Positions 1 through 64,000 of a DNA stretch of 64,000 nucleotides are shown piece after piece (positions within the stretch are counted from its first letter, which is position 1; each line of letters starts with the position of its first letter). The stretch covers positions 316,594-380,593 of the forward strand of contig SCUL01000002.1 of NCBI GenBank assembly GCA_004297205.1, written 5' to 3'. The stretch is from Patescibacteria group bacterium (lineage in GTDB: Bacteria > Patescibacteriota > Patescibacteriia > 2-12-FULL-57-11). The notes beneath the pieces were generated by a model that was given only the letters and a program-made list of their open reading frames with translations, did not search any database and was not told the DNA's origin. Position numbers and translations under genes: made by a program.

Positions 1-1784
1 AACCACTGCCCGCTGCTCGTCTGCTGGATCTGAACCATGTACAGCCCGTCGCGGGAGCTGACGCTGGTCTCGATCGGCGCAGACGCGTCGTTGATCTCGC
101 GGTACTCACGGCTGCAGGTGCCCGCCTCCATGTTGTACGAGATGTCGTACGACGAGGAGCCGGGGCTGCCGACGCTGACGCGGACCGTGTCCGTCATCGT
201 GCAGCTCACGCCGCACGCAGTCATGTCGCCGCCGGAACAGTCGTTGTCGAGCCCGTCGGACGGGCAGACATCGGCCGCACCGGGGTGCACGCTCGCGTTC
301 GAGTCGTTGCAGTCGCCGGTGACCGTGACGTAGTCCGTCGCGGGCGTCGTGCGGGTCACGTCGTTGCGCCCGTACCCGTCGTGGTCGGCGTCGAGGTAGT
401 ACGTCGTGGTGACGCAGCCCTCGTTGACCGAGCCGTCGCAGTCGTCGTCACCGGACGTGGTGCAGACTTCCGCGATCGGACGGACTTCGCCGGCGCACGC
501 CCCCCAGACGTAGGAGCCGCCGCTCAGGATGCACGTCTCCGTGCCCGAGCGGCAGAGGCCGACGCCCGAGGTTCCCGCCGGACCGCCGTAACAGCTGCGA
601 GTGGCGCCCGAGGTGCACACGCCGGTGGGCGCGCACCCCTCGTTGACGGTGCCGTCGCAGTCGTCGTCGAACGACGTGCTGCAGGACTCGCTCGCACCGG
701 GATTGACCCCGCTACGCGCGTCGTCGCAGTCGCCGTCGCGGCTGACGTAGCCGGGCGGAGCGCTCATCGCGCTCACCGAGCCGGTCGGCGCGCCGTAGGT
801 GTCGCCGTCCGCGTCGCGGTAGAACCGCATGCACCCGTCGTCGACCACGCCGTCGCAGTCGTCGTCGTACAGGTTGCCGCAGTCCTCCTGCGGCGGCATG
901 CAGGCGCCCCAGCTCAGGCCGTCGTCCGCGCAGCGCTGGCTGCCGAACACGCCGCAGATGGCGGGGCAGAACTGCACCTCGCCGGGCGTGCAGCGCACGG
1001 GCACGGTGCAGTCCTCGTCGACCGCACCGTCGCAGTCGTCGTCGTGGCTGTTGCCGCAACGCTCGGCCGGAGCCGAGCACGCGGTCGGCCAGTGGCCGCC
1101 CACGCACGTCTGCGAGCCCGCGTCGCCGCTGCACGAGGTCGTGCAGCTGCGGACGGCGCCGCTCACGCACTCCGCGTCGACCGCGTGGTCGCAGCGGTCC
1201 GCCGACTCGTTGCACGAGTCGAGGGTGGTGCCGTCACCGTCGCTGCAGTCGCGGGGAACGCCCGTGAAGCAGCGGTGATCGGTGCAGTGCGCATCCACCA
1301 GGCAGAACGCCCCGGTGGCGCACTCGACGTCGCGGACGCACTCGCTCGCGGCCGGGTTGCAGTCCGGGTCGAGGGTGTCCGGGTCCGGACAGGAGCCGGG
1401 CGTCGCACAGGGCGACTCCCCGCAGTCCTCGTCCACCCCGTTGCCGCAGTTCCCCGACTCGGGGTTCTCTGCGGTTCCCGGGCTGATCGCCCGGGCGTCG
1501 TCGTTACAGTCGCCGGCGTTCGGGTCGAGCGCCTCGCCGCTGTCGCAGCAGTCCCCGTCGCTGTTGGCGTCGTGGCCTGCCGGGCAGTAGCTGTCGCCGT
1601 CCTGGTCCCGCGTCGCCGGCGCGCTCTCGCACGCCGTCGGCACGGGGCCGCCGTCGGACGTCGGCACGATGCCGGCGTCGTCCGCGGGACCCGAGCGCGG
1701 TCCCGTCTCCTCGGGGTCGTAGCACCCCGCGATGCTGATCACCGCGAGCGCCGCGGCCGCGAACGAGATGGAACGCTTCGTCAT
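1..1784 (-). CDS. Lipoprotein with multiple MopE-like Cys-rich repeats (DCDDxxxxVxPGAxExC...DDDCDG..DEGC). Partial: the C-terminus lies beyond the window start.
   Basis: Minus-strand reading frame open from position 1 to the ATG at 1782-1784, preceded by GGAGGA. N-terminus MTKRSISFAAAALAVISIAGC has a signal peptide plus lipobox. Repeated D-C-D-D / D-D-D-C-D-G motifs are read directly. The ORF is missing from the six-frame track because it is open at the window edge. Confidence 0.6.
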   Translation of the reverse strand, partial: MTKRSISFAAAALAVISIAGCYDPEETGPRSGPADDAGIVPTSDGGPVPTACESAPATRDQDGDSYCPAGHDANSDGDCCDSGEALDPNAGDCNDDARAISPGTAENPESGNCGNGVDEDCGESPCATPGSCPDPDTLDPDCNPAASECVRDVECATGAFCLVDAHCTDHRCFTGVPRDCSDGDGTTLDSCNESADRCDHAVDAECVSGAVRSCTTSCSGDAGSQTCVGGHWPTACSAPAERCGNSHDDDCDGAVDEDCTVPVRCTPGEVQFCPAICGVFGSQRCADDGLSWGACMPPQEDCGNLYDDDCDGVVDDGCMRFYRDADGDTYGAPTGSVSAMSAPPGYVSRDGDCDDARSGVNPGASESCSTSFDDDCDGTVNEGCAPTGVCTSGATRSCYGGPAGTSGVGLCRSGTETCILSGGSYVWGACAGEVRPIAEVCTTSGDDDCDGSVNEGCVTTTYYLDADHDGYGRNDVTRTTPATDYVTVTGDCNDSNASVHPGAADVCPSDGLDNDCSGGDMTACGVSCTMTDTVRVSVGSPGSSSYDISYNMEAGTCSREYREINDASAPIETSVSSRDGLYMVQIQQTSSGQW

Positions 1785-2003
1785 GGTCCGATCCTCCGTG
1801 CTGTAGTTCTTCGTCATTGTCGTGCCTTTCGTCGTACGGTCAGCGATTCGACATCCCGCACCTGCGGAACGCCAGGGTCGCTGCACCGTACGTGCACGCC
1901 CCGATCCGCGGACCAGTCATGATCCACGCGTCGGGACGTGCAGAGGCAGCATTCAAGGAACGCATGCGGGCACCTCGGGGAGATGCGCGCGTTGATTCAT
2001 TGA

Positions 2004-2057
2004 AGGAAAAAATGTGTCCTGAGCGGAGAGAGGTGGTTGTCCCTCTCTCCGCTCAGG
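2004..2057 (-). terminator. Rho-independent terminator (16-bp perfect stem, 2018-2033 / 2042-2057, followed by a T-run on the minus strand).
   Basis: Inverted repeat cctgagcggagagagg / cctctctccgctcagg, then ttttttcc on the minus strand, immediately downstream of the stop of the 2079..3674 gene. Confidence 0.6.
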
Positions 2058-2078
2058 CGTCAGCGTCCGCCGAGTCCG

Positions 2079-3674
2079 CTAGAACTCGAGCTGGGCGCCG
2101 AACATGATGCCGGGGGCCGCGTGCGGCTCGGACTGATCCGAGTCCGCGAACCCCGCCATCCCGCGGACGAAGATCCGGGCGCGTGCGGCGCTGTCGTCGT
2201 CCCCGAGGGACACCGCCAGGTCGCCGTACCCGCCGAATCCGGTGCTGACACCGACCGTGCCGTCGCGCAGATCGGTACCGTTCGTACCGAATGCGCCCAA
2301 CGTCAGGTCGAGGTCCGCGCCGTCCGTCTCGACGAGACGGAAGCTCATCCCGGTGCCGATGCTGATGTGCAGCTCGGGGCGCCGCGTCACGGTGACGCCC
2401 GCGTAGCCCCAGAGCGACCAGCCGATGCGCGGCTGGAACCACCAGGTGCCGTCCAGTGCCAGACCGACCGTAAAGGTCTCGTCGTTGTACTGGATGGCCG
2501 GTCCGACCGAGAGGTCGAACTCGCCCGGCAGCGCAGGCCGCGCCTCGCAACGATGCGTCTCCGTGTTGTAGGAAGCGTCGGTGTCGACGCACTCCTCGAG
2601 GCACACCATGCTGTCCGTACGGACAACGCGGAGCGTCTCCGTCTCGCCGGTCGGCGCGCGGGTTTCCTCGTGGGTCACCCGTCCGTACCGCCGCCCATTG
2701 GCGAGGCACTCGTCCGCGTCGTGGAGGACCGATACCTCCTCCCAGAGGTCGGCGATCTGCTCGCGCGCCCACTGGTCGATGAACTCCGGGGTCACCGGGG
2801 GCTCACCGCCCTCCACGAACTGACGGAGGGTGACGCAGCGGGGATCGCTTTCCCCGAGACGCGCGCAGAGCCGCTGCGTACGCGGCTCGTACTCGAGCCG
2901 CAACGCACCGAGGCTGTCGTCCTCGTCACAGGCGTCGCCCTCCGCGTCGGTGTCCCTGTCGGCCTGGTCCGGGTTCGGATTCAGCCTGCAGTTATCGTAC
3001 GGAAGGCAATCCCCGGAGAGGTCCGGCACGCCGTCGTTGTCGGCGTCGAGCAGGGTGTTGCACCGTGCATCGACGACGGTCGGCAGCGGAACCGGATCGG
3101 GCGTGCGGTCGGGGCGGGGCGTCCGAGGACGTACCACCACCGGACGCGGACGGCAGCGCTCGGCGATGCGGAACCCCGCTGCGGGGCTGCACCACGACGC
3201 CGTCGTCGACCGGGCGTTGCGGCAGTGCCGCCCCGCCGAGCCGCTCGCACACTGGCATGCCTCCCGGGTATCCCCGGGCGCACACCAGGTGCCGTGACCG
3301 CGCTGCGTACAGATGCCCTCGCACGCGAGGTCGGGCATGTCCGCGGTGCGACCGCACTCGCCGCTGGCGATGATGCTCACCGCGGCGGCGAGCGCCTCCT
3401 GCGTCAGACGCAGGTTGGCGGCGCAGGTCACGTTCCGCTCCTCGCAGGCCGTGAGGCCGCGAGAAGCCTCGGTGATGAGCTCCCGCGCACGCCGCTCGTG
3501 CTCGGGGTCGCCGGTACCGCAGATCGCGGTCATCCCCTCGGCGCGCCGCTGAATCTCCCACGCGTTGTGACACGCGGGGATCGCGGCGCACTCGGCCGTT
3601 TCCTGCGCCTCCGCGGGAGCGGCGGCGAGGACGGCGGCCGTCAGGACGAGACCGATCAGAATCTTCTCACGCAT
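2079..3674 (-). CDS. Secreted protein with thrombospondin-type-3-like Ca-binding repeats (DADNDGVPD, NPNPDQADRDTDAEGDACD) and a beta-rich C-terminal domain ending in ...FGAQLEF.
   Basis: The ORF track starts at 3710, but the likely start is the internal Met (MREKILIGLVLTAAVLAAAPAEA, a signal peptide), which is preceded by GGAGGAA. The C-terminus has an alternating hydrophobic pattern with a terminal Phe. Confidence 0.6.
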   Translation of the reverse strand: MREKILIGLVLTAAVLAAAPAEAQETAECAAIPACHNAWEIQRRAEGMTAICGTGDPEHERRARELITEASRGLTACEERNVTCAANLRLTQEALAAAVSIIASGECGRTADMPDLACEGICTQRGHGTWCAPGDTREACQCASGSAGRHCRNARSTTASWCSPAAGFRIAERCRPRPVVVRPRTPRPDRTPDPVPLPTVVDARCNTLLDADNDGVPDLSGDCLPYDNCRLNPNPDQADRDTDAEGDACDEDDSLGALRLEYEPRTQRLCARLGESDPRCVTLRQFVEGGEPPVTPEFIDQWAREQIADLWEEVSVLHDADECLANGRRYGRVTHEETRAPTGETETLRVVRTDSMVCLEECVDTDASYNTETHRCEARPALPGEFDLSVGPAIQYNDETFTVGLALDGTWWFQPRIGWSLWGYAGVTVTRRPELHISIGTGMSFRLVETDGADLDLTLGAFGTNGTDLRDGTVGVSTGFGGYGDLAVSLGDDDSAARARIFVRGMAGFADSDQSEPHAAPGIMFGAQLEF

Positions 3675-3719
3675 GGTCGTTCCTCCTTGCCTACGAGACG
3701 CGATGGTCACTGCAAACGT

Positions 3720-4000
3720 GCAGCAACCTGGAGCGCCTCATAGGCCGCGCTCCGAACCGAAGTTCAGTTTCCTCAACTCCGATGCGGAGCGAGGAGGGCG
3801 GCCATGCATGTCTTCGTCGTATATGTAAGGAACAGAACAGGGTTCCCCGCAATGGAGGAACCCTGTCGAAAACAGGCCCCTCCGTTACGCCTGCCTGACG
3901 GCAGGCAGGGAAGCCCTGGAGTGGTTTGGTGTGAGTCCTCGTGATGAGGAGGAGGCATCCCGGGCCTCGCACCAAACCGCCTCAAGGCTCCCAAAATCAA
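3720..4000 (-). ncRNA. Candidate structured RNA: a long 5' leader, riboswitch or sRNA containing several strong hairpins. Family not recognised.
   Basis: Between the consensus promoter and the start of the 2079..3674 gene. Hairpins seen: ggtttggtg..caccaaacc (long imperfect stem), cctgcctgacggcaggcagg, acagggttcc..ggaaccctgt. No convincing ORF in the region. Confidence 0.3.
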
Positions 4001-4006
4001 CGGCGG

Positions 4007-4035
4007 ACTATACCACGGTCGGCGGGTTTTGTCAA
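4007..4035 (-). promoter_or_regulatory. Near-consensus sigma70-type promoter on the minus strand: TTGACA, 17-nt spacer, TATAGT.
   Basis: Minus strand reads ttgacaaaacccgccgaccgtggtatagt. The -35 is at 4030-4035 and the -10 at 4007-4012. It drives a ~320-nt structured leader (or sRNA) upstream of the 2079..3674 gene. Confidence 0.55.
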
Positions 4036-4149
4036 CCCTTTCCCTGGCATAACCGGATTGCCGGGGGGCCATTCCCAGCAATCTCGCAAAAAAGACCGTA
4101 TTTTCAGCCTTTTCCGTCCGTTTTCAACGATGCGGGGACCCTAGCAAAC

Positions 4150-4178
4150 GAAAAAACAGGGGTCAAGGCCCCTGTTTT
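4150..4178 (-). terminator. Rho-independent terminator (aacaggggtcaaggcccctgtt hairpin flanked by A/T runs; bidirectional).
   Basis: GC hairpin with flanking aaaaaa / tttt, just downstream of the stop at 4192 of the minus-strand gene. Confidence 0.6.
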
Positions 4179-4191
4179 CCCTTGTGAATGA

Positions 4192-4650
4192 CTAGAGCGG
4201 CGGGTCCACCACCAACACTTGCGGGTTTCCCGCCAGGTATTCCCCGCCCCGACGGACCAGCACGTCGGCCACGGCCTGGGCGATCCGTCCGGCCTGCTCA
4301 CGGTCGCGGTGCAGCACGCTGAGGGTCAGCAGGCCGGTCTTTTCGTCGGTCTGAGAGCGAATGGTTTTCTGCCAGCGGGCCCGCCGGTCGGCGTCCTTGT
4401 CGCCGAAATCGGCCCAGGAAATCTGCGGGTCCTGGGCCGCCACTTTGGTGAAAAAATCGCTGCTCTCGACGACCGCGGCCAGCACCCGGACGCCGTGGGC
4501 GGCTTCGGCAACGTCGCTGCGCGGGACCACCAAAAGACGCACCGTCGCCCCAGAGCGCCGCGGCAGGAGAAACAGGCCGGCTGCCGCTATGGCCAGCCCG
4601 ACGAGAACAAAAAGCAGGACCGGCCGAAGCTGCGTGGGACGAAATGCCAT
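4192..4650 (-). CDS. Hypothetical N-terminally membrane-anchored protein (152 aa).
   Basis: ORF with N-terminal TM (LLFVLVGLAIAAAGLFLL). Its stop overlaps the next gene in a compact arrangement. Confidence 0.5.
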   Translation of the reverse strand: MAFRPTQLRPVLLFVLVGLAIAAAGLFLLPRRSGATVRLLVVPRSDVAEAAHGVRVLAAVVESSDFFTKVAAQDPQISWADFGDKDADRRARWQKTIRSQTDEKTGLLTLSVLHRDREQAGRIAQAVADVLVRRGGEYLAGNPQVLVVDPPL

Positions 4651-4651
4651 A

Positions 4652-5686
4652 TCAAGGCGCGAGCGTTACGGGGATGCGGAGTTCCTGCCCGTCGCGCAGC
4701 ACGAGCAATTCCGGCCGGGCGCCGGCGGCGTACTCGGCCAGGATTTCCCCCAGCGGGCGGGAAGCGGTCACCGCGTCGCTGCCGACGGAGCGGACCAGAT
4801 CGCCGACGCGCAGCCCCGCGTCCGTGCGGCGCACCTCGGTCACATACCAGCCGCCGCGGACGGCAAGCGCCGGATCAGGCACGGAGACGGAGGCCAGCGG
4901 CAGTCCGCGCACGCCGATGTCGGTGGCGGCCACGCTGCGCTCGGCCAGCACGCGGCCCAAAGCGATGCGCAGGACTTCGACCGGCAGCGCCTTCCCCTGC
5001 TCCCCGACCTTGCTCGGCAAGGCCATGCCGACCAATTCGCCGTTGCCGGTGAAGACGGGCGTGCCCGGCGGCGCCACGACGGCCGCGACTGCCAGACGGC
5101 GACGGAAGTCGGCGGTGGTTTCCGGGAGCGACGGCGCGCCGTCGCGCACGGCGGCGGACACGAACGGCACCGGTGCGAAGCCGCCGGCCGCCGGCGTGAA
5201 CAGGCCGTCTCCGGCTTCAAGGGTGCGACTGTCGCCGAACACGGCCACGGTCAGATCGCGGCCGTCGGTTTTGAGAAAGACGAGATTGAAGGCGGCTGCA
5301 TCGACGTTGCGCTGCACGGTCAGATCGCGGCCGTCGGCGGAAACAAGGGCGGCCTCGGCGCTCCACGTCGAACGTTCCACGGCCACCCAGCCGTCAGCGG
5401 TCAGAACCACGCCGGCGCCGCGCTGTTGGTCCGGCGCAAAGACCGTCCCGGCGGCGGTCGCGGTGCCGGCGCCGCCGTAGACGCGGACCATGGCGGCTGC
5501 GGACCGCGACAGCGCTTCGGCATCGACGGCATTTTGGACGCTGCGGCCGGCCCGCTGCGTGGCGGCGTCCGGCACGGTCGGCGGCAGAACGTAGGCGGCA
5601 ACGACGAGCGCCGCAGCCACGCCCGCGACCGAGGCAACGAGCGCGGTGACGATAATCAACGGGAGCAAGGAGGTGCGGGACGCCAT
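4652..5686 (-). CDS. Membrane-anchored PDZ-domain protein with a degenerate trypsin-like (HtrA-like) N-terminal region.
   Basis: Likely start at the internal Met MASRTSLLPLIIVTAL (TM helix). C-terminal PDZ-like segment GLRVGDLVRSVGSDAV...LVLRDGQELRIPVTL. No clear catalytic His/Asp/Ser triad visible. Confidence 0.5.
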   Translation of the reverse strand: MASRTSLLPLIIVTALVASVAGVAAALVVAAYVLPPTVPDAATQRAGRSVQNAVDAEALSRSAAAMVRVYGGAGTATAAGTVFAPDQQRGAGVVLTADGWVAVERSTWSAEAALVSADGRDLTVQRNVDAAAFNLVFLKTDGRDLTVAVFGDSRTLEAGDGLFTPAAGGFAPVPFVSAAVRDGAPSLPETTADFRRRLAVAAVVAPPGTPVFTGNGELVGMALPSKVGEQGKALPVEVLRIALGRVLAERSVAATDIGVRGLPLASVSVPDPALAVRGGWYVTEVRRTDAGLRVGDLVRSVGSDAVTASRPLGEILAEYAAGARPELLVLRDGQELRIPVTLAP

Positions 5687-5687
5687 A

Positions 5688-6452
5688 TCAGATCCAACGG
5701 GCCGTGCCGACAATGGCCACGGCGGCGAGCAGCGCCACGCCGGCGTAGCGCTGGATGACGCGCGTGTTGCAAGCCGCAAGCGCATGGGCGCGCAGCAGAC
5801 CGACCACGGCGTAGTAGGTCACGGCCAGCGCCGCCCCGGCCACCAGGAACGACACGGGCAGGAGCAGGAGCGCGGCCGCGGCTTCGGCCAGCAGCAACGA
5901 CCCGGCGAACACGAGGCCGGGCAGCCGATGCCCGCGCACTTTGCTCACCCAGAGCGTTTCCGCCACGAGCAGCCCGGCCACCCCGAGCACGGTCGAAGCG
6001 ACCACCCATTGCGGCAGGGACAGCAGCGATACGTACCCCAAGATGGAGGCGCCGATCAGAAAAAAGGCGGCGAGGTTGGCGGCCAGCGACAGCGATTCCA
6101 ACGCGTAGGGCTGATAGCGCGCGGGTTGGCGGACGAACAGGAAATGAGTGTACCCGAAGAGCGCCGTCAGAACGCTGGTGCCGACGGCGACGCCGATGCC
6201 GACCCCGCGGTTCTCGAGCAGGAACAGGAACGCGGTGGCGCCGAAGACCAGCGCCACCGGCGGCACCGCCAAAAACCAGAAGGCTCCGGAGCGCGCTTCT
6301 TTGCCGGAAATGACGATGAAGGAGACGAGGAAAACCGCGAGCCAGGCCGCGAAGAGCGGCGGCGCGCCGAGCGGCTCGCGGAGCGCGACCGTGAACAGCA
6401 GCGCGGCGGCGAGCCCCGGCACGAGCGACAAGATGTGCCGAAGCAGCGGCAT
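5688..6452 (-). CDS. Polytopic integral membrane protein (hypothetical).
   Basis: Multiple hydrophobic helices. Likely start at the internal Met MPLLRHILSLVPGL; the N-terminal extension in the ORF track is Arg-rich junk. Confidence 0.5.
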   Translation of the reverse strand: MPLLRHILSLVPGLAAALLFTVALREPLGAPPLFAAWLAVFLVSFIVISGKEARSGAFWFLAVPPVALVFGATAFLFLLENRGVGIGVAVGTSVLTALFGYTHFLFVRQPARYQPYALESLSLAANLAAFFLIGASILGYVSLLSLPQWVVASTVLGVAGLLVAETLWVSKVRGHRLPGLVFAGSLLLAEAAAALLLLPVSFLVAGAALAVTYYAVVGLLRAHALAACNTRVIQRYAGVALLAAVAIVGTARWI

Positions 6453-6456
6453 GGGC

Positions 6457-6862
6457 TTAGGAAGAAAACGCCTCGACGGCGGCAACCAAGGCGGCGCGCG
6501 CCTCCGGAGACGGGTCTTGTTCAAAGCGGGTCAGAGCCAGGATGAGGGCCAGATGCGCTTCGCGGGCGGCAGCAGGAACGGTCAGCCCCATCAGCGCGTT
6601 TTTGGCACGTACCGCCGCGGCGGGCAGGACGGCCTCATCGCCCGCGGCGAGCGACGCGGCAAGCGCGGCAACGGCGTCCTCCGAGGCCGGTTCGTACTCG
6701 GCCAGCGGACGGGCGGCAACCGGCGCCGCACCGGTCGCGGACGCGGACGGACCGCGGCGCAGGAGGCCGATGACGACGGCCCGGCCGGTCACGGCAAGCA
6801 GGGCGAACGCCGCCAGGCCGATGAGCAGCGCCAGGATGCGCACCGCGGCGGCCGGCATCTTC
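6457..6862 (-). CDS. Small signal-anchored protein (about 135 aa), Ala-rich.
   Basis: Start MKMPAAAVRILALLIGLAAFALLAV, in an ATGA overlap with the stop of the upstream AI-2E gene. The 451-aa ORF in the track is a read-through artefact. Confidence 0.45.
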
Positions 6863-7901
6863 ATAGCTCCGGCGCTTCGCCGCGGCGCAGCGCGAGGTAA
6901 TCCTTCACGAAGACGATGGCCGAGGTGGCGATGGGGATGGCCACGAGCGCGCCGATGACGCCGCCCAGCCGTGCGCCGATCATGACCGAGAAAATCGAGA
7001 TGAGCGGGTTGATGCCGACGGCCTTTTGCATGACCTTGGGAACGAGCACGTGGTTCTCCAGCTGCTGGATGATGATGACGAGGACGATCACGAGGCCCGC
7101 CTTCACCGGCGAATCGGACAGCGCCATGATGAAGGCCGGCACGAGCGCCAAGAGCGGCCCGACGTACGGGATGAACTCCATCAGCCCGGCAAAGAGGCCG
7201 AGCACCAGCGCATACTTCACGTCCAACAGCGCCAACCCGCCGTACATGACGAGCCCGATGATCAGCATCAGAATGAGCTGCCCGCGCAGCCACAGGCCCA
7301 TTTTCTCCTGGGCTTTGCCGAGCGCGACCGTGAGGATGGCGTAATGCTCGGCCGGGATGAGCGATTTGACCATCCGACGGATGGCCTCCTCCTCGACCAC
7401 CATGTAGAAGGAAATGACGAGGACCAGGACGAAGGTGATGACGTCGACGATGGCGCCGCGGATGCCGGAGAAGGCACCGAAGGCGGCGTCGGAGATGGTG
7501 TTGCCGATGTTCGGCAGCGAGCCCTGTGTCGAGCTGAAGCCGAGGAACGTTTTGCCGAAGTCGAGCCAGCTCGGCAGCCAGTCGCGCATCAGCACGGAGA
7601 CGCTCTTGAACAGTTCGCTCGATTCGGTGACGACCGGCGGAACAATCTGCGAGAGCACGGCCGAGACGATGGCGATGAGCACGATGTAGACCGCGCCGAC
7701 GGCCAGCGCGCGCGGGATGCGCCGTTTCTCCGCCCAGTGCGCCAGGGGCAGGATCAACGCGGCCAACACGATCGACATGAACAGGATGAAGACCACTCCC
7801 GAGAGGTACCACAACAGGAAGACGCCGGCGCCGACGGCCAGCGCGCGGAGGTAGGTCTTGGTGGAAATGTGGACGACGATCTCTTGCTTGTGTTCCGCCA
7901 T
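6861..7901 (-). CDS. AI-2E family transporter (PerM/YhhT, UPF0118-like) membrane protein.
   Basis: Multi-TM protein with the conserved EFIPYVGP motif region. Start at the internal Met MAEHKQEIVVH rather than at the ORF-track start. Confidence 0.6.
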   Translation of the reverse strand: MAEHKQEIVVHISTKTYLRALAVGAGVFLLWYLSGVVFILFMSIVLAALILPLAHWAEKRRIPRALAVGAVYIVLIAIVSAVLSQIVPPVVTESSELFKSVSVLMRDWLPSWLDFGKTFLGFSSTQGSLPNIGNTISDAAFGAFSGIRGAIVDVITFVLVLVISFYMVVEEEAIRRMVKSLIPAEHYAILTVALGKAQEKMGLWLRGQLILMLIIGLVMYGGLALLDVKYALVLGLFAGLMEFIPYVGPLLALVPAFIMALSDSPVKAGLVIVLVIIIQQLENHVLVPKVMQKAVGINPLISIFSVMIGARLGGVIGALVAIPIATSAIVFVKDYLALRRGEAPEL

Positions 7902-7977
7902 AGGACGTGGGAAGCGTACCAAAACAGCCCCAAGAACGCTATACTGGCCCGGGCGCGGAAACCGCGCCCCTACGCCT

Positions 7978-8433
7978 GTGCCCGACCTTCTTGCCGACAA
8001 CCGCCGGGCCCGCCGCGACTACGAGTTCCTCCAGGAGTTCGAAGCGGGCATCGTCCTGACCGGTCCGGAGACCAAATCCGCGAAGACCGGGGGTTTGCGC
8101 TTGTCCGGCGCCTTCGTGATCATCCGCGGCGGCGAGGCCTGGCTGATCGGCGCGCACCTGGCCCGCTACAAACCGGCCGGCGCAAGCGTGCCGCAAGACC
8201 CGGACCGCAGCCGCAAGGTCCTGCTCCACAAGAAAGAACTGCAGGAAATCTCCGGAAAAATCGACAAGTCCGGATTGACACTCGTGCCTGTTTCTGCCTA
8301 TAGTAAGGGCGGCCGCGTGAAGCTCCGCATCGCGCTGGCCCGCGGAAAACGGGAGTTTGAGAAACGGGACGCGCTTCGCAAGAAGGTCGTGGCCCGCGAA
8401 ACCCGCCGCGCCCTTCTTCGCCCCAAGAAGTGA
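7978..8433 (+). CDS. smpB: SsrA-binding protein SmpB.
   Basis: RRARRDYEF..EAGIVLTGPETKS..GAHLARY..LLHKKELQEI...VKLRIALARGK matches the SmpB family. Likely GTG start at 7978; the upstream ATG would overlap the divergent gene. tmRNA lies immediately downstream. Confidence 0.8.
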   Translation: MPDLLADNRRARRDYEFLQEFEAGIVLTGPETKSAKTGGLRLSGAFVIIRGGEAWLIGAHLARYKPAGASVPQDPDRSRKVLLHKKELQEISGKIDKSGLTLVPVSAYSKGGRVKLRIALARGKREFEKRDALRKKVVARETRRALLRPKK

Positions 8434-8446
8434 GCTCTTTCCATAC

Positions 8447-8826
8447 GGGGATGCCCGGCTTCGATAGGATGCATTCCGATGATGCGCGCGCCGCGATCCA
8501 CGGCACCCGCGTCCCAATCCGTGGAACCCTTTGAAGTGCCAACGCACTCACCAAGGTGAAGAACGCCCTGCGCGTTCCGAGCCTGGTTCCGTCGGTCGCC
8601 TAATAACGACCTGACCGTCCCCTGCTCCGCGCCTGCCGGAGCCGATCCGGACGTCATCTGCAGGCTCGCGTCTGCGCCGTGCCCCGGCGCTGCCGTCAGA
8701 TCCACGGGGCTTGCGGCGAGCGTTTTTTGAACGCTTTCACCGCTCGCCGGACTTCTAAGCGTCCTACGCGCGTAGAGCATCAGCGGTTCCGTATCTTACA
8801 CGTGGGTTCGACTCCCACCATCTCCA
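8447..8826 (+). ncRNA. ssrA: tmRNA (ssrA), about 380 nt.
   Basis: 5' end GGGGAUGCCCGGCUUCGAUAGG. 3' tRNA-like end with T-loop GGGUUCGACUCCCAC and acceptor strand CAUCUCC pairing with the 5' GGGGAUG. Internal tag ORF ends GUCGCC UAA UAA (double stop). Adjacent to smpB. Confidence 0.8.
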
Positions 8827-8951
8827 CTTGTGATCGACGTCCGTCGATCCCAGATGAAGATGAACACGTGCGTAGGGGCGACCCGATGTGGTCTCCCAGT
8901 CAGGGCAGACACACTGGTCTGCCCCTACACCGATTAATTACTTCGTACACA

Positions 8952-9506
8952 ATGCGCATTTCGCGTCACCGCCGGAAGTTCCAACAGCGCGTCGAGGAAC
9001 CCAAATTCCGGGTCAACGAAAAAATCACCAATCCGGAGGTGCGCATCATCGACGAGAACGGCGTCCACGTCGGGGTGCTGCCCATCGCCGAGGCCATCGC
9101 CCAGGCGCACGAACGCGGTCTCGACCTGGTGGAGATTTCGCCCAAGGACGTGCCGCCGATCTGCAAATACCTGAACTACGGCCAGTTCAAGTACGAACAG
9201 GAAAAGAAGGACCGCATCCAAAAGGCGCACGCCAAGAAAGTCGAAGTGAAGGGCGTCCGGCTTTCCCTGCGCATCGGCAACCACGACCTGGACATCCGCA
9301 AATCCCAGGCCATGGCCTTCCTCGAGGACGGCGACAAGGTCCAGGTGGAGTTGATCTTGCGCGGCCGCGAGAAGGCCCATGCGCCGCTGGCCGAGAAGGT
9401 CATGTACGACTTCGTGGAGCGCGTGAAGCAGGACGTACCGGTGCGCATCGAACAGCCGGTCTCCAAGCAGGGCGGCCGCATGACCCTGCTTATTGCCAAA
9501 ACCTGA
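8952..9506 (+). CDS. infC: Translation initiation factor IF-3.
   Basis: RIIDENGVHVGVLPIAEAIAQAHERGLDLVEISPKDVPPICKYLNYGQFKYEQEKK is a typical IF3 sequence. In-frame ATG at 8952. Confidence 0.85.
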   Translation: MRISRHRRKFQQRVEEPKFRVNEKITNPEVRIIDENGVHVGVLPIAEAIAQAHERGLDLVEISPKDVPPICKYLNYGQFKYEQEKKDRIQKAHAKKVEVKGVRLSLRIGNHDLDIRKSQAMAFLEDGDKVQVELILRGREKAHAPLAEKVMYDFVERVKQDVPVRIEQPVSKQGGRMTLLIAKT

Positions 9507-9543
9507 GGCCCCGGGTAGAATCCCGCCGTTCCCCTTTTTTCGT

Positions 9544-9741
9544 ATGTCGACCCGCAAAACCTACCAGGCCGGTGCCAAGCGCATGCGCGTCACCAAGAAC
9601 AAGAAGGTCGTGCACCGCGCGGCCGGCCAGGACCACTTCAATTCCCGCGAAAGCGGCAAGGTCACCAAAGGCAAGCGGCGCCACCGCGTGCTGTCGGGTT
9701 CCTACACCCGTTCGGTAAAGACCATGTTTACCCGCGTCTGA
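9544..9741 (+). CDS. rpmI: Ribosomal protein L35.
   Basis: 65-aa basic protein MSTRKTYQAGAKRMRVTKNKK... downstream of infC, in the canonical infC-rpmI-rplT order. Confidence 0.75.
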   Translation: MSTRKTYQAGAKRMRVTKNKKVVHRAAGQDHFNSRESGKVTKGKRRHRVLSGSYTRSVKTMFTRV

Positions 9742-9748
9742 TTTTCCT

Positions 9749-10096
9749 ATGCCTCGCGTCAAACGCGGTAAAACACATCTCAAGCGCCGCAAGAACATCC
9801 TCGCCCGCACCAAGGGGATGAAGTGGGGGCGCAAGTCGAAGCTCAAATTGGCCAAGACGGCCGCCGTCAAAGCCGGCGCCTACGCCTACCGCGACCGCCG
9901 CGTCAAAAAGCGCGAGTTCCGGGCGCTCTGGCAGATGCGCATCAACGCCGCTGCCCGCGAGCACGGCATGTCCTACTCGGCGCTCATGGGCAAGATCAAG
10001 AAGGCCAACATCGCGCTCGATCGCAAGGCCCTCTCGATGCTCGCCGCCGACCACCCCGCGGTCTTCGCGGCGGTGCTTAAAAAGGCCACGACCTAA
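9749..10096 (+). CDS. rplT: Ribosomal protein L20.
   Basis: MPRVKRGKTHLKRRKNILARTKG...RDRRVKKREFRALWQMRINAAAREHG is an L20 family signature. Confidence 0.9.
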   Translation: MPRVKRGKTHLKRRKNILARTKGMKWGRKSKLKLAKTAAVKAGAYAYRDRRVKKREFRALWQMRINAAAREHGMSYSALMGKIKKANIALDRKALSMLAADHPAVFAAVLKKATT

Positions 10097-10104
10097 GCAA
10101 AAAG

Positions 10105-10140
10105 AAAAAAGACGTCCCCTTGACCGGGGACGTCTTTTGT
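10105..10140 (+). terminator. Rho-independent terminator after rplT.
   Basis: aaaaagacgtcccc ttgacc ggggacgtcttttgtgg hairpin with a T-run. Confidence 0.65.
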
Positions 10141-10206
10141 GGTAGTGAAGCCGCACGGACGAGCGCGCAGTGCGCCGTCACCTGTCAAAGACAGAGGAGA
10201 GACACC

Positions 10207-10908
10207 ATGGCAGTCCCCCCGCCTCCGCCTCCGCCGCGGAGGACGACGACGCAGCAGTTCAAGGCGAAGTTCAGCAACAGGTGGTTCGTGATCGGCGTGA
10301 TCGCGCTCGGCTTCATCGGAGTCCTCTGCTGCGGCGGCGGACTCATGGCCCTGCTCGGGCACATGGGCTCGCCGACGGACCCCGCGGAGATCGCCGCGGC
10401 CACGCCCGACGCCGGCGCGGCCGAGGAGACGGCCGCCGTGGACCGCGCGGTCCCGCCGCCGTCCGCCGACGAGCCCGACCCGGACGATCCCGGGGAGAGC
10501 GACGTCGGCGACGAGGTCGCAGTCGCCGCAGCGGACCGGGACGCCGGTGCAGCGGACGCCGCCATCGTGGTAGCCGCAGCCGAGGGGGAGCCGTCCGCTC
10601 CCGATGGCAACTTCGAGACGGCAGACGGCGCAGTGGCAGTCGCAGCAGGCGAAGGTCCGGCCGGCGACGCCGCCGTTGCGGTGGCCGCAGTCGAGCCCCC
10701 GCCCGCGGAGCCGCCGCCGGCACTGCCCCCTCCCCCGCTTCCCGCGGGTCCGGTGGCCGAGCCCGTGGTCGTCGCCGCGGCCGACACGACGAGCCCCTGC
10801 GGCACCCCCGAGGGGCTCACGGACGAGGGGCACGCGCGGTGCATCGAGCACCTGCTCGGTCTGGCCCGCGCGCTGACCCCCGACTGGCATCCGCCCGCGT
10901 CGCCGTAG
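10207..10908 (+). CDS. Hypothetical single-pass membrane protein. Pro-rich N-terminus, acidic low-complexity ectodomain, C-terminal Cys/His motif.
   Basis: ATG at 10207 preceded by GGAGAG. TM helix WFVIGVIALGFIGVLCCGGGLMALLG. C-terminus ...SPCGTPEGLTDEGHARCIEHLLG. Confidence 0.5.
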   Translation: MAVPPPPPPPRRTTTQQFKAKFSNRWFVIGVIALGFIGVLCCGGGLMALLGHMGSPTDPAEIAAATPDAGAAEETAAVDRAVPPPSADEPDPDDPGESDVGDEVAVAAADRDAGAADAAIVVAAAEGEPSAPDGNFETADGAVAVAAGEGPAGDAAVAVAAVEPPPAEPPPALPPPPLPAGPVAEPVVVAAADTTSPCGTPEGLTDEGHARCIEHLLGLARALTPDWHPPASP

Positions 10909-10988
10909 ACGCAACGGAGCAGTCGCAGACGGTCATCTTCCACTTCGGTGGAAGGCGGCCGTCTCTTTTTATTTCCAGGAGGAACGCC

Positions 10989-11017
10989 TTGACACCCCCA
11001 CTTTTTCCCGGTATTCA
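10989..11017 (+). promoter_or_regulatory. Sigma70-like promoter: TTGACA, 17-nt spacer, TATTCA.
   Basis: ttgacacccccactttttcccggtattca, about 85 nt upstream of the ATG at 11102. Follows a terminator hairpin at about 10933-10985. Confidence 0.45.
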
Positions 11018-11101
11018 CAAAGCGTACCCGCCGGTTCGGAAACGATCCGCCGGGGAGTTCCATCCCGCCTCGCGGCGGGACAACAAAATGAAGGAGACAT
11101 C

Positions 11102-13330
11102 ATGAGGAAGATCGCTGCGGCCCTGGCCGCGTTGCTGGTACTGATCCTCGGCCTGGTCACGTCGACCGCGGCCGCCCAGGACGACCGGCGCGCCGAGGGC
11201 GCGTCGGTCCGAGCCTCGCTGGTGATCCGTCACGTCGTGCAGGAGGGGGAGAACCTCACCACCGACGACGGCCTCTACGGGCCGGGCGGCATCATGCAGC
11301 ACTACTTCGGCAGGCATCGCCGCGGCGATATCGCCCGGCTGCGCGCCTACGACGGCAACTTCCGCGCCATCCGGGTCGCGCGCTGCGACTGGCCGGACGA
11401 GATTCCGGTCGAGGAGCGGACCGCGCTCCAGGAGTGCCCGAACGCGTACGCCACGTACACGATCCGGCGCGCCGTCGGCCGCACCATCGAGATCCCGATG
11501 CGCTGGGTTCCCTCCCGACGCCTCGCGGAGCTGCTCGGCGTGACGCCGGGCGTGGCGCGCGACATGCGGCGGATCGCCGCGTCCATGGTCCTCCCTCCGG
11601 GGAGCGGCGCGGACGATGCGGACGACGACATGAACGGCGAGGATCCGCTCGTCGACGCGTCAACGGGCGCGGTGGCCGGGACCGAACCCGAAGGGGCTCC
11701 GGATGCCGGCACCGAACGCCTGGCAGAAGACAACCGTGACGCCGGTTCGCCCCTCGCGGGTGGTACCGGTGGCACGGGCGGCACCGACGGTCACGAGCAC
11801 GTCGGCGGCGGAGACGCCCCCAGCGGGAGCAACGGCTTCCTCGAGGGAGTCGCCGTGGTCGGCAGCATGTTCATGGCCTGCCTCTGCCTGTTCCTGCTCA
11901 TCGCCGTGTGGCGGATGCTCTGGGAGCTGGTGCCGATGCTGGCGAAGGACCTCTGGCGCATGTGGCGCGCCTTCCGGCGGCTGCTGCGCATCCGGGCCAA
12001 TCGGGCGCGGAAGCCCTACGATCCGGAGACGGATCCGCGGACGGGGAAGATCCGTCAGCAGCGCGATGCCTACCGCCAGGCCAACCACGATCTGGAGCTG
12101 GAGAAGGCCGCGGCCCTGACCCGGGCCGGTACCGCCGAAAACGAGCGGGAGACGGCGCGCCGGGAAAAGGACGCGGAGCAGCGCGACAAGAATATCGCGC
12201 AGGGCACGGTCCGCAAGATCGCCGAGGCGCTCGGCCTTTCGGTCGGGAACGGCAAGCTGCCGGTGAACATGATCGTCGATCACGTGCGGCAGGCGGCGGC
12301 CCTCCTCCAGAAGGTCGCCGAGTGGACGCAACCCGCCAATCCGTGGGAGTTCGCCCTGGCCGGTGACGCCTTCGATCTGAAGCTGCAGGAGACGTCCGAC
12401 ACGGAGAGGCGGGCGAGACGGGCCGTGGCCCGGGTGCGGAGCTGGGGCAAGCTGGCCCTGGACCGCAAGCGGGAGATCAATGGACTGAACGCCGGGTTCT
12501 CCGAGCACCTCGCGCAGTCGGCAGCGGGCTACCTGGCGCTGGTGGAGGAAAAGAACGGGCTGGTGCGGCGGGTCATCCAGACGGAGGACCAGCTGCGGGC
12601 GCACGACATCCAGCCGCTCGCCTGGCCGCCGGCCGCGACGGCACCTGCCGAGGAGCCGGCGCCCGGCTTGCCGGAGGCACCGCTCGAAAAGCCGCGGCGC
12701 GGTGACGAGAAGACCGAGGTGGTCTTCGGCCTCGACACCTTCGCCCGGGAAGCCGAGCGACTGGCACGGGACGCGGCGGCGTCGGAGGCGTTGGAAAACG
12801 CGCCGACGAGCGCCGGCTTCCGCATCGGGGACCTCGGCGGGGCTCCGGAGGCGGACGAACTGCCGGGCCCGGCAGCGCCGCCGGAGATCGCTCCGGACAA
12901 GACCTCGCCCGGTGTCGGACTGGCCGACGTCGAAGGCGCGCCGCAGGGCGTTCCTCCGCCCGCTCCCAAGCGGCCCACCGTCGGGTTCGAGGAGATGGGC
13001 AGGCGCGGCGACCAGACCGGCCCCATCGCGGTGCCGCCGACGGGCGCGCTGCCCGTCATCGATCCGGATGCGGACCCGGACGACGAAGACGTCGACGAAG
13101 ATCTGCAGGGCAACGGCTCGGGCAACGGCTCGAGTCCCCCCTCCCATACGCAACCCGTGATGTGCGGGTGCGGAAAGGAGGTCGCGTGGTACGACTGGGT
13201 GGCGCACCTGGCGATCTGTCCGGATGCGGACAAGATCCAGGCGCCCAACCCGCCGGACGTGCCTCCCGCAACGGAGGTCCGCCCGGCGCAAGAAAAGAGG
13301 CGCAGGCGCCGACGAAAGAATTCGCCGTAG
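11102..13330 (+). CDS. Large hypothetical membrane protein (742 aa). Signal peptide, central TM, coiled-coil and disordered regions, C-terminal CGCG...H...C motif.
   Basis: AAGGAGA RBS plus ATG at 11102. N-terminus MRKIAAALAALLVLILGLVTSTAAA. TM helix MFMACLCLFLLIAVW. C-terminus VMCGCGKEVAWYDWVAHLAICPD. Confidence 0.55.
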   Translation: MRKIAAALAALLVLILGLVTSTAAAQDDRRAEGASVRASLVIRHVVQEGENLTTDDGLYGPGGIMQHYFGRHRRGDIARLRAYDGNFRAIRVARCDWPDEIPVEERTALQECPNAYATYTIRRAVGRTIEIPMRWVPSRRLAELLGVTPGVARDMRRIAASMVLPPGSGADDADDDMNGEDPLVDASTGAVAGTEPEGAPDAGTERLAEDNRDAGSPLAGGTGGTGGTDGHEHVGGGDAPSGSNGFLEGVAVVGSMFMACLCLFLLIAVWRMLWELVPMLAKDLWRMWRAFRRLLRIRANRARKPYDPETDPRTGKIRQQRDAYRQANHDLELEKAAALTRAGTAENERETARREKDAEQRDKNIAQGTVRKIAEALGLSVGNGKLPVNMIVDHVRQAAALLQKVAEWTQPANPWEFALAGDAFDLKLQETSDTERRARRAVARVRSWGKLALDRKREINGLNAGFSEHLAQSAAGYLALVEEKNGLVRRVIQTEDQLRAHDIQPLAWPPAATAPAEEPAPGLPEAPLEKPRRGDEKTEVVFGLDTFAREAERLARDAAASEALENAPTSAGFRIGDLGGAPEADELPGPAAPPEIAPDKTSPGVGLADVEGAPQGVPPPAPKRPTVGFEEMGRRGDQTGPIAVPPTGALPVIDPDADPDDEDVDEDLQGNGSGNGSSPPSHTQPVMCGCGKEVAWYDWVAHLAICPDADKIQAPNPPDVPPATEVRPAQEKRRRRRRKNSP

Positions 13331-13339
13331 CCCCGCACC

Positions 13340-13385
13340 TCTCCCACGCCGCCGGTATCCGCAAGGACGCCGGCGCTCTTTTTTA
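13340..13385 (+). terminator. Rho-independent terminator (cgccggtatccgcaaggacgccggcg hairpin plus ctctttttt).
   Basis: Hairpin plus T-run between convergent genes. Confidence 0.55.
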
Positions 13386-13387
13386 TG

Positions 13388-15604
13388 CTAGAAGTTGCCG
13401 TCGATGGACGTCGTGGCCGCCGTGATCGAGGACGGACTGAAGGCCGAGGCCGAGGTGATGTCGACGCCGAACAGGAAATTGCCGAAGAGGGTGTCGTCGA
13501 CGTCGTCGATCTTGGCATTCCAGGCACTCCCATAGACGCCGGACGCCACCGACTCGCTCGTCACGGCGCGCAACACGCCGCCGCGGTCCACGGCGTAGAC
13601 GGTATGCACGGTGGGGAACTTCACGAGGCGCACGCCCGGACGCGGCAGGACGTTCTTGCCGACCGGCAGCGACGCCAGGAAGGCGGCGTCGACCACCTGG
13701 ACCTGCGTGAAGTCGTTGAACCAGGTGAAGTAGATGCGGGCGCTCGGGAAGGCGTGCCGCTTGCCGTCGCGGCCGTAGTAGTAGACGGCTTTGCAGGCAT
13801 GGAAGCTGTCGGCGCCTGCCGGGCAGGCCAGCTTGATGAGGCGTCCCGGCGCGGCCGAGGTGGTGGGCGCGCTGAGAAGGCCTGCGCCCAGCGGGTTGTA
13901 GCCGTTGCGGATTTCCGTGCCGTCACTGAAGCCGTCGCCGTCGGTGTCGCGGGTGGTCGGGCTGGTGCCGTAGAGGGTTTCGTCGGCGTCGGCCAGGTCG
14001 TCGCCGTCGGCGTCCGGATCGGAACCGGTCGAGATCGGCACCGGGGTGGGTGCGGGCGGCGGTGCAGAGGCAGCCACCGACACGGCGATCGTGCGGCCGA
14101 GGCCGACGCCGGTGTTGCCCGCGGCGTCCGTACAACGCACCTCCGCGGCGTAGGAACCGGCCACGGAGAACGTGTAGGAGCGCGAAGCGCTGCCGCCGGA
14201 CACGGCCATCGTCCCGGCGGCGCCGCCGGAGACGTAGAGCGTGCAGGAGGAAATGCCGATGTTGTCCGAGGCCGTGGCGGTGAGCGTGATGGCCGTGCCA
14301 GCAGTCGCCGCCGCCTGGACGATCTGCCCGACGCTCGGGACGGTGGTGTCCGCAGTGGCGGGCGGGGCGCTCACCGTGACCGTGGCGCTGCCGGTGCCGG
14401 CGTTCCCTGCCGCGTCGGTGCAGCGCACCTGCACGGCGAAACTCCCGGCGGCGGCTAAGGTATGGCTGCGGCTGGCCACGCCGGAAGAGACCGCCATGGC
14501 GCCCTGGGAGACGCCGCCGACGAAGAGCGTGCAGGAAGAAATGCCGACGTCATCGGCAACACTGGCCGTGATGGAGACGGCGCTGCCGCTCGTCGCCGTG
14601 GTCGGCCCGACGCCCGTGACCGTCGGCAGCGTGGTATCGGCCGCGGGCGCCACGGTCACGTTGATCGTACCGCTGACCGCGGCGCTGTTGGCCGGGCTCG
14701 CGGTGTCGGTGCAGCTGACGGAGACGCTGTGGCTGCCGACGGTCGTGAACGTCCGGGATTCGCTGTAGGTGCTGCCGCTTTGGCTCATGCTGGTGACCGT
14801 CACCACGCCGTCGATCGTGGAGGTGCACTTGTTGATGGCCACGTTGTCGGTGGCCGTGACGCTGATCGTCACCGCCACATCCTTGGTGGCCGTGGTCGGC
14901 TGCAGGTTGGAGACGACCGGCGGCGTACTGTCGGCCGCCGCGACCGTCACGGTGCGCGATGCAGAGCCGGAGTTTCCCGTCCTATCGATACAGTTGACCT
15001 GCACGGTGTGACTGCCCGCGGACGAAAACGTGACGCCGGACAGCGAGTACGTCGAACCCGAGGCGGTCATCAGGCCGGACTCCGCGCCATCGACAATCAC
15101 CCCGCAGGTGTTGATCCCGGAACCGAATTCGTCATCCATGGCAAACGCGCTGACCGTCGTGGCTGTGCCGGCCGTGGCCGTGGCCGGCTGGAGGTTGGAA
15201 ACCGACGGCGCCGTGTTGTCCGTGAAGATCGTGACCGCGACCGCGGCGCTGGTGCCTTCGTTGGGCGAGGCGGCCTCATCGGTGCAGCGCACCTTTACGC
15301 TGATCGAGCCGGCGGTGCCGGTGTAGGTGTAGGAGCGCGTGGCCGTGCCGGACAATCCGCCCGGATTCGACAAGGTCATCGTCCCCTGGTCCACGCTGTT
15401 GACGACGAGCGCGCACTGCGCGACCCCGGCGATGTCGTCGGTATAGTTCACGGAATACACCGTGGCCTGGTTCTTGTACGTCGAGGTCGGCACCGGCGAC
15501 GACACCGCGGGCGGCGTCCCGTCGGTGATGGCGGCCGCGGAGAGCGGCGCCAGGGCCGATACGGCCATGGCGGCCAGAGCGAGGCGGGAGACGAATGTGC
15601 GCAT
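13388..15604 (-). CDS. Secreted surface protein with about five tandem Ig-like repeats, a TSP3-like Ca-binding motif ([21 protein letters not shown]) and a C-terminal domain.
   Basis: Repeats of about 90 aa (TxPxVSNLQPxTAT...CT..IDG...). Likely start at the internal Met MRTFVSRLALAAMAVSALAPLSAAA (signal peptide), ATG at 15602-15604. Confidence 0.6.
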   Translation of the reverse strand: MRTFVSRLALAAMAVSALAPLSAAAITDGTPPAVSSPVPTSTYKNQATVYSVNYTDDIAGVAQCALVVNSVDQGTMTLSNPGGLSGTATRSYTYTGTAGSISVKVRCTDEAASPNEGTSAAVAVTIFTDNTAPSVSNLQPATATAGTATTVSAFAMDDEFGSGINTCGVIVDGAESGLMTASGSTYSLSGVTFSSAGSHTVQVNCIDRTGNSGSASRTVTVAAADSTPPVVSNLQPTTATKDVAVTISVTATDNVAINKCTSTIDGVVTVTSMSQSGSTYSESRTFTTVGSHSVSVSCTDTASPANSAAVSGTINVTVAPAADTTLPTVTGVGPTTATSGSAVSITASVADDVGISSCTLFVGGVSQGAMAVSSGVASRSHTLAAAGSFAVQVRCTDAAGNAGTGSATVTVSAPPATADTTVPSVGQIVQAAATAGTAITLTATASDNIGISSCTLYVSGGAAGTMAVSGGSASRSYTFSVAGSYAAEVRCTDAAGNTGVGLGRTIAVSVAASAPPPAPTPVPISTGSDPDADGDDLADADETLYGTSPTTRDTDGDGFSDGTEIRNGYNPLGAGLLSAPTTSAAPGRLIKLACPAGADSFHACKAVYYYGRDGKRHAFPSARIYFTWFNDFTQVQVVDAAFLASLPVGKNVLPRPGVRLVKFPTVHTVYAVDRGGVLRAVTSESVASGVYGSAWNAKIDDVDDTLFGNFLFGVDITSASAFSPSSITAATTSIDGNF

Positions 15605-15708
15605 AAGCGAAATAACGGGCCTGCGGCCCAGATCTTCACCAGTATACCCCCTCGGACGATTGACGTATCCCCAACCGCCCCGTAGGCTCGCCGGCAGGAG
15701 GTCGTTCC

Positions 15709-16452
15709 ATGACAAAAGATCCGGGGAGATCGCTGCTGACCCGGGGCAAAATCCTCGAGCACGCGGAGGCCGGTGACATCGTCATCCGGCCGTTCAACGA
15801 GAAGAACGTCAAGACGACGAGCTACGACGTGCGGCTCGGCAAGTGGCACTTCCGCAAGTCGCGCTCCGGGGAGAAGTCGCGCGACGGGTTGATGCCGATG
15901 TTCAACCCCTTCCGCAAGGAGGAGGTCGACCGCTACTGGGGCACGGCCATCGAAGCCGAGCCGGTGACCATGTGGCGCCAGCGCGGCTACGACATGGATC
16001 CCCTGCCCGACGCGGCGCGCGTCATCGTCCTCTACCCGCTGGAGACGATCCTCGCGCACACCGTCGAGTTCATCGGCGGCCGCACCTGCGTCTCCACGGA
16101 GATGCGGGCGCGCTCCACGATGGGCCGCATCGGCGTGACCATCTGCAAGTGCGCGGGCTGGGGCGATCTCGGGTACATCAATCGGTGGACCATGGAGATC
16201 ACCAACCACAACGAAGACGCCTGCGTGCCGCTCGTCGTGGGCATGCGCCTCGGGCAGATCATCTTCTACAAGGTCGATCCGCTCAAGGAAAGCTACGCCG
16301 CCGAGCACGGCAAGTACCAGACGAGCGACCAGATCGACGAGATCATGCGCTCCTGGCGACCGGAGGCCATGCTTCCCAAGCTCTACAAGGACGACGAGCT
16401 CGTCACCGGCTTCCCGGCCGATGACGTGGTGGACAAGGAGAAGGCGGCATGA
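15709..16452 (+). CDS. dcd: dCTP deaminase / dUTPase-superfamily protein.
   Basis: GGAGG RBS. ILAHTVEFIGG...GRIGVTICKCAGWGDLGYINRWTMEITNHNEDACVPLVVGMRLGQIIF resembles the Dcd family. Confidence 0.65.
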   Translation: MTKDPGRSLLTRGKILEHAEAGDIVIRPFNEKNVKTTSYDVRLGKWHFRKSRSGEKSRDGLMPMFNPFRKEEVDRYWGTAIEAEPVTMWRQRGYDMDPLPDAARVIVLYPLETILAHTVEFIGGRTCVSTEMRARSTMGRIGVTICKCAGWGDLGYINRWTMEITNHNEDACVPLVVGMRLGQIIFYKVDPLKESYAAEHGKYQTSDQIDEIMRSWRPEAMLPKLYKDDELVTGFPADDVVDKEKAA

Positions 16453-16691
16453 CGCAGAAGGACCGGCTCTGCCAGTTCGTGGATCCGGCCTCGCGACACG
16501 GCGAGGCCGACATCGCCGAGGCCATGGGCGCGCGCACCTGCCCGCAGCCGCAGGTCATGGACCCGCCCCACTCCGGGCAGAAGGACCGCATTTGCGTGGC
16601 CTGCCTGTACGACTGGGCGGAAGCCAACGAGCCGCCGAACAAGGGCGTCTGGGGTCCGGTGCGTACGCACCTGGAGATCCTGAGGCGCTGA
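16449..16691 (+). CDS. Small Cys-containing hypothetical protein (80 aa), translationally coupled to dcd.
   Basis: ATGA start/stop overlap with dcd. Cys residues in CPQP and CVACLYD contexts. Followed by the terminator gaccgcgaaagcggtc plus T7. Confidence 0.4.
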   Translation: MTQKDRLCQFVDPASRHGEADIAEAMGARTCPQPQVMDPPHSGQKDRICVACLYDWAEANEPPNKGVWGPVRTHLEILRR

Positions 16692-16743
16692 CCGCGAAAG
16701 CGGTCCTCTTTTTTTACATAAAAAAGAAGAGCGCCGAAGCGCC

Positions 16744-17220
16744 CTACTCGATCTCGCCGAGCTCGCGCAGCCGGGCGATACCGTCGCGCAGAATCTGCGC
16801 GTGGTCGAAGCCGATCTTCAGCGTGGCCATGTGGTCCGGGCGCGCGATCTCATCCGCGCGGAAGGCGCGCACCTCGGCGATGCGCTCTCCCGGCACCATG
16901 GCGCCGTCAACGACCCGGCACAGGAACGACAGGGCCACGTCGCCGTACTTCTCGACCCGTTCGGGGCTGTCGTAGATCCCCACGAGCGACCGCTGCATGG
17001 TGTCGCACAGCGGCGTCACGACGAGCCCGGTCTTCTGACGGACGCGATCGCACATCGCGACCTCCATGCTCTGGCCGATCCGGACGATCGTGCCGGGCGT
17101 ATGCCACGCGCCGGGCTCCGTCTCCGCGTCCGGTCCGCGCTTGGCCAGCACGATCAGCCGGCCGAAGACGACGATCGGATCCACGCCGAGGTAGGCGCAC
17201 TGTTGCTTCTGTCCGCTCAT
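16744..17220 (-). CDS. NUDIX-family hydrolase-like protein (degenerate Nudix box).
   Basis: G..WHTPGTIVRIGQSMEVAMCDRVRQKTGL resembles a Nudix fold motif. Terminator hairpin gggcgcttcggcgctc plus T-run downstream. Confidence 0.4.
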   Translation of the reverse strand: MSGQKQQCAYLGVDPIVVFGRLIVLAKRGPDAETEPGAWHTPGTIVRIGQSMEVAMCDRVRQKTGLVVTPLCDTMQRSLVGIYDSPERVEKYGDVALSFLCRVVDGAMVPGERIAEVRAFRADEIARPDHMATLKIGFDHAQILRDGIARLRELGEIE

Positions 17221-17310
17221 TCACTCCTCCCGGCGCCGAGCCTAACCGAACGGAGGAACCCTGTCAACGGAAACACGCTCCGGGGGGTGAGGCGGAGCGT
17301 GTCGTACGCG

Positions 17311-17781
17311 TTACTGTTCCATGCTTGCCTTGAACCGCTCGAAGTGGGGAGGCGGCGTGCCGTTGCCGTTGAAGCGATGCTTGATGAATTTCCGCAGCAT
17401 CATCTTCCCGGGCTTGGGGTGATTGGCCAACCGCTCCAGTATCTTGTCGGCCTGCTCCTGGGTGATCTTGCCGCTGGCCACGCGGGCGGCGATCTCCGCC
17501 TTGGCGCGGGCCTGCATCTTGGCCTGGATCTCTTCAGGCGTGATGCCCAGCTTTTTGGCGATCTCCCCCGGCTTCAGGCCGGCGTCGATCTTCGTTTTGA
17601 GTTCATCGACCGTGATCCCGAGGTCTTCGGCGATCATGGCCTGTATCTCCGTCTTGTCGATGCGCGGACGCTGCATCACCCCGGCACCGCCATCATGGGC
17701 GTATGCGAGCGATGCGGTGGCCAGCGTGCCGGCGAGCGCGATGCCCGCCGCTGCCGCAGGAATGACCCTTTTCATGCGCAT
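17311..17781 (-). CDS. Small secreted hypothetical protein with repeated GIT..E(L/I) helical motifs.
   Basis: Likely start MRMKRVIPAAAAGIALAGTLATASLAYA (signal peptide) rather than the ORF-track start. Confidence 0.4.
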   Translation of the reverse strand: MRMKRVIPAAAAGIALAGTLATASLAYAHDGGAGVMQRPRIDKTEIQAMIAEDLGITVDELKTKIDAGLKPGEIAKKLGITPEEIQAKMQARAKAEIAARVASGKITQEQADKILERLANHPKPGKMMLRKFIKHRFNGNGTPPPHFERFKASMEQ

Positions 17782-17922
17782 AGCGTTCTGAGGGTTACTG
17801 AGTGAACCGTCCTCTAGGTGCACCTATACCTGGAGATACACGGCTATGAGCTGAGGGGTTACAAAATATATCCTCCGCTCGTGACAGCCTAAATTGCTTC
17901 CGCTTAATCAATCTTTACCTGA

Positions 17923-18663
17923 TTAGCGCCATAGCCCGAACCAGTGTAGGCCGGTCTTCAGTCTATAGATGACTCCTGCTCGCCAAATTCTGAAGATATG
18001 CCAAACGTACGGAAGGGGGTTGCCATTCTTTAAATCATGGAACGTATTCTCGAGTGTCCAACGGAGATCAATTTCTTTCTTTGAATGCGAAGCTCCCTTC
18101 TCATCAAAAAAATTTCCATGTATATCCTCAAAAACAAGTTCATAAGTGTACTTCGATAATACAAAAGGAGAACCTGGGGCAACAGACCTGTACTCTCTTA
18201 GGAGTTTTGCGTCAGCCGTACCCTCTGTTTCGAGGTGGAAAACGACATCGATCCGTTTTGCTTCACAGCTGTCTAGCCTAAGCGGTATCGCAACGTTTTG
18301 ACCACTGTTTGGATCGATAACACTGTCGGGATTGAAGCCGAAACGCAAGGTTGCGTTTTTATACTTTGGGTGCCAAACAACCAAATATACGTTCACGATC
18401 GATGTTGGCCAGTCGCTCTTGTTTTTAATTGTTCCAGCAATAGCTATTCTGTATTTCCCGACACGGTCTCCATCTTTCACCATCGTGCCCGATCGTCCAC
18501 GCATGTCAAACCTTATGCTTGGGGTTTTCCGAATGGCCTGAAGAACAGAGTAGGGTAGCAAAAAGAGACCTGAAATTGACCCGACGTTCAATAGGAGGTT
18601 CGCCCAGTCAAACCCTGGAGGAATACCCAACGTACTAGAGGTCATGATATGTCTGATAGACAA
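17923..18663 (-). CDS. Hypothetical protein (246 aa) in the lower-GC region.
   Basis: Long ORF with AT-shifted codon usage relative to its flanks. No recognisable motifs. Confidence 0.4.
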   Translation of the reverse strand: MSIRHIMTSSTLGIPPGFDWANLLLNVGSISGLFLLPYSVLQAIRKTPSIRFDMRGRSGTMVKDGDRVGKYRIAIAGTIKNKSDWPTSIVNVYLVVWHPKYKNATLRFGFNPDSVIDPNSGQNVAIPLRLDSCEAKRIDVVFHLETEGTADAKLLREYRSVAPGSPFVLSKYTYELVFEDIHGNFFDEKGASHSKKEIDLRWTLENTFHDLKNGNPLPYVWHIFRIWRAGVIYRLKTGLHWFGLWR

Positions 18664-18781
18664 ATGTAGCTGGGAAAAATCCTAGCACCAGAGACCAGTC
18701 CTAACAATTTCTTACCCTAAACAGATGAATCTAAGCCATCTGGACAGCCCCGATTCTCCCTGCTACACTGTGGCCACATTT

Positions 18782-18859
18782 GGGGCCGTGGTGTAGCCCG
18801 GTTAACACGTCTCCCTGTCACGGAGAAGACCGAGGGTTCGAATCCCTTCGGCCCCGCCA
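18782..18859 (+). tRNA. tRNA-Asp (anticodon GTC), CCA encoded.
   Basis: Cloverleaf read directly. Acceptor GGGGCCG / CGGCCCC. Anticodon arm TCTCC-CTGTCAC-GGAGA. T-loop TTCGAAT. Terminator hairpin directly downstream (18861-18892). Confidence 0.85.
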
Positions 18860-18987
18860 GAAAAAACCTCGCATAGAGCGAGGTTTTTTCTGCGTAAACA
18901 AAACACTGACGTAGTACTCCTCTTGACGAAGGTATGGGGTGACGGCAGATCAGGTTAAGATGCAGGATCTGGGGAAATCCCTTATCA

Positions 18988-20091
18988 TTGGGAGGCTATA
19001 TGAGGAAAGGAGCGAACGAACTAAAAAGCGTTGAGCTATTCACCGGGGCCGGTGGGTTGGCCATGGGACTTGAGTTGGCCGGTTTCCAACACGAGGCGCT
19101 TATCGAATGGGACCATGACTCTTGCGAGACCATCAGAGAGAACCAGCGACGGGGCTTTGCCTTGGTAAGAGACTGGAAGATATACGAAGGGGACGCCCGC
19201 GCCTTCGATTATAAGAACATCTACTCCCCTGTTCACTTGGTTGCGGGTGGGCCGCCGTGCCAGCCCTTCTCTCTGGCAGGTAAACATGGTGGGTTCAATG
19301 ATTCGAGAGACATGTGGGGCGAGGCGGTTAGGGCGGTAAGAGAATTAAGACCCCAAGCCTTCATTTTTGAGAACGTCAAAGGTTTACTCAGATCGACGTT
19401 CAGCGACTACTTCAAGTATGTGCTCGCCCAATTAGCGAACCCTAGTTTAACAAAGGAACGGAAAAGCTCCTGGATCAAGCACTCCCTTCGGCTGCGGACC
19501 GAGGGCCAGCCCGAATACATTGTTCAGTACAAACTTCTGAACGCGGCTGACTATGGTGTTCCCCAAAAGCGTGAGCGCGTCTTCATTGTTGGATTCAGGG
19601 CAGACCTCGGTATCGATTGGAAGTTCCCCGAGCCGACGCATGTTGGGAAATGGGTCACGGTTCGGCAAGCGATCTCTGACCTACCCGCTGTTTCCCCAAA
19701 GAAACCTCGCAGCAATGTTTCGAACCATCTGTTCCAAGCAGGAGCGAAGTTTTATAAAGGACACACGGGAAGCAAGCTCGATCTACCAGCAAAGACCCTG
19801 AAGGCTGGAACGCACGGTGTGCCGGGCGGTGAAAACATGCTTGTGGACGATAAAGGTCATTGCAGATACTTTTCCGTTAGAGAAGCTGCTCGCCTTCAGT
19901 GTTTCCCTGATGGTTACGTATTTCCAGTATCCTGGTCTGAGAGCATGCGTCAGCTGGGCAACGCGGTTCCGGTACAACTGGGAAAAGTCGTTGGCCAAAG
20001 CGTTGCCGCCGTTCTTAAAAAGTCAGCCGCTACTGATCCACGGGTGATGAGCGAATTCTATGACGGAAGAAAAAAACTACAACCCGCTTGA
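18988..20091 (+). CDS. DNA cytosine-C5 methyltransferase (Dcm-like, Type II M subunit).
   Basis: Motif I LFTGAGG, motif IV GPPCQPFS, motif VI FENVKGL. Confidence 0.85.
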   Translation: MGGYMRKGANELKSVELFTGAGGLAMGLELAGFQHEALIEWDHDSCETIRENQRRGFALVRDWKIYEGDARAFDYKNIYSPVHLVAGGPPCQPFSLAGKHGGFNDSRDMWGEAVRAVRELRPQAFIFENVKGLLRSTFSDYFKYVLAQLANPSLTKERKSSWIKHSLRLRTEGQPEYIVQYKLLNAADYGVPQKRERVFIVGFRADLGIDWKFPEPTHVGKWVTVRQAISDLPAVSPKKPRSNVSNHLFQAGAKFYKGHTGSKLDLPAKTLKAGTHGVPGGENMLVDDKGHCRYFSVREAARLQCFPDGYVFPVSWSESMRQLGNAVPVQLGKVVGQSVAAVLKKSAATDPRVMSEFYDGRKKLQPA

Positions 20092-20665
20092 AAAGAAACA
20101 TATTGGTGAAAGCGTTGTTCGCGCCCTCATGGAGGAGCCGGTTCAATCCCTTGGATTAATTGAACCATTCGATGGGGTGGGTGTGTACGTAATCTACTAC
20201 GTTGGCGAGTTTCCTGCCTACAAGGCAGTCGCCGCCGCGAACTCCGACAAAGAATTCAAACAGCCTATCTACGTGGGCAAAGCTGTTCCGAAGGGGGCAC
20301 GTAAAGGTATTGAAACTCAGATAGATCAAGAACTCTATAAGAGACTGAGCGAACACGGCGAGTCGATCAAGCAGAGCGATAGCCTTGAGATAGCGGACTT
20401 CTTCTGCAGGTATCTTACGGTCGATGATATTTGGATTCCACTTGGTGAGAGCTTGTTGATCGAGATGTACAAACCCGTTTGGAATGTCTTGCTCGACGGG
20501 TTTGGCAACCACGACCCCGGAAGCGGCAGGTACAAACAGATGCGGTCGCGGTGGGACGTCTTGCACCCTGGACGTTCTTGGGCGAACAGGTGCAAGCCAA
20601 GGCAGGAAACTCAAAATGATCTAATCACGCTGACTCGTAAGTACTTGGCTGGTACCAACAAATGA
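20060..20665 (+). CDS. GIY-YIG-family Type II restriction endonuclease-like protein (Eco29kI/NgoMIII-like).
   Basis: GVYVIYYVGE ... PIYVGKA is a GIY-YIG pair with about 20-aa spacing. About 200 aa, located between the C5-MTase and vsr. Overlaps the MTase gene's 3' end. Confidence 0.55.
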   Translation: MTEEKNYNPLEKKHIGESVVRALMEEPVQSLGLIEPFDGVGVYVIYYVGEFPAYKAVAAANSDKEFKQPIYVGKAVPKGARKGIETQIDQELYKRLSEHGESIKQSDSLEIADFFCRYLTVDDIWIPLGESLLIEMYKPVWNVLLDGFGNHDPGSGRYKQMRSRWDVLHPGRSWANRCKPRQETQNDLITLTRKYLAGTNK

Positions 20666-21129
20666 AAGGCCAGCTCGCGAGGCTCGCAAAGAAGGGTAGA
20701 AAGAAGAGGGGCGTCGTTCGTCGTGATCTTCTTTCTCGCAAAGAGAGAAGTTTACGGATGTCCAAGATCCGCAGCAGGGACACCAACTTCGAGAAACTCG
20801 TCATCCCTGCGCTGCGAAAAGCTGGCGTGCGGTTCCGAACCCACTACCGGGGAATTATCGGCACACCAGATATTGTTAACACAAAAAAGAAAGTCGCGAT
20901 CTTCCTAGACAGCGACTTTTGGCACGGTTGGCGGTATCCCGCCTGGAAGAACAACCTCTCGAAATCCTGGAGTAAGAAGATTCTGCAGAACAGACTTAGA
21001 GACCGACGTGTAACTCGTCGTCTAAGGTCCAGCGGCTGGAAGGTGATCAGGGTATGGGAGCATCAACTCGCAACCGACTACGCTGAGACTCTAAGAGATC
21101 TGAAACGAATTCTTGGAACGATAAGCTGA
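20662..21129 (+). CDS. vsr: Very-short-patch repair endonuclease Vsr.
   Basis: MSKIRSRDTNFEKLVIPALRKAGVRFR...PDIV...KKVAIFLDSDFWHGW is a Vsr signature. The true start is probably the internal Met at about 20758. Confidence 0.8.
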   Translation: MKGQLARLAKKGRKKRGVVRRDLLSRKERSLRMSKIRSRDTNFEKLVIPALRKAGVRFRTHYRGIIGTPDIVNTKKKVAIFLDSDFWHGWRYPAWKNNLSKSWSKKILQNRLRDRRVTRRLRSSGWKVIRVWEHQLATDYAETLRDLKRILGTIS

Positions 21130-21153
21130 ACCCTTCCGGCCCCGCCAGAAAAA
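21128..21153 (+). repeat. Direct repeat (about 25 bp) of the tRNA-Asp 3' end (cccttc(c)ggccccgccagaaaaa). Candidate attR of an island integrated at tRNA-Asp.
   Basis: Matches 18839-18865 with 1 indel and 1 mismatch. Lies immediately after the vsr stop. Confidence 0.55.
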
Positions 21154-21274
21154 GCGCTCGTCCTTGCGACGGGCGCTTTTTCTTTTTTTGACCCTCTTCC
21201 GGCCGGCCGGATGTCCGTATTCGTATGATGCCGTTTCGTGGCATATACTTCAGCAGTCGCTGACTAATCAATAA

Positions 21275-21463
21275 TTGATGCTCATTATGAAACAATTTCT
21301 CCTGTACTTTGTTCTCGAATTCATCATCATTTTTGTCGTCGGGTCTGCGGGGTACCTGGTATTACAAGTCCCCTTGAATCTCCCTCAAATTCTTATCTCC
21401 TCTATTACTGCTGGCGCAGTTATCGCTTTTGCTCAGCAAAAGTTGCTGAAGCGCAATGGATAA
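21275..21463 (+). CDS. Possible small two-TM membrane protein (62 aa).
   Basis: AT-rich ORF with two hydrophobic helices, overlapping the tag start. Weak. Confidence 0.3.
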   Translation: MMLIMKQFLLYFVLEFIIIFVVGSAGYLVLQVPLNLPQILISSITAGAVIAFAQQKLLKRNG

Positions 21464-22016
21464 GCCCCGCTGCCCATGGCCTGCCACAGACCCGCTCATG
21501 ATCGCCTACCACGACACGGAGTGGGGCGTGCCGGTGCATGACGGTCAGAAGATCTACGAGTTCCTGGTGCTGGAAACGTTCCAGGCCGGGCTTTCTTGGC
21601 GCACCGTGCTCCACAAACGGGAAAACTTCCGGAAGGCCTTTCACGGCTTCGATGTGGCAAAGGTCGCCCGCATGGACGCCCGCGCCACGCAGAGCCTGCT
21701 CGGTGACGCCGGCATCATCCGCAACCGTCAAAAGATCGCCGCGGCGGTGAACAACGCCCAACGCTTCCTGGAAGTTCAAAAAGAGTTCGGCACGTTTTCC
21801 AAGTACATGTGGACCTGGGTCGGTGGCAAAGCCGTACGCCACGCCTTCAAAACACCCGGCGAGTGTCCGGTGACCACGGACGAGGCTGTTGTGTGGTCGA
21901 AGGATCTCAAGAAGCGCGGCTTCTCATTTCTCGGCCCGACCGTTGTCTACGCGCACATGCAAGCCGTGGGCATGGTGAATGATCACTTGGTGAGCTGCTT
22001 TCGATATGCGCGTTGA
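21456..22016 (+). CDS. tag: DNA-3-methyladenine glycosylase I.
   Basis: CPWPATDPLMIAYHDTEWGVPVHDGQKIYEFLVLETFQAGLSWRTVL...RNRQKI is the Tag family. Terminator ccgcatcagttggtgcgg plus ttttt downstream. Confidence 0.85.
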   Translation: MDKPRCPWPATDPLMIAYHDTEWGVPVHDGQKIYEFLVLETFQAGLSWRTVLHKRENFRKAFHGFDVAKVARMDARATQSLLGDAGIIRNRQKIAAAVNNAQRFLEVQKEFGTFSKYMWTWVGGKAVRHAFKTPGECPVTTDEAVVWSKDLKKRGFSFLGPTVVYAHMQAVGMVNDHLVSCFRYAR

Positions 22017-22456
22017 CCGAACTTTTAATCCGTACGACTCCGCCAAAAAACAGCTCCGCATCAGTTGGTGCGGTTTTTATAGTTATCAACAAACACCCGC
22101 GTTGACAGCTTCGCAAAAACGAGCGTAGCCTTGAAGATGATGAGGCCACGCCCCAACCGAACAACCGGCGGACTGAGGTCTCGATAGGCTGCACTAAGCA
22201 GTCGGTGGCGCTGTCGAACCATCTAAAGAATTTCGTTCGCTTTTATGGCAAAAACAAAGACTTCGACCTACGGAAAGCAACACCAGAAGATCGTTCCCGT
22301 CCGTGGGTACAAGAGGGACGGTAAGAGGATTAAACCTCACCGCCGTTCCACCCCTAACTAATAATTGTAGTTAGGACGTTGACTGCGACCTCCTGTGTAC
22401 GACAGACACACCGGGTCCAAAAAAGCCGCCTCACGCGAGGCGACTTTTTGGACACT

Positions 22457-23212
22457 CTACCTGTTTACACTAAGCTGACAGCCATTTGTTTCTTCTCCAG
22501 TTGTGGGATTCCAACATTTATAAGCAAGTGTGACATTCTCAACCAGCCCCCTTCTGTCCGTAGTCGATAGCGCGATATTGAATGTTACATGGCTGTTTAC
22601 ATTCAAAAGCTTTGACCAATCAGCGATCCTGTAATCCTTCGCTGAAGGATCGAACGGCAGTCCCGGTAGGTAGGAAATCGATTCAAGAGGCAGTAGCGCT
22701 TCCGTGTACTTATCATTGCTACTTGCAAGTATTCCTCTGCCCAGGAGGATGTGACCGCCAAACTCGTGAGGATTCACATAAACACTCTCGTATTTCTGAT
22801 CAAGGGGATGTCCGCTCCGGCTAGCCCGAATGTACAAATATCCGCAAGCCACATCATCCTTTCCTCCAATCTGTACCACCAACTTCACACTTCCAACAAA
22901 CTCGCCGCCTTCGCCGTGGCTAGCGAGATTGTCCGCGAGCTTGAGTGACTGTCCGCGTTTCACCAGATCCTCATATTCAGGAAAGGTCTTGTCGCAAGAG
23001 GGCGGTGCGACAACAACCCTCTCTTCCTTCACCACCTCTCTTACGACTTCTCTAATCTTCCCTTCTTCGGGCGTTGAGACAAACTTCAAAATTGAAGTTG
23101 AGACGACAACAAATAAAACACCAATTACAACGACTGCCAGTAACTGGCCCAACACTTTAAGGAATTTGTTGTCGTCTTTTCCCATAGGAAATGGTTGTAT
23201 ATACCACCACAA
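22457..23212 (-). CDS. Hypothetical membrane-anchored protein (low GC).
   Basis: ORF with N-terminal TM LLAVVVIGVLFVVV. Bidirectional terminator at 22411-22445. Confidence 0.4.
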   Translation of the reverse strand: MWWYIQPFPMGKDDNKFLKVLGQLLAVVVIGVLFVVVSTSILKFVSTPEEGKIREVVREVVKEERVVVAPPSCDKTFPEYEDLVKRGQSLKLADNLASHGEGGEFVGSVKLVVQIGGKDDVACGYLYIRASRSGHPLDQKYESVYVNPHEFGGHILLGRGILASSNDKYTEALLPLESISYLPGLPFDPSAKDYRIADWSKLLNVNSHVTFNIALSTTDRRGLVENVTLAYKCWNPTTGEETNGCQLSVNR

Positions 23213-23546
23213 TTATCAGCAGTAGGGCTGTCATCGAAATCACTAAATAATGTAAGAACGGGGGCCAACCAGCGAGATCATCGAGTAGACTTGCCTGAAC
23301 TTTCAAAATTGAAACGAAACCAGAAAGGATGATGAAGAAAAAAACCATCACTACACCGAAGACGACTGCAGTCAATCCCACATTTGATGAGGGGGAAAGA
23401 ACGGTCACAAGCATGCCAAACCAGCTAAGAAAGCAGGCAGCTGAGACAGCCGCCACAAGCTTTTTCTTCCCCACCCTCATCAACCTTACGTAAGTCGACG
23501 GGATGACCATCTTGAGAACTTTTCTGACCATCGTCAAGGAGTCCAC
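23157..23546 (-). CDS. Hypothetical small membrane protein (3-4 TM helices).
   Basis: Hydrophobic ORF. The start is uncertain because it overlaps the downstream gene. Confidence 0.35.
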   Translation of the reverse strand: MDSLTMVRKVLKMVIPSTYVRLMRVGKKKLVAAVSAACFLSWFGMLVTVLSPSSNVGLTAVVFGVVMVFFFIILSGFVSILKVQASLLDDLAGWPPFLHYLVISMTALLLIIVVVYTTISYGKRRQQIP

Positions 23547-23558
23547 TATTACTCAGTT

Positions 23559-23936
23559 TCACGAGTGCAACGCGATCCGATTCCCCTCCGTGTCCATGAC
23601 CACCGCCATAAACCCATGCTCCGGTGAAATCTGCTTTTTCGGCATCAGCACTTTGCCGCCGGCGGGTTCGACGCGGGCGATCGTGGCATCGATGTCGGGC
23701 GCCGTGAAGTAGATGAGGACGCCGTCCTGGGATGGCTTGTAGAAGTCGGGATGCCGGACGAGCGAACCCATCGCCCCGGTTGCATCCGGTTTGGACGACG
23801 AGAACCACGCCATCTCGAGCGGCCCCAGCTGCTGACGCTGCAATTTCATACCAAGCACCGCCTCGTAGAACACAGTGGCCCGATCCATGTCCGTGACCGG
23901 AATCTCGAACCACCCGACGGGATTGAAGTCAGCCAT
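23559..23936 (-). CDS. VOC/glyoxalase-family protein.
   Basis: GWFEIPVTDMDRATVFYEAVLG ... GGKVLMP...HGFMAVVMDTEGNRIALHS is a typical glyoxalase/bleomycin-resistance fold. Confidence 0.6.
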   Translation of the reverse strand: MADFNPVGWFEIPVTDMDRATVFYEAVLGMKLQRQQLGPLEMAWFSSSKPDATGAMGSLVRHPDFYKPSQDGVLIYFTAPDIDATIARVEPAGGKVLMPKKQISPEHGFMAVVMDTEGNRIALHS

Positions 23937-23943
23937 AGAGCTG

Positions 23944-25422
23944 TTAGCCGCGGAACAATTCCAGCGACAACCGCTTCGGCCCCATGGCGTCGCGCTCCAC
24001 CGAACCCATCACGAACAGCAGGTCGTTCCCCTTTTTGCAGAGTTTGCGCTTCACGGCTTCTTTCACCAGCTGCTTCTTGGCGCGCGTTGCGTCCTTAGTG
24101 GCCGTGAGCAAGATCGGCGTCACGCCCCAGGAGAGTGCGAGCTGCCGGGCAACGCGGGGGCTGAAGGCACCGACCGCGACCGGCACGTCCGGCCGAAAGC
24201 GGGAGAGGCGGCGGCCCATGCGGCCGGAGACGGAGACGGAGAGGATGGCACAGGCCGGCGTCATGCGGGCGAGGGCTGCCGCAGTTTTGGAAATGGCCAT
24301 GCGCGCTTCCGTGGGTTCGACGCCGACAATGTCGATGCGCACGTCGTCGTAGCGGGACTTTTCCGTTTCCTCGGCGGTCTGGGCCATGATCTTCACGGCC
24401 TGCAGCGGGAACGCGCCGGTGGCGGTCTCGCCGGAGAGCATCACGGCGTCGGTGTGGTCGATCACGGCATTAGCCACGTCCGAAACTTCGGCGCGGGTCG
24501 GACGCGGATTGCGGATCATGGAGTCGAGCATCTGCGTGGCCACGATCACCGGCTTGCCTGCCGTCAAGCACTTCTCGATCATGCGCTTCTGATGGACCGG
24601 CACGTCGGCAGCCGGCGTTTCCACGCCGAGGTCGCCGCGCGCCACCATGACGGCGTCGGAGGCGGCCAGGATCTCGTCGAAGTTGTCGAGCGCCTGGGGT
24701 TTTTCGATTTTGGAAATGATCATGATCGGCGCGTCGCGCTTGATGCGCGCCTTGCGCTCTTCGCTCGCGATCAAACGGCGCAACAGTTCGACGTCTTTTG
24801 CCGAGCGGACAAAGCTGAGCGCGATGTAGTCGACGCCGGCGCGCACCCCGAAGGCCACGTCGGCCTTGTCTTTGGGCGTCAGCGCGGGGATGGACAAGGT
24901 CGCCGTCGGGAAGTTCATGCCTTTATGCGACGTCAGCACACCACCGGTGACCACATGGCAGATGATGTCGCGCCCGCTGACCTTCTGGACCATGACTTCC
25001 AGCAAGCCATCGTCGAGCAGCAAACGGTCGCCAGGCTTCACGTCCTCATGCAGCTTTTTGTAGCCGACCGGAATCTTCCCCGCCCCGACGGTTCCCCTAA
25101 CCACTCTTGAGGGTTCGGCGGGGGTCTTCCCGGCCGCGCCCGTGGTGAAGGTCACGGTGCTGCCGTTCACGAGCCGCACACCTTCTTTCGGCAAATCGCC
25201 CACCCGGATCTTCGGCCCCTGGAGGTCCTGGAGAATGGCCACGGTCGTCCCGGCCTTCTTGGCGGCTTGGAGCACGCGGCGCATCAGGCGCGCATGGTCG
25301 GCATGGCTGCCATGGCTGAAGTTGAAGCGCGCCATGTTCATGCCCGCCTTGATCATCTTCTCGAGCATGACCGGCTTCTTCGAAGCCGGGCCGATGGTGC
25401 AGACGATTTTGGTGCGTTTCAT
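23944..25422 (-). CDS. pyk: Pyruvate kinase.
   Basis: MKRTKIVCTIGPAS...MARFNFSHG...KIENQEG-like and MVARGDLG motifs. Confidence 0.9.
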   Translation of the reverse strand: MKRTKIVCTIGPASKKPVMLEKMIKAGMNMARFNFSHGSHADHARLMRRVLQAAKKAGTTVAILQDLQGPKIRVGDLPKEGVRLVNGSTVTFTTGAAGKTPAEPSRVVRGTVGAGKIPVGYKKLHEDVKPGDRLLLDDGLLEVMVQKVSGRDIICHVVTGGVLTSHKGMNFPTATLSIPALTPKDKADVAFGVRAGVDYIALSFVRSAKDVELLRRLIASEERKARIKRDAPIMIISKIEKPQALDNFDEILAASDAVMVARGDLGVETPAADVPVHQKRMIEKCLTAGKPVIVATQMLDSMIRNPRPTRAEVSDVANAVIDHTDAVMLSGETATGAFPLQAVKIMAQTAEETEKSRYDDVRIDIVGVEPTEARMAISKTAAALARMTPACAILSVSVSGRMGRRLSRFRPDVPVAVGAFSPRVARQLALSWGVTPILLTATKDATRAKKQLVKEAVKRKLCKKGNDLLFVMGSVERDAMGPKRLSLELFRG

Positions 25423-25523
25423 AGTGTTGTCATTCTGAGCGGAGCGAAGAATCTCTCCAGGTCCTATTAGGGTTCTTGCAAGAACTGGCAGGATCCTTCA
25501 CTGCCGTTCAGGATGACACCTCC

Positions 25524-26765
25524 TTATTCTTGCGACTTAAGCTCGCTGAGAGTCAGAGTCACGTTGCGTTCCTTGCCTTGGGATTGGACGACGAGCGTGA
25601 TCTGGTCGCCCGACTTCTTGCCGCGGATGAGGGCGGCCAGCGAGCGCTCGGCCGTGACGTCGTTGCCGTCGACGGACAGGATGATGTCGTTCTCCTTGAT
25701 GCCCGCCGTGTCCGCCGGACTGCCGGGAATCACGGCCAATTCCGTCTGCGTTTCGCCGCGGACCACGAGCGCGCCGTGCGTGACGCTCAGGTTGTTGGCT
25801 TTGGCGAACTCCGGCGTGATCAGCACGTAGCGCACGCCGATCCAGGGGCGGACGATGCGGCCGTGTTCGCGCACCGAGGCGACGACGTCTTTGGCGGCAT
25901 TGATGGGGATGGCGAAGCCCACGCCCTGGGCCGAGCGGTTCACGGCGGCGTTGACCCCGACGACTTCTCCGGCCAGGTTCACGAGCGGCCCGCCGGAATT
26001 GCCGGGGTTGATGGCGGCGTCCGTCTGAATCGCTTCCTCGATCACTTCGCTCCCCCCGACCCCGCCGGCGACGATCCTGCGGTTGATGCCGGAGACGATG
26101 CCTTTGGTGACGGTGTTGGCGAGCTCAGAGAGCGCATTGCCGACCGCCACGACCGTCTGCCCGACCCTGAGCGCATCCGAGTCGCCGAGCGCGACCGTCG
26201 GGAAACCTTCACCCTCGATGTCCAAGAGCGCCAGGTCCAAGAGCGGATCGCGGGCCAGGACTTTGCCCTCGAACGTGCGGCCGTCGGAAAGCACCACTTC
26301 GTAGCTGTCGTCGTTGCCGTCCACCACATGCCGGTTGGTGACGATGAGCCCGTCCGCGGACACCAGGAAGCCGGAGCCGCCCCCGATGACGCGCAGCTCC
26401 CGCTCGCCGGTGTCCGGGACGTCCGTTTCCGGTTGCGGTGGGAGATCGCCGAAGAAGTCGTCGAACGGGAACGGCTGGAAGTCCGCGCCCGGCCGGGCCA
26501 TGCGCCGGCTGATGACGATGGAGACGACGGCCGGATTCACTTTTTCGACGACGGCGATGGTTTCCGACTCTTCGATGACGGTGAGCTTCGGTGCCGCGAC
26601 CGGCGCCGACAGTTTGCCGCCCAGACGCGCCAAAAGCGGCCCGGCCAGCAGGTCCGGACGCGAGGCCACGGCGGCCCCGGTGGCGCCGCCCATCACCCCG
26701 CCCACGAAAAAGGAGACGATGACGGCGGTGGCCACGGCGGCGCGGACAGGTCGGTCGGCGAGCAT
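25524..26765 (-). CDS. htrA: HtrA/DegP-family serine protease (trypsin domain plus PDZ).
   Basis: TNRHVVDGN (His), D in the LALLDIEG context, GNSGGPLVN (Ser), and a C-terminal PDZ. N-terminal TM. Confidence 0.8.
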   Translation of the reverse strand: MLADRPVRAAVATAVIVSFFVGGVMGGATGAAVASRPDLLAGPLLARLGGKLSAPVAAPKLTVIEESETIAVVEKVNPAVVSIVISRRMARPGADFQPFPFDDFFGDLPPQPETDVPDTGERELRVIGGGSGFLVSADGLIVTNRHVVDGNDDSYEVVLSDGRTFEGKVLARDPLLDLALLDIEGEGFPTVALGDSDALRVGQTVVAVGNALSELANTVTKGIVSGINRRIVAGGVGGSEVIEEAIQTDAAINPGNSGGPLVNLAGEVVGVNAAVNRSAQGVGFAIPINAAKDVVASVREHGRIVRPWIGVRYVLITPEFAKANNLSVTHGALVVRGETQTELAVIPGSPADTAGIKENDIILSVDGNDVTAERSLAALIRGKKSGDQITLVVQSQGKERNVTLTLSELKSQE

Positions 26766-26766
26766 A

Positions 26767-27069
26767 TTACGATTGCGGGAAATTCACGGAAACGTCGATC
26801 GGGATGCCTGCCTGTCCGGCAGGCAGGTTGATGTTGGAGATGTTGTCGGGAAGCTGCGCCGAAAGTTTTTTCACCTCGCGCAGGATGTACCAGCCGAAAA
26901 CGATGAGCGCGATCACGACGACGATCTGGAACACGATCCGCGTGTACCAGCCGATGTTCATCCAGAACAGGTAGCTGTTGGAGGACTCGGCGGCCTTTTG
27001 CGCGGCCTGGGAGCTCTTCAGGATCTCGTCGAGTTTTTCCTCAAGCGTTTGCTGCCGGTCGACGCGCAT
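26767..27069 (-). CDS. Small hypothetical membrane protein (100 aa).
   Basis: ORF with TM helices. Sits between nrdR and htrA with tight spacing. Confidence 0.4.
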   Translation of the reverse strand: MRVDRQQTLEEKLDEILKSSQAAQKAAESSNSYLFWMNIGWYTRIVFQIVVVIALIVFGWYILREVKKLSAQLPDNISNINLPAGQAGIPIDVSVNFPQS

Positions 27070-27070
27070 A

Positions 27071-27562
27071 CTAGCGTTTCTTTTTCACGGCTTTGGCCTT
27101 CGGCTTCCTGACCGGCGCCATCAGCCGCTTCAATTCGCGCTCGAAGGTTTTCACGTCTTCGAAGGAACGGTAGACCGAGGCGAACCGGATGTAGGCGATC
27201 TTGTCGAACTGCTGCAACCGGTGCATGACGATCTCGCCGATCTCCTTGCTCGTCACCTCGTCCGACTTCAGCTTCTGGACGTCGCGCTCGATCAGGTTCA
27301 CGAGCTTGCGGAAGTCGTCGGCGGTGATGGGCCGCTTCTCAAGCGCGCGGCGCAGTCCCGCTTCCATCTTCTCGCGGCTGTAGGGCTGGCGGCTGCCGTC
27401 GCGCTTCACCACGGCAAGCTCCAGGATTTCCAAGGACTCCAACGTCGAAAAACGGTGGCCGCAGCGCTCGCATTCGCGGCGGCGGCGGATGCTCATGCCG
27501 TCCCCGGACATGCGGGAATCGACGACTTTGGTTTCCGCGGAATTGCAGGCCGGACAGTGCAT
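27071..27562 (-). CDS. nrdR: Transcriptional repressor NrdR.
   Basis: MHCPACNSAETKVVDSRMS...CERCGHRFSTLE is a zinc ribbon, followed by an ATP-cone. Confidence 0.9.
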   Translation of the reverse strand: MHCPACNSAETKVVDSRMSGDGMSIRRRRECERCGHRFSTLESLEILELAVVKRDGSRQPYSREKMEAGLRRALEKRPITADDFRKLVNLIERDVQKLKSDEVTSKEIGEIVMHRLQQFDKIAYIRFASVYRSFEDVKTFERELKRLMAPVRKPKAKAVKKKR

Positions 27563-27667
27563 AACAGCGAAGTCCTTTCGGTTCTTGATTCCTTGCTTGA
27601 GGGTTCGAAAGGGCCCGTACAGTGTACCAAAAACGGGGCGGTCTGGTTACCCGCCCCGTTTGCATCC

Positions 27668-29005
27668 TTACATCATCTTCTTGCGAATGAACGCCGGGAT
27701 TTCCAAATCTTCTTCGTCCGAGGCGTCGGCACCCTTGCCGGTGAAGACGGTGCGCTCCTCGACCAGCTTCTTGGAGCTGAACTGGCGCTCTTCCTGCTGG
27801 GTCTCCGGTTCCGGTTCTCCGCCTGAGGCGGATCCGCCTCCGGCGGAGGGCTTGGGCGGCGGCGTAGGCGGCATCGGCTGGGGCTGCGGCGCCTGCTGCT
27901 GGAAACGGGCGGCTGCGGCCGTAAACATGCCGGAGGCGCGGGGTTCGACGCGCGGCGGCTCCGGGGCGATGTCTTTGGCCTTCATGAAGGTGGTCGGCGC
28001 GTAGGTGCCGCCGGCGATGCCGGCTTTGAGGCTCGGGGTGGGCGCCTTGGCCTTTTCTTCAAAACCGGTCGCGATGACCGTGATGCGCACGTCTTCTTTG
28101 AGCGAGTCGTCGATGACGGCGCCGAAAATGACTTTGGCGCCCGGATCGGCCGAGCCGGTGATGATCTTCGCGGCCTCGGAGACTTCGTGCATGCCCATGC
28201 TCGGGCCGCCGGTGATCATGAAGAGGATGCCGCGCGCACCCTCGATGGACACTTCAAGAAGCGGCGAGGCGACGGCGGCTTTGGCGGCGTCCACGGCGCG
28301 GTTCTCCCCGCTGCCGTGCCCGATGCCCATGAGCGCCGTGCCCTGGCTCGACATGATGGCTTTCACGTCGGCGAAGTCGACGTTGATGATGCCGGGAACC
28401 GTGATCAATTCGGAAATGCCCTGCACGCCCTGGCGCAGCACGTCATCGACGATCTGGAAGGCGTCCAAAAGCGACGTCTTCTTGTCGATGATCTGCAGCA
28501 CCCGGTCGTTGGGGATGGTGATGATGGTGTCGACGCGCTCGGCCAGGTCCGCGTAGGCCTGCTCCGCGATCTCCCTGCGCTGCGCGCCCTCGAAGGCGAA
28601 CGGCTTGGTGACGACGGCGACGGTCAACGCGCCCAGGTCGCGGGCGATCTCCGCCACGAACGGGCCGGCGCCGGAACCGGTACCGCCGCCCATGCCGCAG
28701 GTGATGAAGACCATGTCCGCGCCTTTGAGGAGCTCGCGGATTTCGTTCTGGCTTTCTTCGGCGGCCTTGCGCCCGAGTTCCGGATCCATGCCGGCGCCGA
28801 GCCCGCGCGTCACGGTTTTGCCGATGTGCAGCTTCACCGGCGCGTGGTTGTAGTGGAGCGCCTGCACGTCCGTGTTGATCGCCACAAATTCCACGCCTTT
28901 GATTTTGGAGGCGATCATGCGGTTGACCGCGCTGCCGCCGGAGCCGCCAACGCCAACCACTTTGATCTTGGCGAATGTTTCGATGTCCGGTTTCACTTCA
29001 GGCAT
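27668..29005 (-). CDS. ftsZ: Cell division GTPase FtsZ.
   Basis: KIKVVGVGGSGGSAVNRM, GGGTGSGAGP, NVDFADV. Start is probably MPEVKPD. Confidence 0.9.
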   Translation of the reverse strand: MPEVKPDIETFAKIKVVGVGGSGGSAVNRMIASKIKGVEFVAINTDVQALHYNHAPVKLHIGKTVTRGLGAGMDPELGRKAAEESQNEIRELLKGADMVFITCGMGGGTGSGAGPFVAEIARDLGALTVAVVTKPFAFEGAQRREIAEQAYADLAERVDTIITIPNDRVLQIIDKKTSLLDAFQIVDDVLRQGVQGISELITVPGIINVDFADVKAIMSSQGTALMGIGHGSGENRAVDAAKAAVASPLLEVSIEGARGILFMITGGPSMGMHEVSEAAKIITGSADPGAKVIFGAVIDDSLKEDVRITVIATGFEEKAKAPTPSLKAGIAGGTYAPTTFMKAKDIAPEPPRVEPRASGMFTAAAARFQQQAPQPQPMPPTPPPKPSAGGGSASGGEPEPETQQEERQFSSKKLVEERTVFTGKGADASDEEDLEIPAFIRKKMM

Positions 29006-29120
29006 ACCGCAGCGCACGATGATTGAACACGATTTGTGTTCGATTTTCGTCTCTTTTCAGCGGAATTTCCTCCCGACGCCCATACTGTACGAGCGTCGGC
29101 AAGACAACGTCAAGCGATGG

Positions 29121-30377
29121 TCAAGGCAGCAGATGCCCGAACCACTTTTTCATGGATTTGGTGAGCGTGGAAACGGCCGCGACATTGCCCATCATCTTCC
29201 CGAAGCCCTTTGTTTTCCGGCTTTCCTGGAAGTGCGACCCCCAGGAGACGAGGCCGATGGCCGTGGAGAAGGCCAGGTCGTTGACGCGGTCGGTGATGGA
29301 GGTGACGCCGATCGGCAGTCCCATCTGGATCGGCAACCGGAGCTTGCGCTTGGCGACTTCGACGACGCCCGGGAGCTTGGCTCCCCCGCCGGTCAGGATG
29401 ATGCCGGCCGGGAGCAGGCCGCTCCTGCCCACGCGCTTCAGTTCCTTGTCGACTTTCTCGAAAATTTCCTCGGCCCGGGCCTCGATGATCTCGGCCACGT
29501 ACTTGCGGCTGACGGTTTCACTCTCCGCGGCGCCGAATTCCTTGATGTCGACGTCGTCGCGCCGCCCGACTTCCTTGGGGACAGCCGTGCCGTAGCGGAT
29601 CTTAAGCGCTTCGGCGATGTCGATGGAGGTCCGCAGGCCGATGGCGATGTCCGAGGTGACGTGTTCCGAGCCGATCGGCAGCACGATGGTGTGCAGCACG
29701 TCGCCTTCTTCAAAGACGATGACGCTGGTGGTGGAGCCGCCGATGTTGACGACGGCCACGCCGAGCTCTTTCTGGCGCGGCGTGACGACGGCTTCGGCCG
29801 TGGCCAGCACGGACAGCACCAGGTCCTCGATTTCGAGGCCGGTGCGGTAGACGCACTTGGTGATGTTCTTGATCTGGCTCGTGAGCCCCTGGACGATCTC
29901 GGCGTCGACTTCGAGCCGGATGCCGCTCATGCCGACCGGATCCTTGATGCCGGTCTGGCCGTCGACCGTGAAACTCTTGGGAATGACGTGCAAAATCTCG
30001 TAATTGGCGGGGCTGGCCACGGTCCGGGCCGCTTCAATGGCGCGCTCGGCGTCTTCCTCCCGGATTTCGCCGTCCGGGCGGGACACGCCCACCACGCCCT
30101 TGGAGGTCTGGGACAGCACGTGGCTGCCGGAAATACCCACCCAGACGCGTTCAATTTCAAAACCGACCATCCGCTCGGCGCGCTCCAAACAGGCCGAAAC
30201 GGAAGAAACGGCGTCCTCGATGGACGTCACGACGCCTTTGTTGATGCCTTCGGCCGGCACTTCGGCGGCACCGATGATGTGCAGCCCGGCCTTGGCGCCC
30301 TCTGCGGCGCGCTGGCCGACCGCGATCCTGACCGCGGTGGAGCCGATATCGAGTCCGGTGATGAAGTTCTCGGCCAT
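29121..30377 (-). CDS. ftsA: Cell division protein FtsA.
   Basis: MAENFITGLDIGSTAVRIAV..., an actin-like ATPase, upstream of ftsZ. The N-terminal extension in the ORF track is Arg-rich junk. Confidence 0.85.
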   Translation of the reverse strand: MAENFITGLDIGSTAVRIAVGQRAAEGAKAGLHIIGAAEVPAEGINKGVVTSIEDAVSSVSACLERAERMVGFEIERVWVGISGSHVLSQTSKGVVGVSRPDGEIREEDAERAIEAARTVASPANYEILHVIPKSFTVDGQTGIKDPVGMSGIRLEVDAEIVQGLTSQIKNITKCVYRTGLEIEDLVLSVLATAEAVVTPRQKELGVAVVNIGGSTTSVIVFEEGDVLHTIVLPIGSEHVTSDIAIGLRTSIDIAEALKIRYGTAVPKEVGRRDDVDIKEFGAAESETVSRKYVAEIIEARAEEIFEKVDKELKRVGRSGLLPAGIILTGGGAKLPGVVEVAKRKLRLPIQMGLPIGVTSITDRVNDLAFSTAIGLVSWGSHFQESRKTKGFGKMMGNVAAVSTLTKSMKKWFGHLLP

Positions 30378-30382
30378 AGGGG

Positions 30383-30754
30383 CTACCCGCGGAGGGCGAT
30401 CTGCAGGTACGGCACGAAAATGATGAGTCCGACGGCGGCTGCGCCGAGCGCAGCCACGAGCACGGCGCCGGCCATGGCGTTCTTGACCACTTCGACCTGC
30501 GTCGAGAGGCGCGGCTTGAACAAATCGACCATGTGCTCCACGGCGCTGTTGAGCAATTCTAGCACGAGCACGAACGTCCCAACAAGCAGCACGACGACCA
30601 TTTCCTGGGTCCGAATCCTGAGCCACAGACCGAGGAGCACGGCCGCGACCGCGAGCGCGATCTGGATGCGGAAACTGTGCTCCGTCCGGGCCACGAAGGC
30701 AATCCCCCGGCCGGCATAGGACAGGCTTTTCCCCAACGTCTTCAGCGAGAACAT
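30383..30754 (-). CDS. dgkA: Diacylglycerol / undecaprenol kinase (DgkA family).
   Basis: 3-TM protein with the ELLNSAVEHMVD motif. Confidence 0.75.
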   Translation of the reverse strand: MFSLKTLGKSLSYAGRGIAFVARTEHSFRIQIALAVAAVLLGLWLRIRTQEMVVVLLVGTFVLVLELLNSAVEHMVDLFKPRLSTQVEVVKNAMAGAVLVAALGAAAVGLIIFVPYLQIALRG

Positions 30755-31185
30755 AGGCGGGAAACCAGGGATTCCTGAAGGCGGAACATGCGGCGCGCGT
30801 CCGCAGGCTTCACATGATCATGCCCGGCGCAATGCAGCAAGCCGTGCACGAGCACGTCGAACAATTCGTGTTGGAGCGTGATGTCGAGCTGTGCCGCGTC
30901 GCGCTTGGCGTAGGGCAACGAGATAACCACGTCGCCGAAAAAATGCGGCGCGCCCGGAGCAGGAAACGTCCCCTCCCCCGGGAAGGACAGCACATCCGTG
31001 GTCGCGTCCATTTTGCGCGTGCGCTTGTTCAGCGCGCGCATGGCGGCGTCGCCCACGAAGGTCACGGAGACGGCTTGCGGTGCGCGGCGCTTGAGCGCGC
31101 GCATCACCGCATCGACCGCACGGCGAACATCGCGGTCCGACAACCCTCCCCGCGCACGACGTACGATCTCCACCGCGTGCGGCAT
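30742..31185 (-). CDS. ybeY: Endoribonuclease YbeY.
   Basis: HGLLHCAGHDH metal-binding motif. Confidence 0.85.
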   Translation of the reverse strand: MPHAVEIVRRARGGLSDRDVRRAVDAVMRALKRRAPQAVSVTFVGDAAMRALNKRTRKMDATTDVLSFPGEGTFPAPGAPHFFGDVVISLPYAKRDAAQLDITLQHELFDVLVHGLLHCAGHDHVKPADARRMFRLQESLVSRLCSR

Positions 31186-31190
31186 ATCCG

Positions 31191-32300
31191 CTACGGGGTC
31201 GACGTCGCCGTCGAGGTCGGCGCGGTCGGAGCAGGCGCGGCGGGCGCGGCCACGGCGCGCAGCGAGTTCGCCATCATCTCGTAGGTGCGGCGGAAGGCGG
31301 CCTCAGAGCGGCCGCCGAGCGTGTACGCGAGCACCAGGACGCGGCCCGGCGCGATCGCCACATAGCTCGTGAAGCCGTCCGGGCTGCGCACGCCGGACAG
31401 GCCCGAGCGCGTCGTAAAGGGCTGGATTTGGGAGCGCGGAACGCCGGGCGAACGTTCCAGGTACCACTCGGTCAACGGCAGGTTGTCGACATTGTCCTCG
31501 AGCAGCACCTGCACGAACTCGCCGCTCGCGGCGATCCAAGCCACGGACTGGCTCTCGGGATCAATGACGTTGCGGCGCCAGGCCACGGGCGCGAGCAGGC
31601 TGTAGCCGGGTTCGGTGAACAGCATCACGGACGAGGTGGCCGCGATGAGTTCCGCCCGGGCGCCCGCCGCCGGATCGTACAGGTTGAAAACTTCGGCGCC
31701 GTCGAGGAAGCCGTCGTCGTCGGTGTCCGGACGGTTGGGGTTGGCGCGGTAGAGCAGCTCCTCGAGGTCGGTCAACCCGTCCACGTCGCTGTCGGCGGCC
31801 AGGCGCACCGGGCCGGTCGGCGCCGGGGCGTTGACGTTGGCGTTCTGGTTGGTGTTGGCCGGCGTGCTTGTGGTCACGGCCGGGGTGGAAGTCGTGACGG
31901 CCGGGGTTGAGGTGGCCGGCGCGTTCACGTTGGCGTTGGCATTGCGGTTGACGTTCACGTTCGCCGGACGGTTGGCGTTCACGTTGGCCGGACGGTTGAT
32001 GTTGGCATTGGCAAGCGGCGCGGGCGCGGACGGGGCGCGGCCAAAGAACCACCAGCCGGCAAAGCCGAGGCCTCCCAAGACGACCAGACCGACCACGATG
32101 AACAGCCAGAGCGGCGGCCGAGCGGCTCTGGCCGGGGCCTCGATCGGACTGCGCGGCACGGCGGCCTGCGCGGCGGGACTGAGCGGCGCTTCCTTCCCCG
32201 GCACATATGCCAAAGCCGCGCCGAGGTAGCGCTCGGGCATGGTGACGATCCGCTCTTCCGGATCGACGCTCGGCAGCGGGGGGAGCTTGGGCTCAGCCAT
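31191..32300 (-). CDS. Single-pass membrane protein. Asn/Val/Ala-rich low-complexity linker, TSP3-like Ca-binding repeats, C-terminal about 170-aa domain.
   Basis: TM LWLFIVVGLVVLGGLGFAGWWFF. Linker NANINRPANVNANRPANVNVNRNANANVNAP. Motif DSDVDGLTDLEE...DTDDDGFLDGAEVFNLYDPAAG. Confidence 0.55.
   Translation of the reverse strand: MAEPKLPPLPSVDPEERIVTMPERYLGAALAYVPGKEAPLSPAAQAAVPRSPIEAPARAARPPLWLFIVVGLVVLGGLGFAGWWFFGRAPSAPAPLANANINRPANVNANRPANVNVNRNANANVNAPATSTPAVTTSTPAVTTSTPANTNQNANVNAPAPTGPVRLAADSDVDGLTDLEELLYRANPNRPDTDDDGFLDGAEVFNLYDPAAGARAELIAATSSVMLFTEPGYSLLAPVAWRRNVIDPESQSVAWIAASGEFVQVLLEDNVDNLPLTEWYLERSPGVPRSQIQPFTTRSGLSGVRSPDGFTSYVAIAPGRVLVLAYTLGGRSEAAFRRTYEMMANSLRAVAAPAAPAPTAPTSTATSTP
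31814..32012. repeat. Low-complexity tandem DNA repeats (gttggcgttcacgtt-like units) encoding the (N-A/V-N) linker, plus a duplicated TSTPAVT unit.
   Basis: Read directly in the DNA. A similar tract occurs at 32564-32729 in the adjacent paralog. Confidence 0.5.
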
Positions 32301-32303
32301 GGA

Positions 32304-33044
32304 TCATGGAGAAACCGTCGTGGTCGACGAGCCCGGGGTGGGCGGCAGGAGACGGCCGGGACCGTTGGGGTCGTAGCCGTTCCTGACTTCGGCGCCGTCC
32401 AGGTAGGTGTCGCCGTCGGTGTCGGCGTTCAACGGATTGGTGCGATAGACGCGCACTTCATCCCAGTCGGACAGCTCGTCGCCGTCGGTGTCGGTCTTGG
32501 TGGGGTCGGTCCCGAGACTGCGCTCTTCTGCGTCGGTCAGCCCGTCGCCGTCCGAGTCGATGATGATCGGACCGTTGACGTTGGCATTGGCGTTGGCGTT
32601 GACGTTCGTGTCCGGCGCGTTGACGTTGGCGTTCTGGTTCGCGTTCAGGTTGGCGTTCACTGCCGGAACATTGGCATTCGCCGCCGGCGCGTTGACGTTG
32701 GCCGCCGGCACGTTGGTGTTTGCGACCGGCGTCGAGATGCGGCGCCAAGTCAGATACGCAGCGGTGCCGATCACGCCGACGATGACCACGCCGATGCCGA
32801 CGAACAGCAGGATGCGCTGGTAGCCCATGCCCGGTTCTTCAAGCGCAGCCAGATCCTGCGGCGCGGGAGGGACGGCCGGACGCTGCACGGGCTTGAGCGG
32901 CGAGGGACCTCTCGCCGGGCTCGGCGCGGACGCGTCGGCGCGAGGCGCGGACGGCCCCGTCCCCGGCGGTGCGGCCGACGGTTCGACCTTGTCGAAGATG
33001 TCGTCCACCGGAAGATTATCTGGCGTATTCTCGAACATAGGCAT
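32304..33044 (-). CDS. Single-pass membrane protein. Asn/Val/Ala-rich linker plus three TSP3-like repeats, ending ...NGYDPNGPGRL.
   Basis: TM ILLFVGIGVVIVGVIGTAAYL. Motifs DSDGDGLTDAEE, DTDGDELSDWDE, DTDGDTYLDGAE. Confidence 0.55.
   Translation of the reverse strand: MPMFENTPDNLPVDDIFDKVEPSAAPPGTGPSAPRADASAPSPARGPSPLKPVQRPAVPPAPQDLAALEEPGMGYQRILLFVGIGVVIVGVIGTAAYLTWRRISTPVANTNVPAANVNAPAANANVPAVNANLNANQNANVNAPDTNVNANANANVNGPIIIDSDGDGLTDAEERSLGTDPTKTDTDGDELSDWDEVRVYRTNPLNADTDGDTYLDGAEVRNGYDPNGPGRLLPPTPGSSTTTVSP
32564..32729. repeat. Low-complexity tandem DNA repeats encoding the NANVNAPAANANV... linker.
   Basis: Hexa- and nonanucleotide periodicity (gacgttggc / gttggcgtt) read directly. Confidence 0.5.
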
Positions 33045-33845
33045 TTAGGGAGTGGCCGTCTCGAGCCGGCCCGGACCGAGCGGATTGTAACCGTTCTTCA
33101 CCTCTTCGCCGTCGGAAAAGCCGTCGCCGTCGGTGTCCGCGTTGAGCGGATCCGTCCCCATCTCGATCTCCTGACCGTTGGTCAGGCCGTCGCCGTCCTC
33201 GTCGCCGGAAGCCGGCGGGATGGTCAGCGGTTGCGGCTCTGCCGGCGGGGCGATGTCCGCGAAGAAGGCGTTGCAGTTCACGGCCTGCTCCCCCGAGAGT
33301 TGGGTGCAGCGGTCGGCGCTGGGATATCCGGCGTACACGTCGCCTTCGCAGGCCGCCGCGGCTTCGGCGCCGAGCGCCGCGCAGACGGCCGGGTCTCCTT
33401 GGGCGCGCCCTTGCGCGGTAACGGCGCGCTCCGTGCAGCGGGTGCGGATGCCGTCTTCCCCGATTCTATCACATTGGCTTGGATCCGCCGCGGCTTCGGC
33501 CGCCGCGCCCACGCACAAATCACGCGCCTGAGCGTCGCCGATGTCGCCGCACCGCGCCGCGTCCTTGGCGGCCACGGCTTCGGCGTATCGTTCGGCATCG
33601 CTGCACGCTTCGGCGCTTTCCCGTTCGGCGCAGCCGCGGGACACGGGCACCGGCTCCTCCCCTTCCGGAGCGGGCGTTTCGCCCTCGGGAGCCGATCCGT
33701 TTGACGGTCGGTTCGAGGCGCTCTGGCCGCCCGGCTGTTCGGACGCGGGCGCCGTGGCGCGCATCCGCCAGACGAGCAACCCGCCCACGACAAGAGCCAG
33801 GACGAGCACGCCGGCACCGATGGCGATGATCATGCGTCGCGACAT
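33045..33845 (-). CDS. Single-pass membrane protein with a Cys-rich ectodomain and C-terminal TSP3-like repeats ending ...[11 protein letters not shown].
   Basis: N-terminal [24 protein letters not shown]. Motifs [24 protein letters not shown]. Confidence 0.55.
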
Positions 33846-33848
33846 AGG

Positions 33849-36800
33849 TCAGGGGAAGAATCCGCCGCCAAAACCGCCGCCCGGCACAGGGGAACTGCCC
33901 GACGGAATGCAGCTGTCAGCCACGCAGATGAACCCGGCGCGGCACGAGACCGAGCAGCGGATGAAGCCGCCGCCCGATGCGGACGTCCGGCAGGCAGGAT
34001 AACTGGGTTCAAGCCGGGCGCAGGTGCACGAGCCGCCGGAGACCACGACGTCTTCAAGGTCTGAGCACCCGCCGCCGCCGGTGTCGGGAATCGGACACGG
34101 GCGCGCGTCGAGGCGGCAGCGTCCGTCCACGCAGGTGCGCGCCGGATCGTCGCACGTTCCTCCGCCGGAGCCGCCCGGGGGCGACCCGCCCGGCGGAACA
34201 CCGACGGCACCGCCCTCTTCGTCGACGACGACGCCGTCGCCGTCCGTGGGGTCGGCGGGGGCTGCGGGGCTGCGCGACGGCACGCAGGCGAACCCTCCGG
34301 GAGGAGGAGGCGGCGGGTCGCCGTAGACGAGCGGGCAGGCGTTGAAGCGTACGGCGCTGACCCGGATCTGGACGCCCGCGCCGGCATCAATGCGCAGCGG
34401 CAGAAGCTGCGGCGTGCGGCTGCAAGTGATGCTGCCGAGGGGCACCGTGGCCGAGCGGCGGATCGTGATCGGACCCGTGCTGACGGGAGCCGTCGCGCCG
34501 ACGGGGGGGCCGACGGTGATCGTCCCCGCGACGACGGCGCTCGTGACTGCCGTGCCGATGGCGCTGCCGATGTCGACCGAGGCGTCGAGCGTGGTGGCCA
34601 CGAAACGGTTCGCGGACGGGGCGATCGACTCCATGGCGCGAATGCAGCCGTACCAGTCGTCGATCATCGAAAAACGACCGGCCGCGCACATCTCCTGGAC
34701 GGAGCCGAATTCGCTGAGATACGTCTCGTCTTCCGCCACGCGCAGCGTGAAATTCCGGTACCGGGGGCCGACGGCTCCGACGGGCGTGCTGTGGGTACGC
34801 TCGTGGTTTTCGCAGCCTTCCGGCGCGCAGCTGGAACCGCGGGAGAAGAAATGGTCGTCGGACTGCAAACCGTCGGACACCAGGATGACGATGCGCTGTT
34901 CCGCCCCGTCGGCATCGAGGATGGCCGTGGCGCGCTCCATCGCGGCCTTGCCCGGCGAGACGTCCCTACCGCTTCCCGACGTGATCATGCGCAGCCCCTG
35001 GACGGTGGTCTTCAACTCCTCACGGCCGATGGCGTTCAGAACGACCAATTCCGGTGCGCCGGTCAACGCGGTCAGGGTCCGAACGTTCCCCTCGTACCGG
35101 CTCCCCTGGTAGAGGATCGGTCCCGACGGGTTGGCGTTCAGGCCGCCGAAGGCCAGGATGCCCATCTTCAAGTCGGTCACCGACCCGGGGAACGAATTGT
35201 AAATCTGGTCGATCACGCCGTCGGCGCCGGCAACCACGTTCTTGGCGATGTCGAAGCGGGACGGCGTGCCGCCGGTGCCGTTCGGCAGGAGGCCCATGCT
35301 GCGCGAGACGTCGAACACCAACAGGACCGAGGTCCGGCGGCCGACGGTGCCCACCGGGGTCAGGTCGGCCACAATCTGCATGTCCGTGTCGATCGTCGAC
35401 GCGCCCGTCTGGCAGGCCGGAATCACCAGGTCGTGCGTCACCGCGCCGCTGTCGACGACGGCCTCGCCCAGCGTGCGGTCGGAGATGAAGCCGCCGGGGC
35501 TGTGCGGCTGGAGCCGGATTTCGAGCTGCGAGAACGTCGGCGGGCAGGCCTGGCGGCAGTCGCCGGAGCAGTGCGTGTCGCGCGTCGCTCCTTCCACGCA
35601 GGAGACGTCGTTCGGTTCGCACAGTTCGTACGGCCGTTCGACGACGCCGTTGCCGCAGTAACCGCCGGAGACCGAGATGCCGCGGCAGACGTTGGTGCAG
35701 AAGTTGCAGGAGCGGCCGTAGGCGCAGGAGGCGCGGGCCCGGGCGATCGACGAGGGGTTGGAGGCGTCGATGTTGTCGGCGCCGCTGTCGCACTCTTCGC
35801 CGGCCGGATTGACGATGCGGTCGCCGCAGACGTTGCGCACGCAGGTGTTCAGGCAGCCGTCGTTCTGGTTGCGGTTGCCGTCGTCGCACTCTTCGCCGGC
35901 CTCGCGCTGGACGACGCCGTCGCCGCAGCTCGAAACGACCGAGCAGGCGCTCCAGGCGCCGAAGCCGGTGCAGGCGGCCACGCAGGTGCGGGAGCGACGC
36001 ATTTCGCGGCCGTCCGGATCCGTGCCGCAGACTTCGCTTTCGGTCTGGCCCGGTTCGCAGATTTCCCCGTAAGAGATTTCACCGTCGCCGCAGTACGGAC
36101 CGAAGTTGCGGCAGTCAGGAGCGCAGCTCGCCGCCCGCGAGGCGTTGTAGCGGGTCGTGCCCAAGCAGGCGGACCCGTCGGCGCAGCCGCCGGCGCCGCC
36201 GAAGTTGCACGTCGCGCCGGAGCCTGCGCAGCGTCCGCCGAGATCACAGACTTCCCCGGCCTGGCGGTTGCCGTCGCCGCAGTGCGGGCCCAAGCCCGTG
36301 CAGAGTCCGTTGCAGCGGCCATAGGTGTTGTTCAGCGAGCCGTCGTCGCAGGCCTCGGGCGGCGAAAGAATCCCGTCGCCGCAGCGCGCCGGAGCGCAGC
36401 TGCCGTAGGTCTTGGTGCAGGTGTCGGAGCACGTCCAGCGCATGCCGCCGGCGCCGCCCGCAATCGTGCACGCCTCGACCCCGGTGTCGCCGATTTCGCA
36501 CTGCTCGCCCGGTCCGATCGAGCCGTCGCCGCAGACGCCGTCCGAGGCGCTGAGGAGCCCCTCGTCGGTGGCGCGCGCCTGGCAGACGTCCTGGAGGCGG
36601 AAGACGTTCAGGATGCCGGTTTCCGGATGGCTGACCGGTTCGACCGGATCGGCCCAGTTCAGGACACGGCAGGTGCCGCCCGTACAGTCGGCATCCTGGC
36701 TGCAGAGCCGGTTGGGATCGGTCGAGCAGAAACGCAGTTCGAACTCGGCGCCGAACTCGAAGCCCCGGCCGCGCTTGCGATACTCGTAGATGCGCGATCC

Positions 36801-39800
36801 GGCCGGGCACTGGTAGGTCTGGGCCGAGGCATTCCAGCAGGTTTCCGCCTCGTAGCCTTCGGCCGTCGAACAGGCCGCGCCCTCCGCGCTCGCCGTGTTG
36901 AAGGTATTGAGCGGATCCTGCGGCAGCGCGCCGCCCAGCACGTTGCCCAAACCCGACTGCCAGGACGGCCAGCGGCTCGTGGACAGGCCGCGGATGTAGG
37001 AGCCGGAGGCCAGGGTCGGGTAGCTGCCGATGCAGCGGTCGCCGGCGCCGCAGTCGGCGTCGCGGATGCAGGTCGTTTCCGGCCGGTCTTCGCAGACCGA
37101 GGCCAGACCGTAGGCCGTTTCCATCTTGGCGCCAACTTCGGCCAGGTCCTGGAGGCGCAGCACGTCGCGCGTGAACTTGTCCTTGGGCGCGCGGCAGGTG
37201 CCGCCGACGGCGCCGCACTCGGCGTCCTGCTGGCAGGACAGCGGGCCGCACGTGGCGCCCGTGCCGCAATCGCCGTCCGTGACGCAGGCGCGGCCGGCGT
37301 CGTCGCTGCACACGTTGACCGAGCAGGTGCGGGCGTTGTCCCCGGCCAGGTTGGTGTTGAAACGCAGGTTCTCCATCATCTGCCGGAAAATCGTCTGCGT
37401 CGTCTCGTTGGCGCCCTCGTTGTAGGACATCAAGTAGACGTTGGTGTAGAGCTGCGGATCGCCGAACTTGTTGCCGGCGTTGATGTAGACGCTGCGGCCG
37501 TCCTGCACGGCGTCGTAGCCGTCCACCTCGACCGGCACTGGAGAACCGGTGAAGCCCTGTTTGGCGTACCAACGGGCCGGCTCGTCATGTGCGCGGTTGC
37601 GGAGGATGCGGATGCCGAAGGCATCGCCCGGCTGGCAGAGGTCGGATGCGCCGGTGCACTGCAAGGGCAGGAGCTTGTCGCCAATGATGCCCAAGAGCGC
37701 GGAGCCGGGCGCGGCCCCTGCGCCGATCGAAACCGCTGCGTCGGCGGGCGACGGCAGGTCGTCATGCCGCCCCGCCTCGCCGGCATCGCGGCAGAAATAG
37801 GTCGAGAAGTTGAAATCGTCGTCCGTGAACGGCGTCCAGGTGCCGTCGGCGGCGCGGCTCGGCCAGGGATTCTCGCAGAGCAAAACCGTGGCCAGTGCGC
37901 TGCCCGAGGCGGTTTCTCCGTAGCAGTGGCCGGCCGTGGCCGAACCGGCGGCGGCGCAGCGCCGCCCGCGGCCGCATGCCAGCTCCTGCGCGGTGATGTC
38001 CCCCGTCGGATCGCAGGCCGCGCCGAAGATGTTGGCCGTGACCGTGGCCTGCGCGGTAATGGTGGCCTGGCCGTTCTGCGGCTGGCCGATGGTGCGCAGC
38101 GTCATGGCCTCGCTCGAGGAACTCGGATACGTGAAGTGGATCGGCGCCGGATCGCCGTCGCGGTCGCCGTCGGAGGAAGCCCAATCCCAGACCCAAGAGT
38201 ACGTGGCGACCGGCACGATCGGCACGACGCGGGCGCCGCGGCGCGAGACGCCCTGGGAGCGGAACACCTTGTCGCTGTCGTCGAGTGTGTCGAAGGAGGC
38301 GCCCGGCGCGTCGTCGCGCGGATCGTTTTGGGCGGTCGAGAAGAGCGACGACTGCGGGATCACGCGCACCTGGTCGAGACGGCAGATTTCCGTACCGGTG
38401 GTGAAACTCCAGGAGGCGTCGCCGGACATGGGCACGCCGTCGATCGAACGCACGCCGGTCTTTTCGGCGTCGGTCAGGTCCGGGTCACCCTTCACGAGCA
38501 CGCGGAATTCGGTGCTCGGTGCCAGCGCCTCGCGCGGCGAGACCTGAAGCTCGGTCACGAGTCCGCCGCCGGCCACCGTTTTCTGCAGGTCGGCGATCAG
38601 CACCGTGCTCGAGGAGACGCAGAACCCGGCCACTCCTGCGCCGCGTCCGGCGGCGCAGGGTCCGACCGTGCGCTCCAGGAGCAACACGTTGCCGATGAAG
38701 GAACCGGCGTCCATGCGCATGTTGAACGTCGCCGCCATCAGCGTGTTGCGGCAGACGTCGGCACCCTCCGGCGTGAACGGCGGAACGAGTTGCGGACGCG
38801 GCGCACAGCAGCCGCCGTTGCCGCAGCCGATCGAGCCGGCCCGGGCGCCCGGAGCGAGCGTGGCGCAGTCGTTGTCGACCGTACAGGAGCAGACCATCTG
38901 GAAGCCGGCCGTGCCGGTCACGGTGTCGCCCGCGGCGTTGCGCGTGGCGACGGTCAGGTCGGCGGTGCCGCCGGCCGCGCCGCGCACGTAGCTGTCCGGA
39001 TCCGGACGGCCGTCGGTGGGACCGCCGAATTCGCACTGTTCCCCGGTTTCCACCGGCACGTTCGTGCCGCAGTAGGCGGCCGAGGTGAAGCTGTAGCCGT
39101 AGCGCGGGTTGGAGCCCTCGAGCGTGCAGCGCTCGGAGCAGCCGTCGCCGGCGTCGGGGTTGCCGTCGTCGCAGGATTCGAAACGGGCAGGTTCGAGGAT
39201 GCCGTTGCCGCAGCAACCGGCGGCAGGGCCGCCCGCGCCCGGCGTGCAGGCCGTGCGGTTGCCTTCGGCCAGGCAGCGCTCGGAGCAGCCGTCGCCGCTG
39301 CGGACGTTGCCGTCGTCGCAGACTTCGCCGGATTCGAGCCGCCCGTTGCCGCAGACCGAGAACGGCCCGGGCAGGGTGCCTTCATTGATGCAGGAGGCCG
39401 AACAGCCGTCGCCGGAAGCGGTATTGCCATCGTCGCAATCCTCCCCTTCCCCGACGTCGCCGTTGCCGCAGGTGGCGCCGCCCCCGGCGGAGCCTTCGTG
39501 CGTGCAACGCTCGGTGCAGCCGTCGCCGTTCAGGACGTTGCCATCATCGCAATCCTCGCCGGCGGTACGCGTGCCGTTGCCGCAGGCCGGCGCCGAGGTT
39601 CCTTCGTTCAGACAGACGGCCGAGCAACTGTCGCCACCTGTCGTCCCGCCATCATCGCAATCCTCGCCGCGCTCGGTGCGCCCGTTGCCGCAGACTGAGA
39701 CGGAGCCGACGGAGCCGGTGAGCAAACAGGCGTTGGAGCAGGATTCGCCGCCGGCCAGCGGGAGCAGATCCTTGCCCTCCGTGCCGCTGCCCGGCGTGCT

Positions 39801-42800
39801 GCGGAAATCGACCGTGCCGACGGCGCCGCCGACCGCGGCCGAGACCGCGGCGTTGGCCGAGGTCCAATCCCACGAGTACCGTCCGCCGTCGAGCGGTTGG
39901 CCGCCGGCGTCGCAGTCGTCCGGCAAGCCGCGGGGGATGACGATGTAGTGGGCGACGTCGCCGATGATCTGGACCGAAGCGTTCGGCGGCGAGACGCTGA
40001 CGCTGGCCACGTCGCACAACGCGCTGTCGTCCTTGGTACGGAAGGTCCAGGAATAATCGTCGCCGTAGTTGCCGTCGGCCAGCGGCGCGCCGGAGCGCGA
40101 GCGCACGCCGTCGTCGCCGCCGGAGACGATGACGCGGTACCAGCTGCTGCGGGCGAGCTGCGCGGCGCCGGACGGACGGATCTGGAAACCCGTGGTGCGC
40201 CCGTCGGCGTCGACCGTGCCCTCCACGGAGAAGTCCGGCACGCCGCCCGCCTCGAGGAAGGCGCGGCACGATTCGTTGACGCAGGTGAACAGCCGGACCG
40301 TGCGGGCGTTGATCGTGGCCGGGTCCATGGCCACGTTGAAGGACGCCGCGACGCGGGCGTTGACGCAGGCTGCGGAACACATCGGCGTGTGTTCGCCCAC
40401 GCGCGGATCAAGGTAGTTGATGTCGAGCACGCCGACGTCCGACTTGCCGGCCGCCGGGATTTCCGCGCGGACGTGGACCGGATTGTCGGTTTCGGTTTCG
40501 TTGAGTGCGGTCGCCACGTAGCGGCAGGAATTCGGTTCCACGGGATCAGCCGCGTCGTCGGCCAGCGTGGCGCGCGTCGAGGCGTCGCTGCCATCGGCAA
40601 GTGCGTGGCTCCAGCGCCAGTCGTAGGCCGTGCACATCAGCAGGTTGCAGTTCGCCGCCGTCGGATCGGCGCGATAGTCGACGGCTTCGCCTTCGCCCGT
40701 GGCCGTGAAGACGGCCGGCGAGACTTCGACGTGATCGACGCCGCAGGCCTCGTCGTTCGGCCGGATGCGGTAGGGCCAGACGTAGTCGCCGCCAGGCGCG
40801 TCGTCGCGGTCGCCGTCGAGCGCGATGCCCTCGACGCTGCGGATGCCGACATCCCCCGCCGCGAGCGTGACCCGGTACCAGGTGCTCGAGGCGAAGGCCG
40901 CTTCCGGCGTGAACGTCATGCGGCTCGTGTAACGCGCGGTGGCGCCGACGACGACGGATTCGCGCAGCACTTCGACGCGGCCGCGCAGCGGCGTGCCGGT
41001 GCAGGCGCCGCTGTCGAAGCCGTCGCCCTGGCCGCAGGCCTCGACCGCGACGTTCGTCGGGAAACTGGCCGGGTCCATTTCGGCCGTGAAGCGCGCCGAG
41101 ATGATGGCATTGGCGCAGGCATCGCGGGAACCCCGGTAGGGCGACGGACTCTGCGTGTCGGTTTCACAGGTGGCTTGTTCCACGACGCGCGGCAGCACGG
41201 GGACGTCACCGGTCGAGAAGCGCCACACGAAAGCGCCGGTCGGCGTGCGCACCGTGCAGTCGGCGCGGCAGGAACCGTCCGCGCAGCAGGACGTGCCGGC
41301 GGTGCAGGAGGCGTCGTCGCGGCACTGGCCGACCGTAAACGGTAGGGAGTTGGAAATGACGCCGCCGAGCGCTTCGACCGAGACCGGACCGGTCGCGGCC
41401 GCAAACGGCACGCGGGCGTTCTGGATTTCGGTGTCGGCCCAGGGGCCGTCCACGGTGGAGGCCTGGCCGTCGAAGAAGGTCACCTCGCCCGAGGTGGAGC
41501 CGAAGCGTTCGCCCAGAAGTCGCACGCGGGTGTCGGCCGGACCGTTATCCGGATCGATGGCGCAGAGTCCCGGATGCGGCACGCCGTCGGTCACCGTAAA
41601 ATTCACGGTGTTGGATTGCGCGCCGTCGGCGCGTTCCAGGCGGATGTTGTGGGCGGCCAGGGAAATGGGGGTGCGGCCGCCGGCGTCGCCGCGGTAAAAC
41701 GCCGGCACTTTGACGGTCACGGCGGCGTCGGTCCAATAGCGTTCGGCGCAGATGGCCGGGAAATCGACGGCACCGTCGGCGGTGGTGCCGTCCGGCAGCT
41801 GGAAGAGCACGCGGCCGACGCGCGCGCCGAAGTTGCTGCCGCGCAGGGTCACGTATTCCGACACCGGACCGGAGCTCGGCTCAATGGCCGTGACGTTCGG
41901 CAGCGTCCCCGCCTCCGGCGACAGGGCGCGGAAACTCTTGCGGTTGGATTCGTTCGTGCCCACGCGCACCCGGACCGTCCCGTCCGTTTCCACGGTCACG
42001 GCGAGCGACGGCACGCGGCCGCGGATCTCCGTCGGGGACCAATCGGCGTCGCTGGTGCCGGCAGCCGAATCCCGCCCGCCGACCGCGAACAGCACGCTGC
42101 CATCCGTGCCCGGATCTTCGCCGAAACCGGCACCCGTCAACGTGAAGCCGTCGCCCGTCCGCCCGCTCGACGGCTCGATGCGGCAGATGCCGGGGCGCGT
42201 CGTAGCGTTGACGGTGAAGACGCCGAGCAGGTTGGGACCGCGGGCGTCGTCGGTGTCGTCCTGCTCCCCGCCCGCCGCGGAGACGCGGATCGGGCCGGTC
42301 ACGGCGCCGGCGGGAACCGTCACGGTGATTTCGCGGTCCGTCCGGGCGCCGCCGTCGCACAGCGCCGCGGTCACGTCGTCGTCCGCGCCGGGACCGCCCA
42401 GGAACGTCACCTGGCCGGAGCCGCCGAAGGCGCGGCCGGCGACGGACACCAGCGTGCCCGGGCCGCCGTCCGTGGGCGAGACGCTTTCAATCATCGGCAC
42501 GTCCACGCAGGTACCGCTGCGGCACACCCCGCCCGCGCAGTCTGCCGGGCCGCCGCAGGACCCGCCGCCGCAAGCGCCGCACGAACCGCCGCAGTCGACG
42601 CCGGTTTCGTCGCCGTCCTGGACGCCGCTGCCGCAATGCCGCGGCCGCACGGCCACGGAGACGCCGGATACCGAGACCGAGTTGTCGTCCAAATCAAAGG
42701 CCGTGCCGCCGATCGAGTGGGTGCCCACCGTCACGCCGGTCGTATCCCAATCCACGGTCCCCGTGAAATCCGGAGACAGCGCCGCCGGAACGGTGCGGCC

Positions 42801-43751
42801 GATGGAGCCGCCGTCGATGGTCACGTCGATCGAAGAAATGCCGGCGTCGTCCACGGCGTGGACCTGGACCGGAATCAAATCGCCTTCAATGACGGACTGC
42901 CCGTCGTCCGGGAAAACCACTTCGGCCAACGACGGCGCGGCCACGTCGACGATGCTGCCGGTACGGAAATCGGCGGAGCAGCCGGACGACGACAGTCCGG
43001 CGCAGGTCAGGTTACGGCCGGAAGAGGAACGCAGGCCGGTCGTGACTTCAATGTGATAATCGGCGTCCGCGTCGAAACAGCGGCGCGATTCGTTGGGCGG
43101 CGGACAAGCCGCGGCCGGCACGAATTCCACGGCGCTGCCGTTTGCCGCATAGGTGCCGTCCACTGGCGCGCCCGCGGCGGTGGTCACCCGGACGTTGCCG
43201 GCCACGCTCCCCGCGTCCACGTTCTGGTTGAAAATCGCGCGCGCCGTGACGTTTCTGATCGGCACGCTGCCGGTCGGGCTGAAGCCGCGCACCACGAAGC
43301 TGTCGGAGCTGGCGCCCCCGCCGCCGAAGCCGCCGCCTCCACCGCCCCCGCCGCCGCCCGCCCCGGGAGTGGCTCCCGTGGCGTCGAGCAGGCTGTTCAT
43401 GACGAACTGGGCGATGGCGTACGACGACAGAACGATGGCCAGGCCGATGACGGCGGAAATGATCACTTTGCGGGCCTTGTCGACCTGCTCTTCGTTGCCG
43501 GCCGCGGTCATCCACAGGAAACCGCCGTACAGAATGAGCAGCACGGCGACGATGCCGAGCAATCCCATGAAGTTGCGGATGATGCGGGCCACGGTGACGC
43601 GCACGTCCGTGGTCCCGAGACCGAGCGCACCTTCCACATCCGGGGTCAGGCCGGTGTTGACCTGTGCCAGGACCGGAGACGCGAACGCGGCGCCGAGCAG
43701 GAGGGCGCCGCAGAGGATCGCGGCCAATCCGAGGAGGCGTTGGCGTTTCAT
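33849..43751 (-). CDS. Giant (3300 aa) surface protein. N-terminal signal peptide plus a conjugative-pilin-like (TrbC/VirB2-type) two-helix module, a poly-Gly linker, IPT/Ig-like domains, at least six Cys-rich CGNG..GEDCDDGN..GDGCS..C repeats, a VWA domain (DVSRS MIDAS) and a Cys-rich C-terminus.
   Basis: Uninterrupted ORF with GC3-rich codon usage. N-terminal about 150 aa are paralogous to the upstream 613-aa protein. Motifs read from the translation. Confidence 0.75.
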   Translation of the reverse strand: MKRQRLLGLAAILCGALLLGAAFASPVLAQVNTGLTPDVEGALGLGTTDVRVTVARIIRNFMGLLGIVAVLLILYGGFLWMTAAGNEEQVDKARKVIISAVIGLAIVLSSYAIAQFVMNSLLDATGATPGAGGGGGGGGGGFGGGGASSDSFVVRGFSPTGSVPIRNVTARAIFNQNVDAGSVAGNVRVTTAAGAPVDGTYAANGSAVEFVPAAACPPPNESRRCFDADADYHIEVTTGLRSSSGRNLTCAGLSSSGCSADFRTGSIVDVAAPSLAEVVFPDDGQSVIEGDLIPVQVHAVDDAGISSIDVTIDGGSIGRTVPAALSPDFTGTVDWDTTGVTVGTHSIGGTAFDLDDNSVSVSGVSVAVRPRHCGSGVQDGDETGVDCGGSCGACGGGSCGGPADCAGGVCRSGTCVDVPMIESVSPTDGGPGTLVSVAGRAFGGSGQVTFLGGPGADDDVTAALCDGGARTDREITVTVPAGAVTGPIRVSAAGGEQDDTDDARGPNLLGVFTVNATTRPGICRIEPSSGRTGDGFTLTGAGFGEDPGTDGSVLFAVGGRDSAAGTSDADWSPTEIRGRVPSLAVTVETDGTVRVRVGTNESNRKSFRALSPEAGTLPNVTAIEPSSGPVSEYVTLRGSNFGARVGRVLFQLPDGTTADGAVDFPAICAERYWTDAAVTVKVPAFYRGDAGGRTPISLAAHNIRLERADGAQSNTVNFTVTDGVPHPGLCAIDPDNGPADTRVRLLGERFGSTSGEVTFFDGQASTVDGPWADTEIQNARVPFAAATGPVSVEALGGVISNSLPFTVGQCRDDASCTAGTSCCADGSCRADCTVRTPTGAFVWRFSTGDVPVLPRVVEQATCETDTQSPSPYRGSRDACANAIISARFTAEMDPASFPTNVAVEACGQGDGFDSGACTGTPLRGRVEVLRESVVVGATARYTSRMTFTPEAAFASSTWYRVTLAAGDVGIRSVEGIALDGDRDDAPGGDYVWPYRIRPNDEACGVDHVEVSPAVFTATGEGEAVDYRADPTAANCNLLMCTAYDWRWSHALADGSDASTRATLADDAADPVEPNSCRYVATALNETETDNPVHVRAEIPAAGKSDVGVLDINYLDPRVGEHTPMCSAACVNARVAASFNVAMDPATINARTVRLFTCVNESCRAFLEAGGVPDFSVEGTVDADGRTTGFQIRPSGAAQLARSSWYRVIVSGGDDGVRSRSGAPLADGNYGDDYSWTFRTKDDSALCDVASVSVSPPNASVQIIGDVAHYIVIPRGLPDDCDAGGQPLDGGRYSWDWTSANAAVSAAVGGAVGTVDFRSTPGSGTEGKDLLPLAGGESCSNACLLTGSVGSVSVCGNGRTERGEDCDDGGTTGGDSCSAVCLNEGTSAPACGNGTRTAGEDCDDGNVLNGDGCTERCTHEGSAGGGATCGNGDVGEGEDCDDGNTASGDGCSASCINEGTLPGPFSVCGNGRLESGEVCDDGNVRSGDGCSERCLAEGNRTACTPGAGGPAAGCCGNGILEPARFESCDDGNPDAGDGCSERCTLEGSNPRYGYSFTSAAYCGTNVPVETGEQCEFGGPTDGRPDPDSYVRGAAGGTADLTVATRNAAGDTVTGTAGFQMVCSCTVDNDCATLAPGARAGSIGCGNGGCCAPRPQLVPPFTPEGADVCRNTLMAATFNMRMDAGSFIGNVLLLERTVGPCAAGRGAGVAGFCVSSSTVLIADLQKTVAGGGLVTELQVSPREALAPSTEFRVLVKGDPDLTDAEKTGVRSIDGVPMSGDASWSFTTGTEICRLDQVRVIPQSSLFSTAQNDPRDDAPGASFDTLDDSDKVFRSQGVSRRGARVVPIVPVATYSWVWDWASSDGDRDGDPAPIHFTYPSSSSEAMTLRTIGQPQNGQATITAQATVTANIFGAACDPTGDITAQELACGRGRRCAAAGSATAGHCYGETASGSALATVLLCENPWPSRAADGTWTPFTDDDFNFSTYFCRDAGEAGRHDDLPSPADAAVSIGAGAAPGSALLGIIGDKLLPLQCTGASDLCQPGDAFGIRILRNRAHDEPARWYAKQGFTGSPVPVEVDGYDAVQDGRSVYINAGNKFGDPQLYTNVYLMSYNEGANETTQTIFRQMMENLRFNTNLAGDNARTCSVNVCSDDAGRACVTDGDCGTGATCGPLSCQQDAECGAVGGTCRAPKDKFTRDVLRLQDLAEVGAKMETAYGLASVCEDRPETTCIRDADCGAGDRCIGSYPTLASGSYIRGLSTSRWPSWQSGLGNVLGGALPQDPLNTFNTASAEGAACSTAEGYEAETCWNASAQTYQCPAGSRIYEYRKRGRGFEFGAEFELRFCSTDPNRLCSQDADCTGGTCRVLNWADPVEPVSHPETGILNVFRLQDVCQARATDEGLLSASDGVCGDGSIGPGEQCEIGDTGVEACTIAGGAGGMRWTCSDTCTKTYGSCAPARCGDGILSPPEACDDGSLNNTYGRCNGLCTGLGPHCGDGNRQAGEVCDLGGRCAGSGATCNFGGAGGCADGSACLGTTRYNASRAASCAPDCRNFGPYCGDGEISYGEICEPGQTESEVCGTDPDGREMRRSRTCVAACTGFGAWSACSVVSSCGDGVVQREAGEECDDGNRNQNDGCLNTCVRNVCGDRIVNPAGEECDSGADNIDASNPSSIARARASCAYGRSCNFCTNVCRGISVSGGYCGNGVVERPYELCEPNDVSCVEGATRDTHCSGDCRQACPPTFSQLEIRLQPHSPGGFISDRTLGEAVVDSGAVTHDLVIPACQTGASTIDTDMQIVADLTPVGTVGRRTSVLLVFDVSRSMGLLPNGTGGTPSRFDIAKNVVAGADGVIDQIYNSFPGSVTDLKMGILAFGGLNANPSGPILYQGSRYEGNVRTLTALTGAPELVVLNAIGREELKTTVQGLRMITSGSGRDVSPGKAAMERATAILDADGAEQRIVILVSDGLQSDDHFFSRGSSCAPEGCENHERTHSTPVGAVGPRYRNFTLRVAEDETYLSEFGSVQEMCAAGRFSMIDDWYGCIRAMESIAPSANRFVATTLDASVDIGSAIGTAVTSAVVAGTITVGPPVGATAPVSTGPITIRRSATVPLGSITCSRTPQLLPLRIDAGAGVQIRVSAVRFNACPLVYGDPPPPPPGGFACVPSRSPAAPADPTDGDGVVVDEEGGAVGVPPGGSPPGGSGGGTCDDPARTCVDGRCRLDARPCPIPDTGGGGCSDLEDVVVSGGSCTCARLEPSYPACRTSASGGGFIRCSVSCRAGFICVADSCIPSGSSPVPGGGFGGGFFP

Positions 43752-43752
43752 A

Positions 43753-45594
43753 TCAGCGGCCGGGCGTGACGGCGCCGGTCACGGGGTTCACGACGCAGGC
43801 GGAGGCCGAAGGCGTACCGTTGCAGCAGTAGGCGTCGCCCGGCCGGCAGCGGCCCACGGCGGGGGTCGCGGCTGCCGGGTAATAACAGTTCTGCCGGGTG
43901 TCCTGCACGGCCGAGCCGATCGACGGCACGTAGTTCGTCTCCTGCAAAAACAGGCAGTGCTGGAGCACGGCGGCGCTCTTGGTGGGCTGGGTGCTGGTGG
44001 CCGAGCCACCGGCGTCGTCGACGTGTTCGCCGTACCAGGCGTAGCAGGTCGGCTCCTCGGGCGGCAACGGCTGTGGGGCCTGCGTCACCGGCATGGCTTC
44101 GCTCGAGAACGTCAGCAGACGCATCAGCTTGGAGAAACGGATGCGGACCGGCGCGTCGAAGGCCACGCGTCCTTCATCGAAGTTCGGGCTGATGGCGTCG
44201 ACCGCCGGCGGCACCAGGTCGATTTCGTCCGTGGTGCGGAAATTCCACGCATGGTCGTCGGCGCCCGGGCCTTCGGCCGTGCCGTTGCCGTTGCCGTCGA
44301 GCGAGTTGCCGGAGACGTCGGTGGCGCCGTCCGACGGATACCGCGTCGGATCGGCCACAGGCGGCGTGTCGGAGAGCGTCGCGGCGCGGATGGTGGCGGC
44401 GATATTGGAGGAGCCCGGCAGGCAATAGACGTTGCCGCCGCAGGAGTTTGTCCCGCACAAGTCGTTGGTCACGAATTCGATCGTCCGGTAGCGATTGCCG
44501 ATGGCGACCGATCCGGGAACGATGGCGCCGCCCGCTTCGATGCGGACGTTGGTGAAGGCCGGCAGGTCGCCGGTGAGCGACGTCGGATCCATCGCCTCGT
44601 TGAACGTCACCTGGACCACGGTGTTGCGCGGATTGGTGGAATCACGGAACGGCACGACGCTTTCGACGACCGGCGGCGTCAGGTCGATGAACGTACCGAC
44701 CGTGAAGTCCCAGAGGTAGCCGCCGGCGAAAATGCCGGCAAAAGCGGCCTCGCCGTCGGCTTTGCGGATGGCAGAGCCGAGCTTCACCTGATAGGCCGTG
44801 TCGGCCGAAGGCGAGCCCAGGAGCGGCGGGATGAACACGAAGGTCTGGCGGTCCGGCGTGAAGGCCACGCGCACGTCGGCGCTCGCGAGCGCCGAGCCTT
44901 CTCCGGCCGAGGCCGCGAAAATCTTGACGTTGGCGTCTTCCAGCGCAGTCGGCGCGCCGCCGCCCGGATAGTCGTCGGACAGGTCGTCCGGCGTGCCCTG
45001 GTCGTCGTAGCCGCGCACGAACGAGGCGATCTGCATCGGCTCCTTGAAGGTCACGATGATGCGGACGTTGCGCGGCACGTCGGTCTGGCCGCGGCCCGGG
45101 TAATGGCTTTCGATGATGCCGTTGCCGAGCGCGCCGGAGAGCGGGATGGATCCGCCGATGCCTCCCCCGCCACCTCCGCCGCCTCCGCCACCGCCGGCTC
45201 CCGTGGCTTCAAGCAGACGGCTCAAAACGAATTGGGTGATGGCGACGGATGACAAAATGATGGCCAGCCCGATCACGGCCTGGGTGATGACACGGCGCGC
45301 CTTGTCGACCTGCTCTTCGTTGCCAGCCGCGGTCATCCACAGGAAACCGCCGTACAAGATGAGGACGACGGCGATGATGCCGAGCAGGCTCAGGAACGTC
45401 CGGATGATGCGGGCCACGGTGATGCGGATGTCGGTGGTGCCCAATCCCAGCGCGCCTTCCACTCCGGGAGTGAGTCCCAAATTCACGGTGGCGGCGTGCG
45501 TCACCTCCGGAACGCACAAAAGGACCGTCCCGGCGATCATCATCGCGAGGAGCAGTCCGGTGGTTGCGGTTGTGCGATCGAAGATGCGATGCAT
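43753..45594 (-). CDS. Surface protein (613 aa) with the same pilin-like N-terminal module and poly-Gly linker, followed by an Ig-like ectodomain.
   Basis: N-terminus aligns with that of the giant protein (GLTP.VEGALGLGTTD.R.TVARIIR.F..LLGI.AV.LILYGGFLWMTAAGNEEQVDKAR.VI..AVIGLAI.LSS.AI.QFV). Its stop is separated by 1 nt from the giant gene's start. Confidence 0.7.
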   Translation of the reverse strand: MHRIFDRTTATTGLLLAMMIAGTVLLCVPEVTHAATVNLGLTPGVEGALGLGTTDIRITVARIIRTFLSLLGIIAVVLILYGGFLWMTAAGNEEQVDKARRVITQAVIGLAIILSSVAITQFVLSRLLEATGAGGGGGGGGGGGGIGGSIPLSGALGNGIIESHYPGRGQTDVPRNVRIIVTFKEPMQIASFVRGYDDQGTPDDLSDDYPGGGAPTALEDANVKIFAASAGEGSALASADVRVAFTPDRQTFVFIPPLLGSPSADTAYQVKLGSAIRKADGEAAFAGIFAGGYLWDFTVGTFIDLTPPVVESVVPFRDSTNPRNTVVQVTFNEAMDPTSLTGDLPAFTNVRIEAGGAIVPGSVAIGNRYRTIEFVTNDLCGTNSCGGNVYCLPGSSNIAATIRAATLSDTPPVADPTRYPSDGATDVSGNSLDGNGNGTAEGPGADDHAWNFRTTDEIDLVPPAVDAISPNFDEGRVAFDAPVRIRFSKLMRLLTFSSEAMPVTQAPQPLPPEEPTCYAWYGEHVDDAGGSATSTQPTKSAAVLQHCLFLQETNYVPSIGSAVQDTRQNCYYPAAATPAVGRCRPGDAYCCNGTPSASACVVNPVTGAVTPGR

Positions 45595-45629
45595 GGTCTC
45601 GCTTCGATCTCAGGTCCTCCTGAGGTGTG

Positions 45630-46073
45630 TCAGGTACCGAGCGCTTTTTTGACGGCCGCCTGGACGGCGGCGCCGTCGGCGCGTCCGGCGACTTCTTTGA
45701 CGACCGCCCCCATGATCTTGCCGAAGGCTTTGGGGTCGGCGCCGATCTCGGCCGCCTTGGCGGCCACGATCTTCTCGAGCTCCTCGGCCGGCATGGCCGG
45801 CGGCAGGTAGCGGGAGAGGATGGCCATCTCGGCGTCGGTCTTCTCCACCAGGTCGACCCGGCCGCCCGTGGCGAACTGCGCCTTGGTGTCGGCCAGCTGC
45901 TTCATGGTGGTGCGCAGGAGGCCAAGCACGTCCTCGTCCGTCAGGGGACGCTGCTTGTCGATCTGCACGTTCTTCATTGTAGCACGAAGCATCCGGAGTG
46001 TTTCCACTACGGATGTATCGTGCGCCTTCATCGCGAGCTTCAGATCGTTGTCGACGGTCTCGATGAGGCCCAT
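45630..46073 (-). CDS. GatB/YqeY-domain protein.
   Basis: 147-aa helical protein resembling the GatB_Yqey family. Confidence 0.6.
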   Translation of the reverse strand: MGLIETVDNDLKLAMKAHDTSVVETLRMLRATMKNVQIDKQRPLTDEDVLGLLRTTMKQLADTKAQFATGGRVDLVEKTDAEMAILSRYLPPAMPAEELEKIVAAKAAEIGADPKAFGKIMGAVVKEVAGRADGAAVQAAVKKALGT

Positions 46074-46082
46074 GTCAGCAGA

Positions 46083-46346
46083 TTAACGGCGGGAGCGCTT
46101 CTTGCGCACCAAGAGGTCTTCTTCCTTGATCTTGCCTGCGCGGAGCATGTATTCGAGCTTCTCGCGGGCGACGATGCGGTGCAACGCGCTCTGGCGCTGC
46201 TCCAGTTTGCTCTTTGGCGGCGTGTAGAAACGGATCTTCTTGGCCTGCAGCACCTTGCCGCTCTGCTGGACACGCCGGCTGAAACGGCGCATCAAGGCTT
46301 CGAAGCTTTCACCCTTTTTACGGCGGACTTCAACCAGAGGAATCAC
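46083..46346 (-). CDS. rpsU: Ribosomal protein S21 (with terminal extensions).
   Basis: IPLVEVRRKKGESFEALMRRFSRRVQQSG...FYTPPKSKLEQRQ matches the S21 core. Probable GTG start at about 46346; the ORF-track start at 46382 would overlap hisS by 52 nt. Confidence 0.6.
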   Translation of the reverse strand: MIPLVEVRRKKGESFEALMRRFSRRVQQSGKVLQAKKIRFYTPPKSKLEQRQSALHRIVAREKLEYMLRAGKIKEEDLLVRKKRSRR

Positions 46347-47793
46347 CTTCCTTTCTTGAGGATTCTTCGGAAACGCTATCACGCGGGGCCGGGGCGGTCA
46401 ACGGCGCGAGCGGCGCGGTCACCAGTTTCTTGGCGATTTCGCCGGTCACCTTGTTGGCATCCACCATTTCCTGGATGCCGGCCTCCATGTCCCGGATGAT
46501 GATGGTGCCGTCCAAGACCTCCTTCTGGCCGATCAGGAGGGTGTACTTGACCCCCATCCGATTGGCCACTTCCATCTGCGCCTTGAGCGCGTCCTTGGAG
46601 AACGCCACGGCGGCCGGAATGCCCGCCCGGCGCAGATCGTCGAAAATCTTGAAGGCCTTGCGCTTGGCCGGCTCCCCGAGCTGGGCCAGGAAGACGACCG
46701 GTTTGGACTCGTCGAGCGGGATGATCTGGCGCTCCTTCATCTCCAGGATGGTGCGCTCCAGCCCGATGGCAAAACCCGCGCCCGGGGTGGGACGCCCGCC
46801 CAAGAGCTCGATCAGACCGTCATAGCGCCCGCCGGCGGCCGCGGCGCTCTTTGACCCGCCCTCGCGGGCCGGGAAGACCGCCTCAAAGACCGTATGAGAG
46901 TAGTAGTCCAGTCCGCGGACCAGATACGGGTTCAGTTCGAACGGCACTTCCGCGTCCTCCAGATATTCGAGGACCTTCATGAAGTGGTTCTTGCTGTCCT
47001 CGGACAACACGTCGACGATCTGCGGCGCCCCCTGCTTCAGGGGTTCGCAGCCCGGTTCCTTGCAGTCCAGAACGCGCAGCGGGTTCTTGCTCAGGCGCAC
47101 TTTGCAGTTTTCGCACAACACGTTGCGGTGCTGGCGGTAGTAGGCCACGAGCTTCTCGCGGTACTGCTCGCGGTCGGCGGCCGTGCCGATGGAGTTCACT
47201 TCGACCTTCACCTGCAGGCCGAGGTCGAGGAAGAAACGATGGACGCAGATGATGAGCTCGGCGTCGACGACCGGTTTCTGTTCGCCGATCGTTTCGAATC
47301 CGAACTGGTGGAACTGGCGGTAGCGACCGGCCTGCGGCCGCTCGTGGCGGAACATCGGGCCGTGATAGAACAGCTTCACCGGCTGCGGCATGTTGAGCAT
47401 GCCGTGGTTGATGTAGGCGCGGGCGATGGCCGCCGTGGCTTCCGGACGCAGGGCCAACTCGTCGCCGCCCTGGTCGACGAAGGTGAACATCTCCTTCTCC
47501 ACGATGTCGGTCTGCTTGCCGACGCCGCGCACGAAGAGCGCCGTCTCCTCGACGATCGGGGTTTCGATCCATTCAAAGCCGTAGGCCGCGGCCAGCCGTT
47601 CGCCGGCGGTGCGCACGGCGCGCCAGTATTTTGCCTCGGACGGTAAAATGTCTTTCATGCCGCGCGGCGTCTGCGGGGTCGCCACGGTGCGTTTTTTGAC
47701 CGGCGCGGCGGCCGCAGCGGCAGGGGCCGTCGCGGCTTTGACGGCTTTGACGGGCTTCGATGCCGGTTTCTTCATGGGTTTCTTGCCGCTCAT
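46330..47793 (-). CDS. hisS: Histidyl-tRNA synthetase (with a Lys/Ala-rich N-terminal extension, or a later start at MKDILP).
   Basis: RGMKDILP..., class II aaRS motifs, C-terminal anticodon-binding domain. Confidence 0.85.
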   Translation of the reverse strand: MSGKKPMKKPASKPVKAVKAATAPAAAAAAPVKKRTVATPQTPRGMKDILPSEAKYWRAVRTAGERLAAAYGFEWIETPIVEETALFVRGVGKQTDIVEKEMFTFVDQGGDELALRPEATAAIARAYINHGMLNMPQPVKLFYHGPMFRHERPQAGRYRQFHQFGFETIGEQKPVVDAELIICVHRFFLDLGLQVKVEVNSIGTAADREQYREKLVAYYRQHRNVLCENCKVRLSKNPLRVLDCKEPGCEPLKQGAPQIVDVLSEDSKNHFMKVLEYLEDAEVPFELNPYLVRGLDYYSHTVFEAVFPAREGGSKSAAAAGGRYDGLIELLGGRPTPGAGFAIGLERTILEMKERQIIPLDESKPVVFLAQLGEPAKRKAFKIFDDLRRAGIPAAVAFSKDALKAQMEVANRMGVKYTLLIGQKEVLDGTIIIRDMEAGIQEMVDANKVTGEIAKKLVTAPLAPLTAPAPRDSVSEESSRKEGDSSG

Positions 47794-47801
47794 AGCGGGA
47801 A

Positions 47802-48395
47802 CTATTCGGAGTAAGACGGCGTCTCAAAACTGGTGATCTTGTCGATGGGGAGCCCGCGCAGCCAGACACGGCCGGTGATCTGGTTCTTGTGTACCGGACC
47901 GAAGCTGCGCGAGTCGAGCGAGGACGGACGGTTGTCGCCCATCACGAAATATTCTTCGGCGCCGAGCGTGACGCGCTTGTCGCCCGGGGTGGGCACGGTG
48001 CCGAGGTAGGCGTACTCATCCAGGAGCTGCGGTTCGCTGTCACCGGCCATCTGCACGAACACCTGCCCGCCTTTGACGACGACCGTCTCCCCCGGCAGGC
48101 CGATGACGCGCTTGATGAAGAACTGCCGCGGGTCGTTGGGGTAGCGGAAAACGACGATCTCGCCGCGCTCCGGTTCCCGCAGGCGGTAGGAGAGCTCGTC
48201 GATGATCAGGTACTCGTGGTCGTAGAAGTTCGGCTCCATCGAGGCCCCGCGCACCGAGAACGGCTGGATCAAGAAGTAGCGAACCAAAAAGACGATCGCC
48301 CCGGCAATGATGACCACGCGGGCGATCTCAGCGACGTACCCGAAGAAAACGGCCGCTCCGGTCTTCGCGACCGGAAGCTGCGGAGTGTCGGACAT
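47802..48395 (-). CDS. lepB: Signal peptidase I.
   Basis: GASMEPNF (Ser box), KRVIGLPGE (Lys box), GDNRPSSLDSR. Confidence 0.85.
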   Translation of the reverse strand: MSDTPQLPVAKTGAAVFFGYVAEIARVVIIAGAIVFLVRYFLIQPFSVRGASMEPNFYDHEYLIIDELSYRLREPERGEIVVFRYPNDPRQFFIKRVIGLPGETVVVKGGQVFVQMAGDSEPQLLDEYAYLGTVPTPGDKRVTLGAEEYFVMGDNRPSSLDSRSFGPVHKNQITGRVWLRGLPIDKITSFETPSYSE

Positions 48396-48426
48396 GGGCC
48401 TATATTGCTCTAAAAAATGAGCTTTG

Positions 48427-49426
48427 TCAAACGCCCCTCTCGATCACCTTTTTCGAGAGATTCCAGGCATTGGCGTGCTGGAGCATCCCCAGATACGACT
48501 CCGTCCGGGCATAACTACCCGGATCCACAGTCCGCAGTTTCTTGAACATCCTCCGCCGTGTTTTTGTTCGCAAGACACGGTGATGCGGCAACGTGACATA
48601 CCCGAGAAAGTCGATGCCTTGCCCAAGCTTCCGCAGGATGACTTTTCGCGGATGGAGTTCCAATCGGAGCTGATTCCGAAGAAAAGCGCGCATCGGCGGC
48701 AGAAGTGAAACAAGCTCCACCGGATCGTCATGCAGCAGGATGAAATCGTCGGTGTAGCGGAGATAGCGCTTCACGCCCAGCCGTTCTTTCACGAAATGGT
48801 CGAAGGAATCGAGATAGACGTTCGCAAAAAGTTGCGATGTGAGATTGCCGATCGGGACGCCAATTAGCTCTCTCTCTCTCTCCGTTATTATCAACAGGAG
48901 GATAGCTTTCGATGGTCCGACGCAGGAGCTCCAACGTTTGCGGATCGCTGACCCGACGACCGAGCAGTCGGAGCAGCACGTCGTGGGAGATGCTGTCGAA
49001 ATACTTGCGAATGTCGCACTTGAGCGCCCAGCACGGACCGGTGAAGTTGCCGCTCACGCTGCGGGCGAACGTCTCGATCCTCCGAACGGCGGCGTGCGTC
49101 CCCTTTCCGATCCGGCAAGAGTAGGAATCGAAGATGAACGACTGTTCGCACAGAGGCGCAACGACGCGGGAAACGGCATGGTGGACGACGCGGTCGCGGA
49201 CCGTCGCCTTATGGATAATGCGATGTTTTGGGTCGAAGATGTGGAACTTCTTGTACGGACCGTGACGATATCGGGCGGACGCAAGATCTTCGGCGAGTGC
49301 AAAAAGATTGTCCTCAAGATGACGTTCGAACCGCTGCACGTCCGGCTTGGCGCGCTTGCCGCGCCGAAACTCGCGCCAGGCGCAAAAAAGATTTTCCGGA
49401 GAAACGATCTGTTCGAATATGCTCAT
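48427..49426 (-). pseudogene. DGR reverse transcriptase, split into two overlapping frames (49426-48728 and 48894-48427) by a frameshift at a (GA)7.5 tract.
   Basis: RT motifs 1-3 in the upstream frame. IGVPIGNLTSQLFANVYLD (the DGR-type IGxxxSQ motif), YLRYTDDFILL (YxDD) and a FLGY thumb in the downstream frame. The frames are offset by 1 nt across ctctctctctctctc (48868-48882). Confidence 0.75.
48868..48882. repeat. Dinucleotide repeat (CT)7.5 (minus-strand (GA)n, coding ERERE), at the RT frameshift.
   Basis: Read directly. Adding one GA unit would restore a single RT reading frame. Confidence 0.7.
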
Positions 49427-49760
49427 ACATGAATCCTCCGTCTTCCAGGCGACTTACGACGTGCTCAAGGACCTGCACGTCGCGCGGCGGTCGTTCGCCA
49501 AGTCGGAAAAGTACGCGCTGGGTGAACGAATGGAGGAGACGCTGCTGAACGTTCTGCTCGGCATCATCGACGCGGGACAGGCCAAACAGGAGTGGAAACT
49601 GACGGGCATCGACGCAGCGCTTCGGGAGTTGGAAAAAACGAAGATACTCCTTCGCCTGGCCAGCGACCTCGGACAGATCCAGGAACGACGGCTGATTTCG
49701 TATCAAGAATCGCTCCAGAAAATCGGACGGATGCTCGGCGGCTGGCGCAGGGCGATATAG
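49419..49760 (+). CDS. avd: Avd-like accessory variability determinant (four-helix-bundle, 23S rRNA IVS protein family).
   Basis: 113 aa. FAKSEKYALGERMEETLLNVLLGIIDAG ... IGRMLGGWRRAI resembles Bordetella-phage bAvd (..VGRILGSWIARV). Transcribed divergently from the RT, with overlapping start codons. Confidence 0.6.
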   Translation: MLIHESSVFQATYDVLKDLHVARRSFAKSEKYALGERMEETLLNVLLGIIDAGQAKQEWKLTGIDAALRELEKTKILLRLASDLGQIQERRLISYQESLQKIGRMLGGWRRAI

Positions 49761-49798
49761 CAACGCTCCGATTGCGCGGAGCATTGCAGGCGAGACAG

Positions 49799-49920
49799 TC
49801 CCGCGGAACCGGACCCGTAGTTGTCGTTCGGCTTGTCGTCCCAGTTCCAGTTGAGCTTCGGCCTCCTGTTCCAGTTGCCGAGGTTGGTCACGTTCCGGGC
49901 GTCGTCGGCGTGGACGGAGC
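49799..49920 (-). repeat. DGR template repeat (TR), 122 bp.
   Basis: Matches 50239-50360 at 101 of 122 positions. All 21 mismatches are T on the plus strand (A on the minus strand) in this copy versus C/A/G in the other. In the VR frame it encodes many AAC (Asn) codons. Confidence 0.85.
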
Positions 49921-50138
49921 GAAATATTGCCGGACCCCATCCGATGCACTGCGCCTTCCGTTCATGCGGTCGGCGCTGTATTTCATGCCGGGGCATGTCC
50001 CCGTCAGGATCCGGCAAGGAGTGTCTCGTTGGAATCGCACGCTTCCGCCGCGATGCGACGGAACTCTGGCGATGACTCTTTCGAGGATTTCGGGGACGGC
50101 AAGAAATACTCCGACCGTACATGACCCTACTCTCCACG

Positions 50139-50178
50139 GTAGTATAAAAAACGCGCCGGAATGTTTCCATTCCGGCGC
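50139..50178 (-). terminator. Hairpin (11-bp perfect stem gcgccggaatg / cattccggcgc) plus T-run, downstream of the DGR target stop and between the VR and TR.
   Basis: Read directly. On the minus strand it is followed by gttttttatac. Confidence 0.6.
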
Positions 50179-50211
50179 CGGCCGAAGCCGAGGGCTGATC
50201 GCCGAGAAGCG

Positions 50212-50982
50212 TCAAGACCCGAGGGTCGAGCGCTCCACTCCCGCGGAACCGGACCCGCAGTAGTCGTACGGCTTGCCGACCCAGCGCCAGAGGAGCTCCG
50301 GCCCCCCGTGCCAGACGCCGAGGCCGGCCACGCTCCGGGCGCCGCCGGCGTGGACGGAGCCGACCAGGTCAACGTAGTGACCGCTGATGACCTTCGGGAC
50401 GTGGACGTAGAGGGCGACGCCCTCGATCGCGGTCAGCCCACGCTCGTCCTCGGGGAAGGCATCGCGGCAGGCAAACGGCGCCTTGCCGCGGTTGCGGCGA
50501 CCATCCTGGCAGTTCAGCCAGTAGACCGCCGGACGCGTCGGGATCGACTCGTGATCCACAAAGGTCGCGTCCGAGCCATCGAACTTCAGCCCCGCGAGCG
50601 CGCAGCACTTCGTGAGCGGCAGGCGCTGGTCGACCAGGATCACCCGGTCGAAGCGCTCCTTCCAGGCCTCGGGCCAGACCGGGAGCTCCGGGATGGTCGC
50701 GAGGTAGGCCTCGAACGAGTCGATGCCAAGCTCACGTCCCCAGCCCTTGTCCCAGAACGCCTTGGCCCGCGTCGCACGCAGGTCGGTGGGGTCGATCACG
50801 ACCTCCGACACATCCGGCGCGGGCGCATCGCGGTAGGGGCCGCCGCCCGAGGGCAGCCGCATCCGGACCACGCTCGGGTCCTTGAGGAACGCGGCGAGAT
50901 CCTTGGCGAACTGCTTGGGATCATCGCCCCGCTGAAGCCGGACCGTGACTTCCTCGATCAGAGACACCTGCTTGCTGCTCAT
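50212..50982 (-). CDS. DGR target (variable) protein, about 256 aa, with a C-terminal CLec/FGE-like variable region. No signal peptide.
   Basis: Start MSSKQV, preceded by GGAGGG. C-terminus ...GSVHAGGARSVAGLGVWHGGPELLWRWVGKPYDYCGSGSAG is encoded by the VR. Confidence 0.75.
   Translation of the reverse strand: MSSKQVSLIEEVTVRLQRGDDPKQFAKDLAAFLKDPSVVRMRLPSGGGPYRDAPAPDVSEVVIDPTDLRATRAKAFWDKGWGRELGIDSFEAYLATIPELPVWPEAWKERFDRVILVDQRLPLTKCCALAGLKFDGSDATFVDHESIPTRPAVYWLNCQDGRRNRGKAPFACRDAFPEDERGLTAIEGVALYVHVPKVISGHYVDLVGSVHAGGARSVAGLGVWHGGPELLWRWVGKPYDYCGSGSAGVERSTLGS
50239..50360 (-). repeat. DGR variable repeat (VR) at the 3' end of the target gene.
   Basis: The counterpart of the TR. Ends 27 nt before the target stop codon. 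Changes are N->S/G/V/H/L/R/Y, D->G/V, T->A, R->G, K->E, Y->C relative to the TR translation. Confidence 0.85.
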
Positions 50983-51137
50983 GACACCCTCCGAATGGAT
51001 CAGGCATCGGACAGTCCCGATTGGACCGTACCGAAAGCTGTTTTTCCCGTTCAAAGGCCATTCCCGTCACCGGACGGGCACGCTGCGTTCGGTCCATACC
51101 AAACGACCCGGCATACTAGCCGGATTCCCAAGAAAGG

Positions 51138-51542
51138 TCAAGTCAGCCCGGTCTTCTGTTCCAGACGCTCGAAACGGGCATTGGCGAAGACCCGCTCCTG
51201 ATCCAACCGCAGCAGAATGACCATCACCTGGTCGTGGTGGCTGAGCATCTCTTGACGCAAAAGCTTCACTTCGTCTTTCGTGGCCAATGTTTCAATCTTT
51301 TTGTTGTGCTCGAGAACGAGGTTCAACAAACCATCGAAACGCTTAGCGTTTTCATCAAACCGCCGGTCGATGCTGTCAAACTTAAGGTCGTGCGCATCAA
51401 AGCGCCGATCATGTTCCTCGAGTTTTTTCCCGATGCGGGCAAACTCAAGGTCGTGCGATTCCAGTTTTTTGAGGATGCGGCCCCCCTGGTCCATATCGAC
51501 CACATCGTACCAACCCATCCCGGGAAACCCAACGCGCGACAC
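51138..51542 (-). CDS. Hypothetical coiled-coil protein with repeated HD..F / RFD motifs (134 aa), upstream of the DGR target.
   Basis: ESHDLEFARIGKKLEEHDRRFDAHDLKFDSIDRRFDENAKRFDGL has an 11-residue periodicity. Confidence 0.4.
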   Translation of the reverse strand: MSRVGFPGMGWYDVVDMDQGGRILKKLESHDLEFARIGKKLEEHDRRFDAHDLKFDSIDRRFDENAKRFDGLLNLVLEHNKKIETLATKDEVKLLRQEMLSHHDQVMVILLRLDQERVFANARFERLEQKTGLT

Positions 51543-51583
51543 TTGTCAAGACCCCTTCCTCGTGCTACATTTTCCGCGGTTTC

Positions 51584-51660
51584 GGACGTTTAGCTCAGCT
51601 GGTTAGAGCGCACCGTTCACATCGGTGAGGTCGCTGGTTCGATCCCAGCAACGTCCACCA
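51584..51660 (+). tRNA. tRNA-Val (anticodon CAC), CCA encoded.
   Basis: Acceptor GGACGTT / AACGTCC. Anticodon arm CACCG-TTCACAT-CGGTG. T-arm GCTGG-TTCGATC-CCAGC. Confidence 0.85.
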
Positions 51661-51759
51661 GCGCAAGCCGCCGAGGAGACTCGGCGGTTTACGCTTCATG
51701 GACGCCCGCGCCGCAAAGACATCGATGGGAGAATTCGATATACTGCAGTGGATTCACGT

Positions 51760-53223
51760 ATGGACGCAGCGCCGAAAGTGAACCTCCTCGAACCGTTCGT
51801 CACCGACCCGCGCCGCGCCGGCCGCCGGCGGCTCTTGCGCAACGTCTTCATCGCCTTCTTCGTCTCCGCCGCGCTCACCCTGACCGCGGCCTCGGGCGTC
51901 GGCGCGCCGACCGAGACGATGGCCGAGTTCGACCTGCCCGGCCCGCTCCAGCTGCTCTCGCGCGTCGGCCGGCTCGTAGCCAGCGCCGAGCGGCCGCTCC
52001 AGGGAGAACAGGATGACCGCGTCAACATCCTCTTGCTCGGCATGGGCGGCTGGGGACACGACGGTCCGCTCCTGACCGACACCATGATCGTGCTTTCGGT
52101 GAAGCCCTCGACCGGCCAGGCGGCGTTGATCTCCGTGCCGCGCGACCTGCTCGTGGAAATCCCCGGGTACGGCTGGCGCAAGGTCAACCACGCCCACGCC
52201 CTGCCTGAAAACGAAAAGGCCGGCACGGGATCGGCCGTGGCCGCCGAGACGATCGGGAAGACCTTGGGCATGAAGATCGCCTATTACGTCCGCGTCGACT
52301 TCCGCGGCTTCGTGAAGCTGATCGACCAGCTGGGCGGACTGACCGTGACCGTCGACCGTTCCTTCACGGACGCCCAATACCCCGCGGGCAATGACGAAGT
52401 GCAGACCGTGTCCTTCGCCAAAGGCACGCAGAAGATGAACGGTGAAACGGCGCTGATCTACGCCCGCAGCCGCCACGGCGGCAACGGCGAGGGTTCAGAC
52501 TTCGCCCGCAGCGCCCGGCAGCAAAAGATCCTGCTGGCGCTCAAGGATCAGGTGCTGTCCGCCGACACCCTGTCCAACCCCAAAAAAGTCGCCGCCATCT
52601 TCGACGTCGCGCGCAGCTACGTGCAGACCAACGTCCAGGCCTGGGAACTGCTGCGGTTGGCCGACGTGGCCCAAAAGGTGAACCCCGGCGAGCTGACCCA
52701 CCTGGTCATCGACGACCGGGCGGGCGGACTCCTCGTCCCGGCCAACGTCGAAGGCTCCTACGTCCTCGTCCCGCGCGGCAACGACTACAAAATCCTGGCC
52801 GCCGCCGTCAACGACATCTTCGCCGCGCAGGATGCGGCCGGCGACGCCGCGCCCAAAACCAACGGCCTGGCCGTGGCCGAGCCGATCCGGATCGACCTGC
52901 AGAACGGCACCAAGGTCGCAGGGCTGGCCGCCCGGGCATCCAACCTGCTCGTGGAGCGCGGCTATGCCGTGGCCGCGGTCGGCAACGCCGCCAAACAGAA
53001 TTACGAACGCACCGTCATCTACGACCTGTCCGGCGGCCGCTACCCTGAAGCGCTCACCGCCCTCAAACAAAGCCTCAACGCCGAAGTCTCGGTCACGCTC
53101 CCCGGCTGGATCGCCTCCGCGGACGTCCCCTCCGGCATCACGCTCTCCGCGCCCGCCACGCACGGCACGAACGTCGACTTTCTCATCATTCTCGGCACCA
53201 GCTCTGTCGCAACCCTCCCTTAA
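51760..53223 (+). CDS. LytR-CpsA-Psr (LCP) family cell-envelope phosphotransferase.
   Basis: N-terminal TM. NILLLGMGGWGHDGPLLTDTMIVLSVKPSTGQAALISVPRDL is the LCP core. The ORF-track N-terminus overlaps tRNA-Val and is rejected. Confidence 0.75.
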   Translation: MDAAPKVNLLEPFVTDPRRAGRRRLLRNVFIAFFVSAALTLTAASGVGAPTETMAEFDLPGPLQLLSRVGRLVASAERPLQGEQDDRVNILLLGMGGWGHDGPLLTDTMIVLSVKPSTGQAALISVPRDLLVEIPGYGWRKVNHAHALPENEKAGTGSAVAAETIGKTLGMKIAYYVRVDFRGFVKLIDQLGGLTVTVDRSFTDAQYPAGNDEVQTVSFAKGTQKMNGETALIYARSRHGGNGEGSDFARSARQQKILLALKDQVLSADTLSNPKKVAAIFDVARSYVQTNVQAWELLRLADVAQKVNPGELTHLVIDDRAGGLLVPANVEGSYVLVPRGNDYKILAAAVNDIFAAQDAAGDAAPKTNGLAVAEPIRIDLQNGTKVAGLAARASNLLVERGYAVAAVGNAAKQNYERTVIYDLSGGRYPEALTALKQSLNAEVSVTLPGWIASADVPSGITLSAPATHGTNVDFLIILGTSSVATLP

Positions 53224-53260
53224 GAAAACCGGCCGCCGCCAACCCATCCGCCCGCCCGTC

Positions 53261-54583
53261 GTGGCGCTGGTCGGCCGCGCCAACGTCGGCAAATCGACCC
53301 TCTTCAACCGCATGATCGAAGAGGACCGCTCGATCGTCTCGCCGATCGCCGGCACGACGCGCGACCGCGCCTACGGCACCTGCCGCTGGGCCGGACGACT
53401 GCTCACCCTGGTCGACACCGGGGGCTTGGACGTACGCAGCGGCGGTGAAATGGAGCGCAACGTGGTCCGCCAGGCCGAGCGCGCCATGAAAGAGGCCGAC
53501 CTGATCGTCTTCGTGGTCGACGCCGAGACCGGCCCCTTGGCCGACGACCGGGCGCTTTCCAAAGAATTGTTCGCTTCCAAAAAACCGGTCATCCTCGTCG
53601 CCAACAAGGCGGACAACCCGCGCGACCGCCGCTTCCTGGCGCAGACGCGCTGGGGCACGCTCGCCCGCGGCAACCCGCTCCCAGTGTCCGGCACCAACGG
53701 CTCCGGTATCGGCGACCTCCTGGACAAGGCGCTCTTGGCGCTCGGCGAAAAGCCCGCCGAAACCTGGGCCGACCCGGTGAAGATCGCCATCGTCGGACGC
53801 CCCAACGTCGGCAAATCCACGCTCACGAACGCTTTGATCGGCGACGAGCGCATGATCGTCTCCCCCATCGCCGGGACGACGCGCGAACCGCAGGACACCA
53901 TGGTCGTCTACCGCGACCAACCGTTTTTGCTGATCGACACCGCCGGCATCCGCAAGCGGGCGCGTATCGAGCCGGGCATCGAAAAGCAGGGCGTGCGCAA
54001 ATCCCTGGCCGCCATCGAGCGGGCCGACGTGGTCTTCCTCGTGCTCGACCTGTCTGCCGGCGTCGGCGGACAGGACCATCACCTGGCCGGACTGATCGCC
54101 GAATCCGGCAAAGCCGTGGTCATCGTCGGCAACAAATGGGACCTGGTGACCGGAAAAACGGCCCAGCGCATCTTTGAGCTGGAAAAAGAGATCCGCGGGC
54201 ACGACCTGCGCGAATTGGACTACGCGCTCATCCGCATCATCTCGGCCGAGCGCAACGACAAGGTCGAGAACCTCTTCGACGACGCGGTCACGGCGCGCGA
54301 GCACTGGCGCCACCGCCTCCCGGAAAAGGCGCTCGACGGCTTCCTGCGCAAGATGATCGCCCATGAAAAGAAATTCGGCGGCGTGCGCCATCCCTACATC
54401 TATCGCATGGCCCAGCGCGGCGCGGAACCGCCGACGTTTACGCTAGCCATCAAAGCCAAGCGCAAGGAAAACATGGTGCCGGAGGCCTATCTGCGTTTCG
54501 TCGAGCGGCAGCTGCGCGAGAAATGGGATTTTTCCGGCACGCCGGTGCGTATCGTGGCCCGCGCCGTCGATTTGACTCCCTGA
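53261..54583 (+). CDS. der: Ribosome-associated GTPase Der (EngA), with tandem GTPase domains.
   Basis: VALVGRANVGKSTLFN ... IAIVGRPNVGKSTLTN plus a KH-like C-terminus. The start is inferred as GTG at 53261; there is no in-frame ATG before the first P-loop. Confidence 0.8.
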   Translation: MALVGRANVGKSTLFNRMIEEDRSIVSPIAGTTRDRAYGTCRWAGRLLTLVDTGGLDVRSGGEMERNVVRQAERAMKEADLIVFVVDAETGPLADDRALSKELFASKKPVILVANKADNPRDRRFLAQTRWGTLARGNPLPVSGTNGSGIGDLLDKALLALGEKPAETWADPVKIAIVGRPNVGKSTLTNALIGDERMIVSPIAGTTREPQDTMVVYRDQPFLLIDTAGIRKRARIEPGIEKQGVRKSLAAIERADVVFLVLDLSAGVGGQDHHLAGLIAESGKAVVIVGNKWDLVTGKTAQRIFELEKEIRGHDLRELDYALIRIISAERNDKVENLFDDAVTAREHWRHRLPEKALDGFLRKMIAHEKKFGGVRHPYIYRMAQRGAEPPTFTLAIKAKRKENMVPEAYLRFVERQLREKWDFSGTPVRIVARAVDLTP

Positions 54584-54585
54584 CC

Positions 54586-55170
54586 ATGCGTCTCGTCGCC
54601 GCACTCGGAAATCCGGGCAAGGAATTCACGGAGACCCGCCACAACGCCGGATGGCGTGCCCTTGACAGGTTCTGCACACTGTGGCCGGGGGGCGAGGTTT
54701 CCTGGACGATGGACAAGAAGAGGAAGGCCGCCGTGGCGCGCGTCAGCGACGACCGCGGCGACGTGCTCCTCGCCAAGCCCCAGACGTTCATGAACCTCTC
54801 GGGCGAGGCGGTCGGCGCCTTGGCTTCCTTCTATAAAATCTCCCCGCACGACGTCATCCTCGTCCACGACGACATCGACATCCTGCTCGGCACGGCGCGC
54901 CTGTCCGTGGATTCCGGTCCGGCCGGCCACCACGGCGTGGAGTCCGTGATCGCCCATCTCGGCACCAAAAAATTCCCGCGCATCCGCATCGGCATCAAGC
55001 CGCCGCCGGAGGTGCCGCTGGGCCCCGGCGCCGCATTCGTCGTCGGCCGTTTCCGGCAGGAAGAAGAAGCGCTGCTGGCGCCGGTCATCGATCGCGTCGC
55101 CAAAGCGCTCGTCCCGCTGCTCCTGGGCCGCATCGAGGAAACAAGGAAGACGCTCGCCGGGGAGGGATGA
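54586..55170 (+). CDS. pth: Peptidyl-tRNA hydrolase.
   Basis: MRLVAALGNPGKEFTETRHNAGW... is the Pth family. Confidence 0.85.
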   Translation: MRLVAALGNPGKEFTETRHNAGWRALDRFCTLWPGGEVSWTMDKKRKAAVARVSDDRGDVLLAKPQTFMNLSGEAVGALASFYKISPHDVILVHDDIDILLGTARLSVDSGPAGHHGVESVIAHLGTKKFPRIRIGIKPPPEVPLGPGAAFVVGRFRQEEEALLAPVIDRVAKALVPLLLGRIEETRKTLAGEG

Positions 55171-55177
55171 CCCTTCC

Positions 55178-56053
55178 ATGGCCGATACCGGCATCCGCGC
55201 CGTCCCTGCGGCGGACGCGGACTACCCCCACCTTCTCCTCCAAATCAAGGATCCGCCGCGGACGCTCTACGTCCGCGGCGATCTTTCGTGTCTGCACGCG
55301 CCCAGTCTCGCCGTCGTCGGCACGCGCAAGATGACGCCCTATGGCAAGGCCGTACTCGGGGAGCTGATCCCGCCGCTGGCCGCGGCCGGCATCACCATTG
55401 TCTCGGGGCTGGCGCTCGGCGTCGACGGCGAAGCGCATCGCCAGACGTTGCTTGCGGGCGGGCGCACCGCGGCCGTGCTCGGCTCCGGCATCCGGCCGCA
55501 GGACGTCACGCCGGTCTGCCACAGTCGGCTGGCCGAGGAAATCATCCTGCGGGGCGGCGCACTCGTCTCCGAGTATCCGCAGGGCACGCCGTCCCTCCCC
55601 TACCATTTCCCGACCCGCAACCGGATCCTGTCGGGACTCTGTCGGGCCACGCTCGTCATCGAGGCCGGCATCAAGTCGGGAACGCTCATCACCGCACGCC
55701 ACGCTCTCGACCAGGGCCGCGACGTGCTGGCCGTGCCCGGCGACATCCTGCGCGAGAGCGCCGGCGGGCCGAATCTCCTGATCGGCGACGGCGCCCGGCC
55801 GGTCACGACGGCCGCCGACATTCTTGACGCGCTCGGAGTCGGCGCGCAGCATGATCCCGACGCGGCGCGTCCGCAGACGCCGCTTTCCGACGCCGCCCGC
55901 GCGCTCCTGCCGCATCTCTCGCGCGAACCGCTGCACATCGACGCGCTAGCCCGCGCCGCCAAGCTCCCGGCCGCCGTCGTCTCCGAAACATTGCTCGTCA
56001 TGGAACTGCGCGGCCAGGTGCGCCACTTGGGCGGCCAGCTCTACCGCTTGTGA
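55178..56053 (+). CDS. dprA: DNA-processing protein DprA.
   Basis: LAVVGTRKMTPYGK...GLALGVDGEAHR..., a Rossmann-like DprA core. Confidence 0.8.
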   Translation: MADTGIRAVPAADADYPHLLLQIKDPPRTLYVRGDLSCLHAPSLAVVGTRKMTPYGKAVLGELIPPLAAAGITIVSGLALGVDGEAHRQTLLAGGRTAAVLGSGIRPQDVTPVCHSRLAEEIILRGGALVSEYPQGTPSLPYHFPTRNRILSGLCRATLVIEAGIKSGTLITARHALDQGRDVLAVPGDILRESAGGPNLLIGDGARPVTTAADILDALGVGAQHDPDAARPQTPLSDAARALLPHLSREPLHIDALARAAKLPAAVVSETLLVMELRGQVRHLGGQLYRL

Positions 56054-56922
56054 AGATTCTCCTGATCGGAAAAACCGCGGGCTACGAAACCGCCCGCCTC
56101 AGCGACGCCGCGGCCGGTCGCGGGCACGCGCTGACTGCGCTGTCCTGGAGCGACATCCGCCTGCGCTCGGGCATCGACGCCATGATCGACATCGGCGGGC
56201 GATGCGTCGCGGATTTCGACCTGCTCTACGTGCGCCGGTTCTGGCCGCACGTCTCCGAAGTGCTGATTCTGGCGCGGGCCTTTGCCGCGGCCGGCACACC
56301 GGTCGTCGACGCGGCCCTGCTCACCGAACCGTTCGTGATGAGCAAGATGGGCGATCTGCAGACGCTCGCCGCAGCCGGCATCCCGGTCCCCCGGACCGTG
56401 CAATGCTTTTCCCATGCTGATGCCGAGGCCGCGCTTCAGGCCTTCCGCTTCCCGGTCGTTGTCAAAGGCGTCTATGGCCGGGCCGGGACGCGGGTCTTCC
56501 TGGCCGAGGACGCCGCGCGCGTCAGCCATGTCCTGCGCAGCGCGCCGCACGCCGGCTTCTTTTCGCTCCAGGAATACCTGCCGACGGACCATGACCTGCG
56601 CGTCATCACCATCGGCCATCGCGCGCTCGGCGCCATGCGCCGGACCATTCCGCACGGCGACTTCCGGGCCAACCTGGCGGTCGGCGGCATTGCCGACGCC
56701 GTGGCCCTTCCGGACGATTTGGCGCGGCTCGCGGAGCAGGCCAGTCGGGCGCTCGGCCGGGAGTTCGCCGGAGTCGATATCCTGGTCTCCGACGGCAAGC
56801 CGTACGTCCTTGAAGTGAACCGCGCGCCGGGCTTCAAAGGCTTTGAATCCGCGACCGGCATCGACGTCGCCGAGGCCTTTCTGACCCATTGCGAACGGCG
56901 TCTGGCGGAAGCCGCGGATTGA
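56050..56922 (+). CDS. ATP-grasp enzyme (RimK / glutathione-synthetase-like ligase).
   Basis: VVKGVYGRAGTRVFLAE...EYLP..HDLRVITIG..., an ATP-grasp fold. GTG start overlapping the dprA stop. Confidence 0.6.
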   Translation: MKILLIGKTAGYETARLSDAAAGRGHALTALSWSDIRLRSGIDAMIDIGGRCVADFDLLYVRRFWPHVSEVLILARAFAAAGTPVVDAALLTEPFVMSKMGDLQTLAAAGIPVPRTVQCFSHADAEAALQAFRFPVVVKGVYGRAGTRVFLAEDAARVSHVLRSAPHAGFFSLQEYLPTDHDLRVITIGHRALGAMRRTIPHGDFRANLAVGGIADAVALPDDLARLAEQASRALGREFAGVDILVSDGKPYVLEVNRAPGFKGFESATGIDVAEAFLTHCERRLAEAAD

Positions 56923-56947
56923 CACGCTCTTCTTCTATATGTAGTAT
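56919..56947 (+). promoter_or_regulatory. Sigma70-like promoter for topA: TTGACA, 17-nt spacer, TAGTAT. The -35 box overlaps the upstream stop codon.
   Basis: ttgacacgctcttcttctatatgtagtat, about 23 nt before the topA ATG. Confidence 0.5.
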
Positions 56948-56969
56948 CTGCGGACGTATCATCCATCCC

Positions 56970-59237
56970 ATGCCGAAGAAAGCCGCAGCCAGCAAGAAAA
57001 ACGCCGGGACGCTCGTCATCGTCGAGTCCCCGACCAAAGCCAAAACCATCGGCCGCTTCCTTGGGAGCGGCTATACCGTTTTGTCTTCTTTCGGCCATAT
57101 CCGCGACCTGCCCAAATCGGAGCTCGGCATCGACGTCGAGCACGCCTACGCACCGCGCTACGTGATCCCCACCGACAAACGTAAACGCGTCTCGGAGCTC
57201 AAAAAAGCGGCGGCCGCGGCCGGCAAAGTCTGGTTCGCCACTGACGAAGACCGCGAAGGCGAGGCCATCTCCTGGCACCTCGCCGAGATCTTCGGTCTGC
57301 CGGACGACAAGGTCGAACGCATCACCTTCCACGAAATCACCGAGACGGCCATCAAGAACGCGCTCGAACATCCGCGGAAAATCGACCGCAACCTGGTGAA
57401 CGCACAGCAGGCCCGGCGCATCCTGGACCGCCTGGTGGGCTACACGCTCTCCCCCTTCCTCTGGAAGAAGGTGGCCAAGGGCCTGTCCGCCGGCCGCGTA
57501 CAGTCGGTCGCGGTGCGCCTCATCGTGGAGCGCGAGCGGGAAATTCTGGCCTTCGTACCGCGCGAATACTGGACCGTGGAAGCGCAGCTCAAAACGCCGC
57601 GCGACGAATCCTTCCCGGCCCGCCTTTTTGCCAAGAACGGCGAGACGCTCGACAAGTTCGCGCTGGCCACCCAGGCCGACGCCGAGGCGGCCGTGACCGC
57701 GGTGCGCGCCGCGACGCTTTCCGTGTCCTCCGTCGAACGCAAGCAGGTCAAAAAGTCACCGAGCGCGCCGTACACGACCTCGACCCTGCAGCAGGATGCC
57801 AACCGCAAACTGGGTTTTTCCGCCAAGCAGACCATGCTGCTTGCCCAGCAACTTTATGAAGGCGTGAAGCTCGGCGACGGCGGCGAAGTCGGTTTGATCA
57901 CCTACATGCGTACCGACTCGACGTCCTTGGCCCAGTCCTTCACGGACGCCGCAGCCGCCTACATCGAGAAGACCTTCGGCAAAAAGTACCGCCCCGAACA
58001 GCCGCGCACCTATGTCACGAAGAGCAAGGGCGCGCAGGAAGCGCATGAATCGGTCCGCCCGACCGACGCGGCGCGCACCCCGGAATCGGTGGAGGCGCAT
58101 CTCTCCGACCAGCAGGCCAAACTCTACGACCTGATCTGGCGACGCGCCGTGGCCTCCCAGATGCCGGACGCCCAGCTCGAAGCGACGACGGTCGACATCG
58201 CTGCCGGCGAGTACACCCTGCGCTCGACCGGTTCCGTCGTTGCTTTTGACGGTTTCCTGGCGCTGACGCCGGAAAGCCAAAAGGACACGCTCCTTCCCGT
58301 TCTCACGGAGAAGGAACCGCTCGCGGCCGAGAGCATCGAACCCAAACAGCATTTCACCGAGCCGCCGGCCCGCTATTCGGACGCCTCGCTCGTCAAAGTG
58401 CTCGAAGAACACGGCATCGGCCGTCCGTCGACCTACGCGCCGACGATCGCCACCATCACCGAGCGCGGCTACGTGGAGCGCATCGAGAACCGCCGGCTGA
58501 AGCCGACTGACATCGCCTTCGCGGTCACGGACCTGCTCGTCGCCCATTTCCCGCAGATCGTGGACACCGAGTTCACGGCCAAGATGGAAGAGGAATTCGA
58601 CACCATCGCCGAAGGCGGCAAGGAGTGGGCACCGGTCATCGACGCCTTCTACAAGCCCTACGCGGAAAACCTGGCCGCGAAAGAGAAGGAGATCATCAAA
58701 AAGGTGGTCGAAGACGTGCCGACCGACATGGTCTGCGAGAAGTGCGGCAAGCCGATGGTCATCAAGACCGGCCGCTTCGGGAAGTTCTACGCCTGCACCG
58801 GATTCCCGGAGTGCCGCAACACCAAACCCTACGACAAGGACGAGGCCGGCAACGAGCTGCCGCCGGAAACCACGGACGAAAAGTGCCAGCTCTGCGGCAA
58901 GCCGATGGAAATCCGCGAGGGCCGCTTCGGCAAATATCTGCGCTGCACCGGTTACCCGGAATGCGAGGGCAAGAAGCCGCTGCACAAAGGCACCGGCGTG
59001 ACCTGTCCCAAGTGCGGCGAAGGCGAGATCGTCGAGAAGCGCTCCAAGCGCGGCAAGATCTTCTACGCCTGCAACCGCTACCCCAAGTGCGACCAGGCCT
59101 ACTGGCAGAAACCCACGGGCGAGAAGTGTCCGAAGTGCGGATCGCTGCTGACCTTCGCCGCCAAAGGAGAAATCCGCTGTTCCAACAAGGAGTGCGGCTA
59201 CGTCAAACCGTCTGAGACAGGACCGCAGACACCTTGA
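56970..59237 (+). CDS. topA: DNA topoisomerase I with four C-terminal C4 zinc ribbons.
   Basis: TOPRIM VIVESPTKAKTI. Catalytic region. Repeated C..C...C..C zinc-ribbon motifs (CEKCGKPM, CQLCGKPM, CPKCGEG, CPKCGSL). Confidence 0.9.
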   Translation: MPKKAAASKKNAGTLVIVESPTKAKTIGRFLGSGYTVLSSFGHIRDLPKSELGIDVEHAYAPRYVIPTDKRKRVSELKKAAAAAGKVWFATDEDREGEAISWHLAEIFGLPDDKVERITFHEITETAIKNALEHPRKIDRNLVNAQQARRILDRLVGYTLSPFLWKKVAKGLSAGRVQSVAVRLIVEREREILAFVPREYWTVEAQLKTPRDESFPARLFAKNGETLDKFALATQADAEAAVTAVRAATLSVSSVERKQVKKSPSAPYTTSTLQQDANRKLGFSAKQTMLLAQQLYEGVKLGDGGEVGLITYMRTDSTSLAQSFTDAAAAYIEKTFGKKYRPEQPRTYVTKSKGAQEAHESVRPTDAARTPESVEAHLSDQQAKLYDLIWRRAVASQMPDAQLEATTVDIAAGEYTLRSTGSVVAFDGFLALTPESQKDTLLPVLTEKEPLAAESIEPKQHFTEPPARYSDASLVKVLEEHGIGRPSTYAPTIATITERGYVERIENRRLKPTDIAFAVTDLLVAHFPQIVDTEFTAKMEEEFDTIAEGGKEWAPVIDAFYKPYAENLAAKEKEIIKKVVEDVPTDMVCEKCGKPMVIKTGRFGKFYACTGFPECRNTKPYDKDEAGNELPPETTDEKCQLCGKPMEIREGRFGKYLRCTGYPECEGKKPLHKGTGVTCPKCGEGEIVEKRSKRGKIFYACNRYPKCDQAYWQKPTGEKCPKCGSLLTFAAKGEIRCSNKECGYVKPSETGPQTP

Positions 59238-59310
59238 CAAACAGGGTGCCTGTTCGTATTGTCAGGCCACGTTCCTTTGGAAAAAGGACGCAAAACCGGA
59301 GGAATAAACC

Positions 59311-60567
59311 GTGAGTGACTCGGATCGCCCATTCGCGCCGGAGCAGCAGTCGCTGCCGGGCGTGATGGCGCCCGAGCAGCAACGGTCTCCGGTGCCGAGG
59401 CTTCCCCGCCTCGTGCACGACCTGATCGACGATGTCTCGTCCGTCCAGCGGCCCGGCGAAGCGCGCGAGCGCCTCGCCCAGTGGCTGAGGAGCCGGCACG
59501 CCGTCGGCGGCTTCCAGCCGGAGACGGTCTACGCCCGCTACGCGTTCGAGCTGACGCGGGTGCGGCACGAACTCCTGCCGTCGAACGTCGAACGCTTCGT
59601 CCCGCCCGAACTGCGGCTCCGGCTCGGCGTCGAGCCCCGGCCGCGGCGGAAGGACCTTGCCGAAGATCCGCTCGCCCTCATGCGGGACGCGCTGATCGAC
59701 CCCCAGAATGCGGACGAGAAACGCCGGCAGTTCGAGATCCAGCGCGACCTCGCGCTGGCCTACCTCGCACTCTGGCTCGTCACGGACGCCGAACTGACCG
59801 GCAAGCTCGACCGGGCGCGCTGGGACCAGGAACGGAAGACGGAACGCGACCGGACGCTCTTCTTGATCCACCTGCGTAAGCGGGGCGTGATCACGGGCGA
59901 CGTCCGGACGGTGCGTCTGCGCGTCCACCTGGACGCCGAGCCGCCGCACCGCTGCATGCGCATCGACCTCCCCGGTGAACGCGAACCGTTCTACCAGGGC
60001 AAGGCCGGCGTCGCACAAAAGAGGAAGACGAGGAGCCTGGACGTGGTGCGTCTCGGTCTGCCGGATCTGCCGACGGTGCTGCTCATGCCGCGCCGGAAGG
60101 GCGTCCTGCAGACCATCGCCAAGATGCTCCTGCAGCGCTTGGACAGTCCGCTCAACGTGCCGGACCGGCGCGGCGTGCGGTTCATCTACCGCAACGAGCG
60201 CGAGCTCGAAGCGGGAAGTGACTTCATCGGCAGGAAGATCTGTCTGGGTCTCGCCCACAAGTCCCACCTCGCCACCAGAGACCTGCCGGTCAACCCGTAC
60301 GCGGCGCCGAACTTGCGCATTGTCAAGGACAGCGCGGCGTTCTACGACCGGACGATGGAAGTCCAGCACGTGCTGGGCAACCAGCATGTCGACATCCTGT
60401 ACAGCTTGGGGCTGGAACAGTTCCTGCTCTACCACGGGCGGCAGTACACCGCGCCGGACGGGCTGTTCATGGAGTTGTTCCCACCGACCATCTACGGAGT
60501 CGACTGGGAGCACCCCCAGGTGCAGCTTCGGGTGTACGAACACATCCGAGCGTCGCTCGCGCCCTAG
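59311..60567 (+). CDS. Hypothetical protein (418 aa). The C-terminal half is weakly reminiscent of a RelA/SpoT-type nucleotidyltransferase core.
   Basis: DRRGVRFIY and EVQ segments. The assignment is speculative. Directly upstream of rel. Confidence 0.4.
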   Translation: MSDSDRPFAPEQQSLPGVMAPEQQRSPVPRLPRLVHDLIDDVSSVQRPGEARERLAQWLRSRHAVGGFQPETVYARYAFELTRVRHELLPSNVERFVPPELRLRLGVEPRPRRKDLAEDPLALMRDALIDPQNADEKRRQFEIQRDLALAYLALWLVTDAELTGKLDRARWDQERKTERDRTLFLIHLRKRGVITGDVRTVRLRVHLDAEPPHRCMRIDLPGEREPFYQGKAGVAQKRKTRSLDVVRLGLPDLPTVLLMPRRKGVLQTIAKMLLQRLDSPLNVPDRRGVRFIYRNERELEAGSDFIGRKICLGLAHKSHLATRDLPVNPYAAPNLRIVKDSAAFYDRTMEVQHVLGNQHVDILYSLGLEQFLLYHGRQYTAPDGLFMELFPPTIYGVDWEHPQVQLRVYEHIRASLAP

Positions 60568-60628
60568 CGCGCAGCGGCGTTTTTTTATTGCCGATTGACG
60601 GCGGTGCAGATGATGCTACGCTGGCGGT

Positions 60629-62152
60629 ATGGAGCCAAAGAACCCGTTGAAACCCACCGCCGACGAATTGTTCGCGATCGCCCGGAAGCAGTACCCGGGC
60701 GCGGACTTGTCGCTCCTCGAACGTGCCTACTCCTTTGCCGCCGTCGCGCACGACGGCCGTAAGCGCTACTCCGGCGATCCGTACATCATCCATCCGATTG
60801 CGGTGGCCATCTCGCTCGCCCAGATGCGTCTGGCGCTCCCCGTGGTCGTCGCGGGCATGCTGCATGACGTGCTCGAAGATTCCCCGACCTCCGTGGAAGA
60901 GCTGCGGGCCGGTTTCGGCGGCGACGTGACCCAGATGGTGGAGAGCGTGACCAAACTCGGCACGGTCAAATACCGCGGCGTGGAACGGTACGCCGAAAAC
61001 CTGCGGCGCATGTTCCTGGCCATGGCCCAGGACGTGCGCGTGGTGTTCATCAAGTTCGCCGACCGCATCCACAACCTTCGGACCCTCGACGCCGTGCCAG
61101 AAAACAAACGGCGCCGCATCGCCCTTGAGTCCCTTGAGTTGTACGCGCCCATCGCCAACCGGCTCTCGATGGGTGAAATCCGCGGCACCATCGAAGACCT
61201 CTCCTTCCGCTACATCTTCCCGAAAGAGTACGAGTGGGTCGCCGGCCTGGTTCGCGGCCAGCTCGACCAGAAACAGCTCTACTTGGAAAGACTGAAAACC
61301 GTCGTCGGCAAAGAACTGGCGCGGGCCGGAGTCCCGGTGGACTCCATGAGCGGGCGCACCAAGCACCTCTACTCCCTCTATAAGAAACTGCTCCGTCACG
61401 ACCGCGACATCACGAAGATCCATGACCTCGTGGCGTTGCGCATCCTGGTGCCGACCGTGAGCGACTGTTATGCCACGCTCGGTGTGATCCACCAGCGCTG
61501 GAAGCCGCTCAAGGGGCGCATCAAGGACTACATCGCGCAACCGAAACCCAACGGATACCAGTCCCTCCACACCACGGTCTTCGCCGAAGACGGTGAAATC
61601 ATTGAAGTGCAAATCCGCACGGTGGAGATGCACGAGATGAACGAATACGGCGCCGCCGCCCATTGGCAGTACACGGAAACGGGCAAACGGTCGCGGCGGC
61701 CGGACAAGACGCTGCCCTGGATGAATGAAATCGCCAAAATCCAAAAGGAGGTCGGCGACCACAAAGAGTTCCTGGAGAAGCTCGAGACGCTCAAACTCGA
61801 CGTCTTCACCAATCGCATCTTCGTGTTTACGCCGCAAGGCGACGTCATCGACCTTCCCGAAGACGCGACGCCGGTGGACTTCGCCTACGCCATCCACACC
61901 GAGGTCGGCAACCACTGTGCCGGCGCGCGCATCAACGACGAAATCGCCGCGCTCCACCGCCCCCTGAAGAACGGCGACGTGGTGGAAATCATGACCGACA
62001 AAAAACGCAGCCGCCCCTCGGGCGACTGGTTGAAGTTCGTGAAGACCCACAACGCCAGGAGCAAGATCAGGGACAAAGTGAAATCGCCGGCCGATTGGCT
62101 GCTCTCGCTCTTGCCGCCCGCGCCCAAACGGCCGAGCAGAAAGGACGGCTAA
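60629..62152 (+). CDS. rel: Bifunctional (p)ppGpp synthetase/hydrolase RSH (HD, synthetase and TGS domains; no ACT domain).
   Basis: HD motif HDVLED. Synthetase motifs GRTKHLYSLYKKL, NGYQSLHTTV, EVQIRT. TGS region VFTPQGDVIDLP. Confidence 0.85.
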   Translation: MEPKNPLKPTADELFAIARKQYPGADLSLLERAYSFAAVAHDGRKRYSGDPYIIHPIAVAISLAQMRLALPVVVAGMLHDVLEDSPTSVEELRAGFGGDVTQMVESVTKLGTVKYRGVERYAENLRRMFLAMAQDVRVVFIKFADRIHNLRTLDAVPENKRRRIALESLELYAPIANRLSMGEIRGTIEDLSFRYIFPKEYEWVAGLVRGQLDQKQLYLERLKTVVGKELARAGVPVDSMSGRTKHLYSLYKKLLRHDRDITKIHDLVALRILVPTVSDCYATLGVIHQRWKPLKGRIKDYIAQPKPNGYQSLHTTVFAEDGEIIEVQIRTVEMHEMNEYGAAAHWQYTETGKRSRRPDKTLPWMNEIAKIQKEVGDHKEFLEKLETLKLDVFTNRIFVFTPQGDVIDLPEDATPVDFAYAIHTEVGNHCAGARINDEIAALHRPLKNGDVVEIMTDKKRSRPSGDWLKFVKTHNARSKIRDKVKSPADWLLSLLPPAPKRPSRKDG

Positions 62153-63015
62153 CCCGCGGCGAGCCGGCGGACGAGCGCATCGAGCTCCTCATCCGAGAAA
62201 AAAGCGATGGCGATGCGGCCCGACGGGCCGCGTTTGTGTATGTCCACCTTGGTGCCCAGCGCGGCGCGCAGCTGTTCTTCCGCGGCGGCGAGATTCGGAT
62301 CGGTGCGTGCGGGCAGGCCTTTGGCGGCCCGGACTCCGCGCTCCACGTCGCGCACGGTCATGTCGCCCTGCGTCAGCCTCTTCCACCAGGCGAGCTGCTG
62401 TTCCGGGCCCTCCAGCGCCAAGAGGGCGCGGGCGGCGGTCACGGGAACGCGCCCTTCGCGCACCGCGCTCTGCACTTCCTCCGGCAGGTCCAAAAGGCGC
62501 AGCGTGTTGGCCACCTGCGGACGGCTCTTGCCGAGCCGCTCGGCCACGATTTCCTGCGTCAGGTCGTAGTCGTCGATGAGTTTGCGGTAGGCGCGCGCTT
62601 CTTCGATCGGATTCAGGTCGGCGCGCTGGATGTTTTCCACAAGCGCGAGCTCGAGCTTGTCCTGCTCCTCGGCCGAACGGACGATCACCGGTACGTCGGT
62701 CAACCCCGCCATGCGCGCGGCGCGCAGGCGGCGTTCGCCGGCGATCAGTTCGTAGCCGTCCGCCGTCTTCGTCACCACGAGCGGCTGCAAAATGCCGTGG
62801 CGCTTGATGGACGCGATCAGGTCGTCGAGGTCGCGGTGGGCGAAGTGCTCGCGCGGCTGCTGCGGGTTCGGCCGGATCTGGTCGATGTCCACGCGCAAAA
62901 CGCCGGCGGACGCGGCGGCGGACGGCGAAGCTGCCGGCTGCGGTGGGGGCGCCGAGGGCGGCCCGGACGGAATGAGTGAACCGAGGCCGCGGCCGAGTCC
63001 GCGAGGCATGGCCAT
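62149..63015 (-). CDS. parB: Chromosome partitioning protein ParB.
   Basis: [11 protein letters not shown] ... [15 protein letters not shown] plus an HTH. Confidence 0.85.
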
Positions 63016-63021
63016 AGGAAG

Positions 63022-63786
63022 CTAGGCGGGAAGACCGGCGATCTCGCGGGCCAGGCGCTCGTAGGCCTTGGCGCCGGTCGATGCCGGATCGTATTCAAGG
63101 ATGGTGCGGCCATGGCTGGGCGCCTCGGCCAGACGGACGTTGCGGGGAATGGTGGTGCGGAAGATGTGGTTCGGGAAAAACTGGTAGAGGTCGCGCATCA
63201 CGGCGTCGGACAGCGCGTTGCGCTTGTCATACATGGTCAGCACCGCACCCATGACTTCGAGTTCCGGCCGCAGGTGCTGTTTCACGAGGCCGACGGTTTC
63301 GAGCAGCTGGCCCAAACCCTCGAGCGCGAAGTATTCGGCCTGGACCGGGATGAGCACCGTGTCCCCCGCCACCAGGCCGTTCACGGTGAGCAGTCCCAAG
63401 GACGGCGGACAGTCGATCAGGATGTAGTCGTACTCGCCGCGCACTTCAAGCAATGCGTCGTAGAGGCGCCATTCGCGCCGCTCCGTGCCCACAAGCTCGA
63501 CGTTGGCGCCGGCGAGCGCCGTCGTCGCAGGCACGAGCTTGTACCCCGGCACGCGCGTTTCGAGGATGACCTCGCGCATGCGGACCGATCCGGCGATGGC
63601 TTCGTAGACGCCCTGAGTGAGCTGGCGGTGGTCGAATCCAAGGTTTGAGGTGGCATTCGCCTGCGGGTCCAAATCGACGAGCAGGACGAACTTCCCGAGC
63701 GACGCCAAGTAGGCGCCGAGATTAACGGCCGTGGTCGTCTTGCCGACCCCGCCTTTCTGGTTCACCACGGAGAAAACCTGCGCCAT
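63022..63786 (-). CDS. parA: Chromosome partitioning ATPase ParA.
   Basis: Start MAQVFSVVNQKGGVGKTTTAVNLG (deviant Walker A). The ORF-track N-terminal extension overlaps tRNA-Leu and is rejected. Confidence 0.85.
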   Translation of the reverse strand: MAQVFSVVNQKGGVGKTTTAVNLGAYLASLGKFVLLVDLDPQANATSNLGFDHRQLTQGVYEAIAGSVRMREVILETRVPGYKLVPATTALAGANVELVGTERREWRLYDALLEVRGEYDYILIDCPPSLGLLTVNGLVAGDTVLIPVQAEYFALEGLGQLLETVGLVKQHLRPELEVMGAVLTMYDKRNALSDAVMRDLYQFFPNHIFRTTIPRNVRLAEAPSHGRTILEYDPASTGAKAYERLAREIAGLPA

Positions 63787-63875
63787 AACGCGCACAGCAT
63801 ACCGCAGCGCGGGACGCTTTACAATCGTGGAAAACCTGCGTATATTCTCCGTGCTTTGCCTGCGGCACGGCGCGG

Positions 63876-63962
63876 GCCGGGATGGCGGAACTGGCAGACG
63901 CACGGGACTCAAAATCCCGCGGGGGCAACCCCATGAGGGTTCGACTCCCTCTCCCGGCACCA
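63876..63962 (+). tRNA. tRNA-Leu (anticodon CAA), type II with a long variable arm, CCA encoded.
   Basis: Acceptor GCCGGGA / TCCCGGC. Anticodon arm CGGGA-CTCAAAA-TCCCG. Variable arm GGGGCAACCCC. T-loop TTCGACT. Confidence 0.8.
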
Positions 63963-64000
63963 GGCAAAACAACAATCAGCCCTTGCAGACCGTGAAAAAA

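Follow-up and report, generated by a model that had tools for sequence, protein, structure and literature searches.

The window, that is, the whole stretch of 64,000 nucleotides analysed here, carries on its minus strand a gene for a protein of 256 residues (50212–50982; NCBI EPO33_03085, annotated as a hypothetical protein), followed downstream by an accessory gene in the opposite orientation and by a reverse transcriptase (RT). Self-alignment of the window and codon analysis delimit a variable region (VR) inside the first gene, hereafter the target (50239–50360, minus strand; target residues 208–248), and a template region (TR) between the target and the accessory gene (49799–49920, minus strand). 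Pairwise alignment of these two repeats, 122 nt each, yields 21 mismatches, reproducing the length, coordinates and number of differences given in the initial annotation. That annotation had also read every difference as T on the plus strand of the first copy against C, A or G in the second, or A-to-N on the minus strand, and the alignment check that it proposed bears this out: with 13 A>G, 5 A>T and 3 A>C changes from TR to VR, all 21 of 21 mismatches lie exclusively at TR adenines, and no other base is altered. The probability that all mismatches hit adenines by chance is ~1e-17, a figure computed on the 125-nt extended repeat, which includes one flanking C/G mismatch. Changes affect 21 of the 31 TR adenines, 30 of which occupy codon positions 1 or 2; the template was said to be rich in AAC in the target frame and contains eight such codons, and all 17 codons that differ between TR and VR do so non-synonymously. 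The final 18 nt of the repeats are GC-rich and the same in TR and VR, with divergence directly beyond. When the sequence downstream of VR was folded with regard to an IMH/IMH*-type end and a hairpin or cruciform, a hairpin of 4 bp only was obtained (z 0.4). A second VR was sought across the 64-kb window and none was found. VR lies near the C terminus of the 256-residue open reading frame (ORF), with eight residues after it, and one detail of the earlier reading needed a small adjustment: in its own context TR reads RSVHADD rather than GSVHADD, because the first base of that codon falls outside the repeat. The pure adenine-mutagenesis signature means that retrohoming has occurred, and since then the repeat has remained free of ordinary mutations.

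In the target, a disordered linker connects a two-helix module at the N terminus to a C-type-lectin-like domain at the C terminus, and it is the latter that bears the VR. Modelling of the C-terminal domain, which had been proposed as a check for a CLec/FGE fold, was carried out with AlphaFold2 on a 52-sequence alignment (a 4-sequence alignment gave an unusable model, pLDDT 47), and in the predicted structure the VR-bearing domain adopts a C-type-lectin-like fold. Scans of the target against Pfam and NCBIfam gave no match, Pfam FGE-sulfatase and DUF1566 included; a PDB sequence-profile search returned chance MHC matches only (E 0.2 or worse), and a Foldseek search no significant match. In this the domain differs from Treponema denticola TvpA and other variable proteins of C-type-lectin/FGE fold, and it constitutes a family of its own with about 600 clusters at 50% identity. 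Target homologues also occur at two loci, L001 and L002, whose contigs (8.5 kb in the case of L001) contain neither a TR nor an RT.

Only the first ~40 codons of the target (MSSKQVSLIEEVTVRLQRGDDPKQFAKDLAAFLKDPSVV; 50864–50982, minus strand) are common to syntenic relatives, whose C-terminal domain differs. Two of the corresponding proteins, P0005 and P0006, share no more than this segment with the target, P0006 at 97% identity. The homology of loci L004–L008 to the window ends at 50864 in blastn and in the junction alignment, which marks the left edge of a replacement cassette. Judging by blastn of these five loci, the junction alignments and the gene order of L005, the cassette is a 2.4-kb module (48434–50863) of the target C-terminal domain, a terminator, a leader RNA, TR, avd and RT, in place of which the syntenic relatives have ~600 bp for a different C-terminal domain.

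Between the target and TR, a terminator scan and folding identified an intrinsic-terminator-like hairpin after the target gene (50153–50178, minus strand), an 11-bp stem followed by GTTTTTTATA (−15.6 kcal/mol, z −3.8), and relatives L003 and L010 likewise show a hairpin with a run of T after it at the matching place. This element sets the target transcript apart from the TR transcript. A promoter scan located a −10-like box, TATACT, with TGGAAA 17 nt upstream (50141–50146, minus strand); the same alignment columns of 20 related loci hold TAYACT, TATAAT or AGAAT boxes, and we infer a candidate promoter of a leader–TR RNA. Directly 5′ of TR, conserved blocks and covariation point to a structured non-coding leader RNA with seven helices (49921–50135, minus strand). 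Its blocks are conserved in the window, L003, L009 and L010, and it has 56 nhmmer matches among the fetched RT loci. The predicted structure is supported by covariation, with compensatory changes at 42 of 50 pairs and 93.1% of cells paired versus 68.7% in shuffles and 36–50% in slid controls.

This leader resembles Rfam RT-16 (RF03019, Weinberg et al. 2017), also an RT-associated structured RNA, with which it has blocks such as AUGAAAUACAGC in common; model positions 1–158 of RT-16 align full-length to 50053–49921, directly 5′ of TR. The match reaches 30 bits against a gathering score of 50 bits, and 19 related loci with the same leader RNA gave no match at the threshold, for which reasons membership in RT-16 was rejected. 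The similarity is weak and concerns the 3′ two-thirds of the leader, whereas the conserved leader reaches ~90 nt further 5′ than the model. On the other side of TR, where its 3′ end faces the stop codon of the convergent avd gene, folding revealed an 11-bp hairpin (49760–49787; −11.3 kcal/mol, z −3.5, equalled by 0 of 200 shuffles). Inverted repeats at this place in L009 and L010 were recognized by eye from the sequence, and the hairpin is a candidate for a bidirectional terminator or for a 3′ element of the TR RNA.

The accessory gene, avd, encodes 113 residues on the opposite strand (49419–49760, plus strand), diverging from the RT, whose start it overlaps by 8 nt; loci L009, L010 and L011 have the same arrangement. 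The Avd-like character attributed to its product is upheld by a match to Pfam bAvd (PF22296; 52.7 bits, cut-off 40), while NCBIfam DivGenRetAVD scores 66.6 bits, under its 80-bit cut-off. The RT falls into an N-terminal half with the fingers (48882–49426, minus strand; RVT_1 profile positions 8–117), whose ORF continues to 48728 in the wrong frame, and a C-terminal half (48427–48867, minus strand; RVT_1 profile positions 118–203) that includes the thumb along with IGNLTSQ and YTDD and is shifted by +1 against the frame of the first. The diversity-generating retroelement (DGR)-specific motif IGxxxSQ, reported earlier, is thus present as IGNLTSQ. What does not stand is the description of the element as complete: as assembled, the RT (48427–49426) is not a single ORF but is split by a frameshift into two, of 232 and 155 residues, of which NCBI annotates only the 232-residue fragment (P0014). 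The remainder of that interpretation, a DGR with adenine mutagenesis, Avd and RT, holds. Once repaired, the RT aligns over 98% of its length with the intact RTs P0007 and P0008 at 63–65% identity, and its closest relatives sit beside A-biased TR/VR pairs of their own (18/18, 19/21 and 17/19 mismatches in L003, L009 and L010, respectively). An intact RT ORF, by which a DGR is also recognized, is lacking in the window, but because 141 of 168 related loci share the split, we take it as a regulated state and not as grounds for exclusion from the DGR family. The element is almost certainly a genuine DGR. It is a chromosomal CPR-type DGR of architecture B3, composed of target, terminator, promoter, structured leader RNA with TR, inverted avd and RT. 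Architecture B3, TR-(avd)-RT, was found in 90% of CPR DGRs (Wu et al. 2018, PMC5758913), and this order, with avd reversed, is seen in the window, in L009–L011 and in 86 of 118 testable tract-bearing loci.

The frameshift coincides with an (AG)7 tract (48868–48881, minus strand; (CT)7 if read from the plus strand) that separates the fingers from the IGNLTSQ motif. This is the sole dinucleotide tract of at least five units within the 64 kb. Because (AG)7 throws the C-terminal half into the +1 frame, translation cannot yield the RT as a single protein; repaired translations show that (AG)8 or (AG)5 would join it into one RT ORF, of about 333 or 331 codons, respectively. Indel errors are common in simple repeats, and some of the surveyed genomes are seemingly long-read ones, to go by their isolate names; the true tract could accordingly be in frame and one repeat unit mis-called. 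Such an artefact is extremely unlikely, given that a 14-nt tract sits well within one short read, that an independent assembly of SRR8426588 from Logan matches the window over 4,221 nt at 100% identity, (AG)7 included, and that the 141 out-of-frame loci among the 168 listed come from many projects and assemblers. The same strain was sought by exact look-ups of Avd and a signal peptidase, which led to one Logan contig, probably from the same sample and identical.

The tract recurs far beyond this genome. Loci L009–L011 have pure (AG)7–10 at the site of the window's tract, and a survey restricted to loci with at least six AG units and the strict GNLTSQ pattern found pure (AG)6–35 at the same RT site in at least 188 unique loci from CPR bacteria and from DPANN archaea. 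Many of these loci stem from the Hainich H43/H51 groundwater metagenomes. Among full-length RT homologues, 20 of 119 have (RE)n at this position. Other dinucleotide tracts of at least six units number only five in 1.06 Mb of tract-bearing loci. Four pairs of contigs are 99.1–99.7% identical over 1.6–7.1 kb yet differ in tract length; in three of these (L107/L173, L143/L186 and L196/L218) the tract is the sole indel, and in L123/L125 a second small indel lies beside it. One pair combines an out-of-frame with an in-frame state, L107 with (AG)7 and L173 with (AG)9. These length differences between near-identical contigs were seen in relatives and not in the window's strain. Across this clade of RTs, in CPR bacteria as well as DPANN archaea, the tract is thus conserved while its length is hypervariable. 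A frame could be assigned to 168 of the listed loci: 27 are in frame, 77 in the +1 and 64 in the +2 state, which puts about 84% out of frame and leaves an in-frame share of 16% compared with an expected one third (p = 6.7e-7). The frame break lies at the tract in each locus, because each RT half aligns in a single frame, and among those listed the two halves remain undamaged in 89 of 95 loci that are out of frame and in 20 of 22 that are in frame.

These observations bear on whether the element is simply dead, its RT a pseudogene inactivated by the frameshift and its TR and VR a fossil pair. The split RT as assembled, of which NCBI shows a 232-residue fragment only, would fit such a history, as would the L001 target homologue with neither TR nor RT on its 8.5-kb contig and the syntenic relatives that do without the whole module, which is therefore dispensable. 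Against this, there is no lesion other than the frameshift, the RT once repaired can be aligned over 98% of its length to intact RTs, and the 122 nt of TR and VR contain zero non-adenine differences. That 89 of 95 out-of-frame loci, taken from different species, retain intact halves would be unexpected for pseudogenes at ~50% amino-acid divergence, and one strain pair has both an out-of-frame and an in-frame state. We therefore regard a dead element as very improbable.

A more serious alternative, although still unlikely, is recoding at expression, either by RNA polymerase stuttering on (AG)n or by a 2-nt ribosomal slip on AGA-GAG. Full-length RT would then always be a fraction of the product, the DGR constantly on at a low level and the tract an attenuator instead of a heritable switch. 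The AGA-GAG repeats would let both tRNAs re-pair perfectly, (AG)n is free of stop codons in every frame on the RT strand, and the tract extends to as many as 35 units. Among the listed loci, the +1 and +2 states are about equally common (77 versus 64), both RT halves being kept, and an in-frame share of 16% could also arise were the DNA frame irrelevant. A GC-rich, stable hairpin directly 3′ of the tract, a position typical of frameshift stimulators, occurs in 42 of the 188 listed loci and hints at an RNA-level role in some lineages. However, the window and most listed loci have no hairpin there, and with a presence in about 22% of loci and no relation to frame state the hairpin was rejected as a general frameshift stimulator. 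In-frame alleles are, moreover, depleted below the neutral one third, and the DNA-level length change observed between near-identical strains is sufficient as a mechanism. It also counts against recoding that, in bacteria, homopolymer runs are established sites of productive transcriptional slippage, whereas dinucleotide repeats are not known to be.

The separate, intact ORFs that most loci conserve for both halves, together with a TTG start just upstream of the tract in the window's second ORF, raise the question of a split enzyme, in which the halves would be made as separate polypeptides forming an active RT and the purine-rich tract would act as a ribosome-binding region. The stop codon of the N-terminal half has no fixed distance from the tract, however, and flanking sequences inspected by eye, without tabulation, revealed no consistent in-frame start after it. 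Thousands of homologues, and the in-frame alleles themselves, are single chains, and in our own assessment (AG)n poorly matches the anti-Shine–Dalgarno sequence; a split enzyme is therefore highly improbable. Termination–reinitiation, with a stop codon right after the tract, was tested separately and rejected because the stop position varies relative to the tract.

The explanation that we favour overall, and hold to be reasonably probable, is a real DGR gated by a slippage-prone repeat and currently off; off is likewise the best reading of the element in the window. That the (AG)n tract gates the DGR at the DNA level is, taken by itself, somewhat more probable than its opposite. Slipped-strand mispairing during replication would add or remove AG units at the tract, so that the allele would be off in most cells and on in a minority, the on state corresponding to (AG)8 or (AG)5 in this genome. 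In cells of that minority, RT and Avd would copy the leader–TR RNA into adenine-mutagenized cDNA, which would then replace the VR. Support for such a switch comes from the finding that the activity of the Patescibacteria DGR clade is below average (Roux et al. 2021, PMC8144416). The wider proposition, that a hypervariable (AG)n contingency repeat places the mutator of CPR and DPANN organisms under stochastic control with a minority of cells on, and that the uncatalogued leader RNA is the clade's template scaffold, we consider evenly balanced.

Prokaryotes are not known to have any natural means of targeted protein hypermutation other than DGRs, and the tract at a conserved RT site suggests an on/off switch for such hypermutation that is apparently undescribed. 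A partial coverage of the literature, in which an earlier description may have escaped us, yielded nothing relevant that ties slipped-strand mispairing, phase variation or frameshifted RTs to either DGRs or CPR organisms. If true, the model implies a two-tier form of bet-hedging and would account for the low apparent activity of DGRs in population surveys. With a slippage-prone repeat gating the RT, many ultra-small bacteria and archaea that are still uncultured would share a mode of control that is simple, heritable and reversible. Pipelines and gene callers that demand an intact RT will overlook or mislabel most such elements, and estimates of activity in the CPR clade may need to be read anew.

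Among known systems, the closest are the DGRs of CPR and DPANN organisms, described as B3 (Wu et al. 2018, PMC5758913) and as clade 2 (Roux et al. 2021, PMC8144416). The window's element shares with them adenine-specific TR/VR variation, a small target protein without a match to any known family and with the VR at its C terminus, an avd inverted between TR and RT, and a chromosomal location in a Patescibacteria genome, and its RT is 50–65% identical to thousands of CPR RTs. It differs in that its RT is out of frame at (AG)7. The texts of PMC5758913 and PMC8144416 mention neither frameshifted RTs nor the repeat tract, and split RTs were probably left out of the set of Wu et al., because it was compiled as one of putatively functional DGRs.

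The DGR of Bordetella phage BPP-1 (mtd-avd-TR-brt) has in common with the window's element the path from TR RNA through adenine-mutagenized cDNA to replacement of the VR, an Avd together with an RT carrying I/LGxxxSQ, and GC-rich, identical 3′ ends of TR and VR. By contrast, avd in the window lies on the opposite strand, target and TR are set apart by a terminator and a promoter-like site, the small hairpin that follows VR lacks significance (z 0.4), and the element is chromosomal and not part of a phage tail-fibre gene. The conserved structured RNA is 5′ of TR in the window, whereas BPP-1 has a spacer RNA between TR and RT, which corresponds to Rfam RT-10 (Weinberg et al. 2017, PMC5737381). 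For this type of architecture, to which the Bordetella model does not extend, the leader RNA supplies a specific candidate scaffold for template and priming.

The tract itself is best compared with the SSR contingency loci of Neisseria, Haemophilus and Campylobacter, in which an intragenic short tandem repeat shifts the frame through a change in unit number, near-identical strains are unequal in length, and most alleles are off while the rest of the gene is intact. Two hallmarks of such loci were found here, a frame-shifting intragenic repeat in the window and a length that differs between near-identical genomes in four pairs of relatives. Known contingency loci mostly gate surface structures or restriction–modification genes of host-adapted pathogens and usually consist of homopolymers or tetranucleotides. 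The (AG)n tract, by contrast, is a dinucleotide repeat, is proposed to gate a mutagenic RT, and occupies one site conserved across two domains of life.

The two repeats at 49799–49920 and 50239–50360, both on the minus strand and 122 nt long in the repeat alignment, carry the adenine-specific signature of template (TR) and variable (VR) regions that the initial annotation had reported, and its finding overall is correct. They differ at 21 positions, and in all 21 the TR base is T on the plus strand, that is, A on the minus strand; the changes from TR to VR comprise 13 A>G, 5 A>T and 3 A>C, with 21 of the 31 TR adenines and no other TR base altered. Such an adenine-only pattern has a chance probability of ~1e-17 (computed over a 125-nt extension that includes one flanking C/G mismatch). 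Read in the target frame, the TR contains eight AAC codons, 30 of its 31 adenines occupy codon positions 1 or 2, and all 17 altered codons change the amino acid. The VR corresponds to residues 208–248, in the C-terminal part of the 256-aa target ORF (50982..50212, minus strand), as had been claimed; NCBI lists the identical product as the hypothetical protein EPO33_03085, encoded on an 855,898-bp contig of a Patescibacteria group bacterium. A scan disregarding adenine positions revealed no other VR in the window.

According to a profile search, the C-terminal ~185-aa domain of the target is common to about 600 clusters at 50% identity; Pfam annotation came with 14 of the relatives retrieved, and none of these had a Pfam match. 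Larger family members include P0127 (1007 aa), P0182 (800 aa) and P0273 (505 aa); since P0127 has two matched stretches, the domain also occurs in multi-domain contexts. A second diversity-generating retroelement (DGR) of the same target family, at locus L003, has its own adenine signature (18/18). The closest target homologue, P0002 (L001:903-1830; 64% identity), retains the terminator-like sequence after the gene; TR, avd and reverse transcriptase (RT) are absent from its 8.5-kb contig, its DGR being either elsewhere or lost.

The accessory gene avd (49419..49760, plus strand) was also verified, matching Pfam bAvd above the cut-off. It lies on the strand opposite to TR, target and RT and shares 8 nt with the start of the RT gene, a divergent layout that recurs in the three closest RT relatives fetched (L009, L010 and L011). 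As architecture B3, TR-(avd)-RT, moreover accounts for 90% of CPR DGRs (Wu et al. 2018, PMC5758913), this arrangement is no oddity. The description of the element as complete, with an RT bearing IGxxxSQ, holds for the motif, which is present as IGNLTSQ, but not for the gene: as assembled, the RT is split into a 232-aa N-terminal ORF (49426..48728, minus strand; RVT_1 profile positions 8–117) and a 155-aa C-terminal ORF (48894..48427, minus strand; RVT_1 positions 118–203; containing IGNLTSQ and YTDD) that are out of register by one base. The frame breaks at an (AG)7 tract at 48868–48881 on the minus strand ((CT)7 on plus); no other dinucleotide tract in the window reaches five units. Addition of one AG unit restores a single ORF of about 333 codons, removal of two units one of about 331 codons, and the repaired RT is 63–65% identical to intact CPR RTs over 98% of its length. 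An assembler artefact is unlikely, because an independent Logan assembly of SRR8426588 matches window positions 47393–51613, (AG)7 included, at 100% identity.

The tract recurs at the same site across the RT clade. When the top RT homologues are aligned, (RE)n dipeptide runs occupy exactly this site in 20 of 119 full-length proteins, and in three relatives the underlying DNA is pure (AG)10, (AG)9 and (AG)7, the absence of synonymous variation pointing to selection on the DNA repeat rather than on the peptide. A survey of GTDB species representatives for (AG)6 or longer, located 6–36 nt upstream of a GNLTSQ-coding pattern, yielded 87 loci, with at least 120 further tract-bearing loci on metagenome contigs. 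Record titles of the GTDB loci were nearly all of CPR bacteria or DPANN archaea, with a few Gammaproteobacteria or Pseudomonadales labels; among the 80 titles listed, 19 or more were archaeal. Among the matches listed, tracts ranged from 6 to 35 units, only five other such tracts occurred in 1.06 Mb of surveyed loci, and a recognizable avd was found on the opposite strand in 86 of the 118 loci whose upstream sequence was long enough; those loci are therefore the same kind of element.

Reading frames were called by tblastn for the N-terminal half and from the motif for the C-terminal half. After removal of duplicates, the matches listed comprised at least 188 unique tract loci, 168 of them with an assigned frame: the C-terminal half was in frame with the N-terminal half in 27 (16%), +1 in 77 and +2 in 64, an in-frame share significantly below one third (p = 6.7e-7). 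Among listed loci with full flanks, both RT halves were intact (single frame, no stop codon, near-full coverage) in 89 of 95 out-of-frame and 20 of 22 in-frame loci, a pattern spanning species whose RTs are only about 50% identical to that of the window. Simple decay cannot account for a lesion confined to the tract, with intact halves over such divergence; even taken jointly, decay, artefact and a split enzyme are an unlikely explanation.

Tract length also changes between strains. Four contig pairs from different samples, 99.1–99.7% identical over 1.6–7.1 kb, have unequal tracts; the tract is the only indel in three of the four, and in one pair (AG)7 out of frame faces (AG)9 in frame. Strains thus demonstrably differ in the length of the tract DNA, in one case across the boundary between out-of-frame and in-frame states. 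Switching at the DNA level is a reasonably probable reading of this conserved, length-variable repeat. The tract would act as a contingency locus that gains or loses AG units by slipped-strand mispairing, leaving the majority of cells off; rare on cells would produce RT, which together with Avd would reverse-transcribe the TR RNA, and the resulting adenine-mutagenized cDNA would replace the VR. That in-frame alleles are depleted suggests a cost to the on state, and a mostly-off switch would fit the lower-than-average activity of the Patescibacteria DGR clade (Roux et al. 2021, PMC8144416).

The main rival places the repair of the frame in expression: the polymerase would stutter, or ribosomes would slip by 2 nt on AGA-GAG. 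About 42 of the 188 loci (among the matches listed) have a GC-rich hairpin immediately 3' of the tract, which would be in keeping with this, but the window has none and hairpin presence is unrelated to frame state; we regard restoration at expression as rather improbable. A termination–reinitiation design is argued against by the stop codon of the N-terminal half, whose position is not fixed relative to the tract.

Some tracts have unusual neighbors. The intact RT homologue P0007 carries a 24-codon insertion directly after its (AG)9 tract (L010:3444-3530), consisting of two GC-rich palindromes, CCCGGCTCCGGAGCCGGG and GATCCCCGC..GCGGGGATG, which looks like a small inserted repeat element read through in frame. 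In two other loci (L026 and L040), (CT)5C directly upstream of (AG)n creates a long perfect palindrome, (CT)5 C (GA)n, with the potential to fold into a hairpin or cruciform.

Upstream of the TR, all on the minus strand, a strong terminator-like hairpin with T-run after the target gene (50178–50153) is followed by a promoter-like -10 box, TATACT (50146–50141), and then by about 215 nt of non-coding leader extending up to the TR (49921–50135). The leader is conserved in blocks at L003, L009 and L010; nhmmer returned 56 matches in the RT loci that had been fetched, those checked lying upstream of avd on the same strand as the RT, and its length across the clade (these three loci and about 50 more) is about 215–270 nt. 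RNAalifold on a 20-sequence alignment gave seven helices with 50 pairs, 42 of which show compensatory changes; 93.1% of cells were paired, versus 68.7% in shuffles and 36–50% with slid partners, and the covariation score was 0.77 versus 0.28. The leader is a real structured RNA. It resembles Rfam RT-16 only weakly (30 bits; threshold 50 bits), and none of the related loci scanned reached that threshold, so it is not a member of a catalogued family. An 11-bp hairpin (49787–49760; z −3.5) separates the 3' end of the TR from the stop codon of the convergent avd gene. Leader and TR probably form an RNA transcript of their own.

Five syntenic relatives without a DGR (L004–L008), with flanks 74–82% identical to the window, have the upstream genes and the first ~40 target codons in common with it (up to 50864), and homology resumes from 48433 with the signal-peptidase promoter and gene. 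Between these junctions, some 600 bp code for another C-terminal domain, and TR, avd and RT are all absent; a 2.4-kb replacement module (48434–50863), made up of the C-terminal domain of the target and the entire DGR, therefore sits behind a conserved N-terminal segment. The syntenic 182-aa protein P0006 has the same first ~40 residues, then an unrelated Trp/Arg/Asp-rich C-terminal domain, and the conserved N-terminal helices may serve as a common anchor or adaptor to which different C-terminal modules can be joined.

Nearby, a 134-aa ORF of low GC (about 51–55%) at 51138–51542 (minus strand) has no family match and contains a 63-nt internal direct repeat (51368–51394, 51431–51457) that yields a repeated HDLKFDSIDRRFD-like motif; syntenic relatives keep it as a 97-aa gene beside the variable locus. 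Beyond it, about 600 nt from the left edge of the cassette, is tRNA-Val(CAC) (51584–51660), and a tmRNA gene lies at 8447–8829; no link of either to the DGR was shown. A group I intron match in a fetched CPR locus (L049:3571-3796; 51.9 bits, just above the gathering score) is near several tRNA genes and unrelated to the DGR.

What appears to be new here is, first, the repeat switch and, second, the leader RNA. Within the literature covered, searches that paired DGRs or CPR organisms with phase variation, slipped-strand mispairing or RTs split by a frameshift returned nothing relevant, and the texts of Wu et al. 2018 (PMC5758913) and Roux et al. 2021 (PMC8144416) do not mention such a switch in RTs. 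The leader probably has a scaffold role, as does the spacer RNA of the Bordetella phage element, although that scaffold lies 3' of the TR whereas the leader lies 5' of it. In its TR/VR pair, RT motif, Avd and B3 architecture, the element belongs with the CPR DGRs already known; the one defining trait that it lacks, as do most of its tract-bearing relatives, is an intact RT ORF.

Follow-up and report, generated by a model that had tools for sequence, protein, structure and literature searches.

A GA repeat tract as a candidate reversible switch in the reverse transcriptase gene of a Patescibacteria DGR

The best-described systems resembling the element reported here are the DGRs of CPR/Patescibacteria and the bRT-Avd prototype of Bordetella phage BPP-1. 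With these it shares a reverse transcriptase (RT) bearing motif 4 of the form [LIV]GxxxSQ and a YxDD motif, an Avd four-helix-bundle protein, adenine-only mismatches between the template repeat (TR) and the variable repeat (VR), and a VR at the 3' end of the target ORF. In most CPR DGRs avd is divergent, as it is here, and a divergent avd-RT layout fits the CPR-typical 'B3' architecture (Wu et al. 2018, PMC5758913). What sets this locus and ∼80% of its sampled relatives apart from known CPR DGRs is a repeat that puts the catalytic half of the RT out of frame. In the literature we covered, which included Wu et al. 2018 and Roux et al. 2021, we found no published link between a DGR RT and a repeat tract or phase variation.

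Repeats of this kind are familiar from SSR contingency loci, the phase-variable genes of Haemophilus, Neisseria, Campylobacter and Helicobacter, among them the Mod methyltransferases of 'phasevarions' (PMC5909438, PMC7383803, PMC11868660). Like those loci, the RT genes described below carry a perfect, short, in-gene repeat whose unit is not a multiple of three, keep an intact downstream ORF, and occur as ON and OFF alleles in otherwise identical strains; as in phasevarions, the affected gene encodes an enzyme with pleiotropic effects and not a structural surface protein. The hosts differ, since contingency loci belong to host-adapted pathogens whereas the bacteria here are uncultivated, environmental, ultra-small members of the CPR. 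The object of the switch would differ as well: a targeted hypermutation engine would be turned on and off, making it a second-order switch that acts on the evolvability of another locus. A further comparison is with recoding genes such as dnaX, prfB and the IS3-family transposases, and with poly-A rescue in endosymbionts, in which a fixed offset is accompanied by a conserved slippery heptamer and a stimulator. Two overlapping ORFs joined at a slippery repeat, sometimes with a stop or hairpin just downstream, are common to both, but in the present family relatives differ at random in their offset, and tract lengths span 12-43 nt.

The 64-kb stretch of Patescibacteria DNA that we analyzed (hereafter, the window) contains a recognizable DGR. 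Its avd accessory gene (49422..49760, plus strand) encodes a 112-aa four-helix-bundle protein matching Pfam bAvd (E 7.1e-14) and is divergent from the RT gene, with the two start codons overlapping head-to-head by 5 nt; the same divergent layout is present in homologues. A 125-nt TR (49796..49920, minus strand) forms a direct repeat, at 82% identity, with a 125-nt VR (50236..50360, minus strand), and 21 of their 22 mismatches, read on the minus strand, are an A in the TR against any base in the VR, the remaining one lying at the repeat edge. The VR occupies the last ∼50 codons, and thus the C terminus, of an intact 280-aa target ORF (50212..51054, minus strand), whose product has no significant Pfam family (DUF5701 alone appeared, sub-threshold, at E 0.025). 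The bAvd-family gene, the adenine-specific mismatches between TR and VR and the DGR-type motif 4 of the RT together identify the element as a DGR, as a first-pass annotation made from the sequence had proposed. Elsewhere in the window, the ORFs for HisRS, a signal peptidase, an LCP-family protein and a Der-like protein appear long and unbroken.

The same annotation had placed the RT motifs in two frames offset by one nucleotide, with the offset falling across a GA repeat, and both statements held. An N-terminal ORF of 232 aa (48728..49426, minus strand) matches positions 8-117 of the RVT_1 profile (E 1.5e-7), and an ORF of 155 aa in the +1 frame (48427..48894, minus strand) matches the consecutive stretch 118-203 (E 3.8e-7), each scoring above the gathering score. 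In the first, residues 1 to ∼181 (49426..48883) are genuine RT with motifs 1-3, after which the reading runs past the tract and out of frame to a stop at 48728; its product (P0008) is identical to NCBI TAK04955.1, a 232-aa protein annotated as 'Retron-type reverse transcriptase' on an 855,898-bp Patescibacteria contig. In the second, genuine coding sequence extends from 48867 to the stop at 48427 and includes motif 4 (PIGNLTSQ), the YTDD catalytic motif and the thumb. Between them lies a perfect (GA)7.5 SSR of 15 nt (48868..48882, minus-strand gene; plus strand CTCTCTCTCTCTCTC). Intact homologues (e.g., P0009, with 'SFPNVDNFLKREREREIIGIPIGNL') can be aligned in register to the flanking peptides on either side, 'SYPPVDNN' read in frame A and 'LIGVPIGNLTSQ' read in frame B, so the frame change must sit inside the tract. 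The assembled sequence thus lacks a continuous, translatable RT ORF, owing to the +1 offset at 48868-48882, and at present the DGR at this locus has its RT out of phase. A continuous ORF is obtained by adding one GA unit, as had been predicted, or by removing 1 or 4 nt from the tract; the in-frame lengths for this RT are 17 or 11 nt. The fused RT (with one added GA unit) comprises 333 aa, not the ∼390 aa first estimated, and homologues range from 320 to 370 aa.

The tract is the sole dinucleotide array of the 64-kb window, and no such array arose in 100 dinucleotide-preserving shuffles, for a chance expectation of 0. Its codons are GAG-AGA in a neighborhood of ∼64% GC, where AGA is expected to be a rare Arg codon. 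In an alignment with 32 homologues, all 62 invariant RT residues are kept in the window RT, and among its intact homologues the closest, P0002, matches the DGR RT structure 8ub7 at E 6e-51. That structure, the best solved match, lacks the lineage-specific (GA)n or poly-G loop insertion, and by comparison with it the tract loop is an insertion of 13 aa. In an AlphaFold model with a mean pLDDT of 92.7, confidence is low in this loop and nowhere else. In the reading favored below, the GA tract would be a hypermutable SSR within the sequence for a dispensable surface loop of the RT, just upstream of motif 4. In a sister group the loop contains poly-G instead: some alleles (G9 and G12) are ON and others (G9 and G11) are OFF, both halves being intact.

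We surveyed the RT family by a frame-blind DNA scan of metagenome contigs (JGI and ENA), which yielded at least 120 loci. The GA tract occupies a conserved position in these at least 120 related RT genes, with pure GA runs of 12-43 nt among the loci listed. Of 101 assessable loci among the matches listed, 18 are in frame and 41 and 42 fall in the other two phases; 18/101 is below the one-third expected under neutral cycling (binomial p ∼7e-4 if loci are treated as independent). Short tracts of 12-20 nt are likewise mostly out of frame, which rules out assembler k-mer artefacts as its source. A single indel within the tract fuses two otherwise intact halves in 81 of the 83 out-of-frame loci, and both halves are uninterrupted in ∼94 of 101, extra lesions being found in a few (L130, L160, L166, L171, L173, L174 and L192). 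The dN/dS of the downstream half is 0.06-0.18 between pairs of OFF alleles, and both RT halves are under strong purifying selection across the family. Adenine-specific TR/VR pairs accompany ∼45 loci, many of them OFF. Tract phase shows no phylogenetic signal on the RT tree (33 changes vs. 36.8±2.5 in shuffles), and agreement in phase between sister pairs is at chance level (9 of 24). Among the top protein homologues, ERERE(R) appears in the same alignment columns; the coding DNA there is an uninterrupted GA run of 10-21 nt, in genomes whose GC content is 31-56%. The presence of a GA tract clusters on a tree of the N-terminal halves (19 changes vs. 58 in shuffles), but because sampling was biased toward this trait, the clustering says little about the number of origins. 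A separate scan of genome contigs gave a best 80 loci that are biased to intact genes and are unfit for ON/OFF ratios. The same DNA pattern had 0 matches in IMG/VR, and we thus conclude that viral contigs do not include this RT clade.

Differences in tract length were also seen between nearly identical strains. The loci L205, L206 and L207, from three sibling metagenomes (JGI 3300013126, 3300013136 and 3300013138), have tracts of 23, 21 and 31 nt (ON, OFF and OFF, respectively) with 0-5 mismatches in 2.2 kb of flanking sequence. L001 and L208 have tracts of 20 and 16 nt (ON and OFF) with one mismatch in 2.1 kb, and L209 and L210 have tracts of 19 and 23 nt with three mismatches in 1.7 kb. Protein clusters at 90% identity contain ON alleles together with both OFF phases, their N-terminal halves being identical. 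Comparison of repeat length among orthologous DGRs, which the first-pass annotation had recommended as a check, thus gave lengths of 12-43 nt that differ between near-identical strains. Because the nearest relative of the window RT that we found has 65% amino acid identity, this polymorphism is established for sister lineages rather than for the window's own species. One further pair, L123 and L157 (29 vs. 21 nt), was dropped from the comparison, as the L157 contig starts within the tract.

The reading that we favor, with a probability of roughly 70%, is that a reversible, SSR-driven switch gates DGR mutagenesis and that the window is in its OFF phase. Slipped-strand mispairing during replication would gain or lose GA units, and every 2-nt step would shift the catalytic C-terminal half (PIGNLTSQ, YTDD and thumb) by one frame. 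A full-length RT with a (Glu-Arg)n loop (ON) would then result from one tract length in three, and a truncated N-terminal fragment without the active site (OFF) from the other two. OFF alleles would be expected to lack RT activity, to make no cDNA and to leave the variable region frozen; because the tract can slip in either direction, they should be able to revert. The 15-nt window allele would be in the OFF phase, one GA unit below ON. Such a slipped-strand on/off switch was among the possibilities raised at first pass, and the conserved position of the tract, the ON and OFF alleles in near-identical strains, and the intact halves under purifying selection all argue for it. The family as a whole displays a perfect in-gene SSR with a unit not divisible by three, alleles of both states, with nearly all OFF alleles free of any other inactivating lesion, and, in sister lineages, length polymorphism between near-identical strains. 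We infer from these sequence comparisons that switching probably occurs at a high rate within clonal populations, and that selection may keep the switch as a form of bet-hedging between diversifying and keeping a working variant. The broader proposition, for which we see roughly even odds, is that a selected, reversible SSR switch, either (GA)n or the poly-G of the sister group, resides in a dispensable RT loop throughout a large CPR/Patescibacteria DGR clade, so that hypermutation is itself phase-variable in a second-order form of bet-hedging. ON alleles are fewer than one-third, and a pure ON/OFF model needs added selection against the ON state. A shortfall of ON alleles is also what one would expect if OFF alleles yielded some RT through slippage at the RNA or ribosome level.

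The window allele taken singly could be an assembly or sequencing error, with a true tract of 17 (or 11) nt, an intact RT, and a consensus indel of the type that arises in low-complexity repeats, as in long-read data. Its sole lesion is indeed a 1-nt-equivalent offset within a repeat, it comes from a single 855,898-bp contig, and it has no second copy in the collections searched, in which TAK04955.1 forms a cluster of one member. However, 83 of 101 homologous tracts, those of 12-20 nt included, are out of frame in many independent metagenome assemblies (JGI and ENA), and separate samples give ON and OFF alleles of the same strain. An OFF allele is thus the expected outcome and needs no error to explain it, and we consider an error here unlikely; the unbroken HisRS, signal peptidase, LCP-family and Der-like neighbors also speak against a generally noisy assembly, albeit weakly. 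Recent decay of the DGR, which the first-pass annotation had offered alongside error, fares worse. Under a non-adaptive form of this explanation, the tract would be a mutational accident in an insertion-tolerant loop, frameshifted alleles would be dead DGRs heading to loss, and the ON/OFF pattern would be a source-sink artefact. The dispensability of the loop would permit neutral repeat expansion, the majority of alleles are OFF, and a few loci do carry extra lesions. Yet over 90% of OFF alleles are free of any further lesion across ∼1 kb, and the downstream half has a dN/dS of ∼0.1 between OFF pairs. The window itself keeps every one of the 62 invariant residues along with an intact avd, TR, VR and target ORF, and its single lesion contrasts with the multiple lesions, lost conserved residues and relaxed selection by which a pseudogene is recognized. 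In 616 kb of these genomes SSRs are missing apart from this one loop, where two repeat types recur, and a tract mutable enough to leave ∼80% of lineages out of frame must also return to frame at a rate well above that at which point mutations build up. We regard decay as improbable.

An alternative that accepts the out-of-frame majority as real is recoding rather than switching at the DNA level. Full-length RT would then be made from any phase, by ±2-nt ribosomal slippage on the GA repeat or by RNA-polymerase stuttering, and the tract would serve as a throttle that keeps RT low. In the proposed ribosomal slippage the P-site tRNA would regain perfect pairing after a two-base shift, and AGA is likely to be decoded slowly. 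The scarcity of in-frame alleles (fewer than one-third) fits this explanation, as if high RT expression were selected against while out-of-frame alleles still gave some product. A TAA directly follows the tract in 38 of 120 loci listed, so that in some phases the slippery run would end with a stop codon in the A site; structure is somewhat stronger in the 50 nt after the tract than in a control segment (mean z −0.81 vs. −0.16); and clear hairpins lie 1-8 nt downstream of the tract, in some lineages only. Part of this post-tract structure signal stems from conserved P-x-G codons. Known programmed frameshift sites, however, have a conserved direction and size of offset, and none is seen here: among the loci listed, offsets of 0, +1 and +2 number 18, 41 and 42, with +1 and +2 equally common, 18% in frame and no phylogenetic signal. 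Neither tract length, flanks nor downstream sequence is conserved in the manner of a recoding cassette, the poly-G of the sister class is a classical DNA-slippage motif, and length polymorphism at the DNA level was observed directly between near-identical strains. Recoding in place of a DNA switch is thus improbable, and recoding and switching at the DNA level are not mutually exclusive. We also considered a split RT in which the purine-rich tract acts as a Shine-Dalgarno sequence for re-initiation of the C-terminal half, and rejected it since there is no consistent start after the tract and the C-terminal frame often opens only at the tract.

If a DNA-level switch is indeed at work, it would supply DGRs with a simple, heritable and reversible restraint, since adenine mutagenesis left unrestrained would overwrite a variant that is already functional. 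Mutagenesis would be active in only a fraction of a lineage at any time: in most cells the RT would be OFF, the predominant state in nature, and the receptor variant already present would be retained, with diversification confined to a stochastic minority in which the RT is ON. This would be the first large contingency-locus family in uncultivated, environmental, ultra-small bacteria. SSR phase variation, known chiefly in host-adapted pathogens, would come to include environmental CPR bacteria and an enzyme governing the mutation of another gene. Because ∼80% of sampled alleles are out of frame, DGR surveys that require an intact RT ORF miss or mis-score most of this clade, and 'inactive DGR' calls in CPR genomes may often represent OFF-phase alleles.

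Across 616 kb of these loci, such other long SSRs as occur are likewise confined to RT loops. Three contigs break inside the tract, which, together with the random phase at the tips of the RT tree, lends indirect support to frequent, reversible switching. The 7.5 units of the window stand at the short end of the family's length range, and its tract may thus switch more slowly than most others in the family.

In the window, the plus-strand sequence CTCTCTCTCTCTCTC (48868-48882) is a (GA)7.5 tract when read on the minus strand, which codes for the DGR reverse transcriptase (RT). It is the only period-2 array found by Tandem Repeats Finder in the 64-kb window, and no comparable tract arose in dinucleotide-preserving shuffles (0/100). 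Two minus-strand ORFs overlap over this tract: an N-terminal RT ORF (49426..48728; 232 aa) matching Pfam RVT_1 profile positions 8-117, and a C-terminal RT ORF in the +1 frame (48894..48427; 155 aa) matching positions 118-203 and carrying PIGNLTSQ and YTDD. The former is identical to NCBI TAK04955.1 (232 aa, "Retron-type reverse transcriptase", from an 855,898-bp Patescibacteria contig). Because an alignment with 32 intact homologues places "SYPPVDNN" (frame A) as well as "LIGVPIGNLTSQ" (frame B) in register with sequences such as "...SFPNVDNFLKREREREIIGIPIGNL..." of the homologous RT P0009, the frame change must lie inside the tract. The addition of one GA unit, or the loss of 1 or 4 nt, restores a continuous RT of 333 aa (or 332 or 331 aa), and the fused RT keeps all 62 alignment-invariant residues; the 15-nt allele of the window is one GA unit short of the in-frame (ON) state. 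ORFs, RVT_1 matches and alignment thus confirm the first-pass annotation of an RT split between two frames at the GA tract, as well as its proposal that one extra GA would fuse them, although its estimate of ~390 aa for the product was too long for a family whose members measure 320-370 aa.

Apart from the tract, no part of the cassette looks decayed, and as read from its sequence the locus has every feature expected of a DGR except a continuous RT ORF. A bAvd-family gene (avd, 49422-49760; Pfam bAvd E 7e-14) lies on the strand opposite the RT, and a 125-nt direct repeat, read on the minus strand, occurs at 49796-49920 and 50236-50360 with 82% identity. Because 21 of the 22 minus-strand mismatches fall at adenines of the first copy, that copy is the template repeat (TR); the second, the variable repeat (VR), lies within the final ~50 codons of the target gene, an ORF of 280 aa that is intact (51054..50212, minus strand) and for which no significant Pfam family match was found. 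The start codons of avd and the RT overlap head-to-head by 5 nt (49422-49426). Divergent avd is the usual CPR DGR layout, architecture B3 (PMC5758913), and was also seen in the homologous loci retrieved, where the divergent starts lie 0-5 nt apart (3000/3001 in L201, 2495/2501 in L204 and 779/780 in L205). With essentially no intergenic space, each promoter must therefore lie within the coding sequence of the other gene; antisense avd also stands between TR and RT. The GC content of the RT/avd part (48200-49800; 0.54-0.59) is below that of the housekeeping and target flanks (46400-48200 and 50000-51000; 0.63-0.70). Elsewhere in the window, a 613-aa minus-strand protein (43753-45594) resembles a T4SS pilin near its N terminus (T4SS_pilin in Pfam, E 1.7e-6) and has a Big_5 Ig-like domain; its run of ~13 glycines (45161-45196) is coded by an imperfect CCGCCA/CCGCCACCT repeat, a low-complexity stretch and not a perfect SSR.

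The tract is polymorphic throughout the RT family, including between near-identical strains. Clusters of RT proteins at 90% identity bring together full-length and both truncated (OFF) allele types with identical N halves: P0009 and P0273 are ON, P0271 and P0272 OFF, and P0274 OFF in the other phase; P0002 and P0276 are ON and P0275 OFF; P0281 is ON and P0129 and P0280 OFF; P0001 and P0277 are both in frame, with a single Glu-Arg between them in length. As for the DNA itself, loci L205, L206 and L207, from three sibling JGI metagenomes (3300013138, 3300013136 and 3300013126), have tracts of 23 (ON), 21 (OFF) and 31 nt (OFF) with 0-5 flank mismatches in 2.2 kb; L001 and L208, the lineage nearest to the window RT, have 20 (ON) and 16 nt (OFF) with 1 flank mismatch in 2.1 kb; and L209 and L210 have 19 and 23 nt, OFF in different phases, with 3 flank mismatches in 1.7 kb. 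More distant relatives with both flanks in common differ in 2-nt steps (L109, 17 nt, OFF, and L131, 19 nt, ON; L095, 14 nt, and L162, 16 nt; L182, 17 nt, L083, 25 nt, and L082, 31 nt; L035, 21 nt, L181, 23 nt, and L097, at least 41 nt). Three contigs start inside the tract or at most 2 nt from it, as expected if assemblers met length heterogeneity there.

ERERE(R) occupies the exact alignment columns of the tract in many of the best homologues (55-65% identity). The DNA that codes for it in genome contigs (L001, L011, L013, L035, L037 and L052) is GA without interruption over 10-21 nt, although the GC content of these genomes spans 31-56%; mixed Glu/Arg codons for this motif were not found in the genome contigs examined. 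A frame-blind scan of metagenome contigs for (GA)6 followed 3-33 nt later by degenerate codons for P-x-G-N-x-T-S-Q identified at least 120 loci, and the same pattern had no match in viral contigs. The first-pass annotation had proposed comparing repeat length among orthologous DGRs; the tract recurs in related loci and its length varies, from 12 to 43 nt among the 120 loci listed. Besides these tracts, the 616 kb covered by the loci contain only two long homopolymers and two dinucleotide repeats of at least 12 nt, each of them within or beside an RT loop, and the genomes of the listed loci are otherwise SSR-free, the repeat being specific to the RT loop. In 38 of the 120 (L081-L200), TAA stands immediately 3' of the tract, in 29 of these as TAAA; depending on phase it is read as ...E-S-K..., as ...R-V-N... 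or as a stop codon where the tract ends. Another 11 have CGCG in this place. Short strong hairpins flank it on one or both sides in some lineages (L035, L097 and L181; also L118, L189 and L130), for example CGATTTTCG...CGAAAATCG upstream and GCAGCC-TTCG-GCTGC 1 nt downstream. Over all loci, the 50 nt 3' of the tract show slightly stronger folding than a control segment does (mean z -0.81 vs -0.16).

The segment "GGKFAERERERAH" of P0002 aligns as a 13-residue insertion relative to the solved DGR RT 8ub7, directly before "GIPIGSLTSQ". The AlphaFold model of P0002 (mean pLDDT 92.7) is weak only at residues 171-190, where pLDDT drops below 50 at residues 179-181; this segment is the tract-coded loop, which is thus predicted to be dispensable. 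A sister RT group has "V-GGG(G)-S" at the same aligned position, coded by homopolymer G: G9 in P0017 and L201/L202 (L201 ~3530-3545) and G12 in L002 (~2050-2065) are in frame. The group also has truncated members, P0121 and P0130, whose DNA carries G9 (L203, 967-975; out of frame by +1) and G11 (L204, 3046-3056; by +2), the C half being intact as far as its natural stop. In L102 (~274) a GA tract is followed directly by G11. That two repeat types, both known in ON and OFF alleles, occupy the same putatively dispensable loop suggests that mutability at this position may itself be the selected property.

We determined phase by comparing the frame of the N half (tblastn, window residues 1-176) with that of PIGNLTSQ; this sorted the 101 assessable loci of those listed into 18 in-frame, 41 +1 and 42 +2 alleles. 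K-mer artefacts were ruled out as the source of this out-of-frame majority, which was the same at short tracts (12-20 nt; 12/58 in frame). In-frame alleles fall below the expected one third (binomial p ~7e-4, loci treated as independent), which points to an ON state that carries a cost and is mostly short-lived. Phase had no phylogenetic signal on a neighbor-joining tree of N halves (33 parsimony changes vs 36.8±2.5 when shuffled), and sister pairs shared it at chance expectation (9/24). In ~94 of the 101 loci the N half is one unbroken match (query 2-175) and the C half is open for 130-160 codons, and one indel within the tract would join the frames in 81 of 83 out-of-frame loci. Between pairs of OFF alleles, the C half has a dN/dS of ~0.06-0.18 over its first 120 codons; this "untranslatable" half has evidently been under purifying selection. 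Adenine-specific TR/VR pairs (9-26 mismatches) were found at ~45 loci with enough flank, many of them OFF.

Slipped-strand mispairing would alter the number of GA units, each unit moving the downstream frame by 2 nt, so that three phases would be visited in cycle. In one, the RT would be full-length and its loop would read (ER)n; in the other two, a stop 0-100 nt past the tract would leave a product without motifs 4-7. Lacking RT, the cell would make no cDNA and undergo no retrohoming, and VR would stay fixed until the tract slipped back. What the sequences show is the anatomy of the locus, the polymorphism across the family and selection on both halves; activity loss of OFF alleles, the rate of switching and its adaptive value are inferred. 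The phase-variable option of the first-pass annotation has good support across the family and is likely for the window allele (probability about 0.7). The decayed DGR it had also considered is contradicted, as neutral decay does not fit RT genes free of second lesions, with low dN/dS and an SSR specific to the RT loop. An assembly error in the window allele is possible, although it is not needed to explain that allele, OFF being the common state elsewhere in the family.

It is conceivable that OFF alleles produce low levels of full-length RT through recoding, since a P-site tRNA on a GA repeat can re-pair perfectly after a ±2 shift, and AGA is probably a slow codon in a neighbourhood of ~64% GC, judging from general codon usage. 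The TAA after the tract in 38 of the 120 listed loci and the hairpins just 3' of it in some lineages would suit such a mechanism, which would also account for the deficit of in-frame alleles. However, the frame offset is not conserved among relatives, and in this the tract loci are unlike known programmed frameshift sites. Recoding may operate alongside DNA-level switching. Reversible high-frequency switching in a clone would be the defining behaviour of an SSR contingency locus; at the level of sequence, the locus has the features of one. Full-text literature searches, with incomplete coverage, found no DGR RT described as phase-variable, as switched by frameshift or as carrying a repeat tract, and the large DGR surveys searched, including PMC5758913, make no mention of such a tract; the locus would combine a DGR with an SSR phase switch, both kinds of system being already known. 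A phase-variable RT would give a specific and testable explanation of what restrains DGR mutagenesis, and it implies that surveys demanding an intact RT ORF under-count or mis-score the clade of tract-bearing RTs.

In a more distant, non-CPR-like DGR RT group ("...SNPQE...YFPGDDLF...RGLPIGNLTSQ" type), several truncated representatives, examined as proteins (P0200, P0203, P0204, P0225, P0259 and P0266), also lose frame just upstream of motif 4; as truncated forms give rise to separate 50% clusters, sampling may account for this. At L050 (~2950), an in-frame TAG ("AMDLI*KIVYSF") lies a few codons upstream of the loop in the RT of Parcubacteria GW2011_GWA2_40_23, a locus that is nonetheless among the best full-length matches.
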